Shown here: positions 1 through 64,000 of the stretch, one piece after another
Position numbering within the stretch: position 1 is the stretch's first letter
Layout of the letters: each line of letters starts with the position of its first letter
From: Trichosphaerium sp. ATCC 40318
Lineage: Eukaryota > Protista > Tubulinea
Direction: 5' to 3'
Assembly: GCA_038496445.1 (NCBI GenBank)
Contig: JALMLS010000596.1
Span: 62,001-126,000, forward strand
DNA length: 64,000 nucleotides
Notes under the pieces: generated by a model
What the model was told of the DNA's origin: nothing
The model's database searches: none
Seen by the model: the letters and a program-made list of their open reading frames with translations, nothing else
Program-made: the position numbers and the translations under genes

Positions 1-3000
1 AGCATTATCTAGTGACGGAGATGCTTGATGCTTTAGCAGACTTAACCCAAAAACATATACGCCGAAGAAAGAAAGAGAGAAGGTCTGCTAGAAAATCTGG
101 TGGAAAGAAAACTACGTCTAACGATGCCAATGACGATGGAGGGAAAAATGACACTGCAAAAAGCGCAAGAAAAGAAGCAGCTAAGGTGGATTTAGTTCAA
201 AAATATGCAAGCTTAACTTACTTCTTTATTAGGCTCTTGAATGGGAAACGTTGCTCAATGTTTGGAAGAAGCTATCGAGTATAGGTATGTTGTTTTTTGT
301 TACTAAAAAAGTAATTTATTAATTTTATTTTTTGTTAGAGGATGTTTCGACTAGAACGCATTTTATTCGTATTGGTGCAGCGCCTTTATTCCTCAAGTTT
401 ATTTCAAAACAAGATGCAGAAGTATCTCTACACTTTGTTCTCTGTTTGAAGTTCTTCTTTGTTGTTGGTAAGTTGCTTTTCTTTTTTTGAATTAGTGACA
501 CTTGCTCATTTTGACACATTGTTTTCAGTGAAACATCAGCAAATGTTGATAGATCTTGGTTACATGGATAAACTAATAGAGTTCTTGGGTGCAAAAAAGG
601 ATATAGAACTACAAAAGAAAGCGCTAGAGGTTCTTCTTTACTTTGACGGTAAAAAAAAAGACAGTAACATGACTTTTCATCTGACCTCACTTCGCTAGAG
701 AAGTATCAAGGAGAGATGTTAAAGCGTGGTTTGCTGAAACAAATTTTAAAATTGATAAAAAGGGAGGATGTCACGTTACGAACACAAGCTCTAGAGTTCA
801 TTCAGTATTTTACTTGTACGCACTTTTTGTTTGCACTTTTTTTGGATCAACTAACGTTTATTTTTTGGGTAGGGCAACACAAAGATAAATTCATTTCAGT
901 CAATTTTTTGAAGCAACTTGCTGAGTTTATTTCTTTTGAGACACCAGAAGAGATCGGTCATGAAACACTTGTACATAGTATGATTATAAAGACTTTATCT
1001 GTTATTCAACATCTTGATGGTGCGCACTCTTACATTTATTTTTATTTTGTTTGGCGTTTTTCTGTTATTCTGTTAACGTTGGTGTAGTTCATCACCAAGA
1101 AGATGCCATAGACAATGGACTACTACCACCTATAATTGAACTTGCTAAAGTTCATAATATGCCAATACAACAAAAAACAATTGATGTATTGTTGAGTTTT
1201 GATGGTATACTACTTTGTTGACCAGTAATTTTTTGAGTCTAATTAAAAACTAGCTATGTTTGATCAAGATATCATTGATGCTGGGTTATTCCACGCAACG
1301 TCGCATGTTCTAAGCTGTGAGCAAGCTTCTGTAATAGAAAAAGGGTTCGAGGTAGTAGAACAGTACAAACGTACGTGCGAATGTGAAATATCATTAAATT
1401 AGTCGTTGTTGTCACTTGGTCATAACTCTGGTAGTATATACGGATTACATGAAGAAGTCAACGCTCTTGAAAGCCTTGGTATCACTTCTCAGCTTCCCTG
1501 ATATAACTATTCAGCTCAAAACATTCGATTTTCTTGGAACCTTGAAATGTACCAGCTCTATGCTACTATTCACACTAACCGCGTTTATTAGTCAGCATGG
1601 AAGATTTAATTGGAGCAGGATTTGTAACCAGTGTTAAAACCATGTTGCAGCCAGAAGTAGTAGCAAAAGGGATGGAAGTACCTCTTAAAGCAATGGAGAC
1701 ATTGCTTACTTTTGATGGTACAAGTGCAAAAAGTACTGTATTTTGCTCATTGTTGTTTTTCTAGCAAAGTACCAACCGTGGATGCTTGATGCAGGGTTAG
1801 TATCCCAGGCATTGGATATAGTAACTTGGATTGATACACCAACAGCAACAATGCAGCCTAAATTTCGTGATCTATGCCTTGATTTTATCAGGCATTTTGA
1901 CAGTGCGCTTTTGTTTGTGAACTTGTATAATTTGTAACTTACATCATTTAGATATTCATGACCCCAAGATTGTCGACCAACAGATTTGTGAGAAGATTTG
2001 CAAATACTTTAGCAGCCAATCTAGTTCCAGTTCACCAATTATAGTACATGATGCTATTGGTTGTCTATCTCTTGCTTGTAATTATAAAGGTATGTATTTC
2101 AAAAATACTTCAAGTTGAGCTGGAATATTATGAAGGTCACTAACTTTGTACTCTAGATAGTTTTACAGAAACGCAATGGCAAGTATTTAAGGACCATAGT
2201 GTTGTAATGAAGTTGCTCGGTCATGCTTCTAGATTTTGTGACAAGACCATTTCTACCAGTGCGCTTAAGCTGATGCAAAGCATTCTTCGATGTACGTCTG
2301 TTAAACAACCATGAACGCATCTCTTTTTGGTGGGTAACATGCTAACCTTATTCGCTATTTAGCATCAAAAAGCGTCCAGCACGATTTTATAGTAACACCT
2401 AAAGAGGTTATTTGTGGCACATTTCGTAAGATGTTTTATATTTTTCTTTCTTTTTTCTGATTTCCTTCTTTTAGGTCTTGCTTTTACATCAACCTTGGAT
2501 GGCCTAGCTACTATAACAATGAATGGTTCTCGTGCTCAACTTACGACGAGTAAGTATATTTTACTAAAGTACGTAGTGGGAACTCAGTTACTTCAATGTA
2601 TATCTAACAATTGAAACTAGAACAGCAGAACCCCTTCCAAGCAGCGGTGTATGGAAATGGGATGTAAAAGTAACAGGTAGTGTAAATAATGTATATTTTG
2701 GTGTTTGCGAAGAAGGACATCGTAAGTACACGTGGTACGTACAATGGCAGTATCTGGACTAGTTTGTGTGTTAATTTTGTTTTTTTTTCAAATAGCCTTG
2801 GAAATAATAAACAAAACAAAGGATGGGCTTACTGCACGTCTAACAATAATTTTATCTTTCATGATGGGTTCAGTGACTTTACCTATGGTGGTAATATAGT
2901 CGCTGGTATGAGTCTTGGTGACGAGATGCGTGTTATTCTTGACGCAAACGAAGGCATTCTGAGTTATAAGAATAAGAGTACGCTTAATCTGAGGTCATAG

Positions 3001-6000
3001 AAGACATCTTTTTAACTCCACTCTTAGCTACTGGTGTTGATTTTGGCCCTGCGTTTACAGCGGATCTTCTTGGTAAAGAGTTGTATCCAGCAGTTAGTTT
3101 ATGGGATTCACAATCAATCGTCACTTGGACTATGGGTATGATGTCTTCTTTTGCTCTAAAGTAATCTAATTTTTTTGTAGTCGAGGATGACACTTCAGAT
3201 GATGAGTCTATTGGGTTTATGCCTGTACCTAAACGCACAAAGACACCTTCAACGAAAGTTCTAGATACTATTGTTTTAGCGAAAAAGCGAAGTTTGGAGC
3301 ATCTTGAGACACTGTCTGCTAGTAGTGCACCATCATCTTCGTCTTCTGATGATGAAGAAAGTGAAAAGTCAGAAGAAGTAATCAAAGAAAATATCTTTGG
3401 TCCTCCGAAAGATACTGAAACTGCCAATACCCACAGTGATCAACTTGATGATGGAGAAAGTTTGGAGCCTGTGGTTGACGATGAGGACAGCCAAGAAAGC
3501 GAAAAAGAAGAAGATCCAATGGACGCCAAAGAACGTATTCAAGCTTATTTGGAGCACAAACATATTGAGTTCTTAGCTACTCAATACGCTAATACTTTTG
3601 TTAATTGGTTTCAAGAGTCCTCAGAGGACAAAGTTAAAAAGCTCTCAGAGAAGTTGTGGATACTCATTTACAGAGTACGATAATGAAGTTTTTTGTAGTT
3701 TGTTTCTAATTCTTTTCAATCTTTAGGGTTCCCAAGATGGATTTCAACCTGAAGATTGGCTTCGTAGGGTAGTTAATACAGGACCTACGATAACAATCGC
3801 GACATATGGTAATTCACGTGTTGGAGGTTTCACATCAGAGAACTGGGTATGTCCTTTAGAAATTTTATTGAAAAAAAACAAACTGGGAAGCTGAAGTGCT
3901 TATTTTTGGTTGTAGGGTCGTCACTCAAATAGTGCTCATTACGTTCCTGATAGTTCTGCTTTCTTATTTCATCTTGACGGCGCTTTGGCTATTAATGGTG
4001 GTATTCATAATGTAACAAGTGGTTCGAATCAATACAGGTTTGAGGTTATGCCAGGAAAGGCACAGAATGCTATTTGTTGGACTGTACGTTTGGTTATACC
4101 AACAGTTCTCCTAATATAATTAAAAAGGGAAATGGCCCTTGTTTTGGTACTAACCCTGATTGGTGTGTTAATCTTCTCAACCCAGGCAGTAATTACAGCT
4201 GGCTAGGTACGTTTATTATTTAGTTTGTTTGGTTTTTTTTCTCAAGCTAACACGAAGTCTGTTTTTAGGTGGTCAATATGCAAGTCGTATTAAAGTGGTA
4301 GATTCGACTTCTTACCAAGTTGTTTCATATCTAGCACCTTCTGTAATTCCGAGTGATTTAGAGGTGTATTGTACATTGGATAAGTTTATAGAACGTGGTG
4401 AGTGAAAAACAAGTTTTTTCTTTGGGTCTTGCCTTTGATCTAACGCACATTGTGTTTTTAGGCATGTCGAGGAGAAACTTGACAATAGATAAAGATCAAA
4501 CGCTTGTAGTTCAACTTATTAACTTTACAAAAACCGTTTATGCAGAGCCTGAAATTATGGCAAGTATAAAGGATATACTATACAGTCTACCAGGTAAGTT
4601 TTTTTTCTTTTTGACATTACTTAAGTCTAACTGTCGTGTTTTTTACCAGATGATTCTTGGCTTCCTATAGCTAATACGTTATACCATTCAAAGTCATCAA
4701 AGGCTAAACTAAGAAGATCTATTCTGCCTTGGCTTATGGAAAAGAGTACCTCTTTCTTTTTCTTTTTTTAATTATTCCTGCTTAACTCTTTGTTTTGGCT
4801 TAGATGCTCTGCATGTCAGTTCCCTTCAAATAGAACCGTTTTCTATTGTTAGTGTCAATGGTAATCCACATACAGCACCTCGTTCAAAGGTTATTGTAGA
4901 AGAAACTAAGAAGAAAAAGAAAGAAAAGAAAACAACCAAAAAAAGCGAAACACCAGACACAAAATTACAAAAGATTATAGTAACACCAACAAGTACAAGT
5001 ACTAGATCTCGTTCTACAGAATCTATAGAAACAGAACCAAGCTCAGACGAGCAAATCAAGGATAAGGACCCATCATCAGGTGATAAAATGAAAGTAAGTT
5101 ATCTCATCATTAACGTTCTTTCTTATTTTTTTCCAACTTCGTTTTTAGGATGCTGTCCGTTCTGTCTTTGATGAAATGATCTTAACAACTGAAGATATGA
5201 TTATCGGTGTACCTGATAATAAGCTTACGTTTAAGAACTTTCCTCAATATACAACAGTTCCTGATGCTTTAGTATGGAACAATAATGTTGTCTCTTGTGT
5301 TAAAGCAGGAACAGAAATAATCCTAAAACAATCCACTGGCGAAGAAGGTAAAGCAGCACAGTCTCTTACTTTGTTTGACTCATATAATAGATTCTCCGTA
5401 TATTACACATGTGATATTGAAACTTACGCCTTATGCTATGCTTTATAAACCTCCAGAAGGAGAAACTGATTTTGCATTGTCTCTGTGAGTACCTCTTTTT
5501 TATGTTTTTGAATAATTTTTTTTGTATTCTTTTGACCTTTATCCAAGGTGTATAAACGCACAACCAGCAAGCTCAGCTATAATTACTTTTTCGAATACTG
5601 AGGATATAGAAATGCCTAGTGCAGATGATATACCTGAAGATGCCTTCAAAGATTATGATACAACGTGCGAAATTAAATTCTCACTTTAGTGATGTTGGCT
5701 CCAACTTATACTCATGTCCTAGCTATGTTGGCCAAGAAATCAATGTCGAATCCAATATATCTTATACTATGAGTGAATTATTGGCTGCTACTGAATCGCA
5801 TAATCTAAAACAAGGCATAGCTCCAGTACGTAATAAAAACTCTAATTGATGTTAAATTTATACTTACTGTTTTTGGCTAAGAGCAAGAAACCTACTGTTC
5901 CAGAACCAAAAATACAAAGCCTTATTGCAATGGGATTTGATAGAAAGATTGCACGTCATGCTTTAAGAGAAAATAAAGGAGATGTGGTTGCTGCTGTTAA

Positions 6001-8084
6001 TGCTGTGATGGTACGAAGAGAAAATGTCTAATGAGTTCTAAAAGAAAACTTAGGATGATGCTGCAGTTTTCAATTTTACAGACTCCGAAGCTAGTGTTAG
6101 TACTGCCCCTGTATGTTAAATATGTCTTACGTTAACAATATCTTTAATATTCTGTTTAGTCTCTCGAAGATATGAGTGGCGGTGCATTTGATGGAGAAAA
6201 AAAAGAGCAAGCACATTTTCTTTCATTCTGTTCAAAAACAGCAACCTAATTATCTTATTATAGAAAGCAATCAAATGGTGACACTTCATCTCAAAGTATA
6301 AGACGTAAGAAAGCTAAAGGTAAAGAGGAGATGAGCGAAGAAGAAGATACCATAGAGATAATTAAAAAAAAAAGAAACGGAAAAGAAGAAGAGAGTGATA
6401 CTTCTTTGAATCCTGTTGGCTCTAATACAAGCACAAAACAAAAAGGACCATCCATTGTTGATATTATACATCAAATTATTACAGTCAAAGACGCGAAAAG
6501 AAAAATACATTCAAAGGGTGTTAACAGTGGGGATGTATGGCCTAAAGAAAGCTTGGAAACCTTTGAAGGTAATTACAAAAAAAAAGGTGGAACTTAATGT
6601 GTACCTTTCGCTAATTCTTGGTCTTGTAGATACAGAACTAAGCCCTCTATTTGTAAAAATCAAACCATTCCAAGGTGTTAAGTATATTCCTCTACCACAG
6701 GCAGTCAGAGCGAAATACGTTGGTATAAGTACGACAAAGCATCTTAAACCTTAAAAAAAAAACTAATGTAATTGATTAGAGCTGCTGGAGCCTCATTATA
6801 ACGGAGCGAGAATAATGCTAAGTTATATTGGTGTTGTAAAATATGATCCAGGGAGAAGAAATAACCTTAGACCACCTGTTCCTAAAAACGTCATGAGGGT
6901 AAACATCAACATTCTTTCTTTTTTTTCTCTTTGCTTTTTTTAAGGTTTTGTTGTTTTAGGCCGTCCAGTCTTTGGAACCACATGTGAGCTTGCATGCTTA
7001 TAGAGGAAATAACAAAGGTGGTATTATTAACTCTTGGCGTGATATGTCCAATAGTGAAGACGCTGAAGCGAATCTAAAGCAGAGAATAAAAGTACAACAG
7101 AAATTGTTTGGAAATGACTCTTTTTTTTCACTTTACATTTTAGGCTTCGTTCTCAACTGAGATATCGCAGCTTCAATACTCTCCATCAACTGTACGTTAT
7201 ATATCTTCTTTCATTCATAATTTGCAATTGAGCTCCTGGCAGGGTAAATCCTCTGAGCAAGGAGTACAGTTTGGTTTTACTTTATTTTTATAGATAAAGA
7301 ATCTCTTCTTTGACCTTTTTTGGTAGGGTAAATCACCTGGCGTTTTTATTGGTCAAGGGTTAACAAGTTTCACATGTCCTTATTGGGGTGGTAACTTTCC
7401 ACAATGGATTATATTCGACTTCATAGATGCTCAAGCTCTAGTTACTCATATAACATTTTCATCAGGGAATAAAGTACAATCTCTTACGTTTTCAGGTACG
7501 CCAATTATTAGACATTTCTCGAAAACCTACAATAAGCGCCTTATGGACTTGCTGTTTTTCTAAAGCAGTTCTTTCTACCACGTTTTCTTCTTTTTTTCTT
7601 GTTGAAAAAACATCATCGATGACGTGTGTTCTTACTCTTGGAAGGCTCGAATGATTCAACGAAATGGCATATAATTACTTGCTTTCCTACGTATACATTA
7701 GCTAATAGTGGACCAAAACATATACTTAAACTACCTGTGAACGACTTTTACAGGTAAAAGGAGCTCACTCAAGAGTTTTTGTTTAGTTTTTTATTTATTT
7801 TTTGGTTTTTAAGTACTTTTTGAGATAACAACTAACCAATCTATAGGTACTATAAGATTGTACAAACAGGATCAAATTGTCCTTATCATTTCATACCTAA
7901 TTCTAAATGTGCTTATATGTCAATTTATGGTACGTTAAATAAGACGTTAAGCCTGATCTAATTCTTTCAAAAAAAAAAAACCCCAACAACAAAAAGACTT
8001 AAACTGATATGTTTCATTGAATTAGATGTGGAGTTTTATGGTGCTTTGCGCGCTTTTCCAGAACCAACAAACCTTGGAGAGTAA
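1..8084 (+). CDS. 5'-partial, multi-exon large protein: ~12 ARM/HEAT-like repeats, SPRY, acidic linker, TLDc, UBA, C-terminal galactose-binding/F5-8-like domain
   Basis: Manual splicing of GT-AG introns. ARM-like repeats (e.g. MLIDLGYMDKLIEFL, MLKRGLLKQILKLI). SPRY (SGVWKWDVKV..VYFGV; GDEMRVILDANEGILSY; LYPAVSL). TLDc (LIYRGSQDGF..GGFTSENW..SAFLFHL..GPCFG). UBA (IQSLIAMGFDRKIARHALRENKGDVVAAV). C-terminal PQWIIFDF..GSNDSTKW..YRYYKIVQTG..DVEFYG. Stop TAA at 8082-8084. Some internal junctions are unresolved, so this could be more than one gene. Confidence 0.7.
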
Positions 8085-8170
8085 TTACTCTAACAATAAA
8101 AACAAGGATAATAATAAATAATTGTGACACATAGAACAAGTTTTGACAATAATTCCAAGTTTGTAATTTA

Positions 8171-10821
8171 TTAGGTCTCCATACTACTAAGTCTCCTTTC
8201 GCATCTAGCTCTTCCAGTCAAGTACACAGGAGCCATTTCCATAATCACTTCTTGTGGATCTACAGTAGTTGGTTCTACCTATGACATACCGTTAGTGGAA
8301 GAGATAATGTAGCCTAGTGCTGTTAATCGACTTGAAGTCATTTAGCTTGAAACCGAACTCCAAACCTTCTATTTGTTCAGGGCAAGTCAAGCATCAGCAT
8401 TATTGTCTCACAAACGGAGTTTTTTTTTATGGTGGAATTTTTTGCCTCTTTTTCTTTACGTACTGTTACAACTATGTTCTCAACAGCAAGCATATCAACT
8501 ACTTCTGTTACTGCCATATCATCACCCACGAACGCTCCTACGATTTCAGGGACAGTCATATCGCCTCCTAACATGTGATTGAGTCTCATTTTTGTGCACA
8601 TCTGATGGTTAATCAAATTGGTATTATACCTCCGTTTGAGTTTACTGTAACAACTACTCTAGTTCCTGCTGTTTGACGTTTTGCAACCACGTTGTCAGGT
8701 TCTTGGGTGATAACTCCATCATTGGGTCCGAGATTCATTGCAGCTAACATAGCTTCTCCAACAGATTGTACAACTTGTTGCTCTGCTGGGAACGGATTGG
8801 AAATAGACACTGATACACTACCTACAGTCCACAAATGTCAACTTTGCAAAAGTCTTTGCTGATAAAAAGTTATTTGTGGTTCTTACTTGTATCTGGACAT
8901 AAGAAAGGAACAGTAGCATCAAAAGAAACACTACCATTCTAAAAAAAAAACGCGATTAACATAAACTGAAAGAAATACAATTCTTGAGGCCTACCCCTAG
9001 TCGCCATGTCGTAGGCAGACCCACAAAAATAAAGTCGAATCCTCCTACAGCAGGATAAAAAGGAGGTGTATTTCCAAACATTTCTGGAACTGCTGTAAGG
9101 CCTACAGGAGTCATTAAATTTTCAGGTCCTTGATTCAATGTTACAGGCATCTGTTTAAGTAAATTAGCACTATGCATACAATAATCGGTTTAGAATTATG
9201 AGTACATTTGTTGTCCATCCCATATGAGCAGTGAAAGTACCATCAAGGTTGTCAGTAACGCAATCCATACGTGGTGTTATTTGTAGTGGTGCTAAAGTTG
9301 GCGGAAATGTTGTAGGAGGTAGTGTAGTTGGCGATAGCGTTGTTGGTGGTAGCGTTGATGGTGGATTTGTAGTTGGTGATTGTGTTGTTGGTGGTAGCGT
9401 TGTTGGTGGCACTGTTGTAGGAGGTAGTGTAGTTGGTGATAGCGTTGGTGGTGGTATCGTTGTAGGTGGTGCTGTTGTAGGAGGGCTTGTAGTTGGTGAT
9501 TGTGTTGTTGGTGGTATCGTTGTTGGTGGATCTGTTGTTGGAGGGCTTGTAGTTGGTGATTGTGTTGTTGGCGATACCGTTGTTGGTGGCTCTGTTGTAG
9601 GAGGGCTTGTAGTTGGTGATCGTGTTGGTTGTGCTGTTGGCGGTGGCAATGTTGTTGGTGGATCTGATGGTGGAGGTGCTTGTGTTGTTGGCGGATCTGA
9701 TGGTGGAGGCGCTTGTGTCGTTGGAGGATCTGATGGCGGTATTTGACGTTTTATGTTTATTATGTCCACGCTTTCAGGACAGAAGTGTATGCTTCCAAAC
9801 TTGGTTTCTCTAAACAACTGTACATTACCTTGGTGTTAGAGTTAGCTAACTATCTAGCACAAGTACTGAACGTAGTTTAATATATATAGAACGTACCTGA
9901 TGCTTTGTTTAGTAAATAAACAGAGCGCGAAGACATGTTCTTTATCAATAGGCTTGAATCATTATTCTTAGTTAGTATGTCCATGTGTCCTTTTACTGAA
10001 GTGATTGTTTTGATCGTGGTACTGTTAATGTAGCATTCATTAGAGGATGGAACCAAGTCTGACAGAAAATGGAATATTGTACTCTCTTCGCCGTTGTAGG
10101 TTGATAAAAAAGTTGAATCTCCATCGACGGTAACTACACAAAACGATTAATGAGACAATTTCTACTTAGAGAAATCGCTAGAACAAAAGCATGTGCTTTT
10201 TTTCTATAGTTTAGGTTATTTTTACTTACTGGCTATTACTTCTGTTTCAATATTGGCTTTACACGTGTGTTCTTGTTTTGAAGCGCACATGCTGTTGGTT
10301 TTAATTGAGTATTGATCAAATTGTTTCTTTTCATTGGAATAAAGAACTAAGGTGTCTTCGGTTGAAAATGAACCAGCAGAGTACTCGTAAGGTAGCCCAG
10401 TATCACAAAGAAGAGTTCCATCAATATCGTAAATAAATAGCGACAAGCCATCAACGACAATGAAGTAAGAGCAGTCTTCAGACGGAACTAGAATAAAGGA
10501 GGGTCAAAAGGAGGCAAAAGGGAGAAAAATATTAGATCTCTTCGTTAGTATCGTACATGAAAATGACCCAGGAACCAAGGTGTGACTGTATTCCGTACGA
10601 TAATCTAGAAGAAATTATCGTTACAGATGAGAACTTAGTGGAAATGAATACATACTATTTTTGAGATTGTTATCAGCTATCCACATTGTTTGTTTATGGT
10701 TGTTTTGATAATCTTCTTTTGCTGTTGAAACAAATCCAATAAAGTTAGATTTTGTAGAAGCCTGAGCTTTGGTATACGCTATGAGACATAGAAATAATAT
10801 AATTGAAATAGGTAATCTCAT
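8171..10821 (-). CDS. Secreted Pro/Thr-rich (mucin-like) multi-exon protein
   Basis: Signal peptide MRLPISIILFLCLIAYTKA from ATG at 10821. PPTT repeat stalk followed by a TPRMDCVTDNLDGTFTAHMGW module. The 3' end is approximate. Confidence 0.7.
9290..9742 (-). repeat. Coding tandem repeat: ~15-nt (P/S)PTTx units plus three PPSDPPTT units
   Basis: Visible imperfect repeats (gttgttggtgg/gtagttggtgat) translating to PPTT-rich sequence. Confidence 0.9.
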
Positions 10822-11628
10822 TGCGGAGTTGTCGTTTTGAAAAGTAATGATGAGTTTCAACTTGGTTGAGTGTGCTTTGTTAAAGCGGAGCTGATGTTTA
10901 GTATCGCAGCCAATGTAAGTAATGGTAATAGTTAAGGAAGTACTGAGGCTGACACGATAATGGCGAACCTCAATCCTTTTAAAGTAATCGTTGTTACGCA
11001 ATGTCAATGGGATTGGATGGAGAGAGGACGTGATTTAAAACAATTCAATTTATGTGCTTGGGAGGGTGACGGAGGGTGATGGAATGTGTAGGAGGTTGTA
11101 GTTTCCATTTGTCAGTAAACTACCGGGTATTGGACGAGTTTGTAGTTTTGTGTGATTTTATGCTTAGCTTGTGGACTTGTAGTCTCCGTGGCGTTCGTGT
11201 TACTCTCAGTAGTATGACTATATCTTCAAACAGTACAAACGATCGCTTGGTAGTTCTTAAATCGCTTTGGTTCGTTCAATGAATAATTAGAGAAATCACG
11301 TGACCGAGTAATTTCGTGTTAATCAATCTTGTTGCAATGCAGTATTAAGCCATCATTATAGCAAAGTATTACTCAAATGGTAGAACAGTTACTTTGCAGG
11401 TCTAGGTTACAGTTTAAAACTAAAAAACAAGAAGCGACCTTGCTCATTTACATCAGTTATTGTTAGCTTACACAAGGTGAGCTAAGGTTGTTTGTTAAAA
11501 TAGTTAAAATGACCGTGACATAAAGAACTAATTGCTTGGGTACTATAAGTATCTTTGTTCAGAGTGGGTAGGTTTATTTATATGAGTTGTGTGTTTGAAG
11601 TGGTTCAGGAGTGCTCTTACCACGTTTT

Positions 11629-14006
11629 CTACGCTTCATTGTCAAGTCTTTCGACCCTACAATCAAGCTATGTGTTGTATTCTTTAATTTCTTTCGTAGG
11701 GATACTACTCCATGTTCAAGTACAGTTAAAAACATATTACAAGCATCATCCTCGCTCCTAATTGCGAATGATGAGTTGAGGTTTTTGAAAAAAAAATGGT
11801 AAAAAGCGACTTACTTGTCAAGAAAAAAGGCAGCGTGTAGGGTAGTATCTATCAGTTCTTGGCTAAATAATCCTCTGAATATTGTATTGCATAAATAAGT
11901 AATCCATCCATTATTTCTTCGTAGTGTCAAGTACCCTTGAGCACAACTAAACAGTATGTAAGTATTTTTTTTAGTTTAATGATTTTTTCTTATAAACAAA
12001 ATGCCTATTGTAGGCTTGTTCTGGTTTGAAATAAAGCTAAAACATAAACAAATGAAGACATAGTAACACCAGCGGCTTGAAAAAACACAAGTGGGTACAC
12101 CTCTAAATACAAAAACCCCAATTCATCTTAAGTTTTGTTTATGAAAAGGACCAACTTACCGACGCTTAAACTCTTTCCATTTTCCTTTGACTATCAAGTT
12201 AGCTTTCATTTTCTTTGGTATCGCTAACGAAGGAGCATCAACTATTGTAAATAGAATAAGTACAACTAAACCAATATAGTTAACGTACTTGGAAATGTTG
12301 TTAAGTTAAATACATGTTCAAAATCAATATGGAAAAAAGTATGATTATCTTTAATCATCAAATTATCCTTATGCCTATCACGTAACCCTAAAACATATCC
12401 ACTAACATACCCACCTATAATTTTATGAGTTAATAGATAAATCACATGCTTATCAAGTATGGTGTCTCAGTACAAAAGAAGCACCCACAAAAAAACTCGT
12501 TATTCCTGCTGCCAAGCAAGAAAAGTGTGTTTGTGGGTGTAGCAACAAGATAATTCATTTTTTATATTTTTACCTGCTGCAGAAGCCATAAATGCTTCCA
12601 TATGGGCATCAGTAAACCAATCAAAAGCATTCCAATTGTATTCTCTAACAGAAACAGAATTCTCAATATATTCCATAAATCCAAACTTTGGACCACATGG
12701 TACCACTCTAAACAAGAGATACGTAAGTATTTACTACTTATAAGTATAGTATAAATAGAGTACTTTGCTGTGTATACTTTTAGAACATCACCCAATGATG
12801 CACTTTGCCATAAAGTGTTAAAAATTGAAAAAACGAGTTCAACGCTGACATCACTTCTCATATCGTCCCTCTTGAACATCATCTTCTTTGGTAGTAACTT
12901 TTTCTTTTTATAATGAACCATCTATTCTTAATTTTAGCAAATCAATTAATATTATAACAGACTAATACTTTAAACTGAGAAGAGAGAGTCTCTCTGTTTT
13001 GAAAAAAAAAAGAAGAAGTTAAGTTCAAATTTGTATCGCTTAACAAGCCGTACAAGCAATACTGGAGCAGATCTTGATACGAATACTTTTTTGACATATA
13101 CATCTGTTACAATCGCGCATTTGTTAAACACAGGATCCAGTATACGTAAATCTGTGTATCTATCTCCCTCCTTAAAAAAAAACATTTTAGGCTTTGAAAG
13201 ATAGCTTTTGTGAAACGCAGTGTAGGGTATACATTTGTAACAACGTACGTTTTTTCTATTTATAATAAGGTCATTGTAAAACTTTGCTGTACGTTTAACA
13301 CGTGAAGTTTGTGGTATCCTACTCTGAAAATCAATCTTTTTCTCAAAAAATTCGTAAATAATAATTTTAGTAACTCACGTTTTGTATTCTTCACACATAT
13401 GACATCCAGCACGTGCCAACCAAAGCATGTGAGTCCTATCACAAAATTAGTACAACCTAAAGGAATACGAGACAAGAAGCGACGAGCTAGAAGGGTGCTC
13501 TTTTTGTAGTTTTAAACAACAACGTACTTTAGCCGTGGACTCCTATTTAATCGCTCTATCACTGCACTTCTAACAGACGCAATTTGTAGTAGAAGAGGTA
13601 AATAATTTCTAAACTCCTTCATCTTAAGAGAAGCATTAGCTACGGCGACCAAATATTGTGAATGTATACATTCACTACTCTTTCTCATACCTCTAGTTGG
13701 CGTATATCTCCGTTATTAAGAATACCATTTACGACTTTAAATAAGAAAAGAACACTACTATGAGATAAACGTGGGCTTGTTTCTTCTGAATTTGAATCGC
13801 CTGAATCATCCGACATAATCTATTGGAAATCCTTTTAATTGAAATAAATAAAAAACTATTTGTCGGTCAATGACGTACTTCTGCACGACCCATATCACTC
13901 TTAGATGTTGATATAACATCAGGAAGGTCTTCTCCAATAGACTCAAGAAGAGAACATATGAGTTTATTATCCATAATGGCACTTGTTTCAATGCCACCTT
14001 TACCAT
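11629..14006 (-). CDS. Phosphatidylinositol 3-/4-kinase catalytic-domain protein (minimal)
   Basis: SRSAPVLL (P-loop-like), FKRDDMRSD, GFMEYIENS, SAAGGYVSGYVLGLRDRHKDNLMI, HIDFEH, then C-terminal helices. Stop TAG at 11629-11631. Start uncertain. Confidence 0.8.
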
Positions 14007-15085
14007 CTTCTGTAATTTGCTACATCAAAAACAAATCAGCAAACACGGTTCAAAACTCATAATCACGTGATCCAATAGGCAAAATCACGTGTTTTTGGTA
14101 TTTGCTGTATTTTCGGGGTATCAACGTATATAACGTACGGTGTAAACTATATCAACAGCCTCATCCATTGAAGTATGTTTGGAACCTCCGAAACATTTTA
14201 TTACTTCGGATTTCATGTTTGATACTTTTATGACATCCTTTATTAATTTTTTTGCCTTTTTATCATTTAAAAAGCCAGTATTATACTAAACGCATTAGAA
14301 TAACGTAAATGAGAGAAAAAGACTCATGTTTAAGTTTTTTCAGTGAGAAAACTTCGATAAGTCATCAAATATGCGCCAGACGCTTTAAACAAGATATATA
14401 AAGCGTATTTGACACATTTTAAGTAGGAATTAATTAAATAAAGTTGATTTAATGCGTACAGGATCGTATACACCTATAATAGCTTGTATACTGCGGTATT
14501 GTTTTGACGCAGTCAAATTAGGGGCTTCACGATGCTCTCTCATCAGCTTTTGTACAGAAGAATTACCCATAGCGTTTATTTTGTATAATTAAGCTTTTAT
14601 CTCGCTACAGGTTGTCGCCATAATGCGATAGGCGGTTTTAAGTCAGAATTCACAACTCTTTGAAGAAAAACGGTTTAAACAGTACGGAACTGTTTAACTG
14701 TACTTTGTACAAGCTAAGTATAATCTTTGGAAGCACACGTGCGAAAAAGTGGTCCAAAAGATACACAAAAGTTACAGCGAGAAATCTTTTTTTTTCTCCA
14801 ACTCCACGAACTTCACGTGCTAATCTATGAATTTAAAAACAACAAAATTATTTTCCCACTACTCTTGTAAGTCAAAAGGGCGGATTAAGGAATAATGTTC
14901 ATTGTATTTTAGGAAAAACAGCCAGTAACATCCAAATACAGCATTGTCCAATTGAGGGAACTCTACTTATATCAATGATAAAAGAGGTAGTAATGCAATG
15001 GATTCCTAGTCTAACGAATAGCTAAAATAAAAAGTTTTATTTGTTCAAAATGTTAAAAGTTACGGCCATCGACAATGTCAATTAT

Positions 15086-16253
15086 TCAAGCTTTTGAAGC
15101 TCTCTTGTCATCCATACGTTTTTGATAGTCCTTTTTGAAAGCACTAACAGCAGCACCGCCTTTGGAATAAATCTCATAGCTGTAAAAAAAGGTAATCAGT
15201 AATCTGTACACTTTAAAAAAAAACAAAAAGAAAAAAAAAAGACTTACACAGCAATCAAAAAGGCTTTTCTCTCCTTAATATCAGCCCAATCCTCTGGTAG
15301 GATCTCGAGACTTTCTTTGGTACGTTCTAATGATGTTTTCTAAGGCATAAGGTCAGAGAACGGACTAGATAATAATAAAAAACCCTAATATCTAGTACCT
15401 TGAAACCATCTCTTGACTTGACTTTCTCTGCCCATGCAAGGACTTTAGTAAGCTCTTTAGGTGTCTCAGTCTTTTTGTAATGAGATAGGAGTATTTCAGC
15501 ACGCTCGTAGAATGGAATGAAAGCCTTTAAAGAAAGATAAATACCCAACACTCCAAAAAAAAAAAAAAAACAAGTCAAATTTTTTACGCACAACATCAAC
15601 AATAGTGAAGTCTTCACCCATGAAGTAAGGACCAACAATATCAGCCTCAAGGTTTTTAAGAGCACCTAAGTAAGCTTCTTTCTTCTCTTCAATAGAATCT
15701 TGAGCCATCAAGAATCCATAAAAGGCACCGACGAATTTGCCGTGTTTTTCAATGAGAGCTCTTGCTTGGAATGCTTTGTAGGCATCTTTTGGGTATAGTG
15801 TTCCTTGCTTGCCGAACGCCTCCTCAAGGTATTGGATCATGTTAAGGGAGTCGTAGACGTTGTTTCCCTTGTGTACGCCTGCAGGTACCTAAAAAAATTA
15901 ATTGACGCTTGATTCCGGCTTGTGATAACGTACAGTGGCGCTAGGTGATACAGCCAGAAATTCTTTTGTATCTTCGCGTCCTTTGTCAAAATAGCTATTT
16001 AAAGTGTTAGAGACACCATAGTGAACATAGACCAACGGTTAATGGAGCGGTTAACTTACTTGATGTATTTCATAGTGAATGGGATGCCAAGTTCATGGAC
16101 AGCGATCCAAGCCTATCATTGGTGTCATTAACGCACCAAACAACCCAAAACTGAAAAAAAAACTTTCTTGTTTTGTTTGGTTTAACGAGAACGTACTCTT
16201 TGAGCAAAAGGGCAGAAGTCAGCGTTGTAAAGTACTAGTTCGTCACTACTCAT
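15086..16253 (-). CDS. Glutathione S-transferase, omega/lambda-like (Cys active site)
   Basis: MSSDELVLYNADFCPFAQR; VPAGVHKGNNVYDSLNMIQYLEEAF; GPYFMGEDFTIVDVAFIPFYER. Confidence 0.9.
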
Positions 16254-17517
16254 GTTGTATTGTTTGTGTATGTTGATAATAAATGGATGAAAATGAACGA
16301 ATTCTCCGTTGCCCCGCCAGATTCTCCACAAGTAGTCACGATTTATTGCGAATTCGTTTTGGTGGATTGATTGATACGAATTCATCATCAATAGAAGCTT
16401 GGTAAATCATACGGATGTCGTCACAAGACAAAAATAAACAGGCAAAAAAAAAAAATAGATGCACGTGCGAAAACAAAAGTAGCAGAGATAACTGTAGCTA
16501 TGCCTAAGGGATTCCAACTTCCCAGTACATCAATAAGAGACCCACAAAAAAATGAACACAAGAACGTTGTCTTTTGAATACGTGCAGGCTTGCAAAGAAG
16601 CACCATATTTGCTGGACCATTTTATGCAAATGTGTTAGTGCGTTTTTAAGCGAACCGGCGTAACTTTTATGCTGTTTGTAGTTTTAGTAGCACTTTTCCC
16701 CATTTCTATTAATGTAGAAGAGATATATCAAATTGTACGTCTGAAATAGCACTGTTTTACACTGTAGACGCGATTTAATATGTTGAACCGGGATAGTATA
16801 TTATCCGCCCGGGTTAATCACAAAGTGTTAAACAAAAAAAATGTATAAAGTGTTTTAAACTACTATTGGTAGCGATACAGTGATTTTTGTATTAATTACA
16901 ACGCCAACAACATAATTGTTGGAATTATTTTACATTTTGTTTTAAAAGTACATGTAGGCCATGTTTAATTAGTTCCAAGTGTTATGTAAGAACGTCTGTG
17001 TTAAAAAATACGTTTGGTGTTACTCGTCGTCGTTTTCGTTGTGTAAAATCATCGTGTATAATATATTTGGTGTTGTAGGTTCGCCGTGGTCGCTTTCTGC
17101 TAGAAAAAAATCGAGGAAATACATCAGGGCTACCAGAGCAGTGTAGAATAGGAAAACAAGGCAATTCGCTTGCAACAACAGCCATTAGTGCGTATATCAA
17201 TCTTTCTCAGCCAACACAGCAAGAAAATGGCGAATAATTGCAAAATTCGTTCAAATTTCACTCGATTTTCTAACTCCTTTTGACTATTTGCTGAAATGAG
17301 ACGTGTCAAATACACTTTTTGTGTCAAACTACGGGCCCACAAACATACGTAAAGCGAGTAAGGATACAATTTGTTTGTTTATTTACAATGAACCTATGAT
17401 CAGTGTTGTATAATTGCGTTTCTATCTTAACTTTTTTAGATGTTTTTTTTCTTTTTGCCTTTTTTTTTTTTTGCAATTGTAATTGATGCTTTTAGAACCC
17501 ACGTGATACTTTTGTAT

Positions 17518-19453
17518 TTAAAATGTAACGACGGGACGTGATTCTATTTTACCGTTTACAATCCTTAGTTGGTATTGTTGTGGTAAGGCAATCTCAGTCT
17601 ACGTAGAAGTTTAGTAAGTGATGAAAAAAGATATCTATATTTAAAGTCTTACCCAATCTCCTTCGTCACCCTTTGGCACCAAAACATTCATGTTTTCAGT
17701 ACATGTAGTGAATATATCCGCATCCAAAGATTCTTTAGATAAATATAGTTCTAATCCTGAAGTATGGTCAATCTGGACAGCAGGTGCAACTTTCAAGCAC
17801 ATAATCTGAAGTATTGTTAGATTTTGTTAAACAAAATGACAAAGTACTCACTTTCATGCTCTCACAGCGAATTACTTCTACTGCGGAGATAGAGCTATCA
17901 AATTCTACACCAGATTTTTTGCATGACTCTAAATACATTAATTAGTAATAAAGTAAAAGAAAGAGATAAATACGAAGACTTTTTTTTGATTGTTCAATGT
18001 GTCACAAAAAAAAAAACAAGTTTTTTTAGTATACCTATCATGAGGTTGTTCACTTTTCCGATAATCTTAATAGCACAATCATTGCAATTGTAAATATAAA
18101 AGTTTTGCTTTTGTGAAGCAGCTTCTATCTTGATATCTTTTCTACCAACATAGTTCTCCTTAACATAGAGATGAGAACAAACCCCAAGTTAAAAAATGTC
18201 ACGTGACAAAATCCATTTTGTATGGCATGTCGTTCGGTAAAGATCGTACAACAAAAATCTTGTTTCCGCGCTTGTAAGTTCTAGCTTCTTTTTGAACAAC
18301 AGCTTTCGTTTGCTTTGTAGTTGTTGATTGACGTTTTGGAGTGGTTGCTTCAGGTGCTTCTCCAATCGTTTCAACTAACAATTAATATTAGCACTACATC
18401 ATGTACTAACAAGTGTACCTTTAATAGTGTCTTCTATCGCAGTTTGACCTCCTGCAAGCGAAAAATTAAGATTTACATTCATTTGCAACAAAAAAATTAC
18501 TACAACAGTTGAACCGGTTCAACTCCATACCTTGCTCGTTCCAGACCATACCACCACTGTAATACTTTGCCACATAGTCACGAAGTGTCTTCAAAACATC
18601 TGTCCAATCTGCAACAAATTGTACATGTGCTTGAACTCTACAAAGCGTAAAAACAAGGAGCTAGAAGCGATTTTTGAGGGATTTTTTTTGCTCGATCTTT
18701 TTTGTTTACTTGTATTAAAACGCGATGTACGTACTTTCCCTTATGCTCCCGTAGTATCTTATCTGTGTAAAACTGTGAGGACTCCTTTCCTTGATCGACT
18801 AGAGCTTGTGGTTTTTCGGGCTAGATGAATAAGCGTTAACGACTCCAAGTAGCAAAGCAATAGCGTAGTTGTAGTGTTGTACTAAACAGCTCATTTTTAG
18901 TCAGTGCGTACCATTACTATCCATCCAAGCGCTGCTATACCTTCCTGGCAAGCCATCAAGTGGTTGAAATGCCTGTGTTTACGGTTTTCCTCGGCTATTT
19001 TGCCAATGCTTTTCATAGTCTCTGTTAGTGGTGCCACACGTTCTTTTAGTGGTTAGATTAATGTTTAATGTGACGTTGACACTACCTTGGAGTGGTTGCG
19101 TCGAAGCACTTGCGGACTCTATAATAAGCTGTCTCTGTTGTTGAAACGCCTGAACAACGAGCTCCGACTACTTTTGTCAGTTTATCGATGTCGTAATCGA
19201 AAATTTGTTGTACCTGGCTTGCTACTTCTCCTCCGATCGTCTTACTTAGTTGCGCATACGCTTTTACTTTTTCTCCAACTGTTTTGTCCCACTCTTCTGC
19301 AAAATTGGTAGCTTGCTCTGGGGTTGCCTTGACGCCCGCACTCTTCACAGTAGTACCATCAGAAGCAAGTGCAGATTCGACATTCTTTAATCTTGATGAA
19401 ACGCCTTCTAGACGATCGCTAAGGGAATTAATTTGTTTTTCTAATGCGTCCAT
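17518..19453 (-). CDS. CAP: Adenylyl cyclase-associated protein (CAP/Srv2) homologue
   Basis: N-terminal RLE coiled-coil motif (SDRLEGVSSRL). Helical folded domain (FNHLMACQEGIAALGW..YVAKYYSGGMVWN). C-terminal CARP beta-helix (ENYVG..YIYNCNDCAIKIIGKVNN..GDWTEIALPQQY). Confidence 0.88.
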
Positions 19454-19710
19454 GTTGTTAAAATAGGTTTTAATAGGTTTTACTGTCCGTTCTGCTGACT
19501 ATTTATGCCCAACTTTTCAAAATTATGCGAATTTCTTCTAAAATGTTTTTTGCCAAAAACTTGGTCGCTTCCACAACTTTCACTTGTACAACTACCGTAC
19601 ATGCACGATCAGTTATCATACAACATGTTAAAAATGGTCCTAATTAGAATTTATTCATCCTCGGTTTGGTTTTTGAGTTTTTTTTTGAAGCACAATGTGC
19701 GTACTTTCTT

Positions 19711-21444
19711 TTACTGTATTTGACCAGAAATTATTCTTTTTACAACCTCTGCTATTGCAGGTTGAATAACTTTTTGTGCTGCAACAAGGGTAGTATCTTT
19801 AAGTACTGACGATCTAGCTGAAATGATAAATTCTACACCTTTGTCAGGTACTACTTTGCCATCTTTTAAAACAGGAAAGCAAGAATACGAATTGTCAACA
19901 ATTTCGCCAACATCTCTTGTGCTGGAATACCCGGCCCCTAGTTTACTGAAAATGCGCCATTGACCTTCACTTCTAGTCTCAATTTCTACAGGATCAATAC
20001 CTGATTGTACAAATATGGATGTATCCGCTAGGAATATAGTTAAGAAATTGCTTTAAAAAAAAAATGAAAAAAGTAGTGAATAAAAGTTAGAGCATTAAAT
20101 GTACCTGTCGTACCACCCCAGTTTGTTCCTGGGAATAGCTTTGATTTTTCTGCACCATATCGGATTGTTCTACTATCCTCAAGTGTCATATGTGGAATGA
20201 CATTTTCTATTTTTAGTTACACATTGTCGGCTTTTTTTTCTGTTCGAAGGTTCAGTTCCATACCTGGAATAAGGTCTTCGTACATAGTAATACGTCTAAA
20301 CATCTCAGCAAGAGTGAAAGTAGACATATTATTTTCAAAAGGAGTAGTATCGTTCTTATCAATATCACAAACAGCATGACCCTAAAAAAACTTTAAGAAT
20401 TCTGTCAAAAAAATCCAAACATCACTGTGTTCAAGCGGATACTGAGCGAAAAATCATGCAGTTACATGCAGCATGGATAGTATAACTTGAAACTTACATC
20501 ATCCTTAAATTGGAATCCCAAATCAGGTGGTGTAGGTTCACCATAGTTCCCACCATACGACTCTTGATCTCCACGTTTCAACCATTTTTGAATCAACCAT
20601 TTCGCTCTTTCTCTTCCTCCAATATCTAAAAAGTAACTGCTAAGCGCATTTGAGGAATATCCTACACCAACACATAAGCTCAGAGCACGAGAATAGAAAA
20701 AAAAAAGACAAGTTGTCCAAAACAAGTAATCACCTTGTGTAGTGTCGTATGAAGCGATTATTGTCATTAAATCGCCTAAAGGCGTTTCCTTGTGTTTACC
20801 GCTTGTATCAGCATCAAGAGAAAAACCACAATGACTCTCAAGCTTTGACGCTGCATTTGCAACAGCAATAGGCTTACTAGAGCTCCAAGGTTGGATAGGT
20901 TCGTCGTAGACTTTATTTCCGAGATATCTAAAGTATGCCTTTCCTTTATGTCTTCTAACAAGTATAACAGCCATATTGACGTGTTGAAGTTGTGGTATGC
21001 TCGATAGCGTGTCAACTAAACAATAACGCGATTAGAAAGTTTGTACTGACGCGGAAATGCGTTTTGTTAAGCAATTTAACGCCACGGTGGGCGTTTCCGC
21101 GTGTTTACAAGTATTGGCGTACTATCAACTGTGACGTTTCCAATATCAGTGTCAGGGTAGTATCCCTCAGGTACTTCGCCAGAGTGTGCGTTTGGGCACC
21201 GCCACAAACGTGTGAAGTTTGAAGGGAATTTCTTATTACATAAACGATCGTCTAGGTATTGTAGAGTCTCGACACCGCACCAGTGTTTGTAATAATATGG
21301 GTTGTCGCCGAATTTGACATCAACAGCAATGCAAACAGCTAAAATGACAGCACAAGCGATAATATAGCGCCTACCACGTTAGTCACTTCAACGTATACAC
21401 GTTTAAAAAGGGAACTATTGTTTTATGCATTCTACGAACCTCAT
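19711..21444 (-). CDS. Secreted serine beta-lactamase/penicillin-binding-protein-fold hydrolase (putative)
   Basis: Spliced signal peptide MRRYIIACAVILAVCIA. Motifs WSSSK (SxxK), YSSN (SxN) and FSKLG (KTG-like) occur in the canonical order. Stop TAA at 19711. Confidence 0.6.
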
Positions 21445-21675
21445 TATTAGCGTTAGGATCAAGCTGACGGATTTCGATTACGTTAAAAAGTGGTCAACAA
21501 AATTCGCAAAATGTCTCACAATTCGCCGTAGGGCGTACCTGAGACATTAATATGTTTTGTTTTCAGACTGCATCAGGTGACCGCGTAGCGAGGTACCAAA
21601 TATTTGAATTTTATTTCTATTTTTTGTTTTTTGTTTTTATCCTTTTTTTTTCGTCTTTTTGAAGGAAACTCTTAC

Positions 21676-24600
21676 TTAGCTCATCTCATAGTACTCTTCT
21701 TCTAAACTATCGTGTACTTGTATATCTGTAAGTGCAAAAGAGTTTATAGTTGTAGAAGAGCGTTTAGCTCTCATATCTGGTGCAGAATCGAAACTTGTTG
21801 TAGAAGTCATCTTTCCACCTCTTTCATCACCAACATTGTCTGTGTTCAAAGAACTCAGGAATATTGTAGATTCCCTATCTTTGCTAGACTTAAAGTAATG
21901 GAAGTATCCTGGTACATTAATACCAGTGATTGTTGTAATTATTGCTAAGATACAAGATATGGTCATGATGAAGAATGCCTAACGAAAAAGGTTAAGGTTG
22001 GAACAAAACAAGAAAAAAAAAGGAAAACACTTTTTGTCTTCTTATGTATCAAGAGATGCTTGTTTTGTTTGAAATATAGGTTTGTATGTATACCTGATCT
22101 TCTGTTTCTTCTATAAAATTCAAAATCATCGAGCTTACAAGAATGATAATGATAAGATTGTATAAAGCAGTAATCTGCCACTTTGTCTCACCAACAAAAA
22201 CAAGCTTTGATTTTCTATATACAAGGGTTGTACCAATTCCCCATGCGAGTATAAGACCCTAGAATATAATGAGCAAGTGAACTTGTACAAATACTAATAG
22301 TATTTAAAATAAGAGGATAAGCATGATTAAAGAAGAAGGAGACAAAAAGCTCAAAATTTGTTGTGGTTTGAACAAAAATAGGTGGTATTTATCGGCTACT
22401 TTGATCATTGTAGACAAAAAAAATATGATGGAGTACAAATGTAAATATGAAAAATGTTTGCATATTATAAGCTAATAAGGTTCATGAAAACGAAGTAAAT
22501 TTTTCTATGCGAGACAAAAAAACCGTACAAAGTAGATGAACTCTATCAAAAACCATTTAGTTCTACCTCGTGATTCACAAAAGTAGTGTAGCTCTAATTG
22601 CACTTCACTAACTGTGATCTTTGCCGATTTAAAGGGGTCCACAAGATACCATGCGATAAGAATAAGCTATTTTTTGCGAGCAGTTTTCGTTAGTAATAAA
22701 GTTCACGTTTGTAGTTTTGTTCCTTTTCAAGTAGGTTTCAAATATTACGTACTGGTTGAATTACTAGAGCAGACACCAACAATATTGTAAGGCGCCTTTT
22801 GGCCGTAAATTTACCAAAAGTCTAGTAAAAACAGATTAATCAATGTTAACACAAAATTAAGAAAAAATCAGGAAAGCTCATTATTTACCTCCATTACTTC
22901 CTTCAGCTTCTGAGAAAGACATATTTTTGTAAATAGACAGTTCAATAGAAGACTGAATCCAAAGAATGATAGGTAGGCTCTTGTTGAACACTTCCAGTTA
23001 CTATCAGGTACAGGATACCTTCAAAAAAAAACATCAATATAAAGATGAAATAGCGCAACTACAACAGATGACCTCTGGTGTTGATGGATTGTGAATTTAG
23101 CGTACCATAATAATACTGAAATACAACTTATACCAGCTCCAAATAAATGTAAGATATGAAGGAATAGCTGAGCACCAATTGGTCGCTAAACAAGCAGTTA
23201 GTATTCTTTGTATCAATACCAAAATACTAAAACCCAAAAAGAGCGTACAGTCCAAATCTCTCCAACAGCAAGGACTATAACAACCAATAGTAACACTGCG
23301 GCTATAGAAACTACTACTATAAAACCTGCACCTTCGTGTTGACTGATGAAAACATCTAAACAACACGAGATCAATACCAACAATCGAACCAAAAAAAAAA
23401 GAAACTGCCACGCACATGAGAGTAACTCGCCACTAAATTCTGTTCCATCATAGCACTTTGATGTAAACATTTTAGCAGCTACTTGGTCATGAACAGACTC
23501 AGTAAAAGGCCACAGTCTCAATGATATTGCCTTTTCTGTAGACCACTTGCTTTGGTAAATCCACCTAAATAAAAAAAAAGATTAACACTTCCAGAATTTT
23601 GTCTGTTTTAGACGTACTTGAAGAACCTCATCATTACACGTTGTCCCTCACAATTACGTGTTGAATTACTATCAAAAATAATATACGTTAAGTCGCTAAG
23701 AGGCCAATCATCTCCCGTAATATTTGCCTCTGTTGCAGTGAAATTTGCATCGAAAGAGAAATGGTCTTCATAACGATTATCTACACTAAATGGGTAGATA
23801 ATATGCTCGCCAGGTTTCTCTGTTAGTAAAGCATATTGATCTTCATCAGATAGGAACATTTCTGGTATATAGCCAATACTATAAGGTACACTTGTTACCC
23901 AAGCATACACCTAAAGATAGTTAGTATAATTATAAAAATATACGACATGAAATGTTGGCGTACACCCATGTTTTCAACGCCAGTGCGCACGTGCGTTTGG
24001 TTTCTTATAGATTCTGGAAATATCTTAACGGCACCGTATGGCCATGCTGCACTATCCATATGGCTTAAGGCGTTAGTGAAGCGTGTTGTACTTCCAGAAA
24101 CATCGTGGCGAACAACAACTATTTTGGCACAAAATGTTTAGTTTTACGCTTCAATTACAGGTCTTTAAAGTCTTACCTATAATCTCTCGCTTAACTTTTG
24201 ATAATACATCAGTAATTTCCTTAGAATTTGTAGCCAGAATCCTACAAAAAACATGTCTTAATATTCATGTCAATACAATCAAAACATCAAATAAATACCG
24301 CCTACAGAGCATCACAACACTTTTTGGAAAATGACAACACAGAGGTTGTATTGGCTTACATAAAATAAAGTGCAAGTTCGAAAAGATGAAAAGAAAATGA
24401 GAACGTCACCGAAATAAAAAACTTGATAAATAGTTGTAGAATACTCGTTTTCAAAAAACGCAAAGAAATTAACTCCTAACCTTTCATCATTCCAAAATCT
24501 TACTTTCCCACCAAATATACCGGCAAGTGTCTACAATTCATCAATTTAATATGACAAAACATACTCGGTTACAACGAGAAACGTACGGAGAAATCAAGTA

Positions 24601-25270
24601 CAATCTGGCCAGCAATATTTTTAAGCTCAGGAATAGATAGCATAGGTAACACAGCACTTGACAGTAATGGAATTTGAGTAAGAGATGGCCTTGCAGCGTA
24701 CTCAGCTTCTGTAAGAGGAGAGTTGCTACCAACAAAATCAATAGCTGTCAGTTGTGACGAGTTTTGAGCGTTATTTAGGCTTGCCAGGAGCTCTTTAAGT
24801 GTCATAGTGTCAGTTCGTTTTAAACAAAGAATAAAGCGTTATAGCGTACTTGCTCCTTCGCTAGCTTGCATAGTCGTATACGTCATTTGTACTTTAATTA
24901 AACGACCGAATTCAAAAATCCTAATTGGTTAGAGGTTAGAATATATCGGAAAATGCGTTAGACTCAGTGATAGAGGTTGTTTTAGGTTAATTTAGTAAAA
25001 TTACGTATTGGTACGTACCAATCGGAGAATATAGGGTTCGGAAACGGTGCACCGCCACCCAGAAACATAGGAGTAGCATCTAATACATTGTGTTACAAAC
25101 AGACATTACGATCATCACAAGCGAATGGACGCTTTCATTCGCGTAGAGAAGCAATAGGATGTATTTTAAAACAAATTCCAGCAAATGATTTTATTCCGAA
25201 AGTCGCGTAGCGCACCATAGCAGTTTAAGAACACAACAATGCATAAAACGCATAGAAAACCCCATTTCAT
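21676..25270 (-). CDS. Class C (GABA-B/Grl-like) 7TM GPCR with PstS-type phosphate-binding extracellular domain
   Basis: Signal peptide. PstS motifs DFVGSNSPL, LAGIFGGKVRFWND, VVVRHDVSGSTTRFTNAL, PYSIGY, WPLSDLTYII. 7TM_3 motifs CSTRAYLSFFGFSLLLNCLFTK, LILIAWYLVDP..C.S, GETKWQITALYN. Confidence 0.8.
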
Positions 25271-25344
25271 ATCTGTGTGGTGACTTTGGGCCAAATAAAC
25301 AATTTTGAGCGACGCTCGTTGTTCAAACAAATTCTTGTACGCCT

Positions 25345-26537
25345 TTATGTTCTTATACAAGCGTCTAATCTGCGAGATGCGTTTCTTTTCGTAAGTAACA
25401 AGTTGTTTATTTCTCTTTTTTTGGCGATTTTCCAAATACATTTTTTAATCACCTTGTTTGTCTCGCCTATGGAAAATTCTTGTCCACTGATGATAACCAG
25501 TCGTAGTACCTTGATAATCAAATGGTAAGGTTCATTGTTAAAGTCAAAAAATATGTGTAGTACCCAGCCTCTGATAACCATGATGAAACGACTACATCTC
25601 TATTTGAGAAAAAATATCAGATTTATAGAATTAATGAAGTGTCTTGTACCCAACTCGTCCTAAACCAACTGTTTTCTCTCCTTTGTCTATTTTCTCTTGA
25701 GCAAAATTTGCCTTGAAAGAAGGCTATATTAAATCAGTCACGTGACAAATACAAATGTGTAAATATTTACTTTCGAGTTTGTTGAGTTGGTTTTCTCAAT
25801 GTACACTGAAGGTTCGTATCCAACCTCTGATTGCTCCTCTTCTTCAGCCGCCTACAACGTGGTTATACTTTATAATATCTACCTTTAGTTTACCTTAATT
25901 TTTACATCCTGTAAGTGCTTCACCCACTTGTCACGTTTAGCTTCTGTTTGTGCAAATAAATATAATTGATGCCTTCTTAATTTAATCATAAATTCTTTTC
26001 CTTTCTTGGGATCTCTATTGAGCTTATAAATATGCATTTTAGAGCTTAGTTTTATCGTTAATCCTTTCTTCAATGTCTATAGAATATATAAGTACTAGCC
26101 AAGAGACAAGAGTACGTAAACAAAGCGAGTAACGAGTAAAATTATGTTAATTTTGAAGCAAAAAAAAAGGCTGGAAAGGTTAAACTCGTACCGCTGGTCG
26201 ACTAACGCTCAAACGTCTTGTGACTGACTATAATAAATGGATTAGTTTTTTTTTCTATTAGTTATTGTCAGAGGATACCACAAACCTTATCAGGTTCATA
26301 ACCAGTGAGTGTATTGCCCGATATTACAAAATACCTTCTAGTTGTAACGTGCGCTCCTTTTGTATTTGAACGCATGAGCATCCAGTCTGCCAAGTCAATA
26401 TCTGTTTCTTCCACGCCTTCATAGACAATCTTACTTCCAGCTAAAGGAGAATTAAAATTAGCATTTATAAAACACGTGAGCAAACCGTAGTTAAACCTTA
26501 GTTTGCTACAAACTGTACCTCTTTTTGGTACTGCCAT
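25345..26537 (-). CDS. PH-domain protein
   Basis: WMLMRS..RRYFVISGNTLTGY..FMIKLRRHQLYLFAQTEAKRDKWVKHLQ (PH C-terminal Trp helix). Confidence 0.75.
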
Positions 26538-26903
26538 TGTTTAGTACAAAATAAAAAGTGTTTGAGCTGTTCTCGGGGAGTGTATTAATAAGTATACTAA
26601 CAATGAGGGTTTTACGTGGCGCTATTACTAAATAAAACTCTGCATAAAACACGTGACTCAAAAAGTCAAAAAAACTTTCAGAAAATAAAAATTCCTTTGT
26701 TCACGCACTCGGACATTCTTCCATCACTACAAACTGATACTTGTATAGTATTTGAATAGGTATCCCCATGGTTCTTTGGTTTACCTAAAACCTATCTAGA
26801 ACTGGTTTAAGACACGTGACAATCCTACCTACTAAAAGGGTAATTGATTGTCTTTTCTTGGGTGGTTTTTTGATTTGACTGACGTTTGGTGATGAAATCA
26901 TCA

Positions 26904-28400
26904 ATGTTTCATAAAGACCTACCTCCAGAGGTTGTTTATTTAATATTAAAACAAACAAGTACACCAATGAAGATTCAGCTTTGTTCCACGTGTAACTTAT
27001 GGCAAGCGTTTATTCTAAGCGTACAAAGCTTTCAGGTGCATACATTTTTACAAAAAAAAACCAAAACCATAAAAACACAAAACGCAAACCTTACTCTTTA
27101 CAATTAACAACGCTTTTTTAGAACGAAATAATAGGATGGTACAATGAAATACCACCTGTTGTACTTAATAAATCATCGTATTCGGTGTTTGATCGCTTCG
27201 TTTTTACGAATAAAAAGGTAACACGTTTTTCTTTGTTTGCGTCAAAAAAACAAAAAAAAAGGCAGTGTTCTTAATGTTTTCTCTAGGTTTATGTAACGAC
27301 ATGTACTGCAAATAAAAATGAAGTTGGGGTACGTGAACACTCGATTGTTTGAAAAATCCAAATAAAACCGTTTCAACTCACGTGATTTATAGGTTGTAGA
27401 GCGATTTTTGCCTGGTGTAGGCGATGAAGTTGATGAAGAATTATCTTGTGCATTATTAGCATCATGTGGACCTCTTGTTAAAAAATATACTACGGCTACA
27501 ATGCCAAAGCCTCTTATTCATGCGGCAGATGATTGTATATATTTTTGTGGTTGGAGTGCTTCGAGAACAAGAGTTTGGAGATTAGATGTGAACAATAACA
27601 ATAATGGTAGCGATACCAATGGACAATTTGCTCATAGAATAAAGTATGGAAAACACAATACAACACGTTGGTTTGTACCAAGTATGGTTCATCCAGGGCA
27701 CCTTATTATCGTGTCTCTATTTTTTGATAAGCTCACTACAAATCTGTACAACGTGGAAACAGGTCGCGTGTCCAAAAAGAAGGTAAGCAACGAAGATCTG
27801 AACATTATTGTTGTGACACTAACTTGTTTGTTAGACGATTGGCTTGGACTGTCGTAGACGCATTTCAGATCTTGCTGTGGATTCTAAGGATAGGCTTTTT
27901 CTAGTTGATAGTCAGTCGCTTTTTATACAACAACCAAGTGGATCGTTTATTAGACAAGTCATTATTAATGCCAAAGAAAGAGTAACTTCAGTCAATATTA
28001 ACCAAGATGTCATAACTGTTGTTGTTCGTCATAGAATATCAACACGTATTGTAGCTGGTAGAATATATGGTAAACGAAACAAGTGGCAGACTCTTTTTAC
28101 ATACGATTACAAAGATACTGTGCGAGCATGTTATCACTCTTGTGCGTTCTTCTTTTTTTTTAATCTTCATTTACCTTGTCTGACTTTGTTTTTTTTAGCT
28201 TGGATGTACCTTCTAACAAGGAAGAACTTATTACGGAAGCCATGTGTTCTTGCAAAACAGACTGTGTAAGTGAACGAGGAAAAACTTCAAATTATTCATC
28301 ACGTGATTATTTAATACTGATTGTTTTTCATAACTGTAGATCCACCTTACGCCGAGAATCTCATAGACGGAGGCATACCAGAAGGGAATAGCAATATATC
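26904..28400 (+). CDS. F-box protein with beta-rich (propeller-like) C-terminus
   Basis: MFHKDLPPEVVYLILKQTSTPMKIQLCSTCNLW matches the F-box pattern. Downstream spliced exons are present; the 3' end is approximate. Confidence 0.65.
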
Positions 28401-28528
28401 ATGGTAGCAATTTTGCTGAAATTTTCGTACTCAACTATTCACCAATGAAGAAAAAGCGAGACTTCTCTTGACATCCGGCTGTTTTTCTATTCTTCCCTTG
28501 TATTTTAAAAGTTTGTTGTAACTCTAAA

Positions 28529-30207
28529 ATGCTGTTACGCGCTTACAAACGAAATAAACGATGTTTCTCGGATGTGAGAACTGATAAGAAACAGTTTTCA
28601 ACAACAATAACGTAAAGTACTCTAATAGTACTCTGTTTAATACGTATAAGGCTACAGAAGAGTCCACGAAGTGTTTTATTCTTTGGCACTGATGAAGTGT
28701 CATTACCAACGCTAGAAAAGCTATATAACGAATACAGTAAGCTAGCAAACGCGTAAAATAGCGTCTTAATTAATATAGGCTCTAATAATCCCGCTATTGA
28801 TGAATTAGCGGTTGTATCGCCTCCAGACAAGAATACAGGTCGTAGGTATGAGACTGGAGGGAAAATGTCAAAAAAGTGTGAGTTCTAGACCTGTAAACAA
28901 AGTATTGACTCACATATTTAAGCTCCTGTTGCACGTTTCGCTGATGAAAAAAATCTCAGTCTTCACACGTGGCAAGGTAAATTTAAAGACTTCGTTGTAC
29001 CCAAAACACCTTCAGGAGATACCTATGATATTGGTGTAGTGGTACGAAAAGTTTCGGATCCAATGTTGAAACTTCAGGCATTGGTGTTTTAAAAACCAAT
29101 AGGTTTCATTTGGTTATATTATACCCACTCCTATGATCAATCATTTCCCAAACAAGATGATCAACATGCACCCATCTCTTATACCAAAGTACGATCACGT
29201 GATAGAGAAGTCAATAATTCATTGAAAACGTGTAAATAGCTAAGCTTTTTTAACATTTGAAAGCTTGTTACATTATTTTTCTTTCTTTTGTTTTGCTTAT
29301 TGTGGTAGATATCGCGGTCCTGCTCCTATTATTCATACAGTATTGAATGGTGATGATGAAACAGGAACAAGTGTTATTGAAATAAGTCCCTTAAAAGTAG
29401 ATACAGGCAAAGTGTTTAAACAAACAAAAATAGTACAAGATTGTTTATTTTTTGTATTTACTAACATTGATGGAGGCTGTTGATCCTAATGAGATGTATC
29501 CAGAGTTAACTGCAAGATTAGCGTCTAAGGGTGCAGATGACATACTTGAAACAATTCTTAATTTTGACGACTTTTCAGCTAAAAAGGTACACAAGTCATG
29601 TTGTTACCATTACAAACAATACTTTTTAGATTAACCAACTTGATTGCGAAAACCATGTATCACAAGCACCAAAGGTCTTTGGTCCAACTGGACATATTAA
29701 TTGGGATACAATGACATCAAAGGAAATATGGAACAAGTATAGAGCGCTTCATCATATGCAACCTGGTAAGTAACTTTCATCCTTTGTCCTTTTAACAAGT
29801 ACGTAAAGGTATTTTTACGAACCAGAGCACAAAGAAAGAACCGAGAGTTCGTATTACACAACTACACCCTCCAGATGATAATGATGAAAACTTAATGAAA
29901 GCGCATTGTCCAGAGGATTCAAAAACGGGGAGCATAACGTATTACGATAAAGGAGATGCTCCGAATACAGAAATGTTATTAGTGAGGTAACTACCTTTTC
30001 TACCACTTTGCTGTTTAGAAAGTTTGAAGAGTTTGGTTGTGTATGTTAGTAACAAGGAATGATGTATTTTTTAGGTGCAAAGATGGTATTTCGAAAGTGT
30101 TAAAAATGCATCAACAAGGTAAAAAGGAAATTACAGCAAAAGATTTCTACAATGGATTTTTATCTCAGAGACAAGTTTCGTTTATCTATAAGCCAGATAA
30201 ACAATAA
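28529..30207 (+). CDS. MTFMT: Methionyl-tRNA formyltransferase, mitochondrial
   Basis: Basic N-terminal presequence. [81 protein letters not shown]. Confidence 0.92.
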
Positions 30208-30543
30208 AACACATTTGTATTAAACAGTTACTGTAGTGCACATGCTAGAGAATAGCTTGATAAATTATGTCTCTTACAATAAGTTCACAACGTCCAGTTT
30301 GACTATTATAGTAGTTGTGCTGCAAGTGGCATTACAATAACATACGATTGTATACTGTACGATGCAAAGACGTGCAATTTTTGGCAAACACGTGACAGTT
30401 CTGAGGTTGTGGTTGACAGTTATCTTGATTAATAGGCACACAACTACCACTAAGCATTGATAGTACCAGTATAACTAGTACTTAAGGGTTGCCCTTAATA
30501 GAAGACAATACTTAAAATCAAAACATATTTTCGGTGGATAACT

Positions 30544-32029
30544 ATGGCTTCAAATACTGCAACCGATTCTTTTCTGCTTACGATACCTCCAGAACTATTT
30601 GTTATGATTTTAAGGCGTCTAGAGTATACAGATATAATACATTGCTGCACGGTATCAAAAAAACTAAAATCAAGCACAATAGGATACTCAACGCGTGCTA
30701 GAGTACGAAAAAGCACTTAACAAGCGTTTTAAGAACTTGAAATTCACCGATTTGATGTAGTTCATCATGGGAGACATAGACGCATGCGCTGTACCTCACA
30801 ACGTAGTTGAAAAACCAAAAACGGCAGTTGATGGTATTTTAAGCCTCTCTAAGGGCAAAATCCCAGGAGTAAGTTTAGTACTTTTGTTTTTTTTTTAACC
30901 TTATTGATTTCTCTGGCCGTACTGTGATAAGTTAATTTATAATTAGGATGTTTACGCTGTGGTTGCAAAGGGTACCTCCCTCCTTCTACTTCTTATATCC
31001 ATGGTAAATCACGTGCTTACGAAAAAAACCAAAAAACTTTTTGAAAAAAAAGCAACTTATTTTGTATACTAATAGGCTCTAGGGTAGCGAAGGAAGCCTT
31101 TTTACTCGTCTTAATGCTCTTAACTTCTTAATACCTTGGGTCTCAAATCAAAGCAGACCGAAGCAAGTCAAGAAAGTTAGGATGATACCTCTTCGAAGAG
31201 ATAGATATATAAAGCATTTATATGATGAAAGAAAGAATACTCTATATGCAATGACATCTACAAAAGTTATATCTATCTCTTTAAACAATACAACAGCAAA
31301 ACATGTTGAAATACACAAAAAAAATCCAAATTATTATCTTGATGATATGGCTCTTGATGATGGTTCTCATTCTCTTTTTATTGCACCTGAAGGTGGCAAT
31401 ATTATTAAGTTATGTCTTTATACTAAGAAAGAGACACTGATGGACACAATGTCAGGAAAAATACTGAATGCAGACCGATACCAATGTATGTTTTTGACAA
31501 AGCAAAATTTTGAACAATTTATAGTTCTTACTTTTCACGTCTTCTGTGTATGTAATTGTGCCTATTGCTTATTAAATTATATAGTGATTGTTGGAAGATT
31601 CAGAGGTCTTCATTATGTCAATGTTGGTGTACAAGGAGTATTGTTCTGTCGGATTACTGGTGGATCTATTTTAGGATTAATTAAAGGAGCAACCAAAGAA
31701 GAAATTTACGTTTATACAGCTACAAAAATTTTCAAGGTGTATACTGATCATAGACCATGTGTACCACAAGTTATATTTGATAGTTGTAGTATGTCCAGCA
31801 AAATTCAAAGCGTTGAAAGCATGGTACCTTTAATTTTTTTATTTTTTTGGTGTTTTAGCTTTGAATTCTGTTGAATCTCATGTGGTTTTAGAGTTATTGC
31901 GTTTTGGTTAGCTTAGAAGGGGGTATTATGATAACAATACCTTCAACAAACCCACAACGCACAACAATGTACTCTATACGAAGTGAACTTAAGCGTGCTT
32001 ATAATTTTGGAAGTTTGAAATGGAGCTGA
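30544..32029 (+). CDS. F-box protein with putative beta-propeller
   Basis: LLTIPPELFVMILRRLEYTDIIHCCTVSKKL is an F-box. Downstream exons include ORF 31182-31874. Stop TGA at 32027-32029. Confidence 0.7.
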
Positions 32030-32544
32030 GAAAGTGTATGTACAATAATAATGCTATTGACTCCTCTTTATCACATGAGTATGACTGTGGCTTTAAGTGA
32101 CAATCTGATCGTAACGACTATTCGTGACCTTGAGCCACGCTGTAAATTTTTATTATTTTCTGTTTTTGGCTTAAATGCCACTTTACGCGTCGCTCAGTTT
32201 GTTTCTCGGTACGTTTACTATTAACCTCCTACTTTAATACAATCATTCATAAATTATCTCGTTTCCATGGTATATCGAGTGAAAACCGCTTCACTACTAA
32301 AAATGAAGTTTCTTTAATGTTATTCTGTTGTTGACGCAAGTATTTGAAATTTCTGTACTCCGTTCAACTTACGTAATCACGTGTTTTCAAAACTGTAACA
32401 AAAACACAGCGGAAGCTTTTCTGGATCTTTTTCTACAGTCACATCGCGTTTTTGCAGTCACTCCTGATTTTGTTAGATCACGTGACTACTGCAATACCTT
32501 CATTTTTTATTTTTTCTTTTTTAACCGAATTACTTCGTTTTTAG

Positions 32545-35273
32545 TGTCTCTGTCTTTACTACACTTTGGGGAAACTCAGATTCCTGTTGTTCGGTGGACA
32601 GGAGCAGTAAACATGGATTGGCTGTGCGTCTAATTCAGTTTTTTTAAACTTCTACAATATGTTATTTTGTATTTCGTTTTTTCGACTTGTGTATTGATGT
32701 ATGTAGAAATACTGGGAATTGGGATTGTGCGCCGGTAGCGCAATGCAATAATGTACCTATACCCCCTGATACAACGGATACTACTCTTTTTATAGGATTT
32801 TTAGCATGTGTGAGTCCAAGTTGTTACTTAAAGTAAAGCCGAACTAACTCATTATAACAGCCCATGGCCGTTGAGTTACAAATACGTGGTATTGACGTTG
32901 GCTGGCCGCCTTTAGAGGTAGCTCCCGGTAGATGTCCTACTATTTTACTTGATAATGCTAATGTAGTTATTGCAAAGTGAGTTACCCATATTGCTATTAT
33001 GCCTAATGAAACTTAGTGTCCCTATTTCCTCAATGACTAATTATATCTTCCATTTTTCTGGTGTGTCTCTTGTTCAAACACAAGCTGGATCGTTTGAACC
33101 AAGTACTGTTCGTATCATATCAACAAATGCGAGAATAATAAGTGCTGTACGTGTCAGCTTGAAACAAAAAGATATTTTCGGAATTTTTTTTTTGAGATTT
33201 TTTTTTTAGGTTGGCGTCTCAATAAATGAAGTGACGATGGATGCAGCGGCGATTACATTAGATATTGCGGCTGAAATGACACAAAATATAGCTATAAGAA
33301 CAATAATTTCTGATTCAATGACTCAGACTTTCGATCAGAGACTTCTTATGGGACCGCTAGTGTCAAACGGTCCTCCATTGGTACCTTATGATTTTTTTTA
33401 ACTATTTCTTTGTTAACTTTTTTAAGCAAATGGCGATTTTGTCTGACTCCGTACAGTACACAGGACCAAGACTATTTAGTATAATTGCACAGACTGTAGA
33501 ATTACGTATTGATGCAAACGTGATGTACGCTGAAAAACCAAAAAAAAAAAAAAAGAAGAAACAAACACCAATTGTTTTGCTATCATTGACTGCCCATGTC
33601 ATACTCATAGTCTAACAATTAGTCAAAATTAGGGCTACAGGTAATATGCTCATTAGTAATCTGGTTGGGGAAACGAATTGCAATGGAATGATTAATATTA
33701 ATAGCGCGACAGTTGATGTATTTCCGGTATGTAGTACCTTTTGTTAACTAACTTGTTTTTGATTTACATTTTTCTCTTGTTAAAGAATACAATGGTGAGC
33801 GGCACTGTGATGGGAACTGGTAGTTCGTTTATTACTTTTTATGGAATTCTACGCTTCAGCGGGATGTCAATTCAAGATGTGACGATAGGCGATAGCCCCG
33901 ATGCTGATAATATGGTGGCTAATATTTTATCATTTGATACGCCGACAATGACTGATACTGATCTTATATGGCAAAGTACTCTAGCTCTTCGTATTGGTAT
34001 GTTATGATTACGAATTAGAGAAAAACCCACATGTGCTATACCTCATTTTTTGATTGCCTTGTTTTGTGTTTTTCTCAATTTTTTTATTTTGTTTAGAGCA
34101 GGTCGACAGAGTTAATAATGTCGTATTGAGGAATGTTGATACTGCAATGCAACTTATATTCTCCAGTATAACAGCAAATATTGCGGTTCTTACCTTAAGG
34201 AGTACAACTCATACTCTAAACCTAGCACAAGGGTGAGGATGATTTCAACGGAAATTTTTGTGTTGGATTTTTAATAAGATTTAGAGCTATAGTTACCATT
34301 GGGAATGTTTTGCCCATGGGCGCCACAGACTTTACAGTTTCTCTTGCAGACACATCTCAACTTACGCTTTCAAACATGAACATGGAACCGATACTTTTTA
34401 CTATAAGTGTAGATAACACTGCGAATATGTTAACTATTAACAACGGATTTCTTATTGCAAATAGTATGGATGCCGTAAGTGGTTTTTTTTTACTTACGAC
34501 GCTTACATTTTTGGTAGCTCACAGATCTGTCAATGATGCCCATACAAGTTAATACAGGTAGCATAATAGGATTTGCAAAAGAGTCAAGAATAATGTCATT
34601 GAGCGTTTCAACTGGAGGAGCTCTTGGATTCACTGTTACAGTACTTGAACCAACTCCATTGGTATCTGGAAGATTGGAAGCTTTAGGTGAAATAAACTTC
34701 GCTGCTGGGTCAACAATATTTGTAGAAGTAATAGTAGCAGCTCCAATGGCTCAACAACGACTACCAGTATTAACTGCAAAGTAAGTATTTTGTACTTACT
34801 TTCTTTGAACACTTTTGTAACTGTTTCTTGAATTCTAGTGTGCTAAATGGGATGCCTTCACTTGATACCACATACTCCGATAGTGATATATGTCTTATAC
34901 AAATGGGAAATACAATTGAACTGGTAATAGAACCAGTGGGGGCATCACCCTCGGCGTGTCCGATGACAGAACCTCCAATGACAACAGAACCTCCGACAAC
35001 AGAACCTCCAATGGCAACAGAACCTCCGACAACAGCACCTCCAATGACAACAGAACCTCCGACAACAGATATGCCAACTACACAACCTCCAACAGGTGGA
35101 AATTGTCAGTCTAGAATAAGGCAGGGGATGAAAAGGTTTATAGATATTGCTGAGATTGATTTAATTACACGGTAACCTCGAGATTAACCAAAAAGCTATT
35201 TACTAATTAACGTCTGTGTTAGACAAAAATTACAAAACATTACGATTGAAAGGATCAAATTAATGTCAAGATA
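32545..35273 (+). CDS. Secreted/surface beta-rich protein with C-terminal Pro/Thr/Glu repeat
   Basis: Spliced VRWTGAVNMDWLNTGNWDC (W-x-G..DW..NW N-terminal motif), long beta-strand-rich exons, TTEPP repeats. Start codon not resolved. Confidence 0.55.
34963..35095 (+). repeat. Coding tandem repeat (acagaacctcc units; MTTEPP/TTEPP)
   Basis: Directly visible 15/18-nt repeats. Confidence 0.85.
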
Positions 35274-35533
35274 GAATCAAACTCTCAATGTTTCCTTACT
35301 ACTGGAAAAATGCCAATCCTTCATCTGTTATCCTATGTATGAGTGATAAATAAACATGTCTATAGTTAAACGTTTAACATGTGTCCATCTATTGATGACG
35401 TGTCCTTGTGCCCTACATTTAGTTCACAAGTTTTTGTACGTTTTCAGAAAAATACAAGATTCGGATAATTGATTAAGCAATGCTGTTTCAAACTTTTAAG
35501 GTTGTCGTAAGCTCTAAACTTGAAACAAAAAAA

Positions 35534-36620
35534 ATGCTGCGTACAACACCTCTATTTGCGAAAAAAGTAATTGAAAGAGTCACAAAGGCGTATGATGGCA
35601 ATACAATGGCAGAATACGAAAAAAACCGTTTAACCATTCACTCTCCTGTAGAAGCACGTGTCGTAATGCGTAAACTTGAAGAACACCTTCCAAAGGTACA
35701 ATTGAGCTCTAGTAGTGTATTTTCCTTTGGTCTTATTCATCAGAGCAGTAATGTGCTTGAGGTTGGTGTAGGAGTTGGACACTACTCAAAATTCATGTTA
35801 GAACGAGGTCACAAGGTCACTCTTGTTGGTACGGTTTGAATCTTGATAGCCTTTCTTCGTTGACGATAAATAGATATATCAAAGAGGTGTCTTGACGCTA
35901 CTAATAAGCTACTAAAAGAACATGGGTTAAGCGCTGAGAAGTCTGTAATCTGTTCAGCAACAGAACTATCAAAGACATTCGAAAAAGATACTTTTGATGC
36001 AATAGTTTTCCTTGGTCCGCTTTATCACCTCCCAGACTTAAAGCAACGACAAAAGGCATGTGAAGAAGCTCAAAGAGTCCTTAAACAAGACGGCATCATT
36101 TTTTCTCAGGCAATAAATAAGGTAATACCATAAAATCGTTTTACATCACGTGTTGAGTATTCACGTCTTTTTAGTTAGCATACTTGAGGGATTTATTACT
36201 TGGTATCTCTGGAGACCCTAACAGTGATGTCATCAAGAGAAAGGAATTTCATGACTCGTTTTTATCTTCTGGGTATGCCTATGAACTCGCTATTGTTTTT
36301 TGGTTCATATTGTTTCTAGTGTACTTGTTGAGGGTATTGCTCCAATAGGTGATGCGCATTTGACTACTGAGGAAGAATTTCGTAGTCTAATGAATAGATA
36401 TTTTACATGTATAGAAGTTGTTGGTTGTGAGTCATTTACAAACGGATACGCGAAGGTTGTTTTGTTAAACAAGAAATTACTTATTTTTTTGTGACAGGAA
36501 TTCAATAACTTGAACGAAAAATCAAAGGAAGAGTTCATAGATTTAGTGATGAAAACCAATACATCCATTGCTGGTATAAACCAATCTGATCATATTATGT
36601 ACATCGGAAAATCAAACTGA
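35534..36620 (+). CDS. Class I SAM-dependent methyltransferase, possibly mitochondrial
   Basis: VLEVGVGVGHY (motif I), VTLVDIS, FDAIVFLGPLYHL..RVLKQDG. MLRTT N-terminus. Stop TGA at 36618-36620. Confidence 0.85.
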
Positions 36621-37569
36621 ATCTCAAAGAAGCCGAGGACATAGCTCAATATGTAACAACGTAACTGTTGAAAAATAGTCTTTTTCTTTATTCAGCGTAT
36701 GTTTAGCTAGGCCTACAAACCTAGAGCCCTTTTATTGGTTTTTTGGAATTAATAGTACGCTATAAAACGTATGTATGCTCTATTGGAGTACGGTGGGACC
36801 TTACACAACAGTTTTCAGGCTAGTACGTTCTAGCTGGATCCAATTGAGATTGCTTTTTATGAACTTCATTAAAAGAAGATTACATTAAGATGTTATGAGA
36901 GAGCAAAAGTACTCTTTGGTATCCTTACATATGCCGATTATAGCGATAGCACATTTATCAATAATACTTTGTACCTAACTAATATTATCACATAAAAGAG
37001 CACCTAAACCCTTTGTCCTATTCGAAATGTCGACTCTTTACAAGTTTTTTTTTCCAAATATCTTTCTTTTCTTAGGACTCAGCGGATAACCCAAGTCGTA
37101 TTAGTACAAGCAGTAGCTGCAGTGCGCTATTTTTCCGACAACTTATCATGGTGTACCGCTGTATTACGTTGTTTTCGGGTTGTTTCTTTTATTACCTTGG
37201 AACTTGTGAAGCAAGTTGATAGATTATGCTATTTACCTATTTTTTTACCTGAGGAAGCACCAAACACCTATTGAACCACCAACAAGTACGCTACTTTTTT
37301 CCTGCTTTATTTTGCACGTGACCACCTGGGCACTTCATTAAATATGTCTCTGGTTATCAATGGGCCATCAAAAAAAAAGTTGACATTTTTGGTCAATTTA
37401 TCGACATTCCCCAGCAGACGGACCACCTGGTTTTTTATAGTGAGTCAAAAGTACAATAATTATTTACAAGATAGCTACTATTCCTTCTAGCCCTTCTATG
37501 AGTTCTGGGGACGTATTTCTCAAGGATGGGTTCATGGAAGCAAACAAAGGATCAACTGTACTGAAATAA

Positions 37570-38220
37570 AAACCATGTTTTTCAGAAATCTTGCATGCAG
37601 AGGCGATGGACTTTGAGTGTTCAGGCTTGAAGTCCTACTTACTTCAGGAAATTACTAGTAGTAAATGAGCTAAGAAACTGTTTGAACAACTCAACAACCG
37701 TCAAAACGCACGCAAGACACTCTTTTAATGCATATGGAAGCGTACAGATACTTGCATTCTAAAAGCCATGGGGCTTTTTTCCTGCTTGTGTGAGGCGTCT
37801 GGACGCCTTTTACGTCAGGTAGTGGGTTTTATAACGAAAACATGTTCAAACCTTTACATACATGAACTTTTTTGAATTCAACACTGAACTCCGAGGTTGA
37901 CAATTCAGTGAAAAAATTCAAAAAACACGGGATGAGTACATCAACAACACCTTGATGGGTGCTGATGAAGCTAAGGCGGCTTTGGATCCATTAGCTGGGA
38001 TGGATTTTTCTCATGAGCATAAGAAGGATGAGCTCGTTGTACCAGAAAAGTGTTCTGACGGTTTACTTTGGATGTCAAGTTGAAGGCTACAGCCGAAGAA
38101 TTTATGAAGCCTTTTGTTGCGTTGATTAAGAGCGTCAAAGTTGCTTAGAAAGTATGATATCACTCGAACTGTGTATTCAATAAATAGAATCATCTAGTAA
38201 TAGTATCTTGAAGGCTGTTT
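37570..38220 (+). pseudogene. Decayed, apparently intronless coding remnant of unknown family
   Basis: Protein-like frames (AEAMDFECSGLKSYLLQEITSSK*AKKLFEQLNNRQNARKTLF*CIWK..; NTELRG*QFSEKIQKTRDEYINN..; DVKLKATAEEFMKPFVALIKSVKVA*) broken by stops and frameshifts. Confidence 0.5.
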
Positions 38221-38425
38221 GCTCTTTGTTAATAAAAGAGCATTTGGCTATTTCTACTGGTAAGATAAAAGATACAAACAGGGTTTTTAAAACCTTTGGG
38301 TGTTGAGTTTCCTAAAGTTGGAGAATCTTTTGCTGTAAAAATCACAACGTGTTCCTGCGGATCCGTTTCTCAAACAGCAAAGGTATATTTTTTAGGTAAT
38401 ACTTTTTATGTACTTTTATTTTAGT

Positions 38426-40826
38426 TTATAATTTAGCGCGTTGAATGTTTAGTTGAGCCTTAGAAACCCATAATCCATGGAACCCATAAGGTACACGTTG
38501 AGCAAGAGCTACACGACACACAACTGACATATTCTTGGCATCAAGAACAAGGACCTTAGAGTAAGAAACAGTAAGAGATAAAGTTATTTGATTTTGTAAC
38601 TTACCTCAGAATTATTCTTTGTTTCATCGTAAATATAACCAACCAAGTATCCCTAAATTTTGAGTTTCAGTATAATTTTTTAACCTAATATAAAACTCTT
38701 ACATCATCCTCAGCACTATTTGTCCCTGTTTTATTGATAAAAACGAATTCTCCTCCGTATCTTTGTTCACCATGAAGCCATCGGATTTTTTCTTTGAAAA
38801 AAGCTTAGAATAATAACCATACGGGTGCCATGGTATTGACATGCTTATGTCGCTCTAACACCTTACCTTTTGTCTCTAGATTAATCTTCTCGACGCCATT
38901 GTAATGTGGCATCTCACTAGACGTGCGTATAGCGTAATAAGCATACCTAAGGATACCATAAGGAAGAAATGCATAAAAATAAGCTGCTGTTTTCTATTAA
39001 GGTGACTTACTGGCATTTCCTTCCAGTGTAATTATTATTTATCACAGGGAATTCTGTATCATAATCAAGAGGCATCATAGGCTCGTCTTCTATTTTACCA
39101 GTTTCCATATCAAAACACCAATGGTGTATTATACCAAACTGTAAAAATATAATCATTAGTTCTTTTTCTCAAAACGAAAGCAAACGCACGTTTTTTCTCC
39201 CAGCATAGGACAAATTAAAGTCTAATGTCTTATACCTAGTACCATACAAGTGTACTTTAGAACCATCTTCCCATGCATTTCCTGTATGGAACATAAAGAA
39301 AGAAGGCATCTCAAACCATTTGATTTGAGAGTCGTCCTTTGGCAACAATCAGTTTCGAGCGGTTTGGTTTGAATATTTCTTTACCTTCATGTGTCGCGGA
39401 CCAATACCTATCCTAGCTGGCATTTCAGGCCTGAATGTGCCCAATCTACCACCATTAGCTGGAGCTTTTGTAGCATCATAGACCAAAGGTAGATCCAAGA
39501 AAACAGTGTAATTCTTGGTAATTGCACAGTCATGCATCTTGTGGAAATAAACAAGTCAGTTTCGCCTCTCATTTGACCTTTAAGTACCAATACAGGCGCT
39601 TGGACCTTGATTTTAACATCTTTTGATAGTTTTCCATCCTTACTAACAGTATTGTATTTTATGTAAGGCGTTTTTGCATCGTAACCAAAGAACATCATTT
39701 CGCCGGTTTCTGGATCAATCTGAAAAGTAAGTTGTGGAACTAAATTATTTCTAACACTCACCTTTGGGTGTGCTGTGAATGAGTGTTTCAGTTTATTGTT
39801 GTAGGTATAAGGGCCAACAGTATCCAACGTTTGAGCAGTAACCCAGGTAGGTGCGCTACCTTCAACCAAAGCCATGAGCCGTCTAACACGAAATTACATT
39901 ACTCAGTCACGTGTACAAGTAAAACAGGTAAAATAAATTTGAAGGTACGTACTTGTCGTGAAAAACCAGTGCAGTGTTCGCTGTGTTTTCTATACAATTG
40001 AACAACGGTTAGAGCGATTTAAAAAAAAACAATTAAAAAAAATTCACATCGTACTATTCCAAGGGTTAGGTGCACCTCCCCAATACGCTTTTCGGAAAAT
40101 ATGATACATCATGTGCATTAAACTCCTGTATTAGAAGGTAAGAACATATACTACACGTATACCATAGCAGGTGAGAGGCAAAAATTATTGTTTTTTTGGA
40201 TTTGTTCGAAACATTTTTCACCAACTTGGAACACAAAAAAAAAAGCACGTACGCTAGGCCTACCAAGTCGGTATAAACAGAATAATAGTATGCCTTTCCA
40301 AGCTGTTTCTCGTATAAATAGCCTCTTGTTTCTATAAACCTTCAAATTTAAAAAATGAGTTGATAACACGTGAGAAACGTTAAAAAAAAGCAACAAACTC
40401 ACTTATTGACAAACGACACTTGTCCTTGAGAAAATCTAACAGCGTGTAACATGCCATCACCTAAAAACTTAGATACACGCTACACACATCTATGAGCTCA
40501 CCCATAAACCAGTGGTAGTCCCTTTTGATAAAGTTAAAATTAATTGAAGTTGTACGATCATGTTTCTTACTTTATTGGTGCGAATTGAGGATTTGGTCCA
40601 TTTCCTGAGGGTTTTGAGCGTCATTGTGGTAAATGGAGCGTGTAAAAAGAATGTTCAGACGTACGAACGAATAGACCATCTAAATCGTGTGGAATCGCTC
40701 CTTTTGTTGTGTCAGTGCGTATGGTAAATATTTTAACGCACCTTCAATGATACTAAGATTAACGGCTGTTGTTTCCTTTGTAACAGGCTTAAAATTGCCA
40801 GTTAATGCCTCACGTTGTGTTGTCAT
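38426..40826 (-). CDS. Carotenoid cleavage dioxygenase (CCD/RPE65 family) with C-terminal PTS1 (-AKL)
   Basis: GNFKPV; RNGPNP; HWFMGDGMLH; FTAHPKIDPETGEM; MHDCAIT; FHTGNAWE; GGEFVF; EDDGYL; RVPYGFHG. Ends QRAKL*. Confidence 0.92.
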
Positions 40827-42291
40827 GGTATATTGTCGTAGATATGAATTCAGGTGATATTTCAACTCGGACAAATACGCGACTTCTAAAAGTGCGAATT
40901 TGCTTGAAAGGAGCTCTATGCAGTCACGCCATGTAGTTTTGTTTTGTGTCGGTTTAGCTATTGTACGAACAAATTGTACGCGGTAAAACTGTATGCACCA
41001 ATTTTTACACGCGTGGACCTATCGAATAGGCAGGTTTACCAATGGGTACGTTGACTAGATGAGTTTTGAAGCGTAAAAGCATACTACAATCTCACGTGAA
41101 TAAACAGTGCGAAATACTTACGAAAAAACCTATTTGCTCTAGTGCGCGTGCTTTTACAGCGTTGACACGGCTACAAAGAGTATTCTACTCATCACGTGAT
41201 GTTTTCTAAGGCCGACATTACTCGTACGACGAAAAAGTGCTTGATGTTGGTATGGAAGGTACGAAACTATTTAACTTAACTTTGCTCGTTGAAATCAGAA
41301 AACAATTTCCTCGCGTCAAGTGTTTGGCATTTTGTAGCATACTTCTGCCACGCAGTCGCGTATTACAGGCAACAGTTGCTAGCCTCGCACTTGCTAATAT
41401 TTTGATATTACTAGCCCTGGTGGGCTTCTAACTCAAGCACTTGAATCTCTAGGTCTTCATGTTGATAGCGGCAGTCAATGCACAAAATCTCGTTGACTGT
41501 GTCGCAGTGAACGATTAGTGACGGTGTTACACTATATCTTGTTGTAGTTATACTAAGGGTATTAAGGGTACTTGTTTCGTAAATATAGCTCGTGGTACAA
41601 AAGTGCAGTATGTGTCTCTTTGCGCCATCTGATGTGTTTGACTAGCGCATTCACACATCCTAGCGTGTAGTACATCGATCGGGTTAATGTTTGTTACGTT
41701 GGTTGTATTTGTCGTGTCACGTGTTATTCCTGATACACAAACGTGATACGGTTTTTTCACTTTTAAAAATAGCGTCAGACTGCTCACCTTTCTCCTTTTG
41801 AATTTGAGGCGTAGGCACGAACACTACAGACAGTAGAAAAAATTTGCCTAAAGATTTCAAGATTGTTCACTAACTATTTGGTTCAGCATATAAAATAATA
41901 TCATATGACGCATAAAAAAGCACTCATGTATCTTTTACCATGGTTACGCTTTTTGTACTTTTGTATGACGGTTACGGAGATGTGAACAAATATTTCTCAC
42001 CCAAATGGAGATGACGCAAGACAATTTTGTGTACATTACCATAACAGATTTATGGAAATAGTTGGTAGAGTCAGTAAGCTGCCTACAGTTTTTTTTAGCT
42101 CTCACAAGTTTTTTTTGTTTCAGATTCTCCTCAATGTCAAAGAGGCCTAATATTAGTTTCTAAGCTATATTAACGCTATTTCAGAACAGTTCTATACTTG
42201 TATCACAATCACACTAAGTTTGTGTAGCGCTACAAGGTTGAAAACTCAGAAGTTTCATTTTTTTCCAAGTTCAAAATTCAAAACAGTCAAC

Positions 42292-45200
42292 ATGGGCGGA
42301 GGAAGCAGCAAACCAGAACCAAAGCCACCAGCGCCAACAGAGATTATTACGGCTAACGATGCCGGTGAGATTAAGATGTATGCTCACCCGGACTTCCAAG
42401 GCAGTTGTTGGAGTTTTAGTTCAGCGGCAAGGACAATATCAGGTGACAATCAAGTCTCATCCATTCGTGTGATCAAAGGTACTATAGAGTTTAAACGCTT
42501 TGCTTAAATAGTATCTAGGCTATTGGGTTCTCTACGAGAATTCTGGGTTCACTGGAAAGCGGTATTTTTGCCATGAGACAGGCGGACCACTGCGTGAGTT
42601 TTTTTTTTTTTTTTCAAAAAACTCAGAAACAAGCTTCTTCTTTCAGTCTGAAGTTTGTCTTAGGAGATGGCAGATACCCTCACCCAGGAAAAGATGGTAA
42701 ATTTTTCTTCAGGGGTGACGTTATCAGTAGTGTTCAACCAGTACGTCAAAAAAGTTTACTTTGTCTATTTAAGGATGTAACGTTTGGTTTCTTTAGGTTT
42801 CTCGTGCTGTTGTACAAATGTTCATTGGAGGCGACCAAACCGCTTACGATTTGTATGTGTCAGACAAAGTTGCTCAGTCTCATGATGCGTACACATCTAT
42901 AAGGGTTCACGGTAAGTCTTTAACAGCTTTTGTTTTAAAGCACTTGTTTAACATCATTTGTAGGCGGTGCTTGGCGTGCTCGAGAGTACCACAGGTCATC
43001 AAGAAATGGACAACTCTGGGTACAAAGCGAGGTATTTTGAAGAAACAACTAACATCCAGTAGGATTTCCATGCAAAAGGCGGAAGAGGTTTGAACTAAAG
43101 CACAATTCACATCTTGTTCTAAAGTGGTATTTAGGTAACAATGCGTTTTATGATGCTATGAAAGGAGATTTTAAAAATGATTCTATTTCTGATGTTGAAT
43201 TTCTTGGAGAGGATTATATCGCATGTTACGCTGAAGAAAACTTTAAAGGTATGAAGCATTGTTTTTTATTTTGTTTTGATTGTCAACTTTTTTACCTTCT
43301 ATTTTAAGGCCGTTGCACGTGCTACGGAAAAAATGCCTCATATGCTTATGGCTTCAAGTCTTGCATTGTAGGCGGACAAGGAAGTTGGTTACTGAAAGCT
43401 GAGGACTCTATGTTCTACGTGAAGGCAACCGGAGGTGATAAAGGTGACGGGCGATACCCAAGTTCATCATTTTGGGCAGGCGCTAAGATTAAGTCTGTCG
43501 AAATGTACCAACGTACGATTAATAAGTCGAACAACCAGGTTCTAATACGAAACCTTAGCTTCTGAGGAAACCCAACCTGCCATTATCTTCTACAACGACC
43601 CTAATTTTGGAGGAAAAGGAACCTTGCTTCAAAGCGCATGGGGTGCTGGTAGTGTTGTTACATACGGTACAAAAACAACTGGAAGAACTGAACCTTACAC
43701 TTTACATAGGCAGTAAGATTCTGATTGGTGCTGTTGATACTCCGTTCTTTTTGTGGTCCAAGAAGCAGCACTATAGAACAGGTTCAAAGCAACAAATGGG
43801 TAAGTGCATATGCACTTTTACTTGCATCTGGTTGTAACTCATTTCTATGATAGTCGCTCTTATGGGAGGTAAACAACAATCATGGATTGTAAGACCTTAC
43901 ATGGGAGAACCTAACAAGAAAGGTCCAGTCAAAAGTGGAGATTTGATAAGACTTTGGCATGAGACACGTACTTGCGCTTAACTCAACTGTTATTCCTACT
44001 AATGTCCCTTTAAAGGCGGTTACCTTCACAGCCACGAAGGACATGATAGTCCACAACGCTCTGGACAAGAGGTTACTGTGTGGGAAGGATACGATCACAA
44101 TGATCAGTGGGTATTCACTCTCGATGATTGTAAGTACTGATTGTGTGGTGCTATTGCTAGATTGCTAACGCTTTTTTAAGCACCTGTATGGACGCCTCAT
44201 TCTACGTTTAAGTTGAGACATAAATCAACAGGGAAATACCTAAGCTTCACAAACGTGAATATGAGCCAAGCTCCAGGGTCTAAGGAGGTACGATTAAAAA
44301 AAGCTTATTTTTTGTTGCTGACGTATTTGTGAAGGTTTGTGCTGGTTCTGGATCAACGAAGTGGGAATGTACCAGGATTGTTGAGCATGCTGGTACGCTA
44401 TAGTGTATGCATCTTGCTTTCATTGTGCTTATCCGTTTTGTACTAGATGATGGTTCACTCGACAACGTTTTTTCATCCGCTCAAGTCATTAATGGAACAT
44501 GGATAGCGTATGATAAGAAAAACCAGAGTGGAGACTTCGTTACGTTTGCTTCCGATGGTGGAGAATCCGCACTAACTCCGGACGTAATTACTTATGGTGC
44601 GGTCGCTTATTAAAACACTTGAATTAACAAATTAAAGGGTCCAAGCTTCGCTTGAAACACAGTGCTCAAAAGAAATACCTCACTGGCGGTTCACTACACT
44701 TCCCAGGAGATAGAGACTACTACAGAGAGGGTACGGTAACAGCAGCACTTACACATAAGCTTACGATCGATTCGTAGTGTTCTGTATTCCAGAAAAAACT
44801 GAAGAATCCGTTTGGATTGTATGTGGTGAGTATGGTACAAATGAACGAACAGGTGAACCTATCGCAAATGGAAATGTACTTCGTTTGAAAAACGAAGAGA
44901 CAGGCACGTGCTATCACGTGATTGTTTTTTACCGTCTAACTTCTGTACTACAGGGTTTTTTCTTAGTAGCAAATCTGGTACAGAAAGTGTCATGAGCAAA
45001 CAACAAAAGGCGTATGTATACGATGGTAGGGAGCGCGATGATGCCAATCTGCGCTTGGAGTTGAGCAGCAACACGTCATGGACAATTGGTGCTGAGTGTA
45101 AACTTATTCATGTTGAAACGCACCATGCTTTGCACAGTCATAGTACAGAGTATAAAACCACATTCCATGGAAGAACCACTACAACACAAGAGGTACTAGT

Positions 45201-48200
45201 AAACTGGCATTACTAGGTAAGTAACACTTGTAGGTTACATTCCATACACACCGTGATCACAACGATATGTTCATTGGTGATGACATGCTGTACCAAGCAC
45301 GTTCTGCTCATGGTACAACTTTCCGTAGCTTATCAACCAAACGCTTACTCAGTTTATTGTAGGTAACGGAAGGTATTCAACACTTCCTACAAAGCTAGAT
45401 AATAAGATTTCGGCTGTATCTCCGTTGATTTATCCTCTTATTGAACTGTATGATGAAGAAGCTTTTGATGGTCAAGTTGAAAAGCATACATCAGCATCTT
45501 CCCATCTAGAAATGGAATCTCATAACTCAATCATTGTACGCAATGGAACTTGGGCTGGATTTACAGAAGTATATGGAGGTGAAGCGTACCTCTTGGATCG
45601 CTTTGGAGGTCCTGGCCGTAAGTATTTTTAGCAATTACAGTTGTACTAATGATTTCTTTCTATAGAAAATGGTCACTACCTTCACGCTGAAGACTGGGGT
45701 GGTATGCCATCTTTTAAGAGTTTGATGCTTTTGTCTTGGGATTATAGCCTCATAGAAGTCTTTTCTGAGCCAGATTATGGCGGTGTGATGATGCAGTTCA
45801 TAAGCACTCATCACAAGATTCCTCTTGATCACACTGTTGGTTCAAGTACGCCTACATTACAGTTTACTTTCATTTTCTCACTGTGACTATAGTTCGTGTC
45901 ATTAGAGGTACATTTATCTTGTACTCCACACAAGATTTGAAAGGACAATCCTTTACTGTTTCAGCTTCAGATGGTCCTAGAGGTACAAATTAAATGTCAA
46001 GTAATTTCAGTACTAATTACTATACTAAGGAGATGGACGTTATAGTGAAGCTGACGATTGGGGTGGTGCGGAAGTTGTTATCAAGTCTATCGAGTTGCCA
46101 GATGATACCTTCTACGCTGCACGTGGACTATTTATTCAACTCGTTTCTTACCTTTTTCTTTTGCACAGGCCGTTGTTTCTGGATCAAAGGTACAGCTTAA
46201 CCACCTTGACAGCGGAACGCACTTAGGAGAATACGAGATCATAAGGCACGCAAAGTTTATCTTAGAACTGTTGTACTTATGCTTCTTTAGGGAAGGTGAT
46301 CGCCCTGTTAGTTTCTACCTATCAAACGGTATTATAAACGGCGATGAAGTGTACCTCAGGGAAGATGATGAATATTTCACTTGGAGAGGAGAACCAAGAG
46401 AAGGGCTTGAGCGTTTCGAAACAAACAGAAGCAAACCAGAACCTTGGATAATTAAGATTGCAGATAATGGCATGTTAGCTTCTCATACGCGCTTCACTCT
46501 ATCTCCAAAGGGTCATGATGATCTCTATCTATCGTATGAAGACCGCGGTAAGTTGTAATAAGCTAGCACGTGCAGTATTTTATGTTGATTTTCTGTTTAG
46601 ATACGGTTTTGTTGCCTATGCGTAAAGATCCCTACGAACATGACTTCATTGCCGCTAACTACCGCGCTGATGACTTGGATATAAGACTTGAGAGATTCGT
46701 CGGGTATGATCGTGGCGATGATGCTACATTCTTCGATGATGGTCCTGTTCTAAGAGAAGAAGTCCTCACCGAAATCAGAGCTAGCAAAGACTTTAGAAGC
46801 TACCAACTTGTGTATGTTTGTTTCTTGCTTCTATAACAAGTTTCTAACGTTACCAAGATACTCATACATTGATGGAAAAGGTGTAACACGTTTGGCACCA
46901 TCTGAGAAACGTGGTAACCAACAATTGGAATGTGACCAAAGGTGAGAATCAACGTACTGTTTCGTAATTTTTTCTTACCGCTTCGTTTTTTTCTAGGATG
47001 AAGGTCAATGTTACAGACCCTAATCTCGAAATTGAAATATTCTATGAAAGTAATAGTATTACGGGTATCACTATCGGGTCTCAAAGTTTGGGAAGCACTA
47101 AAGGAAGAGTACGAAAAATACAAAACAATAAACAAAAAATGCTAATCTTTGTTTGTCTTTAGTCAAGATCTTTCGACATGGATAAAGGAAAGCAATTCTG
47201 TGGATTCAGAGGATATCAAATGGATACTCACATAACAAGACTTGCGATTCAATACCGTATGGTTAAAGGAAGTGTACGTACTTACCATATAATTGTGATA
47301 GCCGATCGTTACTTACTCCAAAAAGGGATGGCTTGCTCGCTACTTCAAAGAGAAAGGATGTATTGGAGAAATGTTTATTGGCGTTAAGACTTTGGAAGAG
47401 CCACCACCATTTACGTACCAGAGTGCTCTACTGACTGGATCATTCCGCTCTCGACAGAGAATGGACAAACCAAAATTCTGTACGTATTCATCCAATACCA
47501 AGTTCATAACCTCAAAGTTCATTACCAAATGTTTGAATCTGTATCGTTCGCCTGAAAAAGTTCGTTTGTGCTCAATTGTACTTATTGATTTTTACTCTAG
47601 CACTTGAAGGTTGGAACACATCAAAGTCAAAGATAACAGTTGACAATCAAGTTGTCAATGAAAACAATGCTGACAAGACTCATAGCGTAAAAGTTTTTGA
47701 TGGATCTGTTCATGGTGTATCTGTATACATGGAATGGAACGCTGCAGACAAGCACACCGGAACATTTAAGGTAATGCGCTAGCTATTAACAATACCTATC
47801 TTTTACTAATGAATCAATAGATTAAAGAGGGTAGCGCTGGATACAATGTCGAAACTAAGGATATGTACCCTGGCATGACTGAGCGTGATGTATTGAGAAG
47901 CTACTTGCTTAACATGCCCCCAACAAATGCTTTTGGAAGAGCTTTCATCGCTGTTTTGTTGACAGAAACAGATACTTCTGCTGAAACTGTTGCTGTTCAA
48001 AAGACATTCGCAGCCAATAAGAAGCTTATTCAAGTTCTTACCACTAACTGGATGGAAAACGAAAAGGAAGCAAAGTGCGTTCTCCAAACAAATCAACTAG
48101 TAGTGTATTAACTTATTACCTAAAGGAACTACTTGTTTGACAACATCATGGGCGCTATTGACGAAAAACTACAAATAGAAACCTTCAGTACGTTCCAGAT

Positions 48201-50249
48201 TTGGATCTGATTTATCACGTGTTTAATGCTTTTCGTAGAAAAGACTGTTGTTGATAAAAAGCATTACGTTGTTGCTGATGATGTCCGTCTCTCTGAGGTG
48301 ACGTCTTGTTATATTCTGCAAATTCTTACTTTTTCTGCAGGTACTTAAAGTCAAAGAATACAAAGACCTTGCTTTGGGTTACCTTGGTGTTATGGCTTAC
48401 AACTCGGATCCTAAACGCTACAACATGATCAATAAGGCTAAGATCAATAAAGACATGGCAGCCATGTTCAAATCTAAGTGGGCAATTGATGGTAAGACAA
48501 TAGATATTGCAAAAGAAAGAACTCACTCCCTTTACTAGAAACAAAACGTATCAGCGATATGCTAAGAACCAAGTACCAACCTCAAATGGCATTCTCTCAA
48601 GTTTCCCCCCAAGAAGTGAGCCACTATGTGGATGACATTGGTGCTATTCTTGATACACCAACATTCAGGTACATAAAGACAGTTATAACAATTCCCTAAG
48701 CACTACTCCAGATCTACCTTTATGAAGATGACGACTTCTGATCAAATTGAAGCTGCTAAAGCTGTTATTACAGTATTCACTGCTTTGGAGCCTAAAGTAG
48801 AAAAATGGGAACCTTATCTTCGTACTATAATGGCCCTAGTATCAACCTCACGTACGGCTTATCGCAGTGTATTGATTCATTATTACTCACACGTGTTAAA
48901 GATGAAATGAGCTCAATGGAATCTGTAATAGCTGCTCTTGAAAGAGACGAGCTAGCATTCAGAAAAGCCTTGGCGGAAACTCTCGGTGGAGTACGTATTT
49001 ATCCAGAATTCGAGCAAAATCTTACATCGGAATCAGATAGGTGACGCTGAAAAGGAACAAATTGTAGTGTGGAGTAAACTATTCGGATACTCAGGTAACC
49101 TCTTTTACTCTTTACCCCAATTAACTTCTTTCAATAGCACCTGCGTTTACTGAGGCTGCAGAATACTATATCGACTGGTTTGTTGGTCAAGTTACCAGCA
49201 ACCCAAACAAATACAGGACAAGTACGTAAAAACTGTTTATCTAGATTTTTCTTTCTGTTTTTTTTCTTTTAGTTTTTCTGTTGTTTTTGTTTTTGCTAAA
49301 ACAGGTTGTCTAGGCAAGGGAAGACAAGCTCTGCAACAAGATTTCGATGATGCAGTTGAAGGATTTCAGCTTAAATGGGCTCAAAGGAAGAGTATGGTAA
49401 AACTCTTTGCAAAAGTAGCTGCTATTTCTGGTATTATCGCTGTAGGCTTTTCAGCCAACTTTGATACGCCAGTGAACTCTGCGTACTTTGGTGTTAGCCT
49501 CGCTGATGGTATGTACTATTTCAAAGTCATTTATCAAAATTAAAACGCTGTGTAGCTATAGCGAATGCCTCAGAAAGCATAACTAGCTTTGCTACTTATC
49601 TGGATGATATTCTCGTAAAGTACAGCAAGACAATGCAAAAACTCCATAACAAAATATTGTCTCCTTTGAAGACTGTTATAGCTAAGGCTGGATCTAAAGT
49701 AGCTTCAAAAGCAGCTGCAATATCGGCAAACTTCGGAAAATTGGTGCGTAATGAGAAGACTTCTTTGAGTAATGCTTTTTTTCTTACTTTTTTCGCACAG
49801 ACCGCAAATCTTGGAAAGCACGCTGGTAAACTGTTAGGACCTACTCTCGGCGTGATTGCATCTGCATTTTCGTTTTACTACGCTTGGGAATCGTTTGAAA
49901 AGGGTGATATTGTAGATGGAGCTCTTAATGTTGTTGCCGGAGTTGTTGGAGTACTAAGTATGTTGAACAGCTGGTATTAGATTGAAACTAATGTTCGTTT
50001 AGCTGGAGTACTTGCTGGTATTAATGCTGTTACTGGATGGATGCCTGGTATCAATGCTGTAATGGTTCGTTAATTGTTTCTTGGTTCTTTCTGTTTTGCT
50101 AACTTTTTATCAAGGCTGTGGCTTCGCTTTTGGTTCTTGTTGCTACTCTGTTATGGACTTTTGTATTGAAGCCAAAGAAGAAGCACGAGTTAGTTCGTCA
50201 ACTGAAACTCAAAGGATGGGCAACATCAGAATTGAAAGAAGATTACTAA
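42292..50249 (+). CDS. Giant predicted N-myristoylated beta/gamma-crystallin + MIR + jacalin-like + PA14-like protein with hydrophobic, pore-former-like C-terminus
   Basis: A continuous spliced reading frame across more than 35 short introns from MGGGSSKPEP to KEDY*. Crystallin motifs (MYAHPDFQG..DNQVSSIRVIKGYWVLYENSGFTG). MIR motifs (SGDLIRLWHETRGYLHSH..QEVT). Domain names are by motif recognition only. Confidence 0.8.
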
Positions 50250-50490
50250 GGGCTAAGCTATCTATAATAGCAAACATTCAACGCAATAAATCTCTTTCCT
50301 TTCATACTAGTCGCTTACTCCAACAATTATTTTTGGAAAACTCAAGAGGTGATGGCATTAATATGAAAAGCATTGTTGAAAACAAGCCTTACAAAGAGGG
50401 AAACATTGAACGATACAGAGTGATACATAGCACAGAGTGAGCATTTTGTGAACAAAAAAAACCAAAAGCAATTAAGTGAAATGTATTTAT

Positions 50491-50960
50491 TAATTAAGAC
50501 GTGGTAAGGAGTCGAAAGAATGTTTACCTAATTTAAAGATTACTTTGTTAAACACTTATAGCTTTGGACTTACCTTTTAAATTACTGATATCTACCCTAA
50601 CAATGGCTCCTTTGGTTGTTACACAGAATAGAATAGGAGCACCTGAGTGATAGATAAGCATAAATCATAGAAACATTCCAATACAATCAGATAACGGACT
50701 TACCTTCAAAAGAGCAATTTTTAATAGGGTCTTCGTGGTTTAACCCACCGTAATGTAAAGAAAGCATCAATTGCGGTTCAATATGTCCGCAGGCAGCAAC
50801 CGAAACTGTAACAAAAAGTAAGAGATTGATAAGCTTGTCATTCAAAACATCTTTGTTTGCAGCAACTTTTTGATGAACGTACTTAGAGCGAGGAAGCAAA
50901 TGAGATATAGATTGAGATACATCGTTGATTAATAATGAGAAGTGTGGCTGATGTTGTTGT
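50491..50960 (-). pseudogene. Spliced gene fragment or remnant, unknown product
   Basis: Three consecutive in-frame exons with GT-AG introns (..HEDPIKNCSFE/GAPILFCVTTKGAIVRVDISNLK/VIFKLGKHSFDSLPRLN*). No consistent upstream start found. Confidence 0.3.
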
Positions 50961-51240
50961 AATTGTTAAAAGATGCAACTTAAAATATGTTTTCTCGCTT
51001 AACAAAAAATCAATCAAATCTGATAACTTTCGTCAACAATCCGATTGACTGCTGAGGCCACTCCTTGAATACTTGATAATGAAAAACCCTACCTATGAAC
51101 TATCAATCAGGGCATCAATCACAAGAACCTTTCAATCATTTTCGACTTGTTTTCAATCTCAGTTTTCATTTTTAATCAATCACTAGCAACAAAAAATATG
51201 GAATAACAGAGAAAATATCTGTACAAAGTATTGCTTTATT

Positions 51241-54028
51241 TTAAGTGCGAACAGCTAAGTAGTTCCCACTGTAATGTAAATCAAAGAATTTGATAATACT
51301 CTTTGCTAAAGCAGCCCCAAAGGCTGGCCTAAAATTTACTTAGAAGGAAAAAGAATATCTTCTTATACACAGGATAAAGCATATCATAATATGCAATTAC
51401 GTACATTATTTTATCTTTTCGAACACGAAGTTCTGTTTCTACTTGAAATCCACTAATACAACCATGTACAAGAGAACCATGACTAAAAATAAATTAGTCA
51501 AAAACACAAAAAATAAAATCGTACCGTTTGGTGTTGTAACCCCCCGAGTAAGGCACACAATAATCATGAGGTTCAGGAACCTAGAGAGTATTTATAAATT
51601 ACAGGGGACCCAATATTGCAAAATACAAGAGGAACACAAGATAAAGTCAAAAGACAATAACAAGTAGAAAAAAAAAGTAACACCGTGAATATTGTCTTGT
51701 ACGCTTACACATGCAAATCCTGAATCAGCCATCATCCCAGTTATACTGTTGGGTCCAGTAACTGCTTTTATAATCTCTTCATTACTTTTACCGCGAAAGA
51801 TATTCTTTAAACTCAGCCTCAATACTGAATCTTCCGTCAATTTAGAAAAATCTTGAATACAATATCCAATTTGAGATGCCTATGTATGCGTTAGATAAAA
51901 CCATCAAAAAATGTTATCTTACTTTATACGAACACCCATGTAAATCGACATAATGCCCACACTTAAATGCTTTTGTAATCTTGTGTTTTGCAATCTCTAT
52001 GTACGAATGAAATTCATGCCTTTTGAATAAAGTCAATGAAATTACAAACAATCAGATATTAATTAATATTGAACACACTTGTTAAATCATAACGTACCAT
52101 GCTTGTTCTGCATATGGTTGATACTGCGCTGCTTCTTCCAAATTTCTATTTGCGTCCATTCTGTTTCTACGTAAGTGGCAAATAATCTAAAACTTTCGCG
52201 TTATTTAAAGCAGAAAAAACAAGTTTGAGTTACGAGCTCAATACTGGTTAGATATTTGAAAGCAAGCATATCTATACAAGGTAATCTATACTATTAGATA
52301 AAACTGACAACGCACAATATGAGGGACGCATGGTACATTTTTTTCAGTACAATCTTTAAGCATACAATGTGTAGCAAAACCTTTTACTATCTCACAAGCC
52401 AATTCACGTGTTTTAACATCTGTAATCATGCAACCTTTAGTACGCTTTGGTATTTCAGGAGGACAAAGATTACCACCATGAGGTACCTAAGCAAAGGTCA
52501 ACAAACCCAACACGCCGCGTTGAAAAAGAAAAAAAAACCCGAAGAATTACAAGTAACCTCTGTTCATACGTACAGAAATTACAATCGGAATATTTCCCGC
52601 TATATACTCAATATATTTTTTACGACCATAATACGTGTTTTTGTTGATGTAGTCGCACACTAAAGAAAGAAAAAAAATAAACAAAAAAAACTTCTTTTTT
52701 GTTTTAAGAGTTCAATCACGTGCGCTTTGTGTCACTGCTACATCGCATTGATAGATATCCAGGACCAATAGCGCTACTGTCATGCAAATATTTCTTGACG
52801 CACAGCCGTAGAACTGGCGTTTTGAGCATATAGTTGCGTAATATGTATTCTATGAATTTTTTCTCTTTTTTTGAACTTGCAACGTAATTATAAGCACGTT
52901 GAACAGTGAAATCTTCAAAATTAGGCTTCAGAGACATCCAGAAAATAGCAGAGAAGTCTTTGTTTTTTTTAGTTGTCCATTTATCAAGAATCGAACAAAT
53001 CTGATCGTCTCCCTCTGTAGTCCATTTTTTACCGTTTTTTACGGCGTATGAGAAGGTTGCTGGAGCTAAATTGTGGTGTAGAAGTTCATTAAGTTTTTTG
53101 GCCGGAAAAATATTATCAAATATTCCCCATTGTACTTTAGTTGTAGTGCCATGTATGAAATCTATGTAGAACATTACTACGTAGAACTAAAAACGTAAAA
53201 ACAGGAAAGAAGCGCCGGTTAGAGTCATTTTTTAGCAATTGACGCACCTAGAACGAGTTCTAGCGAGCCATCGTCCATTTTCCTTCGAAGAGTCAGTTAA
53301 ATTCGTCAACAAACGCTGTACAACGCAATGTAAGTCGCATCGCGTACCTGGAGAATTCAACAGGTACTACAGGACCATCATCACACCAATCTTTCACAGC
53401 AAGCGAACCAGCCAAAAGGTTCTCATAAAGCGATCCCCAACCTATCACCGCAACAGCCATTGCGGATATTGGCCTTTTGGTGTGTTGGAGAAAATTCTTT
53501 CGAACTTAACGCTCTGTGATACCCAATTCACTCGTAACATGGCAAAAACCCAACGACTGTTTAAATGCAATAATTGAAGAAAGTTTAGTCCGATTGAACT
53601 AAACCAACTTGTGAATGCGCCACTTTTCATTGTAAAGTTACTGACGAGGTCTTTGGTGAAAACGCTACCTTCGGCCGTTTTTTTTAGCAGTTGCACTTTC
53701 TCGCGTCGAAAACAGGTATATGACGCACCTTGCAGTATCCACGCCACACAACGTCCTTGTTAGCAATGTTACCCCATTATTTTACTACTTCTCCGCAGGC
53801 ACATCAGTACAACCAGGTTCATTCGTCTCTTGCTAGTAATTTCCTTTTAGAAATAATTGCAATAAAGATATTCAGTGTCGGAGACAAACGTACGTAAGGG
53901 AAAGTCACTATGTATTTTGAAAAGTCGCAGTATTGCAGACTCAACTGAATTACCGTTTCAAAATACAAAAAGAGGTCCAGATGTTGGAGATAAGGGACCT
54001 CTTTCGCCTCCTCCTGATCCTTGTCCAT
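51241..54028 (-). CDS. N-formylglutamate amidohydrolase-like (Zn-exopeptidase fold) protein with long unexplained N-terminal extension
   Basis: YIEYIAGNIPIVISVPHGG..IPKR..DVKTREL; MDANR; YVDLHG; SGGYNT; FQVE. Joining to upstream exons (52716-54028) is plausible but not fully resolved. Confidence 0.65.
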
Positions 54029-55420
54029 CACAAGTCCATGAAGTTACACTTGTGAGTTTGATCGGTTTATTTAATTCTAAACACAAATAGAGTATTGCTG
54101 TAACTGTTGCATACTTGCAGGCTCTTGGAAGTATCGAAAATATTGCAAATCACATTTCAGAAGGTGCTGTTATTGTTGTAGATTATACTCTTTTCAATCT
54201 TATCATATTAATTAGCTGTCGATCAATTAATGTTTGGCTTGAAATGGATGTGGTAAGGAAAAAAACGACTATCGTTTTTATGCGTTTAGTGATGAATGGT
54301 ACAATGTGATAGCTCAATGCTGTGGAAACACAGCCATGGGTATATTATCCCATAACTGTTCTTCATATCGACAAACAGGCAGAACACTGAATGGAATATT
54401 GTGCGGAAATGTAAGTCTTTTTATTTTATTGTTAATCAGTGTACAATTCAAATTATTAGAGTTGATAATTTAACCTTCTCAGTATCCGCCACAAACAGAA
54501 TTTGCAACCTTGGCGAGACCAAAAAATAGGAAAAAAAAAACGTCGTTTCACAAGTTCCTACTGTCGTTTTCTACTTTCTTGTCTACAATAATTTGTTGAA
54601 TTGCGCCGACCGTTGGGGATCTTGCCCTGCAAAGAGATATTATGGCGTACGCACTTCTCCATTGTCTACGCTTTTCAACTTTCGACTCACTTTAAAGTAT
54701 AGTATCAACACATATCAGGCAAGAAAAACTGTGGTAAACGATGCAATCAGAGAACACCTAGCGCTGGAAGATGTAATAATTTGGTTGGTATCATGGAGGC
54801 TGTGGATAACGTAGCCCGCTATAAATGTGAATAAGCGAATAAGTGAGTGTATCTATATAGTAACCACATCCATGTTGTATGTGACTTGGTATCTCAGTGC
54901 TAGTGTTAAGCAAACTATAAATAAATTGCTTGTTGGCATTTTCTTTTTTTATTTTGAAGCCTTTCAACCCATTGAGCCACTAGTGATGCTACGATAAAAC
55001 GATTAAGCAAGTGTATGACACGTGTGAATGCAGATGATATGTATGCTATCGCAATTATTGCATGCCTTGGTAATTACAACCCACTTATTAAAAAAATTTT
55101 GAGTTTAGTCGTGGTGGTAAGTTGCCTGGTTTATACGGTACAACTAGAACCACGCATCGAAATGGTAATTGTGAAGGAGGTGATCAATTAGGTCCTTGCT
55201 ATTCATGTGGCGTCTTTACTTGAGTACTTTTTACAACATTTCTGTAGGTGACGTAAGCTGGGCTTCTTCAACGACTCAATACCTGTACTTTGGTAACTTC
55301 GAAATATCTACAAGCTGTAGTCGTTCTTCAGGACCTGCAAACCAAATGTGCCTAAGGCAAACAGTACAGGATCAGGATCTAGAACAGTGCGAACATATGA
55401 GTTGTTTCATTTTATTTGTA

Positions 55421-55530
55421 GGAAACAGGTTACTGTATCTACAAACAATAATTCTGGTACTGGATTCTGTATCAAGGTTTTCTCTTGAACCTATTGGAAA
55501 AGATTGTAGTTTGAGACGGCAGCTATATAC
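55421..55530 (+). repeat. Diverged ~110-bp repeat, copy 1 (inverted copy at ~58461-58575)
   Basis: aaacaggttactgt..ctggtactggattc.gtatcaaggtt.tctcttga..ctattg..aaagatt aligns to the reverse complement of 58461-58575. Confidence 0.75.
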
Positions 55531-55811
55531 TTCAATCTGGGACAAACTGGTTGTAGCTCATAGCATTCACTTCTCACTATAACCTTAAAATAAACAATCT
55601 TATTTAGGCTAATATGAGTGGATTCTTGCCATTTTTGTGCAGTTACTTGCTGTGATCACAAATCCTACTCACAATGATATTTCCCGCGTCTGTGAGTGCT
55701 CTTTGGTCACTCGCTTGTAAAAGAGAATTGTTTAGTGCAAAGTCAATGTCTATCTAACTTACAAATAAATCTCGCGTTCCAGTTAATTACCCAACCTTGT
55801 CGACAATTAAA

Positions 55812-58046
55812 ATGAATTGTAAAGTCACGTGGCTATTTGTTTTATTGGCACTGATACAATTGACTCTTTCGGTTACTGTACAATTACATTGGGAGGTAAA
55901 AGAGATGCTAGCGTATCCAGATGGCATGCTACAAGCAGTGGTACAATTATTTCTTCGTTATCTCTCCACAAGCTCTTAACTTGTGTTAGATAGCTATTAA
56001 TGGCGCATTTCCTGGTCCTACTATACGTATAGACATGGGCGACGTACTACACGTGACTGTAAAGAATTTATTGAGCGAAACGACATCAGTCCATTGGCAT
56101 GGCATTGAACATAATTTTGGTAACGCATCGACATTTATGGACGGCGTTGAAGGTGTAACACAATGTGGTATACGTCCAGGATACTCATTTACATATAAAT
56201 TTACGCCACAGGCGCCAGGGACGCACTGGTAATGCATTTAGGCTTTTTTCATAATTGTATCACGTACCTACAATTTTAGGTATCATGCTCATTCTCATGG
56301 TCAACGTACAGAAGGGTTCTATGGTACACTCATAGTAAATCCAACAAATGAATCAGCGAATCCTCTTCCCATTGAGTACAGATACGATGAAGATTTTGTT
56401 GTGATGGTACATGAAGCGTATGTAGTGTATTGAACTTTGACTTTCAATGATAATTTATCTGTTAGGTATCACGTGTCAGATAAGAGGCGAGTGGAAATAT
56501 ATGACCATGCTACATCAGTTGATGAAGTTTCCTGTGTCCAATCTCTTCTGTGTAATGGCAAAGGAGTCTTTAACTGCTCAATGGTATGTACTGTTAGCAT
56601 TGCGAAGGTTCTCTGACACATTGCGATAGGTAGGACAGAATGTATCATACCCGTACTGTCCTCAACATTTGTACAATACATACAGCGATTGTCGTGAAGG
56701 AGAATACGAAAGATATTCAGGTACACTAAGAACCGATTATATGACGTTACACTCCTTTTTAAAATACTTTAGTTACAACGGGTAATACGTACATGTTGCG
56801 TATAGTTGCTGCAATGTCTGATTTGGACTTTGTGTTTTCAGTTGATGATCACGATGTTGACGTACGTCAATTGGTTTACTCTTGTTCTTTCTCGCTAACG
56901 TACTTAGATAATAGCAAGTGACTCACACTTTACAAAACGTCTATCATCTGGAGGATTTATTTTACACAGTGGCGAGACGTATGATGTACTTCTTACAGCA
57001 AACAAAGAATCAGGTACGAAAATAATTATTATTGTATTTGAGCATTTTTCCTCTAATTGTGTATGCCAGGTAGCTTCTGGATTCGACTTGAGTTCCCTGC
57101 TGAAGGTATGAATAGTAAGTATTCAAACCTTTTAAACGTGAGTCCATCTAGGAAGCAAGAACGAGGCTGATAATCACAAATTCGCAATCTTAAGCTACAA
57201 TGGAGATGAATCAATTCCAGTTTCAACAACAAATCAACATGATCGTATCCTTGACACAATCGATCAATTAGAGCCTTACTACTATCGCCAAGTACCTGGT
57301 TTTAATAAGGAAATAGAAATGACATTCAATTCTATAAAAGGTCCCACGTTTACAGTAAATGATGTAGCCTTTGAAGTACCCGAAACACCTTTTATTTTCG
57401 GAGGTGGAAATAAAGATTCATTGTACACAGTGCCTCTTGGCTCTTGGGTTCAAATAGTTTTGAACAACCCTTTCAACAGGTAAGGGCTTTATCATTTTTT
57501 CAACATATGAAGAACCTACCTCCTAAACGCTCTTATACAAACATACACTCACTTTTTTCTAGTGGATTCCATCCAATGCATATTCATGGTCACTCTTTCT
57601 ATGTGATGGGTAGTGGCGCTTACAATGGTTCATACAAAAGCGAGTATAGTAAAGATTTTAAAGAACATCCTGTGTTGAAACACACCGCATTAATGCCACC
57701 GAAGGGTTGGACTGTCGTTCGATTTAAAGCAGATAATCCAGGATTTTGGTTCCTTCATTGTCACAAAGAACTTCATTTTGAGAAAGGTATGGCTGCAGTG
57801 ATCAATGAATTTGGCGGTCCTTTACGTGTACCTGAAGATGTAGATATGTGGTGTGTAAATAGACAAAACTCTTGGTGGGATAGAATCTCTTTAGGTGAAA
57901 AAATGAGTATTGTGTTTGTGCCGATAGGAGTAGCATTGATATTAATGACTGTATGGGCTGTATATGCTACTGTCATGTGGCGTAGAGCTTCTAGAAGCAG
58001 ACTAAGAGACAACTATGAAGAGCTAGTTTCTACTATCACAACGTGA
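55812..58046 (+). CDS. Multicopper oxidase (laccase/ascorbate oxidase/Fet3-like), type I membrane protein, paralogue 1
   Basis: Signal peptide; HWHG, WYHAH, HPMHIHGH, HCHKELHFEKGM; C-terminal TM helix (IVFVPIGVALILMTVWAVYATVMW). Confidence 0.93.
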
Positions 58047-58460
58047 CAAAACATCATGTTTAATCATTGTAACAAAAAAAACTTTAATTGCGAACTTGTG
58101 TTAAGTGTGGATTTGGCATTAATCAATTCTAGCTCATAGTCCACCGTCAGAAAATACATAATTTGTACACTCAAAATCTAAAGTTACTAAATACACTGAG
58201 CATTAAAGCGTCAAACGGGCACTGTGCCAAAGAACTTTGCATTTACTATGATTAAACATTATCAAACTTTGACTTTTCCTCTTACCCCAACGAAATATTA
58301 CTTTTTTTTTTGCATGTTAAATGATTTATTAGGTATAAGACTGGTCGATTACTTATGGTTTTTTATGAAAGTCAGACATCATGTATTGAGTTTATAGTCA
58401 ATGAAGGTAGTGGTAGCAAAAGCTCATGACGCGTGTAGTTACCTACAGTGATTGCTATGC

Positions 58461-58575
58461 CCCTATTGAAGTTGTAGCGCCTTCAGATCTCCAATCTTTC
58501 TCAATAGCGTCAAGAGAAACCTTGATACGGAATCCAGTACCAGAATGTTGGTTTGTACACAGTAACCTGTTTTCT
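58461..58575 (-). repeat. Diverged ~110-bp repeat, copy 2 (inverted)
   Basis: Reverse complement matches 55421-55530. Confidence 0.75.
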
Positions 58576-58789
58576 TGAGAACATTTAGCTACTTGTTCGC
58601 GTCAACGAAGTGTCATTGAAGTCTTCAAAATGTGCTTTTTTCTGGAACATTCACCGGAAATTGTTTTTATATCACCTGGTGATCTGTTCACACCTTTGGC
58701 CGCAAACATCGGGTGGAAAAGTGAGGAGAACTTGGTGGCCACGTCATACTTAGTTCTCTTATTCTTAGGTGTACTTACCAAGTAGTAAA

Positions 58790-61078
58790 ATGAGTTGTAA
58801 AATCACGTGGCTGTTTGTTTTACTGGCCCTGATACAATTTGCTCTTTCGGCAACTGTGCGATTAAACTGGGAGGTAAAAGAGATGCTAGCGTATCCAGAT
58901 GGCATGCTACAAGCAGTGGTATAGTTATTTCTTCGTTATCTCTCCACAAGCTCTTAACTTGTGTTAGATAGCTATTAATGGCGCATTTCCTGGTCCTACT
59001 ATACGTATAGACATGGGCGACGTACTACATGTGACTGTAAAGAATTTATTGAGCGAAACAACATCAGTCCATTGGCATGGCATTGAACATAATTTTGGCC
59101 ATGCATCGACGTTTATGGACGGTGTTGAAGGTGTAACGCAATGTGGCATACGTTCAGGATACTCATTTACATATAAATTTACGCCACAGGAACCAGGGAC
59201 GCACTGGTACTTTAATCAAAGATAAACTTCGTAATAATTTCAATTACCTACAATTTTAGGTATCATGCTCATTCTCATGGTCAACGTACAGAAGGGTTCT
59301 ATGGTACACTCATAGTAAATCCAACAAATGAATCAGCAAATCCTCTTCCAAACGAGTACAGATACGACGAAGATTTCGTTGTGATGGTACATGAAGCGTA
59401 TGTAGATTATTTTTCGGACTCGAAAATTCTGTTTATAATATTTTGTTAGCTATCACGTGTCAGATAAGAGGCGAGTGGAACTGTATGAGCAAGCTACGTC
59501 ATTGGATGATGTTTTCTGTGTCCAATCTCTTCTGTGTAATGGCAAAGGAGTCTTTAACTGCTCAATGGTATGTGTAGTGTTAGCATTGCGAAGGTTCTCT
59601 GACACATTGCGATAGGTAGGACAGAATGTATCATACCCGTATTGTCCTCAACATTTGTACAATACATACAGCGATTGTCGTGAAGGAGAATACGAAAGAT
59701 ATTCAGGTACACTAAGAACCGTTTATATGACGTTACACTCCTTTTTAAATACTTTAGTTACAACGGGTAATACGTACATGTTGCGTATAGTTGCTGCAAT
59801 GTCTGATTTAGACTTTGTGTTTTCAGTTGATGATCATGATGTTGATGTAAGTCGATTTGGTATGTTACTCTTGTTCTCGCTAATCTTGTATTTTAGATAA
59901 TATCAAGTGATGCACATTTTACTAAACGTCTATCATCTGGAGGATTTCATTTACACAGTGGTGAGACGTACGATGTACTTCTTACAGCAAACAAAGAATC
60001 AGGTACGAAATAATTTAGTGTACTTTGTTCTATCTAATAGTGTATGTTAGGTAGCTACTGGATTCGACTTGAGTTTCCTGCTGAAGGTACAAAAAGCGAA
60101 TAACCTTTCATAACTATTAAACGTGAGTCCATCTAGGAAGTAAGAACGAGGCTGATAATCACAAATTCGCAATCTTAAGCTACAATGGAGATGAATCAAT
60201 TCCAGTTTCAACAACAAATCAACATGATCGTATTCTTGACACAATCACTCAATTAGAGCCTTACTACTATCGCCAAGTACCCGGATTTAATACGGAAACA
60301 TATATGAGGTTCGAACCTGGGCCTACTGAAGGTCCTAGCTGGACAGTAAATGATGTAGCCTTTGAAGTACCCGAAACACCTTTTATTTTCGGAGGTGGGA
60401 ACAAAGATTCAATGTACACAGTGCCTCTTGGCTCTTGGGTTCAAATAGTTTTGAACAACCCTTTCAACACGTACGCTTGTCATACCTTACTACTTACTTA
60501 GCGACAGACTGAACACTTAATTCACTTTTTTCTAGTGGATTCCATCCAATGCATATTCATGGTCACTCTTTCTATGTGATGGGTAGTGGCGCTTACAATG
60601 GTTCATACAAAAGCGAGTATAGCAAAGATTTTAAAGAACATCCTGTACTGAAACATACCGTATCTATGCCACCGAACGGTTGGACTGTCGTTCGATTTAA
60701 AGCAGACAATCCAGGATTTTGGTTCCTTCATTGTCACAAAGAACTTCATTTTGCAAAAGGTATAAAAATAGGCTTGATACTACCTCTTTTTGTGATTAAC
60801 AAGTGATAGGTATGGCTGCAGTGATTCATGAATTTGGTGGGCCATTACATGTACCTAGAGACATAGAAAAGTGGTGTGTTAACGGGCAAAAACCTTGGTG
60901 GGATAGAATCTCTTTAGGTGAAAAAATAAGTGTTGTGTTTGTACCGATAGGAGTAGTATTGGTATTAACGATTGTATGGGCTGTATTTACTACTATTATG
61001 TGGCGTAGGTCTTATAGAAAAGACAAACTACGAAACAACTATGAAGAGATTGTTACTTCTACTACTATATCAACGTAG
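58790..61078 (+). CDS. Multicopper oxidase, type I membrane protein, paralogue 2 (tandem duplicate)
   Basis: Same Cu-binding motifs and near-identical exons to 55812-58046. One extra intron at 60760-60809. Confidence 0.93.
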
Positions 61079-61844
61079 CAAAAACTTTGTGTCAAATGAT
61101 TGTAACGGGGGAAACAAAGCGTTGGTGAGAATTTGGTACTCCGTTATTGTCTCAGTTACAAAGGTATTTACTTACATCATCTTGAAACCGTTTGTAGTCA
61201 TTAGCTACCTACTTAGACTACGTAATACGAAGCAAACGCTTTACAAGAAAAAACCAAGAAAACTTGTTTTAGCAAATTGCCACCATCGCTCGCACTGGTG
61301 AAGTGTTGGTTAGGTTTTGATTGTGTCGCTCTTAACCGCATTCACGTAACACTTTTCACAGTTACGTGTACCTTTTATAAACAAATCTTGTAACCGATTG
61401 AGTAAACTTCCTGCATGGAGTAGCCATGGCATAAAAAAACAAACCGAAAGTATTAGATATGGTTCACTTAATTAAAAAGACACTTACTGTGTCAACAGTA
61501 TTCTATTTTCTTACACACAGTCGATATAGCAACTGCATAAATGGTACGATATAAAACCACTATTTTTAAGCAATTGAATGCGTTGTTAGCTATTTTTAAC
61601 GCAACGCTGTTTTTTACTCTAAATCGACTATCGCTCGCAGCGATATGAATTTTACAGTATGTATTCGCTAATAATCAATAGAGCAAGAAAAAAAAGAACA
61701 ATTGCCTCAAAACGCGCGAATACCCTTTGCCAGGTGACGTAGCCTTAGGCAGTATGCACGCAGTAGTAACGAATCAAGGAATCGTACGTCTGTTTCAATA
61801 CCCACTCCGAGTTGTGGCTTAATCTGCTGTTAGGCTTACTTAGC

Positions 61845-62697
61845 GGAGCAGCGATTCTTGCTCAAAGTTGACCTCGGAATTCCAAATAACAAGCCGGTCA
61901 TTACAAGATTTCTTCGTGGAGACTTTTGTAGCTCAATGTCTCTGACATGTGATGAAGTAACATTGATAATCCTTAAGCATAGCGGGTGCACCTTAAGAAA
62001 CCTGGGAACTGGACAAGAGAGAAATCTTACCATGAATTACAAAGGAAAAGATATTTTAGCAAATGGAAGCGAACTAGTTTATGTTTGTGCTGATTCACAA
62101 AATGCTAATATCTGTTACGCTTTTCTAGCAACTGTAGCTATTGATGCATCTCTTGCTGGTATATACAAGTGTAAACTTGATGAACCAAATGCAGATGTTG
62201 AGTTCTATGCGGACATGCCTGACAAGTTTATTGAGAACGGAGGTTTCATAAAGTTTTGTGATCACGTGGTGTTTAATGGAGTGCCTTCGCTGTTTTATGT
62301 TTGTGTACCCACAAGCTACGCTGGTTGCATTGTACGACATTTTATATCGGATGGTACTGGATCAACTCGGCGTCTTGAGATGTATAACTTTGGATACGGT
62401 GCGAGCTATCACACATTTAGAGGCGATAATCCAGTTTCAAATCAAACGGACTTAAGCTTCTTTGTGCAAACTAACCAGCAATTGATGTGGCATGATTTAA
62501 ACTCAGACAACTACCAAGCTTTTAACATTAGCGGTGCTAACACTATTCTCATGTGGCAAGGAACGCTATATGCTTTTGCATCAGCGAAGAAGAAACTTAT
62601 TTACACTTATTGTTCAGACTTAAAAAAGCTAAAGTGTAATCCTTCAAATGACTTTCTCGATTATTTGGCAAAGCGTCAAGACAACGACCACGCGTAA
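61845..62697 (+). CDS. Unknown beta-rich protein (long terminal exon; 5' exons unresolved)
   Basis: Uninterrupted 279-codon ORF preceded by a TTAG acceptor. No family recognised. Confidence 0.55.
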
Positions 62698-62821
62698 AAA
62701 ATATTATATACCTTGGAGAGAGTATGTATGTCTATAAGAGACAGCAAGTACCCAAAATATGTTGTATGTACAAAGTTTTTATTAAATTTATCTTTTCTCG
62801 TAAATGTACAAGTTTTTTTGT

Positions 62822-63214
62822 TTATTTAACTTTCTGCCCTGCTCCTGCGATAGGCTCTGGTTCGTTAAATTTCATTATTTCTAGTATTTGCTCAATGTCA
62901 TTTTCTTTATAGTCAGGTTCATACGTTACATTCACAGTGTTAACAAATAACCATTCTTTTGGAAGTCCCTACAAAGCAGTTAGTTGCTGTTCAGAGGCGC
63001 TAGTCAGAGCTTACAGTCAAACCAGTTTCTTTGCTGTATTGCACGTGGAAATTGGTTTGCAGGTTATAAGGTTCAGATATGTCTAAAGGAACGTTGCTCG
63101 CAACAGAGTTACCTGTACAACGCCGTTAACATTAAAATAAGAAAGTGTAGTGCTGTTACCAGTTGATTTTGTATTCTTTTGAAACCTTTTCTTTATTTGC
63201 CTCCATAATGACAT
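62822..63214 (-). CDS. Small stand-alone CRIB/PBD plus PAK-autoinhibitory-like protein
   Basis: Spliced LDISEPYNLQTNFHVQYSKETGLT/GLPKEW..IEQILEIMKF..KVK*. The 5' end is unresolved. Confidence 0.65.
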
Positions 63215-63435
63215 TTTTTCGTCCGCAAAGGGTGTGAAGAGCGGTTTGAAGGTATTAGAGCGGTTGGTGGCGCTTTTTTTCTTAAGCGTTTTAAACTACC
63301 AGATTTTCCAAATATTACGTGAAAGGGTCTAAATAAAAACCGAGCGAGCCGGCTCACTATTCGTTCAAATAAAGAGGAACGCAAGATATAAAGTCAATTT
63401 TGTTCTATCGATAAGTTTTTTAAAGCGTACCAAAC

Positions 63436-64000
63436 ATGTCAAACGAAAGCTCTGACGAAGAATTTTCTGATTTTGAGGATGAAGAAGATTTCCTAGCTCA
63501 ACGCGCTAAATGGAATGATCAAGAGCGTATCGCCGAAAAGCCAAACAAATATGGTACGGGAACTACAAAAACAAATAAAACAGCGAGCGGCAAAACGTTT
63601 TTTTTGTGTTGGAGAAAAAACCAACCGTTTTGTCTCTCTTTTGTAAAAAAAAACATTAATATGGCACGTGGGTACCTAAAAACAAAAAAACGTGCTAAAA
63701 TAACAACAGCAAATGCGGTTTTTCTCTTTTTTCATTAATCTGATTCTGTGATGTTAGGCCTCGTTGATCCAGAGCACTTTATGATAAGAAGGACATTCAA
63801 CACAAGCGGCTTTGTTAAAAAGTTTCCACCCAAAATTAAAGGCTCAAGGAAGCAAACTGTGTTTAAAACAATACAAGGGTTTTATGGCAATAAACACGGT
63901 ACAGCATCTTCAAAAGTGGTTGTTACGAAAGTAGATGTCGCAAAGTTCCCTGAAAACGGAGGTACAAATTATTCATCACCAACAACGCTTGAACGACGCA
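63436..64000 (+). CDS. 3'-partial protein with acidic N-terminus, unknown function
   Basis: MSNESSDEEFSDFEDEEDF.., then an intron, then an open frame LVDPEHFMIRRTF.. running off the window end. Confidence 0.6.

Follow-up and report, generated by a model that had tools for sequence, protein, structure and literature searches.

Positions 42292 to 50249 of the analysed stretch of 64,000 nt (the window) are a real, expressed gene of a microbial eukaryote, expression being seen for its 3′ half. It encodes a giant protein with six beta/gamma-crystallin domains, two MIR units nested in the fourth of them, three further conserved domains (X1 to X3), a long helical region and a hydrophobic C-terminus. 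Judged from the protein collections searched, this architecture is undescribed so far, as an earlier sequence-only reading had suspected: the family consists of three members (P0001 to P0003) among 1.84 billion representatives, none of them named. The best explanation would be a cytosolic protein that is attached to the membrane at both ends and acts as a scaffold or sensor responding to Ca2+ and ligands, a reading that is given somewhat less than even odds (about 0.45). The sequence-only reading had proposed a cytosolic lectin/Ca2+-sensing pore-forming effector. Its observations are partly confirmed and its interpretation is partly supported; a lectin-guided pore-former is not established.

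Gene structure and transcript support

The coding sequence of 5,664 nt keeps consistent phases throughout, contains no internal stop and gives 1,887 amino acids, somewhat short of the roughly 2000 first estimated. Its 43 introns measure 36-121 nt (median 50 nt) and are bounded by GT-AG in all but one case. A public transcript contig of 2,318 nt (L001, JGI 3300016894) matches 47080-50339 with 0 mismatches and spans 17 GT-AG introns, so that exons 28-44, the last 17 coding exons, are exact. Introns of about 50 nt and the microbial sample behind the transcript speak against a human origin; JGI samples of this number range may be re-assembled transcriptomes of marine protist cultures. Exons 1-27 are a prediction from splice-junction scoring and from collinearity with a transcript-derived homologue, P0002. 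This protein of 1,510 amino acids comes from an intronless transcript contig (L002), is a full-length single open reading frame and, from its first residue to its last, lines up collinearly with the window gene. The same order of parts in both bears out the claim of a single spliced gene on the plus strand, which starts with the ATG at 42292 and ends with the TAA. The RNA check for one transcript is answered for the 3′ part; the 5′ 4.8 kb found no transcript match, and metagenome scans with the 5′ exons were empty. Exons were searched one by one, and the joined sequence was represented by the natural transcripts (L001 with P0001, L002 with P0002).

The single GC-AG intron was accepted because it is the only junction that leaves both frames open and retains the match to P0002 514-566; a GT-AG path at 46123 was dropped in its favour. 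An apparent 54-nt intron at 45702-45755 was rejected and kept as exon, since homology to P0002 shows it to be coding. The gene neighbours in the window are ordinary eukaryotic genes. Scans of the window for Rfam families, tRNAs and paralogues all came back without a match. Word-index protein searches with exon 31, P0002 and P0001 returned no further relatives.

Table 1. Coordinates of the gene and of the parts of its product, counted from the first letter of the window
Feature	Position	Strand	Basis or remark
Whole coding region	42292..50249	+	44 exons, 1,887 codons + TAA (50247-50249)
MGxxxS motif, candidate N-myristoylation site, then Pro/Lys-rich linker	42292..42315	+	Same start pattern in P0002
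Crystallin domains 1-3 (exons 1-7)	42364..43512	+	Pfam Crystall, exon 1 E 5e-4, exon 2 E 0.016
Approximate borders of crystallin domains 1/2/3	42364-42740, 42797-43202, 43203-43512	+	
Crystallin domain 4 (exons 8, 9, 14, start of 19), split by two MIR cassettes	43559..45427	+	
MIR unit 1 (exons 10-13 totalling 393 nt, phase 1 on either side)	43854..44392	+	Pfam MIR, PDB
MIR unit 2 (exons 15-18 totalling 510 nt, phase 1 on either side)	44638..45312	+	3mal_A
Crystallin domains 5 and 6 (rest of exon 19, exons 20-22)	45428..46118	+	Exon 19 Pfam Crystall E 7.5e-5
50-nt GC-AG intron, sole non-GT donor of the model	46119..46168	+	Splice scoring, homology to P0002
Domain X1 (exons 23-24, ~115 aa), conserved	46169..46547	+	39% identity to P0002 544-648
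Domain X2 (exons 25-28), earlier called jacalin-like	46601..47273	+	Up to 52% identity to P0002 655-816
Domain X3 (exons 29-30), beta-rich, earlier called PA14-like	47326..47770	+	Exact exons from L001
All-alpha region, ~440 aa (exons 31-41)	47821..49725	+	L001 exons, AlphaFold model, conservation
Hairpin motif of ~65 aa, spanning two introns	49714..50016	+	Common to phage tail-hub/tape-measure-like proteins
Three C-terminal hydrophobic helices, introns included	49819..50165	+	~49819-49878, 49909-50028, 50041-50165
Basic stretch, then 26-aa tail with 'KGWA' motif	50166..50246	+	Invariant in all three family members
3′ UTR, at least to the end of L001	50250..50339	+	L001 mapping

Crystallin array, nested MIR units and conserved domains

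The presence of about six crystallin domains is upheld. P0002 matches Pfam Crystall (PF00030) with 123 bits and E 4e-36 over four stretches, and crystallins of the PDB match it as well. In the window gene four exons give sub-threshold matches to the same family (E 7.5e-5 to 0.016, 15.7-23.2 bits, below the cut-off of 25), exon 14 among them with E 0.005. Domains 1-3 are collinear with P0002 residues 1-265 and domains 5 and 6 with residues 340-542; within domain 4, exon 8 corresponds to residues 266-292, exon 14 to 304-336 and exon 19 to 340-422. Twelve Greek-key motifs can be counted, giving six domains. The aromatic-x4-aromatic-x-Gly corner occurs six times within crystallin exons and once across an exon junction, the remaining motifs being degenerate. 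A family-specific loop, thought at first to mark every domain, is found as 'GG..DGxY' in the second motif of most but not all of them. Strict matches to the N/D-N/D-x-I/V/F-S/T-S type of pattern are kept in four of the roughly twelve motifs. By their sequence the six domains appear to be of the calcium-binding microbial type, and they may bind Ca2+.

Crystallin domain 4 harbours the two MIR units as nested exon cassettes, each of them symmetric (phase 1-1) and each missing from P0002. The second is the better supported of the two predicted trefoils, with exon 17 matching the SDF2-like protein 3mal_A of the PDB at E 1e-5. For the first, exon 12 gives a sub-threshold match to Pfam MIR (PF02815, E 0.026) and exon 11 has the MIR domains of PMT3 and PMT1 as its best PDB matches, PMT3 being the top one at E 0.11. 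No description of MIR units nested in a crystallin domain was found in the literature. The cassettes would provide a clean natural example of domain insertion by exon shuffling.

The three domains that follow are conserved in P0002, and the lectin function assigned to two of them failed every test run. X1 has no Pfam or PDB match in sequence and profile searches. X2 had been called jacalin-like, yet Pfam Jacalin (PF01419) gave no match at E<=10 for P0002 or P0001 and none at E<=1 for the exons, and no lectin was found for X2 in the PDB at E<=10. X3, with 36% identity to P0002, had been called PA14-like, yet it has no match to Pfam PA14 (PF07691), and a two-sequence profile found no PA14 protein in the PDB. 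No Pfam family at all was matched by X2 or X3 at E<=10, and searches of the PDB by sequence and by profile yielded no jacalin or PA14 structure for either. Beta strands in X3 appear in an AlphaFold model of P0001 that was built on a three-sequence alignment and reached a pLDDT of 38, too poor for use as the structural check that had been proposed. In the protein as a whole some 900 residues are without fold assignment.

Proposed membrane attachment and the phage-like hairpin motif

The window protein starts with MGGGSS and P0002 with MGSGQSS. N-myristoylation sites begin with Met-Gly, carry a small residue in position 6 and lack proline in position 7, and this pattern is matched by both proteins, two sequences in all. 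No ATG separates the start codon from an upstream in-frame stop at 42154-42156, and a hydrophobic leader is absent (the maximum 9-residue hydropathy in residues 1-40 is 0.5), so the proposed MGxxxS start without signal peptide holds. A myristoyl group, predicted from this pattern, is likely at this end.

At the other end are four conserved hydrophobic segments, then a basic stretch. Both the helical region and the tail of hydrophobic helices that had been described are present, and they are conserved in P0002 and P0003. The all-alpha region opens with a strongly conserved block and contains the first hydrophobic segment (~49391-49462); the three C-terminal helices, with hydropathies of 1.5-2.5, follow. 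These helices may form one or two helical hairpins, which would return the basic stretch and the 'KGWA' tail to the cytosol, and an even number of membrane spans fits with two cytosolic ends. The bulk of the protein is probably cytosolic, judged from the lack of a signal peptide, the conserved MGxxxS, a Cys content of 0.7% and the basic stretch past the last helix. Between its two ends would lie the six putative Ca2+-type crystallin domains, the fourth with its two MIR beta-trefoils, then X1 to X3 and about 440 residues of predicted alpha-helix. Such a protein would most likely serve as a scaffold or sensor that responds to Ca2+ and ligand and lies flat on the membrane, with the hairpin module as a permanent anchor and not a lytic device.

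The hairpin motif opens with an amphipathic helix. A hydrophobic helix built around an 'FSFY' core follows, and an acidic 'GD' turn then leads into the beginning of the following hydrophobic helix. For this motif, phmmer against 1.84 billion proteins gave phage tail-hub/tape-measure-like proteins at E 7e-6 to 8e-4, and its PHROG matches are to 'peptidase' and 'endolysin' families. Comparison by hhalign with the hairpins of phage 'peptidase' proteins gave 93.4% and 70.7%. The real score was reached by none of 2,000 shuffles, so the similarity is order-specific. Each tandem phage unit aligns to the same profile positions. P0001 had no match in PHROG, the window module found nothing in phage records by tblastn, and scanning viral and prokaryotic genome collections with a C-terminal profile was equally without result. 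The similarity places the module in a membrane-inserting class, a membership from which permeabilisation does not follow.

This similarity speaks in part for the pore-forming executor of the sequence-only reading, in which a soluble or tethered resting protein would keep its hairpins shielded by the helices, and sensing of Ca2+ or a ligand by the crystallin, MIR and beta domains would free them for insertion and permeabilisation. Beside the order-specific likeness, the motif-bearing gene of cyanophage P-HM1 is located in the baseplate-hub module, and for a hydrophobic stretch of T5 pb2 membrane insertion and channel formation have been proposed (PMC10038345). In the low-confidence model the hairpins come after a long amphipathic helical region, and two family members have sub-threshold matches to one T6SS effector family profile at the same place, which is a lead only. 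Against the executor, the phage likeness covers about 65 residues, the motif is present once compared with two or three tandem copies in phage proteins, and the conserved lipidation motif, basic stretch and tail have the look of a resident membrane protein; the AlphaFold model is unusable here. Kinship to known pore-formers found no sequence link: RTX, the TcdA/TcdB pore region, colicin, aerolysin, MACPF and other Pfam pore-formers gave no match at E<=10 with P0001 or P0002, and NCBIfam and PADLOC searches for pore-formers gave noise-level matches only. The executor is considered unlikely. Phage proteins of the T5 pb2 class are stored soluble before their proposed insertion into the target membrane (PMC10038345); a conditional inserter fits such hairpins, inserted on demand, equally well as an anchor.

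Two further possibilities build on the same parts. The crystallin array and trefoils could bind actin in a Ca2+-modulated manner and link membrane to cytoskeleton, by analogy with AIM1, fascin and hisactophilin. AIM1/CRYBG1 is a cytosolic, non-lens protein with six tandem crystallin domains and a beta-trefoil (PMC2929430), described as actin-binding (PMC5529512), and hisactophilin is a myristoylated beta-trefoil protein with a myristoyl switch (PMC9245636). Both are also precedents for the scaffold reading. The linker is rather improbable: the argument is one of analogy, no sequence relation to AIM1 was found beyond the common crystallin fold, and the trefoils here are nested and of MIR type as opposed to terminal and ricin-type. 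Less probable still is a phage-type penetration hairpin joined to a cytosolic Ca2+/MIR/beta sensor array as a lipid-tethered sensor-executor that would insert into or open a membrane on Ca2+ or ligand. If true, the fusion would amount to a cell-autonomous device of eukaryotes that builds on a module shared with bacterial viruses, one that their tail tape-measure and hub proteins keep soluble until it is fired into a membrane. An inverted topology, in which the domains are outside or lumenal as a surface adhesin or lectin, the MG start is coincidental and the hydrophobic C-terminus is the anchor, would suit the often lumenal kinds of MIR protein matched (SDF2, PMT) and the frequently extracellular location of microbial beta/gamma-crystallins, but is very doubtful given the lack of a signal peptide or N-terminal hydrophobic segment, some 1,700 residues to cross the membrane before the first hydrophobic segment, 0.7% Cys, the basic stretch that points to a cytosolic C-terminus and the MGxxxS kept in P0002.

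Comparison with known systems

If the reading of a scaffold or sensor attached at both ends holds, free-living microbial eukaryotes would possess a new family of giant beta/gamma-crystallin proteins with membrane attachment, and the design of six crystallin domains plus trefoil, known from vertebrate AIM1, would now extend to protists. The nested MIR units, the roughly 900 unassigned conserved residues and the hairpin shared with phages can be tested by structural and evolutionary biologists.

A close counterpart is AIM1/CRYBG1, in which a large insert in a Greek-key motif is tolerated (PMC2929430). The likeness in six crystallin domains and a trefoil is one of design. In AIM1 the trefoil is terminal and of ricin type, a filament-like region lies at the N-terminus and membrane segments are absent, whereas the window protein has MIR trefoils nested in domain 4, then about 1,000 residues without family and a hydrophobic tail. 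The class of Protein S, spherulin 3a and M-crystallin has the Greek-key signature and the N/D-N/D-x-I/V-S/T-S type of pattern in common with the window protein, which keeps them in four motifs. Members of this class have one or two domains and are mainly extracellular or spore-associated, in contrast to the six domains of a putatively membrane-attached giant. MIR identity is common to SDF2 and SDF2-like proteins, the protein O-mannosyltransferases and the IP3/ryanodine receptors (3mal; PMT3, PMT1); the units here differ in sitting in crystallin loops as phase 1-1 exon cassettes.

With betagamma-CAT (PMC2262142) and natterin-like/Dln1 proteins the protein shares a crystallin/lectin-like module combined with a putative membrane-active part, but those proteins use an aerolysin-type beta-pore module and none was detected here with Pfam. 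Phage hub/tape-measure-like proteins (T5 pb2 class; P-HM1 PHM1_019; PHROGs 23178, 34252, 18972) have the same hairpin of about 65 residues in a context of peptidase and tail genes. The protist copy, in contrast, is C-terminal in a spliced nuclear gene; it has the hairpin of a tape-measure protein, with neither tail-gene context nor a peptidase or length-determining region.

Gene model and full-length homologue

The gene is read on the forward strand as a succession of short open pieces running from an ATG to a TAA (three-frame reading; coordinates in the table). A profile-free search of 1.84 billion representatives with its 131-aa C-terminal piece returned a 100% identical protein of 713 aa (P0001), encoded on a 2,318-nt intronless contig (L001) from JGI sample 3300016894. 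L001 aligns with the window without a mismatch; 17 GT-AG introns, each 43-121 nt long, divide the alignment into 18 blocks. For its 3′ 40%, therefore, the gene is transcribed, with splicing that agrees exactly with the reading of the window. L001 is truncated at its 5′ end, where the frame is open up to the first base and continuous with the upstream exon of the model (L001 1-140 equals window 47080-47273). Thus P0001, which begins at an internal Met only owing to this cut, is a truncated call and not a separate gene.

Metagenome scans with the 5′ exons found no transcript for 42292-47108. The 17 proven introns served to train matrices for scoring every frame-compatible 5′ junction, and competing splice paths were decided by collinearity with a 1,510-aa homologue (P0002). 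The final model comprises 44 exons that sum to 5,664 nt and encode 1,887 aa; all phases agree and the frame is free of internal stops. The sole non-GT donor among its 43 introns belongs to a predicted 50-nt GC-AG intron, outside transcript coverage, that must be removed if the reading frame and the alignment with P0002 are to be kept. Two in-frame, stop-free segments bounded by GT..AG were rejected as introns; such pseudo-introns mislead simple decoders. Searches were run exon by exon, with the natural transcripts L001 and L002 (the source of P0002) used wherever contiguous sequence was needed.

P0002 comes from a 4,650-nt intronless contig and has the N-terminus MGSGQSS. It aligns in order from residue 1 to 1,510 with the window gene, 42292 to 50240; at least one relative therefore has crystallins, domains without a family, helical region and hydrophobic tail joined in a single polypeptide. 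The single-protein architecture proposed by the sequence-only reading is supported by this order of parts. The window is eukaryotic, with a GC content of ~37% and very short introns. In an ORF scan, long ORFs of bacterial type were absent from the region of interest, and the neighbouring genes are ordinary.

Features of the crystallin-MIR gene and its neighbours (window coordinates)
Feature	Positions	Strand	Remark
Crystallin-MIR gene	42292-50249	+	ATG 42292; TAA 50247-50249
Match of transcript contig L001	47080-50339		
MIR cassette 1	43854-44392		exons 10-13; exon sum 393 nt
MIR cassette 2	44638-45312		exons 15-18; exon sum 510 nt
Rejected intron	45702-45755		coding by homology to P0002
Predicted GC-AG intron	46119-46168		
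Further conserved unit	46169-46547		
Unit read as jacalin-like	46601-47273		
Unit read as PA14-like	47326-47770		
Start of helical region	47821-47920		
Rejected intron	49615-49671		retained in L001
KGWA motif	50208-50219		
Pro/Thr-rich extensin-like repeat ORF	9173-9817	-	Gly/Val-rich ORF on other strand there
RPE65/carotenoid-oxygenase exon	39411-39875	-	E 2e-15
Multicopper-oxidase exon	57444-58043	+	E 1e-27; hydrophobic tail after it

Crystallin domains, nested MIR cassettes and conserved units

The crystallin assignment is carried by P0002, which matches Pfam Crystall at E 4e-36 and, in the PDB, lens and microbial crystallins. Exons 1, 2, 14 and 19 of the window gave slightly sub-threshold Crystall matches, each at the expected profile positions. 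Read against P0002, the window gene has 12 Greek-key motifs, that is six domains, in agreement with the earlier count of about six; the Ca2+-site sequence pattern of microbial crystallins is kept in four of the motifs. The family-specific loop said to mark each domain is present (GG..DGxY); most domains have it in their second motif.

Both MIR trefoils noted earlier are recovered. Exon 17 in unit 2 matches the SDF2-like protein 3mal significantly (E 1e-5), and unit 1 gave two independent weak matches, both to MIR proteins. The exons of both cassettes are without counterpart in P0002, while the flanking exons 8, 14 and 19 align to adjoining parts of its crystallin domain 4. Each cassette is of phase 1 at either end and its exon sum is a multiple of three, and therefore both trefoils are nested in one crystallin domain. 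The second occupies the exact position of the phase-1 intron found repeatedly ahead of the DGxY loop in other domains. As judged from the sequence, exon shuffling into a recurrent phase-1 intron would be expected to leave such an arrangement.

The units read as jacalin-like and PA14-like do exist and are conserved, their exons being 30% to 55% identical to P0002, but the family names found no backing: Pfam Jacalin and PA14 did not match the exons, P0001 or P0002 even at E<=10, and PDB searches by sequence and with a two-sequence profile returned nothing relevant. The resemblance is a lead. The PDB profile search likewise gave nothing relevant for the further conserved unit. AlphaFold of P0001 from a three-sequence alignment reached a pLDDT of 38, so that the modelled strands to residue 141 and helices beyond are only a hint. 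Within the C-terminal half, conservation is strongest at the start of the helical region (exon 31, 33/78 aligned residues identical to P0002), a block without family assignment.

Hydrophobic C-terminus and phage hairpins

The hydrophobic helical tail described earlier is confirmed as four segments conserved in P0001, P0002 and a third family member, P0003; a basic stretch and then a 26-aa tail come after them. In this tail, past the last hydrophobic helix, KGWA is invariant in all three and may act as a signal for sorting or interaction.

The same 131-aa query weakly matched four phage proteins (P0004-P0007), the matched parts of which belong to PHROG families annotated as peptidase or endolysin; P0003 touches a tape-measure PHROG family. 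With hhalign, a profile built from the tails of the three eukaryotic proteins matched P0007 at 93% probability and P0004 at 71%. All tandem units in the phage proteins are matched by it, each time at identical profile positions. The real score of 26-37 bits beat all 2,000 composition-preserving shuffles (maximum 13). The motif-bearing gene of cyanophage P-HM1 is part of the baseplate-hub module, flanked by gp26/gp51 and gp5, a position that points to an ejection protein of tail-hub or tape-measure-like type. Among T4-like cyanophages the annotation of the motif-bearing gene (L004 5086-6966, equal to NC_015280.1 9557-11437; hits H1-H15) varies between records: peptidase, endolysin, hypothetical protein or late control gene D protein. 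For T5 pb2, channel formation by insertion of the hydrophobic stretch that precedes its peptidase has been proposed (PMC10038345). Together with the phage similarity this places the tail, by sequence, in a class of membrane-inserting hairpins.

That placement speaks in part for the membrane activity envisaged for the tail, but no curated pore-former family in Pfam matched P0001 or P0002, and NCBIfam and PADLOC gave no pore-former match above noise. A conditional membrane inserter, as first proposed, is unlikely. Two family members (P0002 1334-1478, E 0.3; P0003 192-328, E 0.067) matched, at noise level, one and the same C-terminal part of the NCBIfam profile of the T6SS effector BTH_I2691 family, and PADLOC LeoBC matched P0002 at E 0.023; hydrophobic composition is the probable cause of all these matches.

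A proposed cytosolic protein anchored to a membrane

The lack of a leader, the conserved MGxxxS, the low Cys content and the even number of hydrophobic segments with a basic end all speak for a protein that lies in the cytosol and is anchored at both ends to a membrane. We favour, at a probability somewhat below one half, a resident Ca2+/ligand-responsive scaffold on the membrane. A variant in which this scaffold links to actin is slightly less probable than the conditional inserter. An outward-facing adhesin, which these cytosolic features oppose, is improbable. The putative scaffold belongs to a rare protein family that is without a name, and the nearest described design is vertebrate AIM1 (PMC2929430).

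What the first reader, a model, noticed from the sequence alone, without database searches (positions are those of the whole stretch)
43575..45425. One beta/gamma-crystallin domain interrupted by two complete MIR beta-trefoils (nested domain insertion)
Compared with its intact sister repeats, the fourth crystallin domain reads PAIIFYNDPNFGGKGTLL-[MIR trefoil ~43710-44390]-DNVFSSAQVINGTWIAYDKKNQSG..DGG-[MIR trefoil ~44580-45310]-GNGRYSTLPTKLDNKISAV. The inserts fall in the two variable loops. Three of the four insert boundaries lie at or next to phase-1 introns, which suggests exon shuffling. Inference: Ca2+-dependent folding of the crystallin could position or regulate two trefoils. Double nesting is rare and would defeat standard domain annotation.
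Basis: partly seen in the sequence, partly recalled or inferred. Interest (0 to 1): 0.75.

Follow-up and report, generated by a model that had tools for sequence, protein, structure and literature searches.

The report
Two trefoils nested in one crystallin
In a large multi-exon gene of an unidentified eukaryote, one small beta/gamma-crystallin domain is cut into three pieces by two complete MIR beta-trefoil domains; the only known relative keeps this rare double nesting, but its folding has not been tested.

Summary
Window 43576-45424 (+) lies in a 22-exon stretch (42292-46109) that encodes six beta/gamma-crystallin domains. This stretch is the start of a gene of about 2000 codons that runs to about 50250.

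The fourth domain is in three pieces of about 25, 40 and 20 residues, which add up to a normal domain length. Two inserts of about 166 and 188 residues separate the pieces, and both belong to the MIR family by exon-level homology. Each insert sits between strands b and c of one Greek-key motif.

The intron at the 3' edge of MIR2 lies at the same codon and phase as an intron in sister domains 1, 5 and 6. The two MIR modules share five intron positions and phases.

The only relative found among about 15 billion proteins and four contig collections is a metagenome contig (L001). It keeps the middle piece, MIR2, the C-terminal piece and the tail of MIR1, at 46-61% identity and with the same introns.

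Phase-1 introns are the gene's background (17 of 21), and the Ca2+ motif is not conserved.

Verdict: a real new arrangement of known domains, structurally untested.

The parts
42292..50250 (+). Whole gene: N-terminal M-G-G-G-S-S start, six beta/gamma-crystallin domains (42.3-46.1 kb), then about 4 kb of further conserved coding exons. The 3' end is approximate.
   Evidence: Exon table to 46109 reads without stops. The crude DP model reaches a stop at 50073 or 50249. The stretch is collinear with L001 up to window 50240.
43576..43650 (+). Domain 4, piece 1: Greek-key motif 1, strands a-b (canonical Y-x4-F-x-G hairpin) plus a Gly/Ala-rich linker.
   Evidence: 15 of 17 PDB matches at E<=10 are named crystallins or clostrillin, aligned to a first hairpin. 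It ranks 36th of 3075 hits with a sister-hairpin profile, with 13 training pieces above it.
43651..44392 (+). MIR trefoil 1, about 166 codons in six exon parts (43651-43666, 43710-43799, 43854-43967, 44016-44129, 44181-44287, 44335-44392). It has three MIR sub-repeats.
   Evidence: Exon 44016-44129 scores 70 bits against MIR proteins, and its neighbours score 17.5 and 16.1 bits; all are above 1040 decoys. Pfam MIR E=0.017 for 44183-44287.
44447..44568 (+). Domain 4, piece 2: end of motif 1 (Ca-motif-like D-N-x-x-S-S and strand d), then the motif 2 a-b hairpin and the D-G-G loop.
   Evidence: Pfam Crystall 18.0 bits, E=0.003, profile 32-56 of 82. All 48 PDB matches are crystallin family, best gamma-S E=4.6e-4. 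46% identical to L001 287-424.
44569..45312 (+). MIR trefoil 2, about 188 codons in five exon parts (44569-44596, 44638-44730, 44778-44903, 44954-45192, 45234-45312).
   Evidence: The representative search with 44953-45195 returned 28 hits; 25 of the 27 other than the L001 fragment carry Pfam MIR. SDF2-like 3MAL E=6.6e-5. 47-49% identical to L001.
45363..45424 (+). Domain 4, piece 3: motif 2 strands c-d (G-N-G-R-Y start, D-N-K-I-S-A). Domain 5 follows after a 4-residue linker.
   Evidence: It lies in the same exon and frame as domain 5 and is conserved in L001 1288-1356. Its start matches the sister c-d profile, rank 20 of 2583 with 6 training pieces above. Alone it has no crystallin match in PDB.
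43667..43709 (+). Phase-1 intron after Y-G, five codons inside MIR1.
   Evidence: It has the same position and phase as the intron at 44597-44637 in MIR2 and as one in L001.
44393..44446 (+). Phase-1 intron at the 3' border of MIR1.
   Evidence: L001 has an intron at the same position and phase.
44597..44637 (+). Phase-1 intron after Y-G, nine codons inside MIR2.
   Evidence: It is present in L001, where it has a GC donor.
44904..44953 (+). Phase-1 intron inside MIR2 that needs a GC-AG reading (donor GCACGT).
   Evidence: Only this reading keeps the hydrophobic F-L-S-S segment that L001 also has (L-F-L-C-S-H). A GT alternative deletes that segment.
45313..45362 (+). Phase-1 intron at the 3' border of MIR2, at the ancestral intron site of motif 2.
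   Evidence: It splits the same codon (the residue before [DN]-G-[RH]-Y), in the same phase, as introns 42594-42663 (domain 1), 45618-45665 (domain 5) and 45983-46029 (domain 6). It is absent in L001.

Best explanation
Domain 4 of a six-domain beta/gamma-crystallin array is a real discontinuous domain. Its two Greek-key motifs are each interrupted, between strands b and c, by a complete three-repeat MIR beta-trefoil.

Inferred fold: the three crystallin pieces (about 85 residues together) form the usual two-motif wedge. A beta-trefoil has its two ends side by side (established knowledge of the fold), so each trefoil can hang from a Gly-rich loop without breaking the parent. The two insertion points are related by the domain's pseudo-twofold axis, so the crystallin domain would act as a rigid hub that holds two trefoils in a fixed, roughly symmetric geometry within a rod of crystallin domains.

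Inferred function: the trefoils are the ligand-binding parts (sugar, lipid head-group or protein) and the crystallin is the scaffold.

Inferred origin: an ordinary domain 4 received a MIR module at the phase-1 intron of motif 2. A copy of the same module, with the same intron pattern, went into the equivalent loop of motif 1, or the reverse order. This happened before the two known species split.
For: Shown:
- An uninterrupted reading frame runs across all 12 exons of the region.
- The middle piece maps to the junction of motif 1 strand d and the motif 2 hairpin in Pfam and in solved crystallins. The N-terminal piece maps to a first hairpin.
- The piece lengths add up to a normal domain.
- Motif 1 and motif 2 of domain 4 carry the type-specific features of the sister motifs: G-T-W at the start of motif 2, x-G-R-Y in motif 2 c-d, and the same linker spacing to domain 5.
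- Both inserts are MIR-family and full size.
- The MIR2 3' intron coincides with the sister-domain intron site.
- MIR1 and MIR2 share five intron positions and phases and the T-Y-G-S-K start.
- L001 keeps the tail of MIR1, the middle piece, MIR2 and the C-terminal piece in order, at 46-59% identity, and shares six introns. The Ser, the G-x-W, the hairpin Gly and the D-G-G loop are kept there.

Precedent: AIM1's first domain keeps its fold despite a large bulge in motif 2 (PMC2929430).
Against: - No structure prediction or whole-domain HMM score exists, because the joined step was left out.
- No single exon reaches a Pfam gathering score.
- The C-terminal piece alone finds no crystallin in PDB.
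- The sister-profile scores of the three pieces are low in absolute terms (3.3-4.8 bits).
- The motif 2 hairpin lacks its second aromatic residue in both species.
- The first sub-repeat of each MIR is too divergent to beat decoys.
- The N-terminal piece and most of MIR1 cannot be checked in L001, because the contig starts inside MIR1.
- There is no transcript evidence, and one intron needs a GC donor.
- Ligand binding and the scaffold role are inference only.
Confidence: 0.7

Rival explanations
1. The three crystallin pieces are relics. An old domain 4 was broken by the insertions and no longer folds, so its remains serve as linkers between two independent MIR trefoils and domains 3 and 5.
For: The per-piece scores are weak. 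The motif 2 hairpin has lost its second aromatic residue. The Ca2+ motif drifts between the two species. Sister domains 2 and 3 are themselves degenerate.
Against: Linkers would not be expected to keep the diagnostic residues (hairpin Gly, G-x-W, Ser of strand d, G-R-Y) at 46-59% identity, which is as conserved as the MIR parts. The pieces add up exactly to one domain, and both motifs keep their motif-type features.
Confidence: 0.15
2. The trefoils are optional cassettes. Each MIR block lies between phase-1 introns, so skipping it keeps the frame and would give a nearly normal domain 4. The nested form would then be only one of several isoforms.
For: Joining the donor at 43667 to the acceptor at 44446, or the donor at 44597 to the acceptor at 45362, preserves the frame (phases).
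Against: In L001 the last MIR2 exon is fused to the crystallin c-d piece, so MIR2 cannot be skipped that way there. All MIR exons are conserved as coding sequence. No RNA data exist either way. This rival does not exclude the nested isoform.
Confidence: 0.1
3. Artefact: a wrong gene model, an assembly chimera or a pseudogene makes separate MIR and crystallin genes look like one.
For: The model is hand-built from sequence. One intron needs a GC donor. An automatic DP model chose different junctions at four places.
Against: There are twelve consecutive exons with no stop, all on one strand, with regular 41-54 nt introns. An independent contig from another organism (GC 47% against about 40% here) has the same order, frames and introns. 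The middle exon itself contains both crystallin sequence and the first MIR strand, in both organisms.
Confidence: 0.04

Closest known systems
AIM1 / CRYBG1 (vertebrate non-lens beta/gamma-crystallin protein)
   Same: It has six beta/gamma-crystallin domains in a row in a large non-lens protein, together with a beta-trefoil. Its first domain tolerates a large extra loop in motif 2 without losing the fold (PMC2929430). AIM1 and CRYBG3 domains are among the PDB matches of the middle piece.
   Different: In AIM1 the trefoil is a ricin-type domain placed after the array, not MIR domains inside a domain. AIM1 introns lie between motifs, whereas here most lie within motifs. No detectable orthology: sequence similarity is at the level of the superfamily only.
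Microbial Ca2+-binding beta/gamma-crystallins (Protein S, spherulin 3a, clostrillin, Ciona crystallin)
   Same: The hairpin signature and a D-N-x-x-S-S motif appear in motif 1 of domain 4. Clostrillin and Ciona crystallin appear among the weak PDB matches.
   Different: Those are single or tandem uninterrupted domains. Here the motif is not conserved in the relative, so Ca2+ dependence is doubtful.
MIR domains of SDF2/SDF2-like proteins, protein O-mannosyltransferases and IP3/ryanodine receptors
   Same: They share the three-repeat beta-trefoil with the L-H-S-H and Q-E-V-T signatures. SDF2-like 3MAL is the only PDB match of the large MIR2 exon. In O-mannosyltransferases the MIR domain is also inserted in a loop of the host protein (from my knowledge of the family).
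   Different: None of the 27 nearest MIR proteins has a crystallin domain. Their partners include U-box, phosphorylase-type, Vps62 and FG-GAP domains. The protein here starts with a myristoylation-like M-G-G-G-S-S and shows no obvious signal peptide, so it is probably cytosolic, unlike SDF2 and the O-mannosyltransferase MIR.
Nested (discontinuous) domains in general
   Same: A compact insert with adjacent ends sits in a surface loop of a parent domain, flanked by Gly-rich linkers.
   Different: Here there are two complete inserts, each about twice the size of the parent, at pseudo-symmetric loops of a parent of only about 85 residues. I found no report of this for crystallins.

Membership tests
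Beta/gamma-crystallin domain (Pfam PF00030 Crystall) | Motif 1: Y/F-x4-Y/F-x-G folded hairpin and a conserved Ser in strand d | tested here: met
   Y-N-D-P-N-F-G-G at 43591-43614 and F-S-S at 44470-44478. The PDB alignments place them on the hairpin and strand d of gamma-S crystallin.
Beta/gamma-crystallin domain (Pfam PF00030 Crystall) | Motif 2: the same hairpin signature and Ser | tested here: inconclusive
   G-T-W, Tyr and the hairpin Gly are present, but the second aromatic is Gln (His in L001). The Ser position reads S-A in the window and L-S in L001.
Beta/gamma-crystallin domain (Pfam PF00030 Crystall) | Score above the Pfam gathering cut-off (25 bits) over the whole domain | tested here: inconclusive
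   Only exon-by-exon scans were allowed. The middle piece scores 18.0 bits on profile positions 32-56, and the other two pieces are filtered out. Sister domains scanned the same way also stay at 23-24 bits. The joined test was left out.
Beta/gamma-crystallin domain (Pfam PF00030 Crystall) | Two Greek keys packing into one wedge-shaped sandwich | not testable with these tools
This needs the spliced sequence, which has no reference.
MIR domain (Pfam PF02815) | Homology to MIR proteins | tested here: met
   The MIR2 exon found 28 proteins; 25 of the 27 other than the L001 fragment carry Pfam MIR. Exons of both inserts score up to 70 and 63 bits, against at most 9.6 bits for decoys. 3MAL E=6.6e-5.
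MIR domain (Pfam PF02815) | Three sub-repeats making a complete trefoil of about 185 residues | tested here: inconclusive
   The lengths of 166 and 188 codons and three G-x-h-x-L-type sub-repeats per insert are visible. Sub-repeats 2 and 3 are significant, but sub-repeat 1 of each insert does not beat decoys. No fold was computed.
AIM1/CRYBG family | Introns between motif-coding regions; ricin-type trefoil after the sixth domain | tested here: not met
   Only domains 1 and 2 have a between-motif intron, and most introns are within motifs (compared with PMC2929430). The region after domain 6 gave no Pfam hit and an unusable model, pLDDT 39.7.
Exon-shuffled module (symmetric 1-1 exon set inserted into a phase-1 intron) | The insert is flanked on both sides by introns of one phase, at a site where relatives have an intron | tested here: inconclusive
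   The 3' side of MIR2 meets it exactly: same codon and phase as in domains 1, 5 and 6. Both 5' junctions are exonic, phase 1 is the gene-wide background (17 of 21), and L001 lacks that intron.

The most novel reading that the evidence does not exclude
The crystallin domain is a switchable clamp. Its folding or a rearrangement, triggered by Ca2+ or another signal, or the regulated skipping of the phase-1 MIR cassettes, would bring the two pseudo-symmetrically placed trefoils together into one composite binding site. This would be a way of gating a lectin-like or lipid-binding pair that has not been described. It would sit in a myristoylation-tagged protein of about 2000 residues that also carries other lectin-like segments and a Gly-rich hydrophobic C-terminus.
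Probability: 0.1. Interest if true: 0.75.

Novelty: new variant of a known kind. Interest (0 to 1): 0.5.

Why it matters
If the three pieces do fold together, this is a natural case of an 85-residue all-beta domain that tolerates two inserts, each twice its own size, at symmetry-related loops. That bears on how robust Greek-key folding is, on the design of insertion-tolerant scaffolds, and on how introns guide domain insertion, since one insert border sits exactly on an ancestral intron. It also shows a class of architecture that per-domain HMM annotation and prokaryote-style gene calling miss. The only relative in the public protein collections is present as unconnected ORF fragments.

Tried and rejected
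- Word-index searches with the MIR2 exon and the domain 3 exon found no candidates. A third search, with the most conserved downstream exon, found only the L001 fragment.
- The P0006 cluster has one member.
- Scans of JGI metagenomes (two), viral contigs and prokaryotic genomes found no relative.
- Literature searches for crystallin with MIR, domain insertion or trefoil gave only the AIM1 precedent.
- Small profiles built from sister hairpins and c-d pieces have little power: the domain 4 pieces score 3.3-4.8 bits, with ranks 20-36 among 2583-3075 hits. I use them only as weak support.
- Comparing MIR1 and MIR2 exon by exon shows only weak matches that are out of register between sub-repeats. 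Protein similarity therefore does not prove that they are each other's closest kin; the shared intron pattern is the argument.
- A crude DP gene model chose other junctions at four places. I rejected these where homology to MIR repeats and to L001 supports the hand model.
- AlphaFold on the stop-free stretch 46106-46555, a possible third trefoil, gave pLDDT 39.7 and was discarded.
I redid the step from coordinates.
- I considered duplication of a "half-domain plus MIR" unit as the origin and rejected it, because motifs 1 and 2 of domain 4 each carry the type-specific features of the sister motifs.
- Rfam, tRNA and DNA-repeat scans gave nothing informative. The organism could not be named.


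Full report
SETTING. The window is eukaryotic. GC content is 34-41%, and there are no tRNA genes and no Rfam matches. Genes are broken by very short introns. Nothing suggests a human origin. Pfam-recognisable neighbours include a multicopper-oxidase exon and a carotenoid-oxygenase exon. I could not name the organism.

GENE MODEL. Reading the three forward frames gives one long plus-strand gene.
- The exon table, checked from coordinates only, runs from the ATG at 42292 to 46109.
- The start reads M-G-G-G-S-S-K, which fits the N-myristoylation pattern as I know it.
- This stretch has 22 exons, 21 introns of 40-93 nt and 911 codons, with no stop.
- A crude dynamic-programming model and collinear similarity to a second locus up to window 50240 show that the gene continues for about 4 kb more. 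The whole gene is about 2000 codons.
- The first 911 codons hold six beta/gamma-crystallin domains. Exon-level Pfam hits to Crystall support domains 1, 4 and 5, and PDB matches support domain 5.

THE OBSERVATION. Domain 4 is in three pieces.
- Piece 1 (43576-43650) has a textbook Y-x4-F-x-G hairpin. Of its 17 PDB matches at E<=10, 15 are named crystallins or clostrillin, each aligned to the first hairpin of a Greek key. I recall from memory that one more, 3hzb, is a bacterial beta/gamma-crystallin domain.
- Piece 2 (44447-44568) matches Pfam Crystall positions 32-56 of 82 (E=0.003). It matches 48 PDB sequences, all of the crystallin family. The best is gamma-S crystallin residues 37-60 at E=4.6e-4. 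That is the end of motif 1 (strand d with its Ser) running into the hairpin of motif 2.
- Piece 3 (45363-45424) starts with G-N-G-R-Y, like the c-d part of motif 2 in sister domains 1, 3, 5 and 6. It ends four residues before the first strand of domain 5, the same spacing as between other domains. On its own it is too short to find crystallins in PDB.
- The three pieces have about 25, 41 and 21 codons, a normal domain length.
- Small profiles made from the sister pieces give only weak support: ranks 36, 25 and 20 among about 121,000 six-frame residues, after the 13 and 6 training pieces.

THE INSERTS. The inserts are 43651-44392 (about 166 codons, six exon parts) and 44569-45312 (about 188 codons, five exon parts).
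- I used the one full search of 1.84 billion representatives, because the word search and the family scans had left the protein open. The query was the largest MIR2 exon, and it returned 28 proteins.
- Of the 27 other than the L001 fragment, 25 carry Pfam MIR and none carries Crystall.
- In PDB the same exon matches only SDF2-like protein 3MAL (E=6.6e-5).
- I then scored every exon against 26 of these proteins and 1040 shuffled decoys. The exons covering sub-repeats 2 and 3 of both inserts beat every decoy: 70.3, 17.5 and 16.1 bits for MIR1, and 62.9, 21.1 and 15.9 bits for MIR2.
- The exons of sub-repeat 1 do not beat the decoys, although both begin with the MIR-like T-Y-G-S-K.
- Both inserts are therefore MIR-family and of full trefoil size. 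Completeness of the fold is inferred.

WHERE THE INSERTS SIT. In both motifs the insert follows strand b and precedes strand c, so the two sites are equivalent under the domain's pseudo-twofold symmetry. In motif 2 the insert replaces the middle of the Gly-rich loop that reads G-G-P-x-x-[DN]-G-[RH]-Y in the sisters. Gly-rich stretches flank all four junctions.

INTRONS.
- All four borders have a phase-1 intron nearby. Two lie exactly at the 3' borders (44393-44446 and 45313-45362). Two lie just inside the trefoils, after Y-G (43667-43709 and 44597-44637).
- Phase 1 is not special here, because 17 of the 21 introns are phase 1 and 4 are phase 0.
- Position is informative. The 3' intron of MIR2 splits the codon just before [DN]-G-[RH]-Y, exactly as introns do in domains 1, 5 and 6. 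MIR2 therefore lies at an ancestral intron site.
- MIR1 and MIR2 share five intron positions and phases, so they stem from one module at the DNA level. Their protein similarity is now low, and there is no DNA repeat.
- Motif 1 and motif 2 of domain 4 each keep the features typical of sister motifs 1 and 2. The domain therefore predates the inserts, and a duplicated "half-domain plus MIR" unit is unlikely.
- One MIR2 intron (44904-44953) must be GC-AG. The GT alternative removes a hydrophobic segment that the relative retains.

A SECOND ORGANISM. One hit of the big search, P0006, is a 94-residue ORF fragment that reads into an intron at the same Q-E|V site. Its contig is an ENA metagenome contig of 12,948 bp with GC 47%, fetched as L001.
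- Exon-by-exon tblastn shows collinear similarity:
  - middle piece, 46%;
  - MIR2 exons, 47-49%;
  - piece 3 plus domain 5, 50% (59% in the MAFFT alignment);
  - domain 5/6 exon, 61%.
- Similarity continues through the rest of the gene.
- Reading L001 shows six shared introns, one extra intron, and no intron at the MIR2 3' border.
- The contig starts inside MIR1, so piece 1 and most of MIR1 cannot be checked there.
- No other relative exists in the collections I could reach.
- The nesting is thus conserved across a divergence of about 50% identity, which argues against an artefact or a decaying gene.

The canonical Ca2+ motif (N/D-N/D-x-x-S/T-S, from my knowledge of the family) is present in motif 1 of the window and nearly present in motif 2. 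In L001 both copies carry a disabling change. Ca2+-dependent positioning is therefore possible in this species but is not a conserved property.

STEPS LEFT OUT. The spliced protein has no reference.

VERDICT.
- The nested interpretation is the best reading (about 0.7).
- Exon shuffling is partly supported by intron position, not by phase.
- Ca2+ regulation is not supported.
- This is a new arrangement of two known domain types. The nearest precedent is AIM1, with six crystallin domains, a trefoil placed after them and a tolerated bulge in motif 2 (PMC2929430).

Noticed in passing
window 44904-44953; L001 about 428-492: Both organisms appear to use a GC-AG intron with the donor G|GCACG, at different positions of the same gene: after E-E-T in the window and after Y-G in L001. 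GC donors may be fairly common in this lineage.
   Followed up: partly
window 42292-46109: Intron phases are strongly biased: 17 of 21 are phase 1, 4 are phase 0 and none is phase 2. Introns are 40-93 nt long, and many donors read GTAC.
   Followed up: yes
window 42292-42312: The protein starts M-G-G-G-S-S-K, which fits the N-myristoylation pattern, and no signal peptide is evident. This suggests a cytosolic, membrane-associated protein.
   Followed up: no
window 46190-46547 (L001 about 2015-2411): After domain 6 there is a conserved stretch with three G-x-x-h-x-L-like units that could be a third trefoil, which would resemble AIM1's layout. There is no Pfam hit, and the AlphaFold model of 46106-46555 is unusable, pLDDT 39.7.
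   Followed up: partly
window 46968-47273: By eye these exons resemble a jacalin-like lectin repeat (I-T-G-I-x-I-G ... G-x-x-G). There is no Pfam hit exon by exon. They are conserved in L001 at 37-40% identity.
   Followed up: no
window 47860-48075 (L001 3647-3862): This is the most conserved part of the whole gene: 78% identity, with a 20-residue invariant run. It belongs to no known family.
   Followed up: partly
window 49574-50073: The C-terminal exons are rich in Gly/Ala-spaced hydrophobic helices of the glycine-zipper type, 56% identical to L001. This may be a membrane-inserting region. The matching L001 stretch 5259-5633 contains two stops in frame, so an intron or an assembly error lies there.
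   Followed up: no
L001 1866-1977: In L001, motif 2 of domain 6 seems to lack the loop and the G-R-Y part. The frame changes within a few bases, with no room for an intron. This may be a real deletion or an error in a 1.69x-coverage contig. L001's domain 5 also has a 15-residue insert in its motif 2.
   Followed up: partly
window 9170-9817 (-): This long ORF is made of Pro/Thr-rich repeats (P-P-T-T / S-P-T-T units), like a mucin or cell-wall protein.
   Followed up: no
window 57444-58046 (+) and 39408-39875 (-): One exon encodes the C-terminal copper-binding domain of a multicopper oxidase, followed by a hydrophobic segment (Fet3-like layout). Another encodes part of an RPE65/carotenoid oxygenase.
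   Followed up: partly
window 42600-42620: There is a run of about 20 T inside intron 2 of the gene.
   Followed up: no
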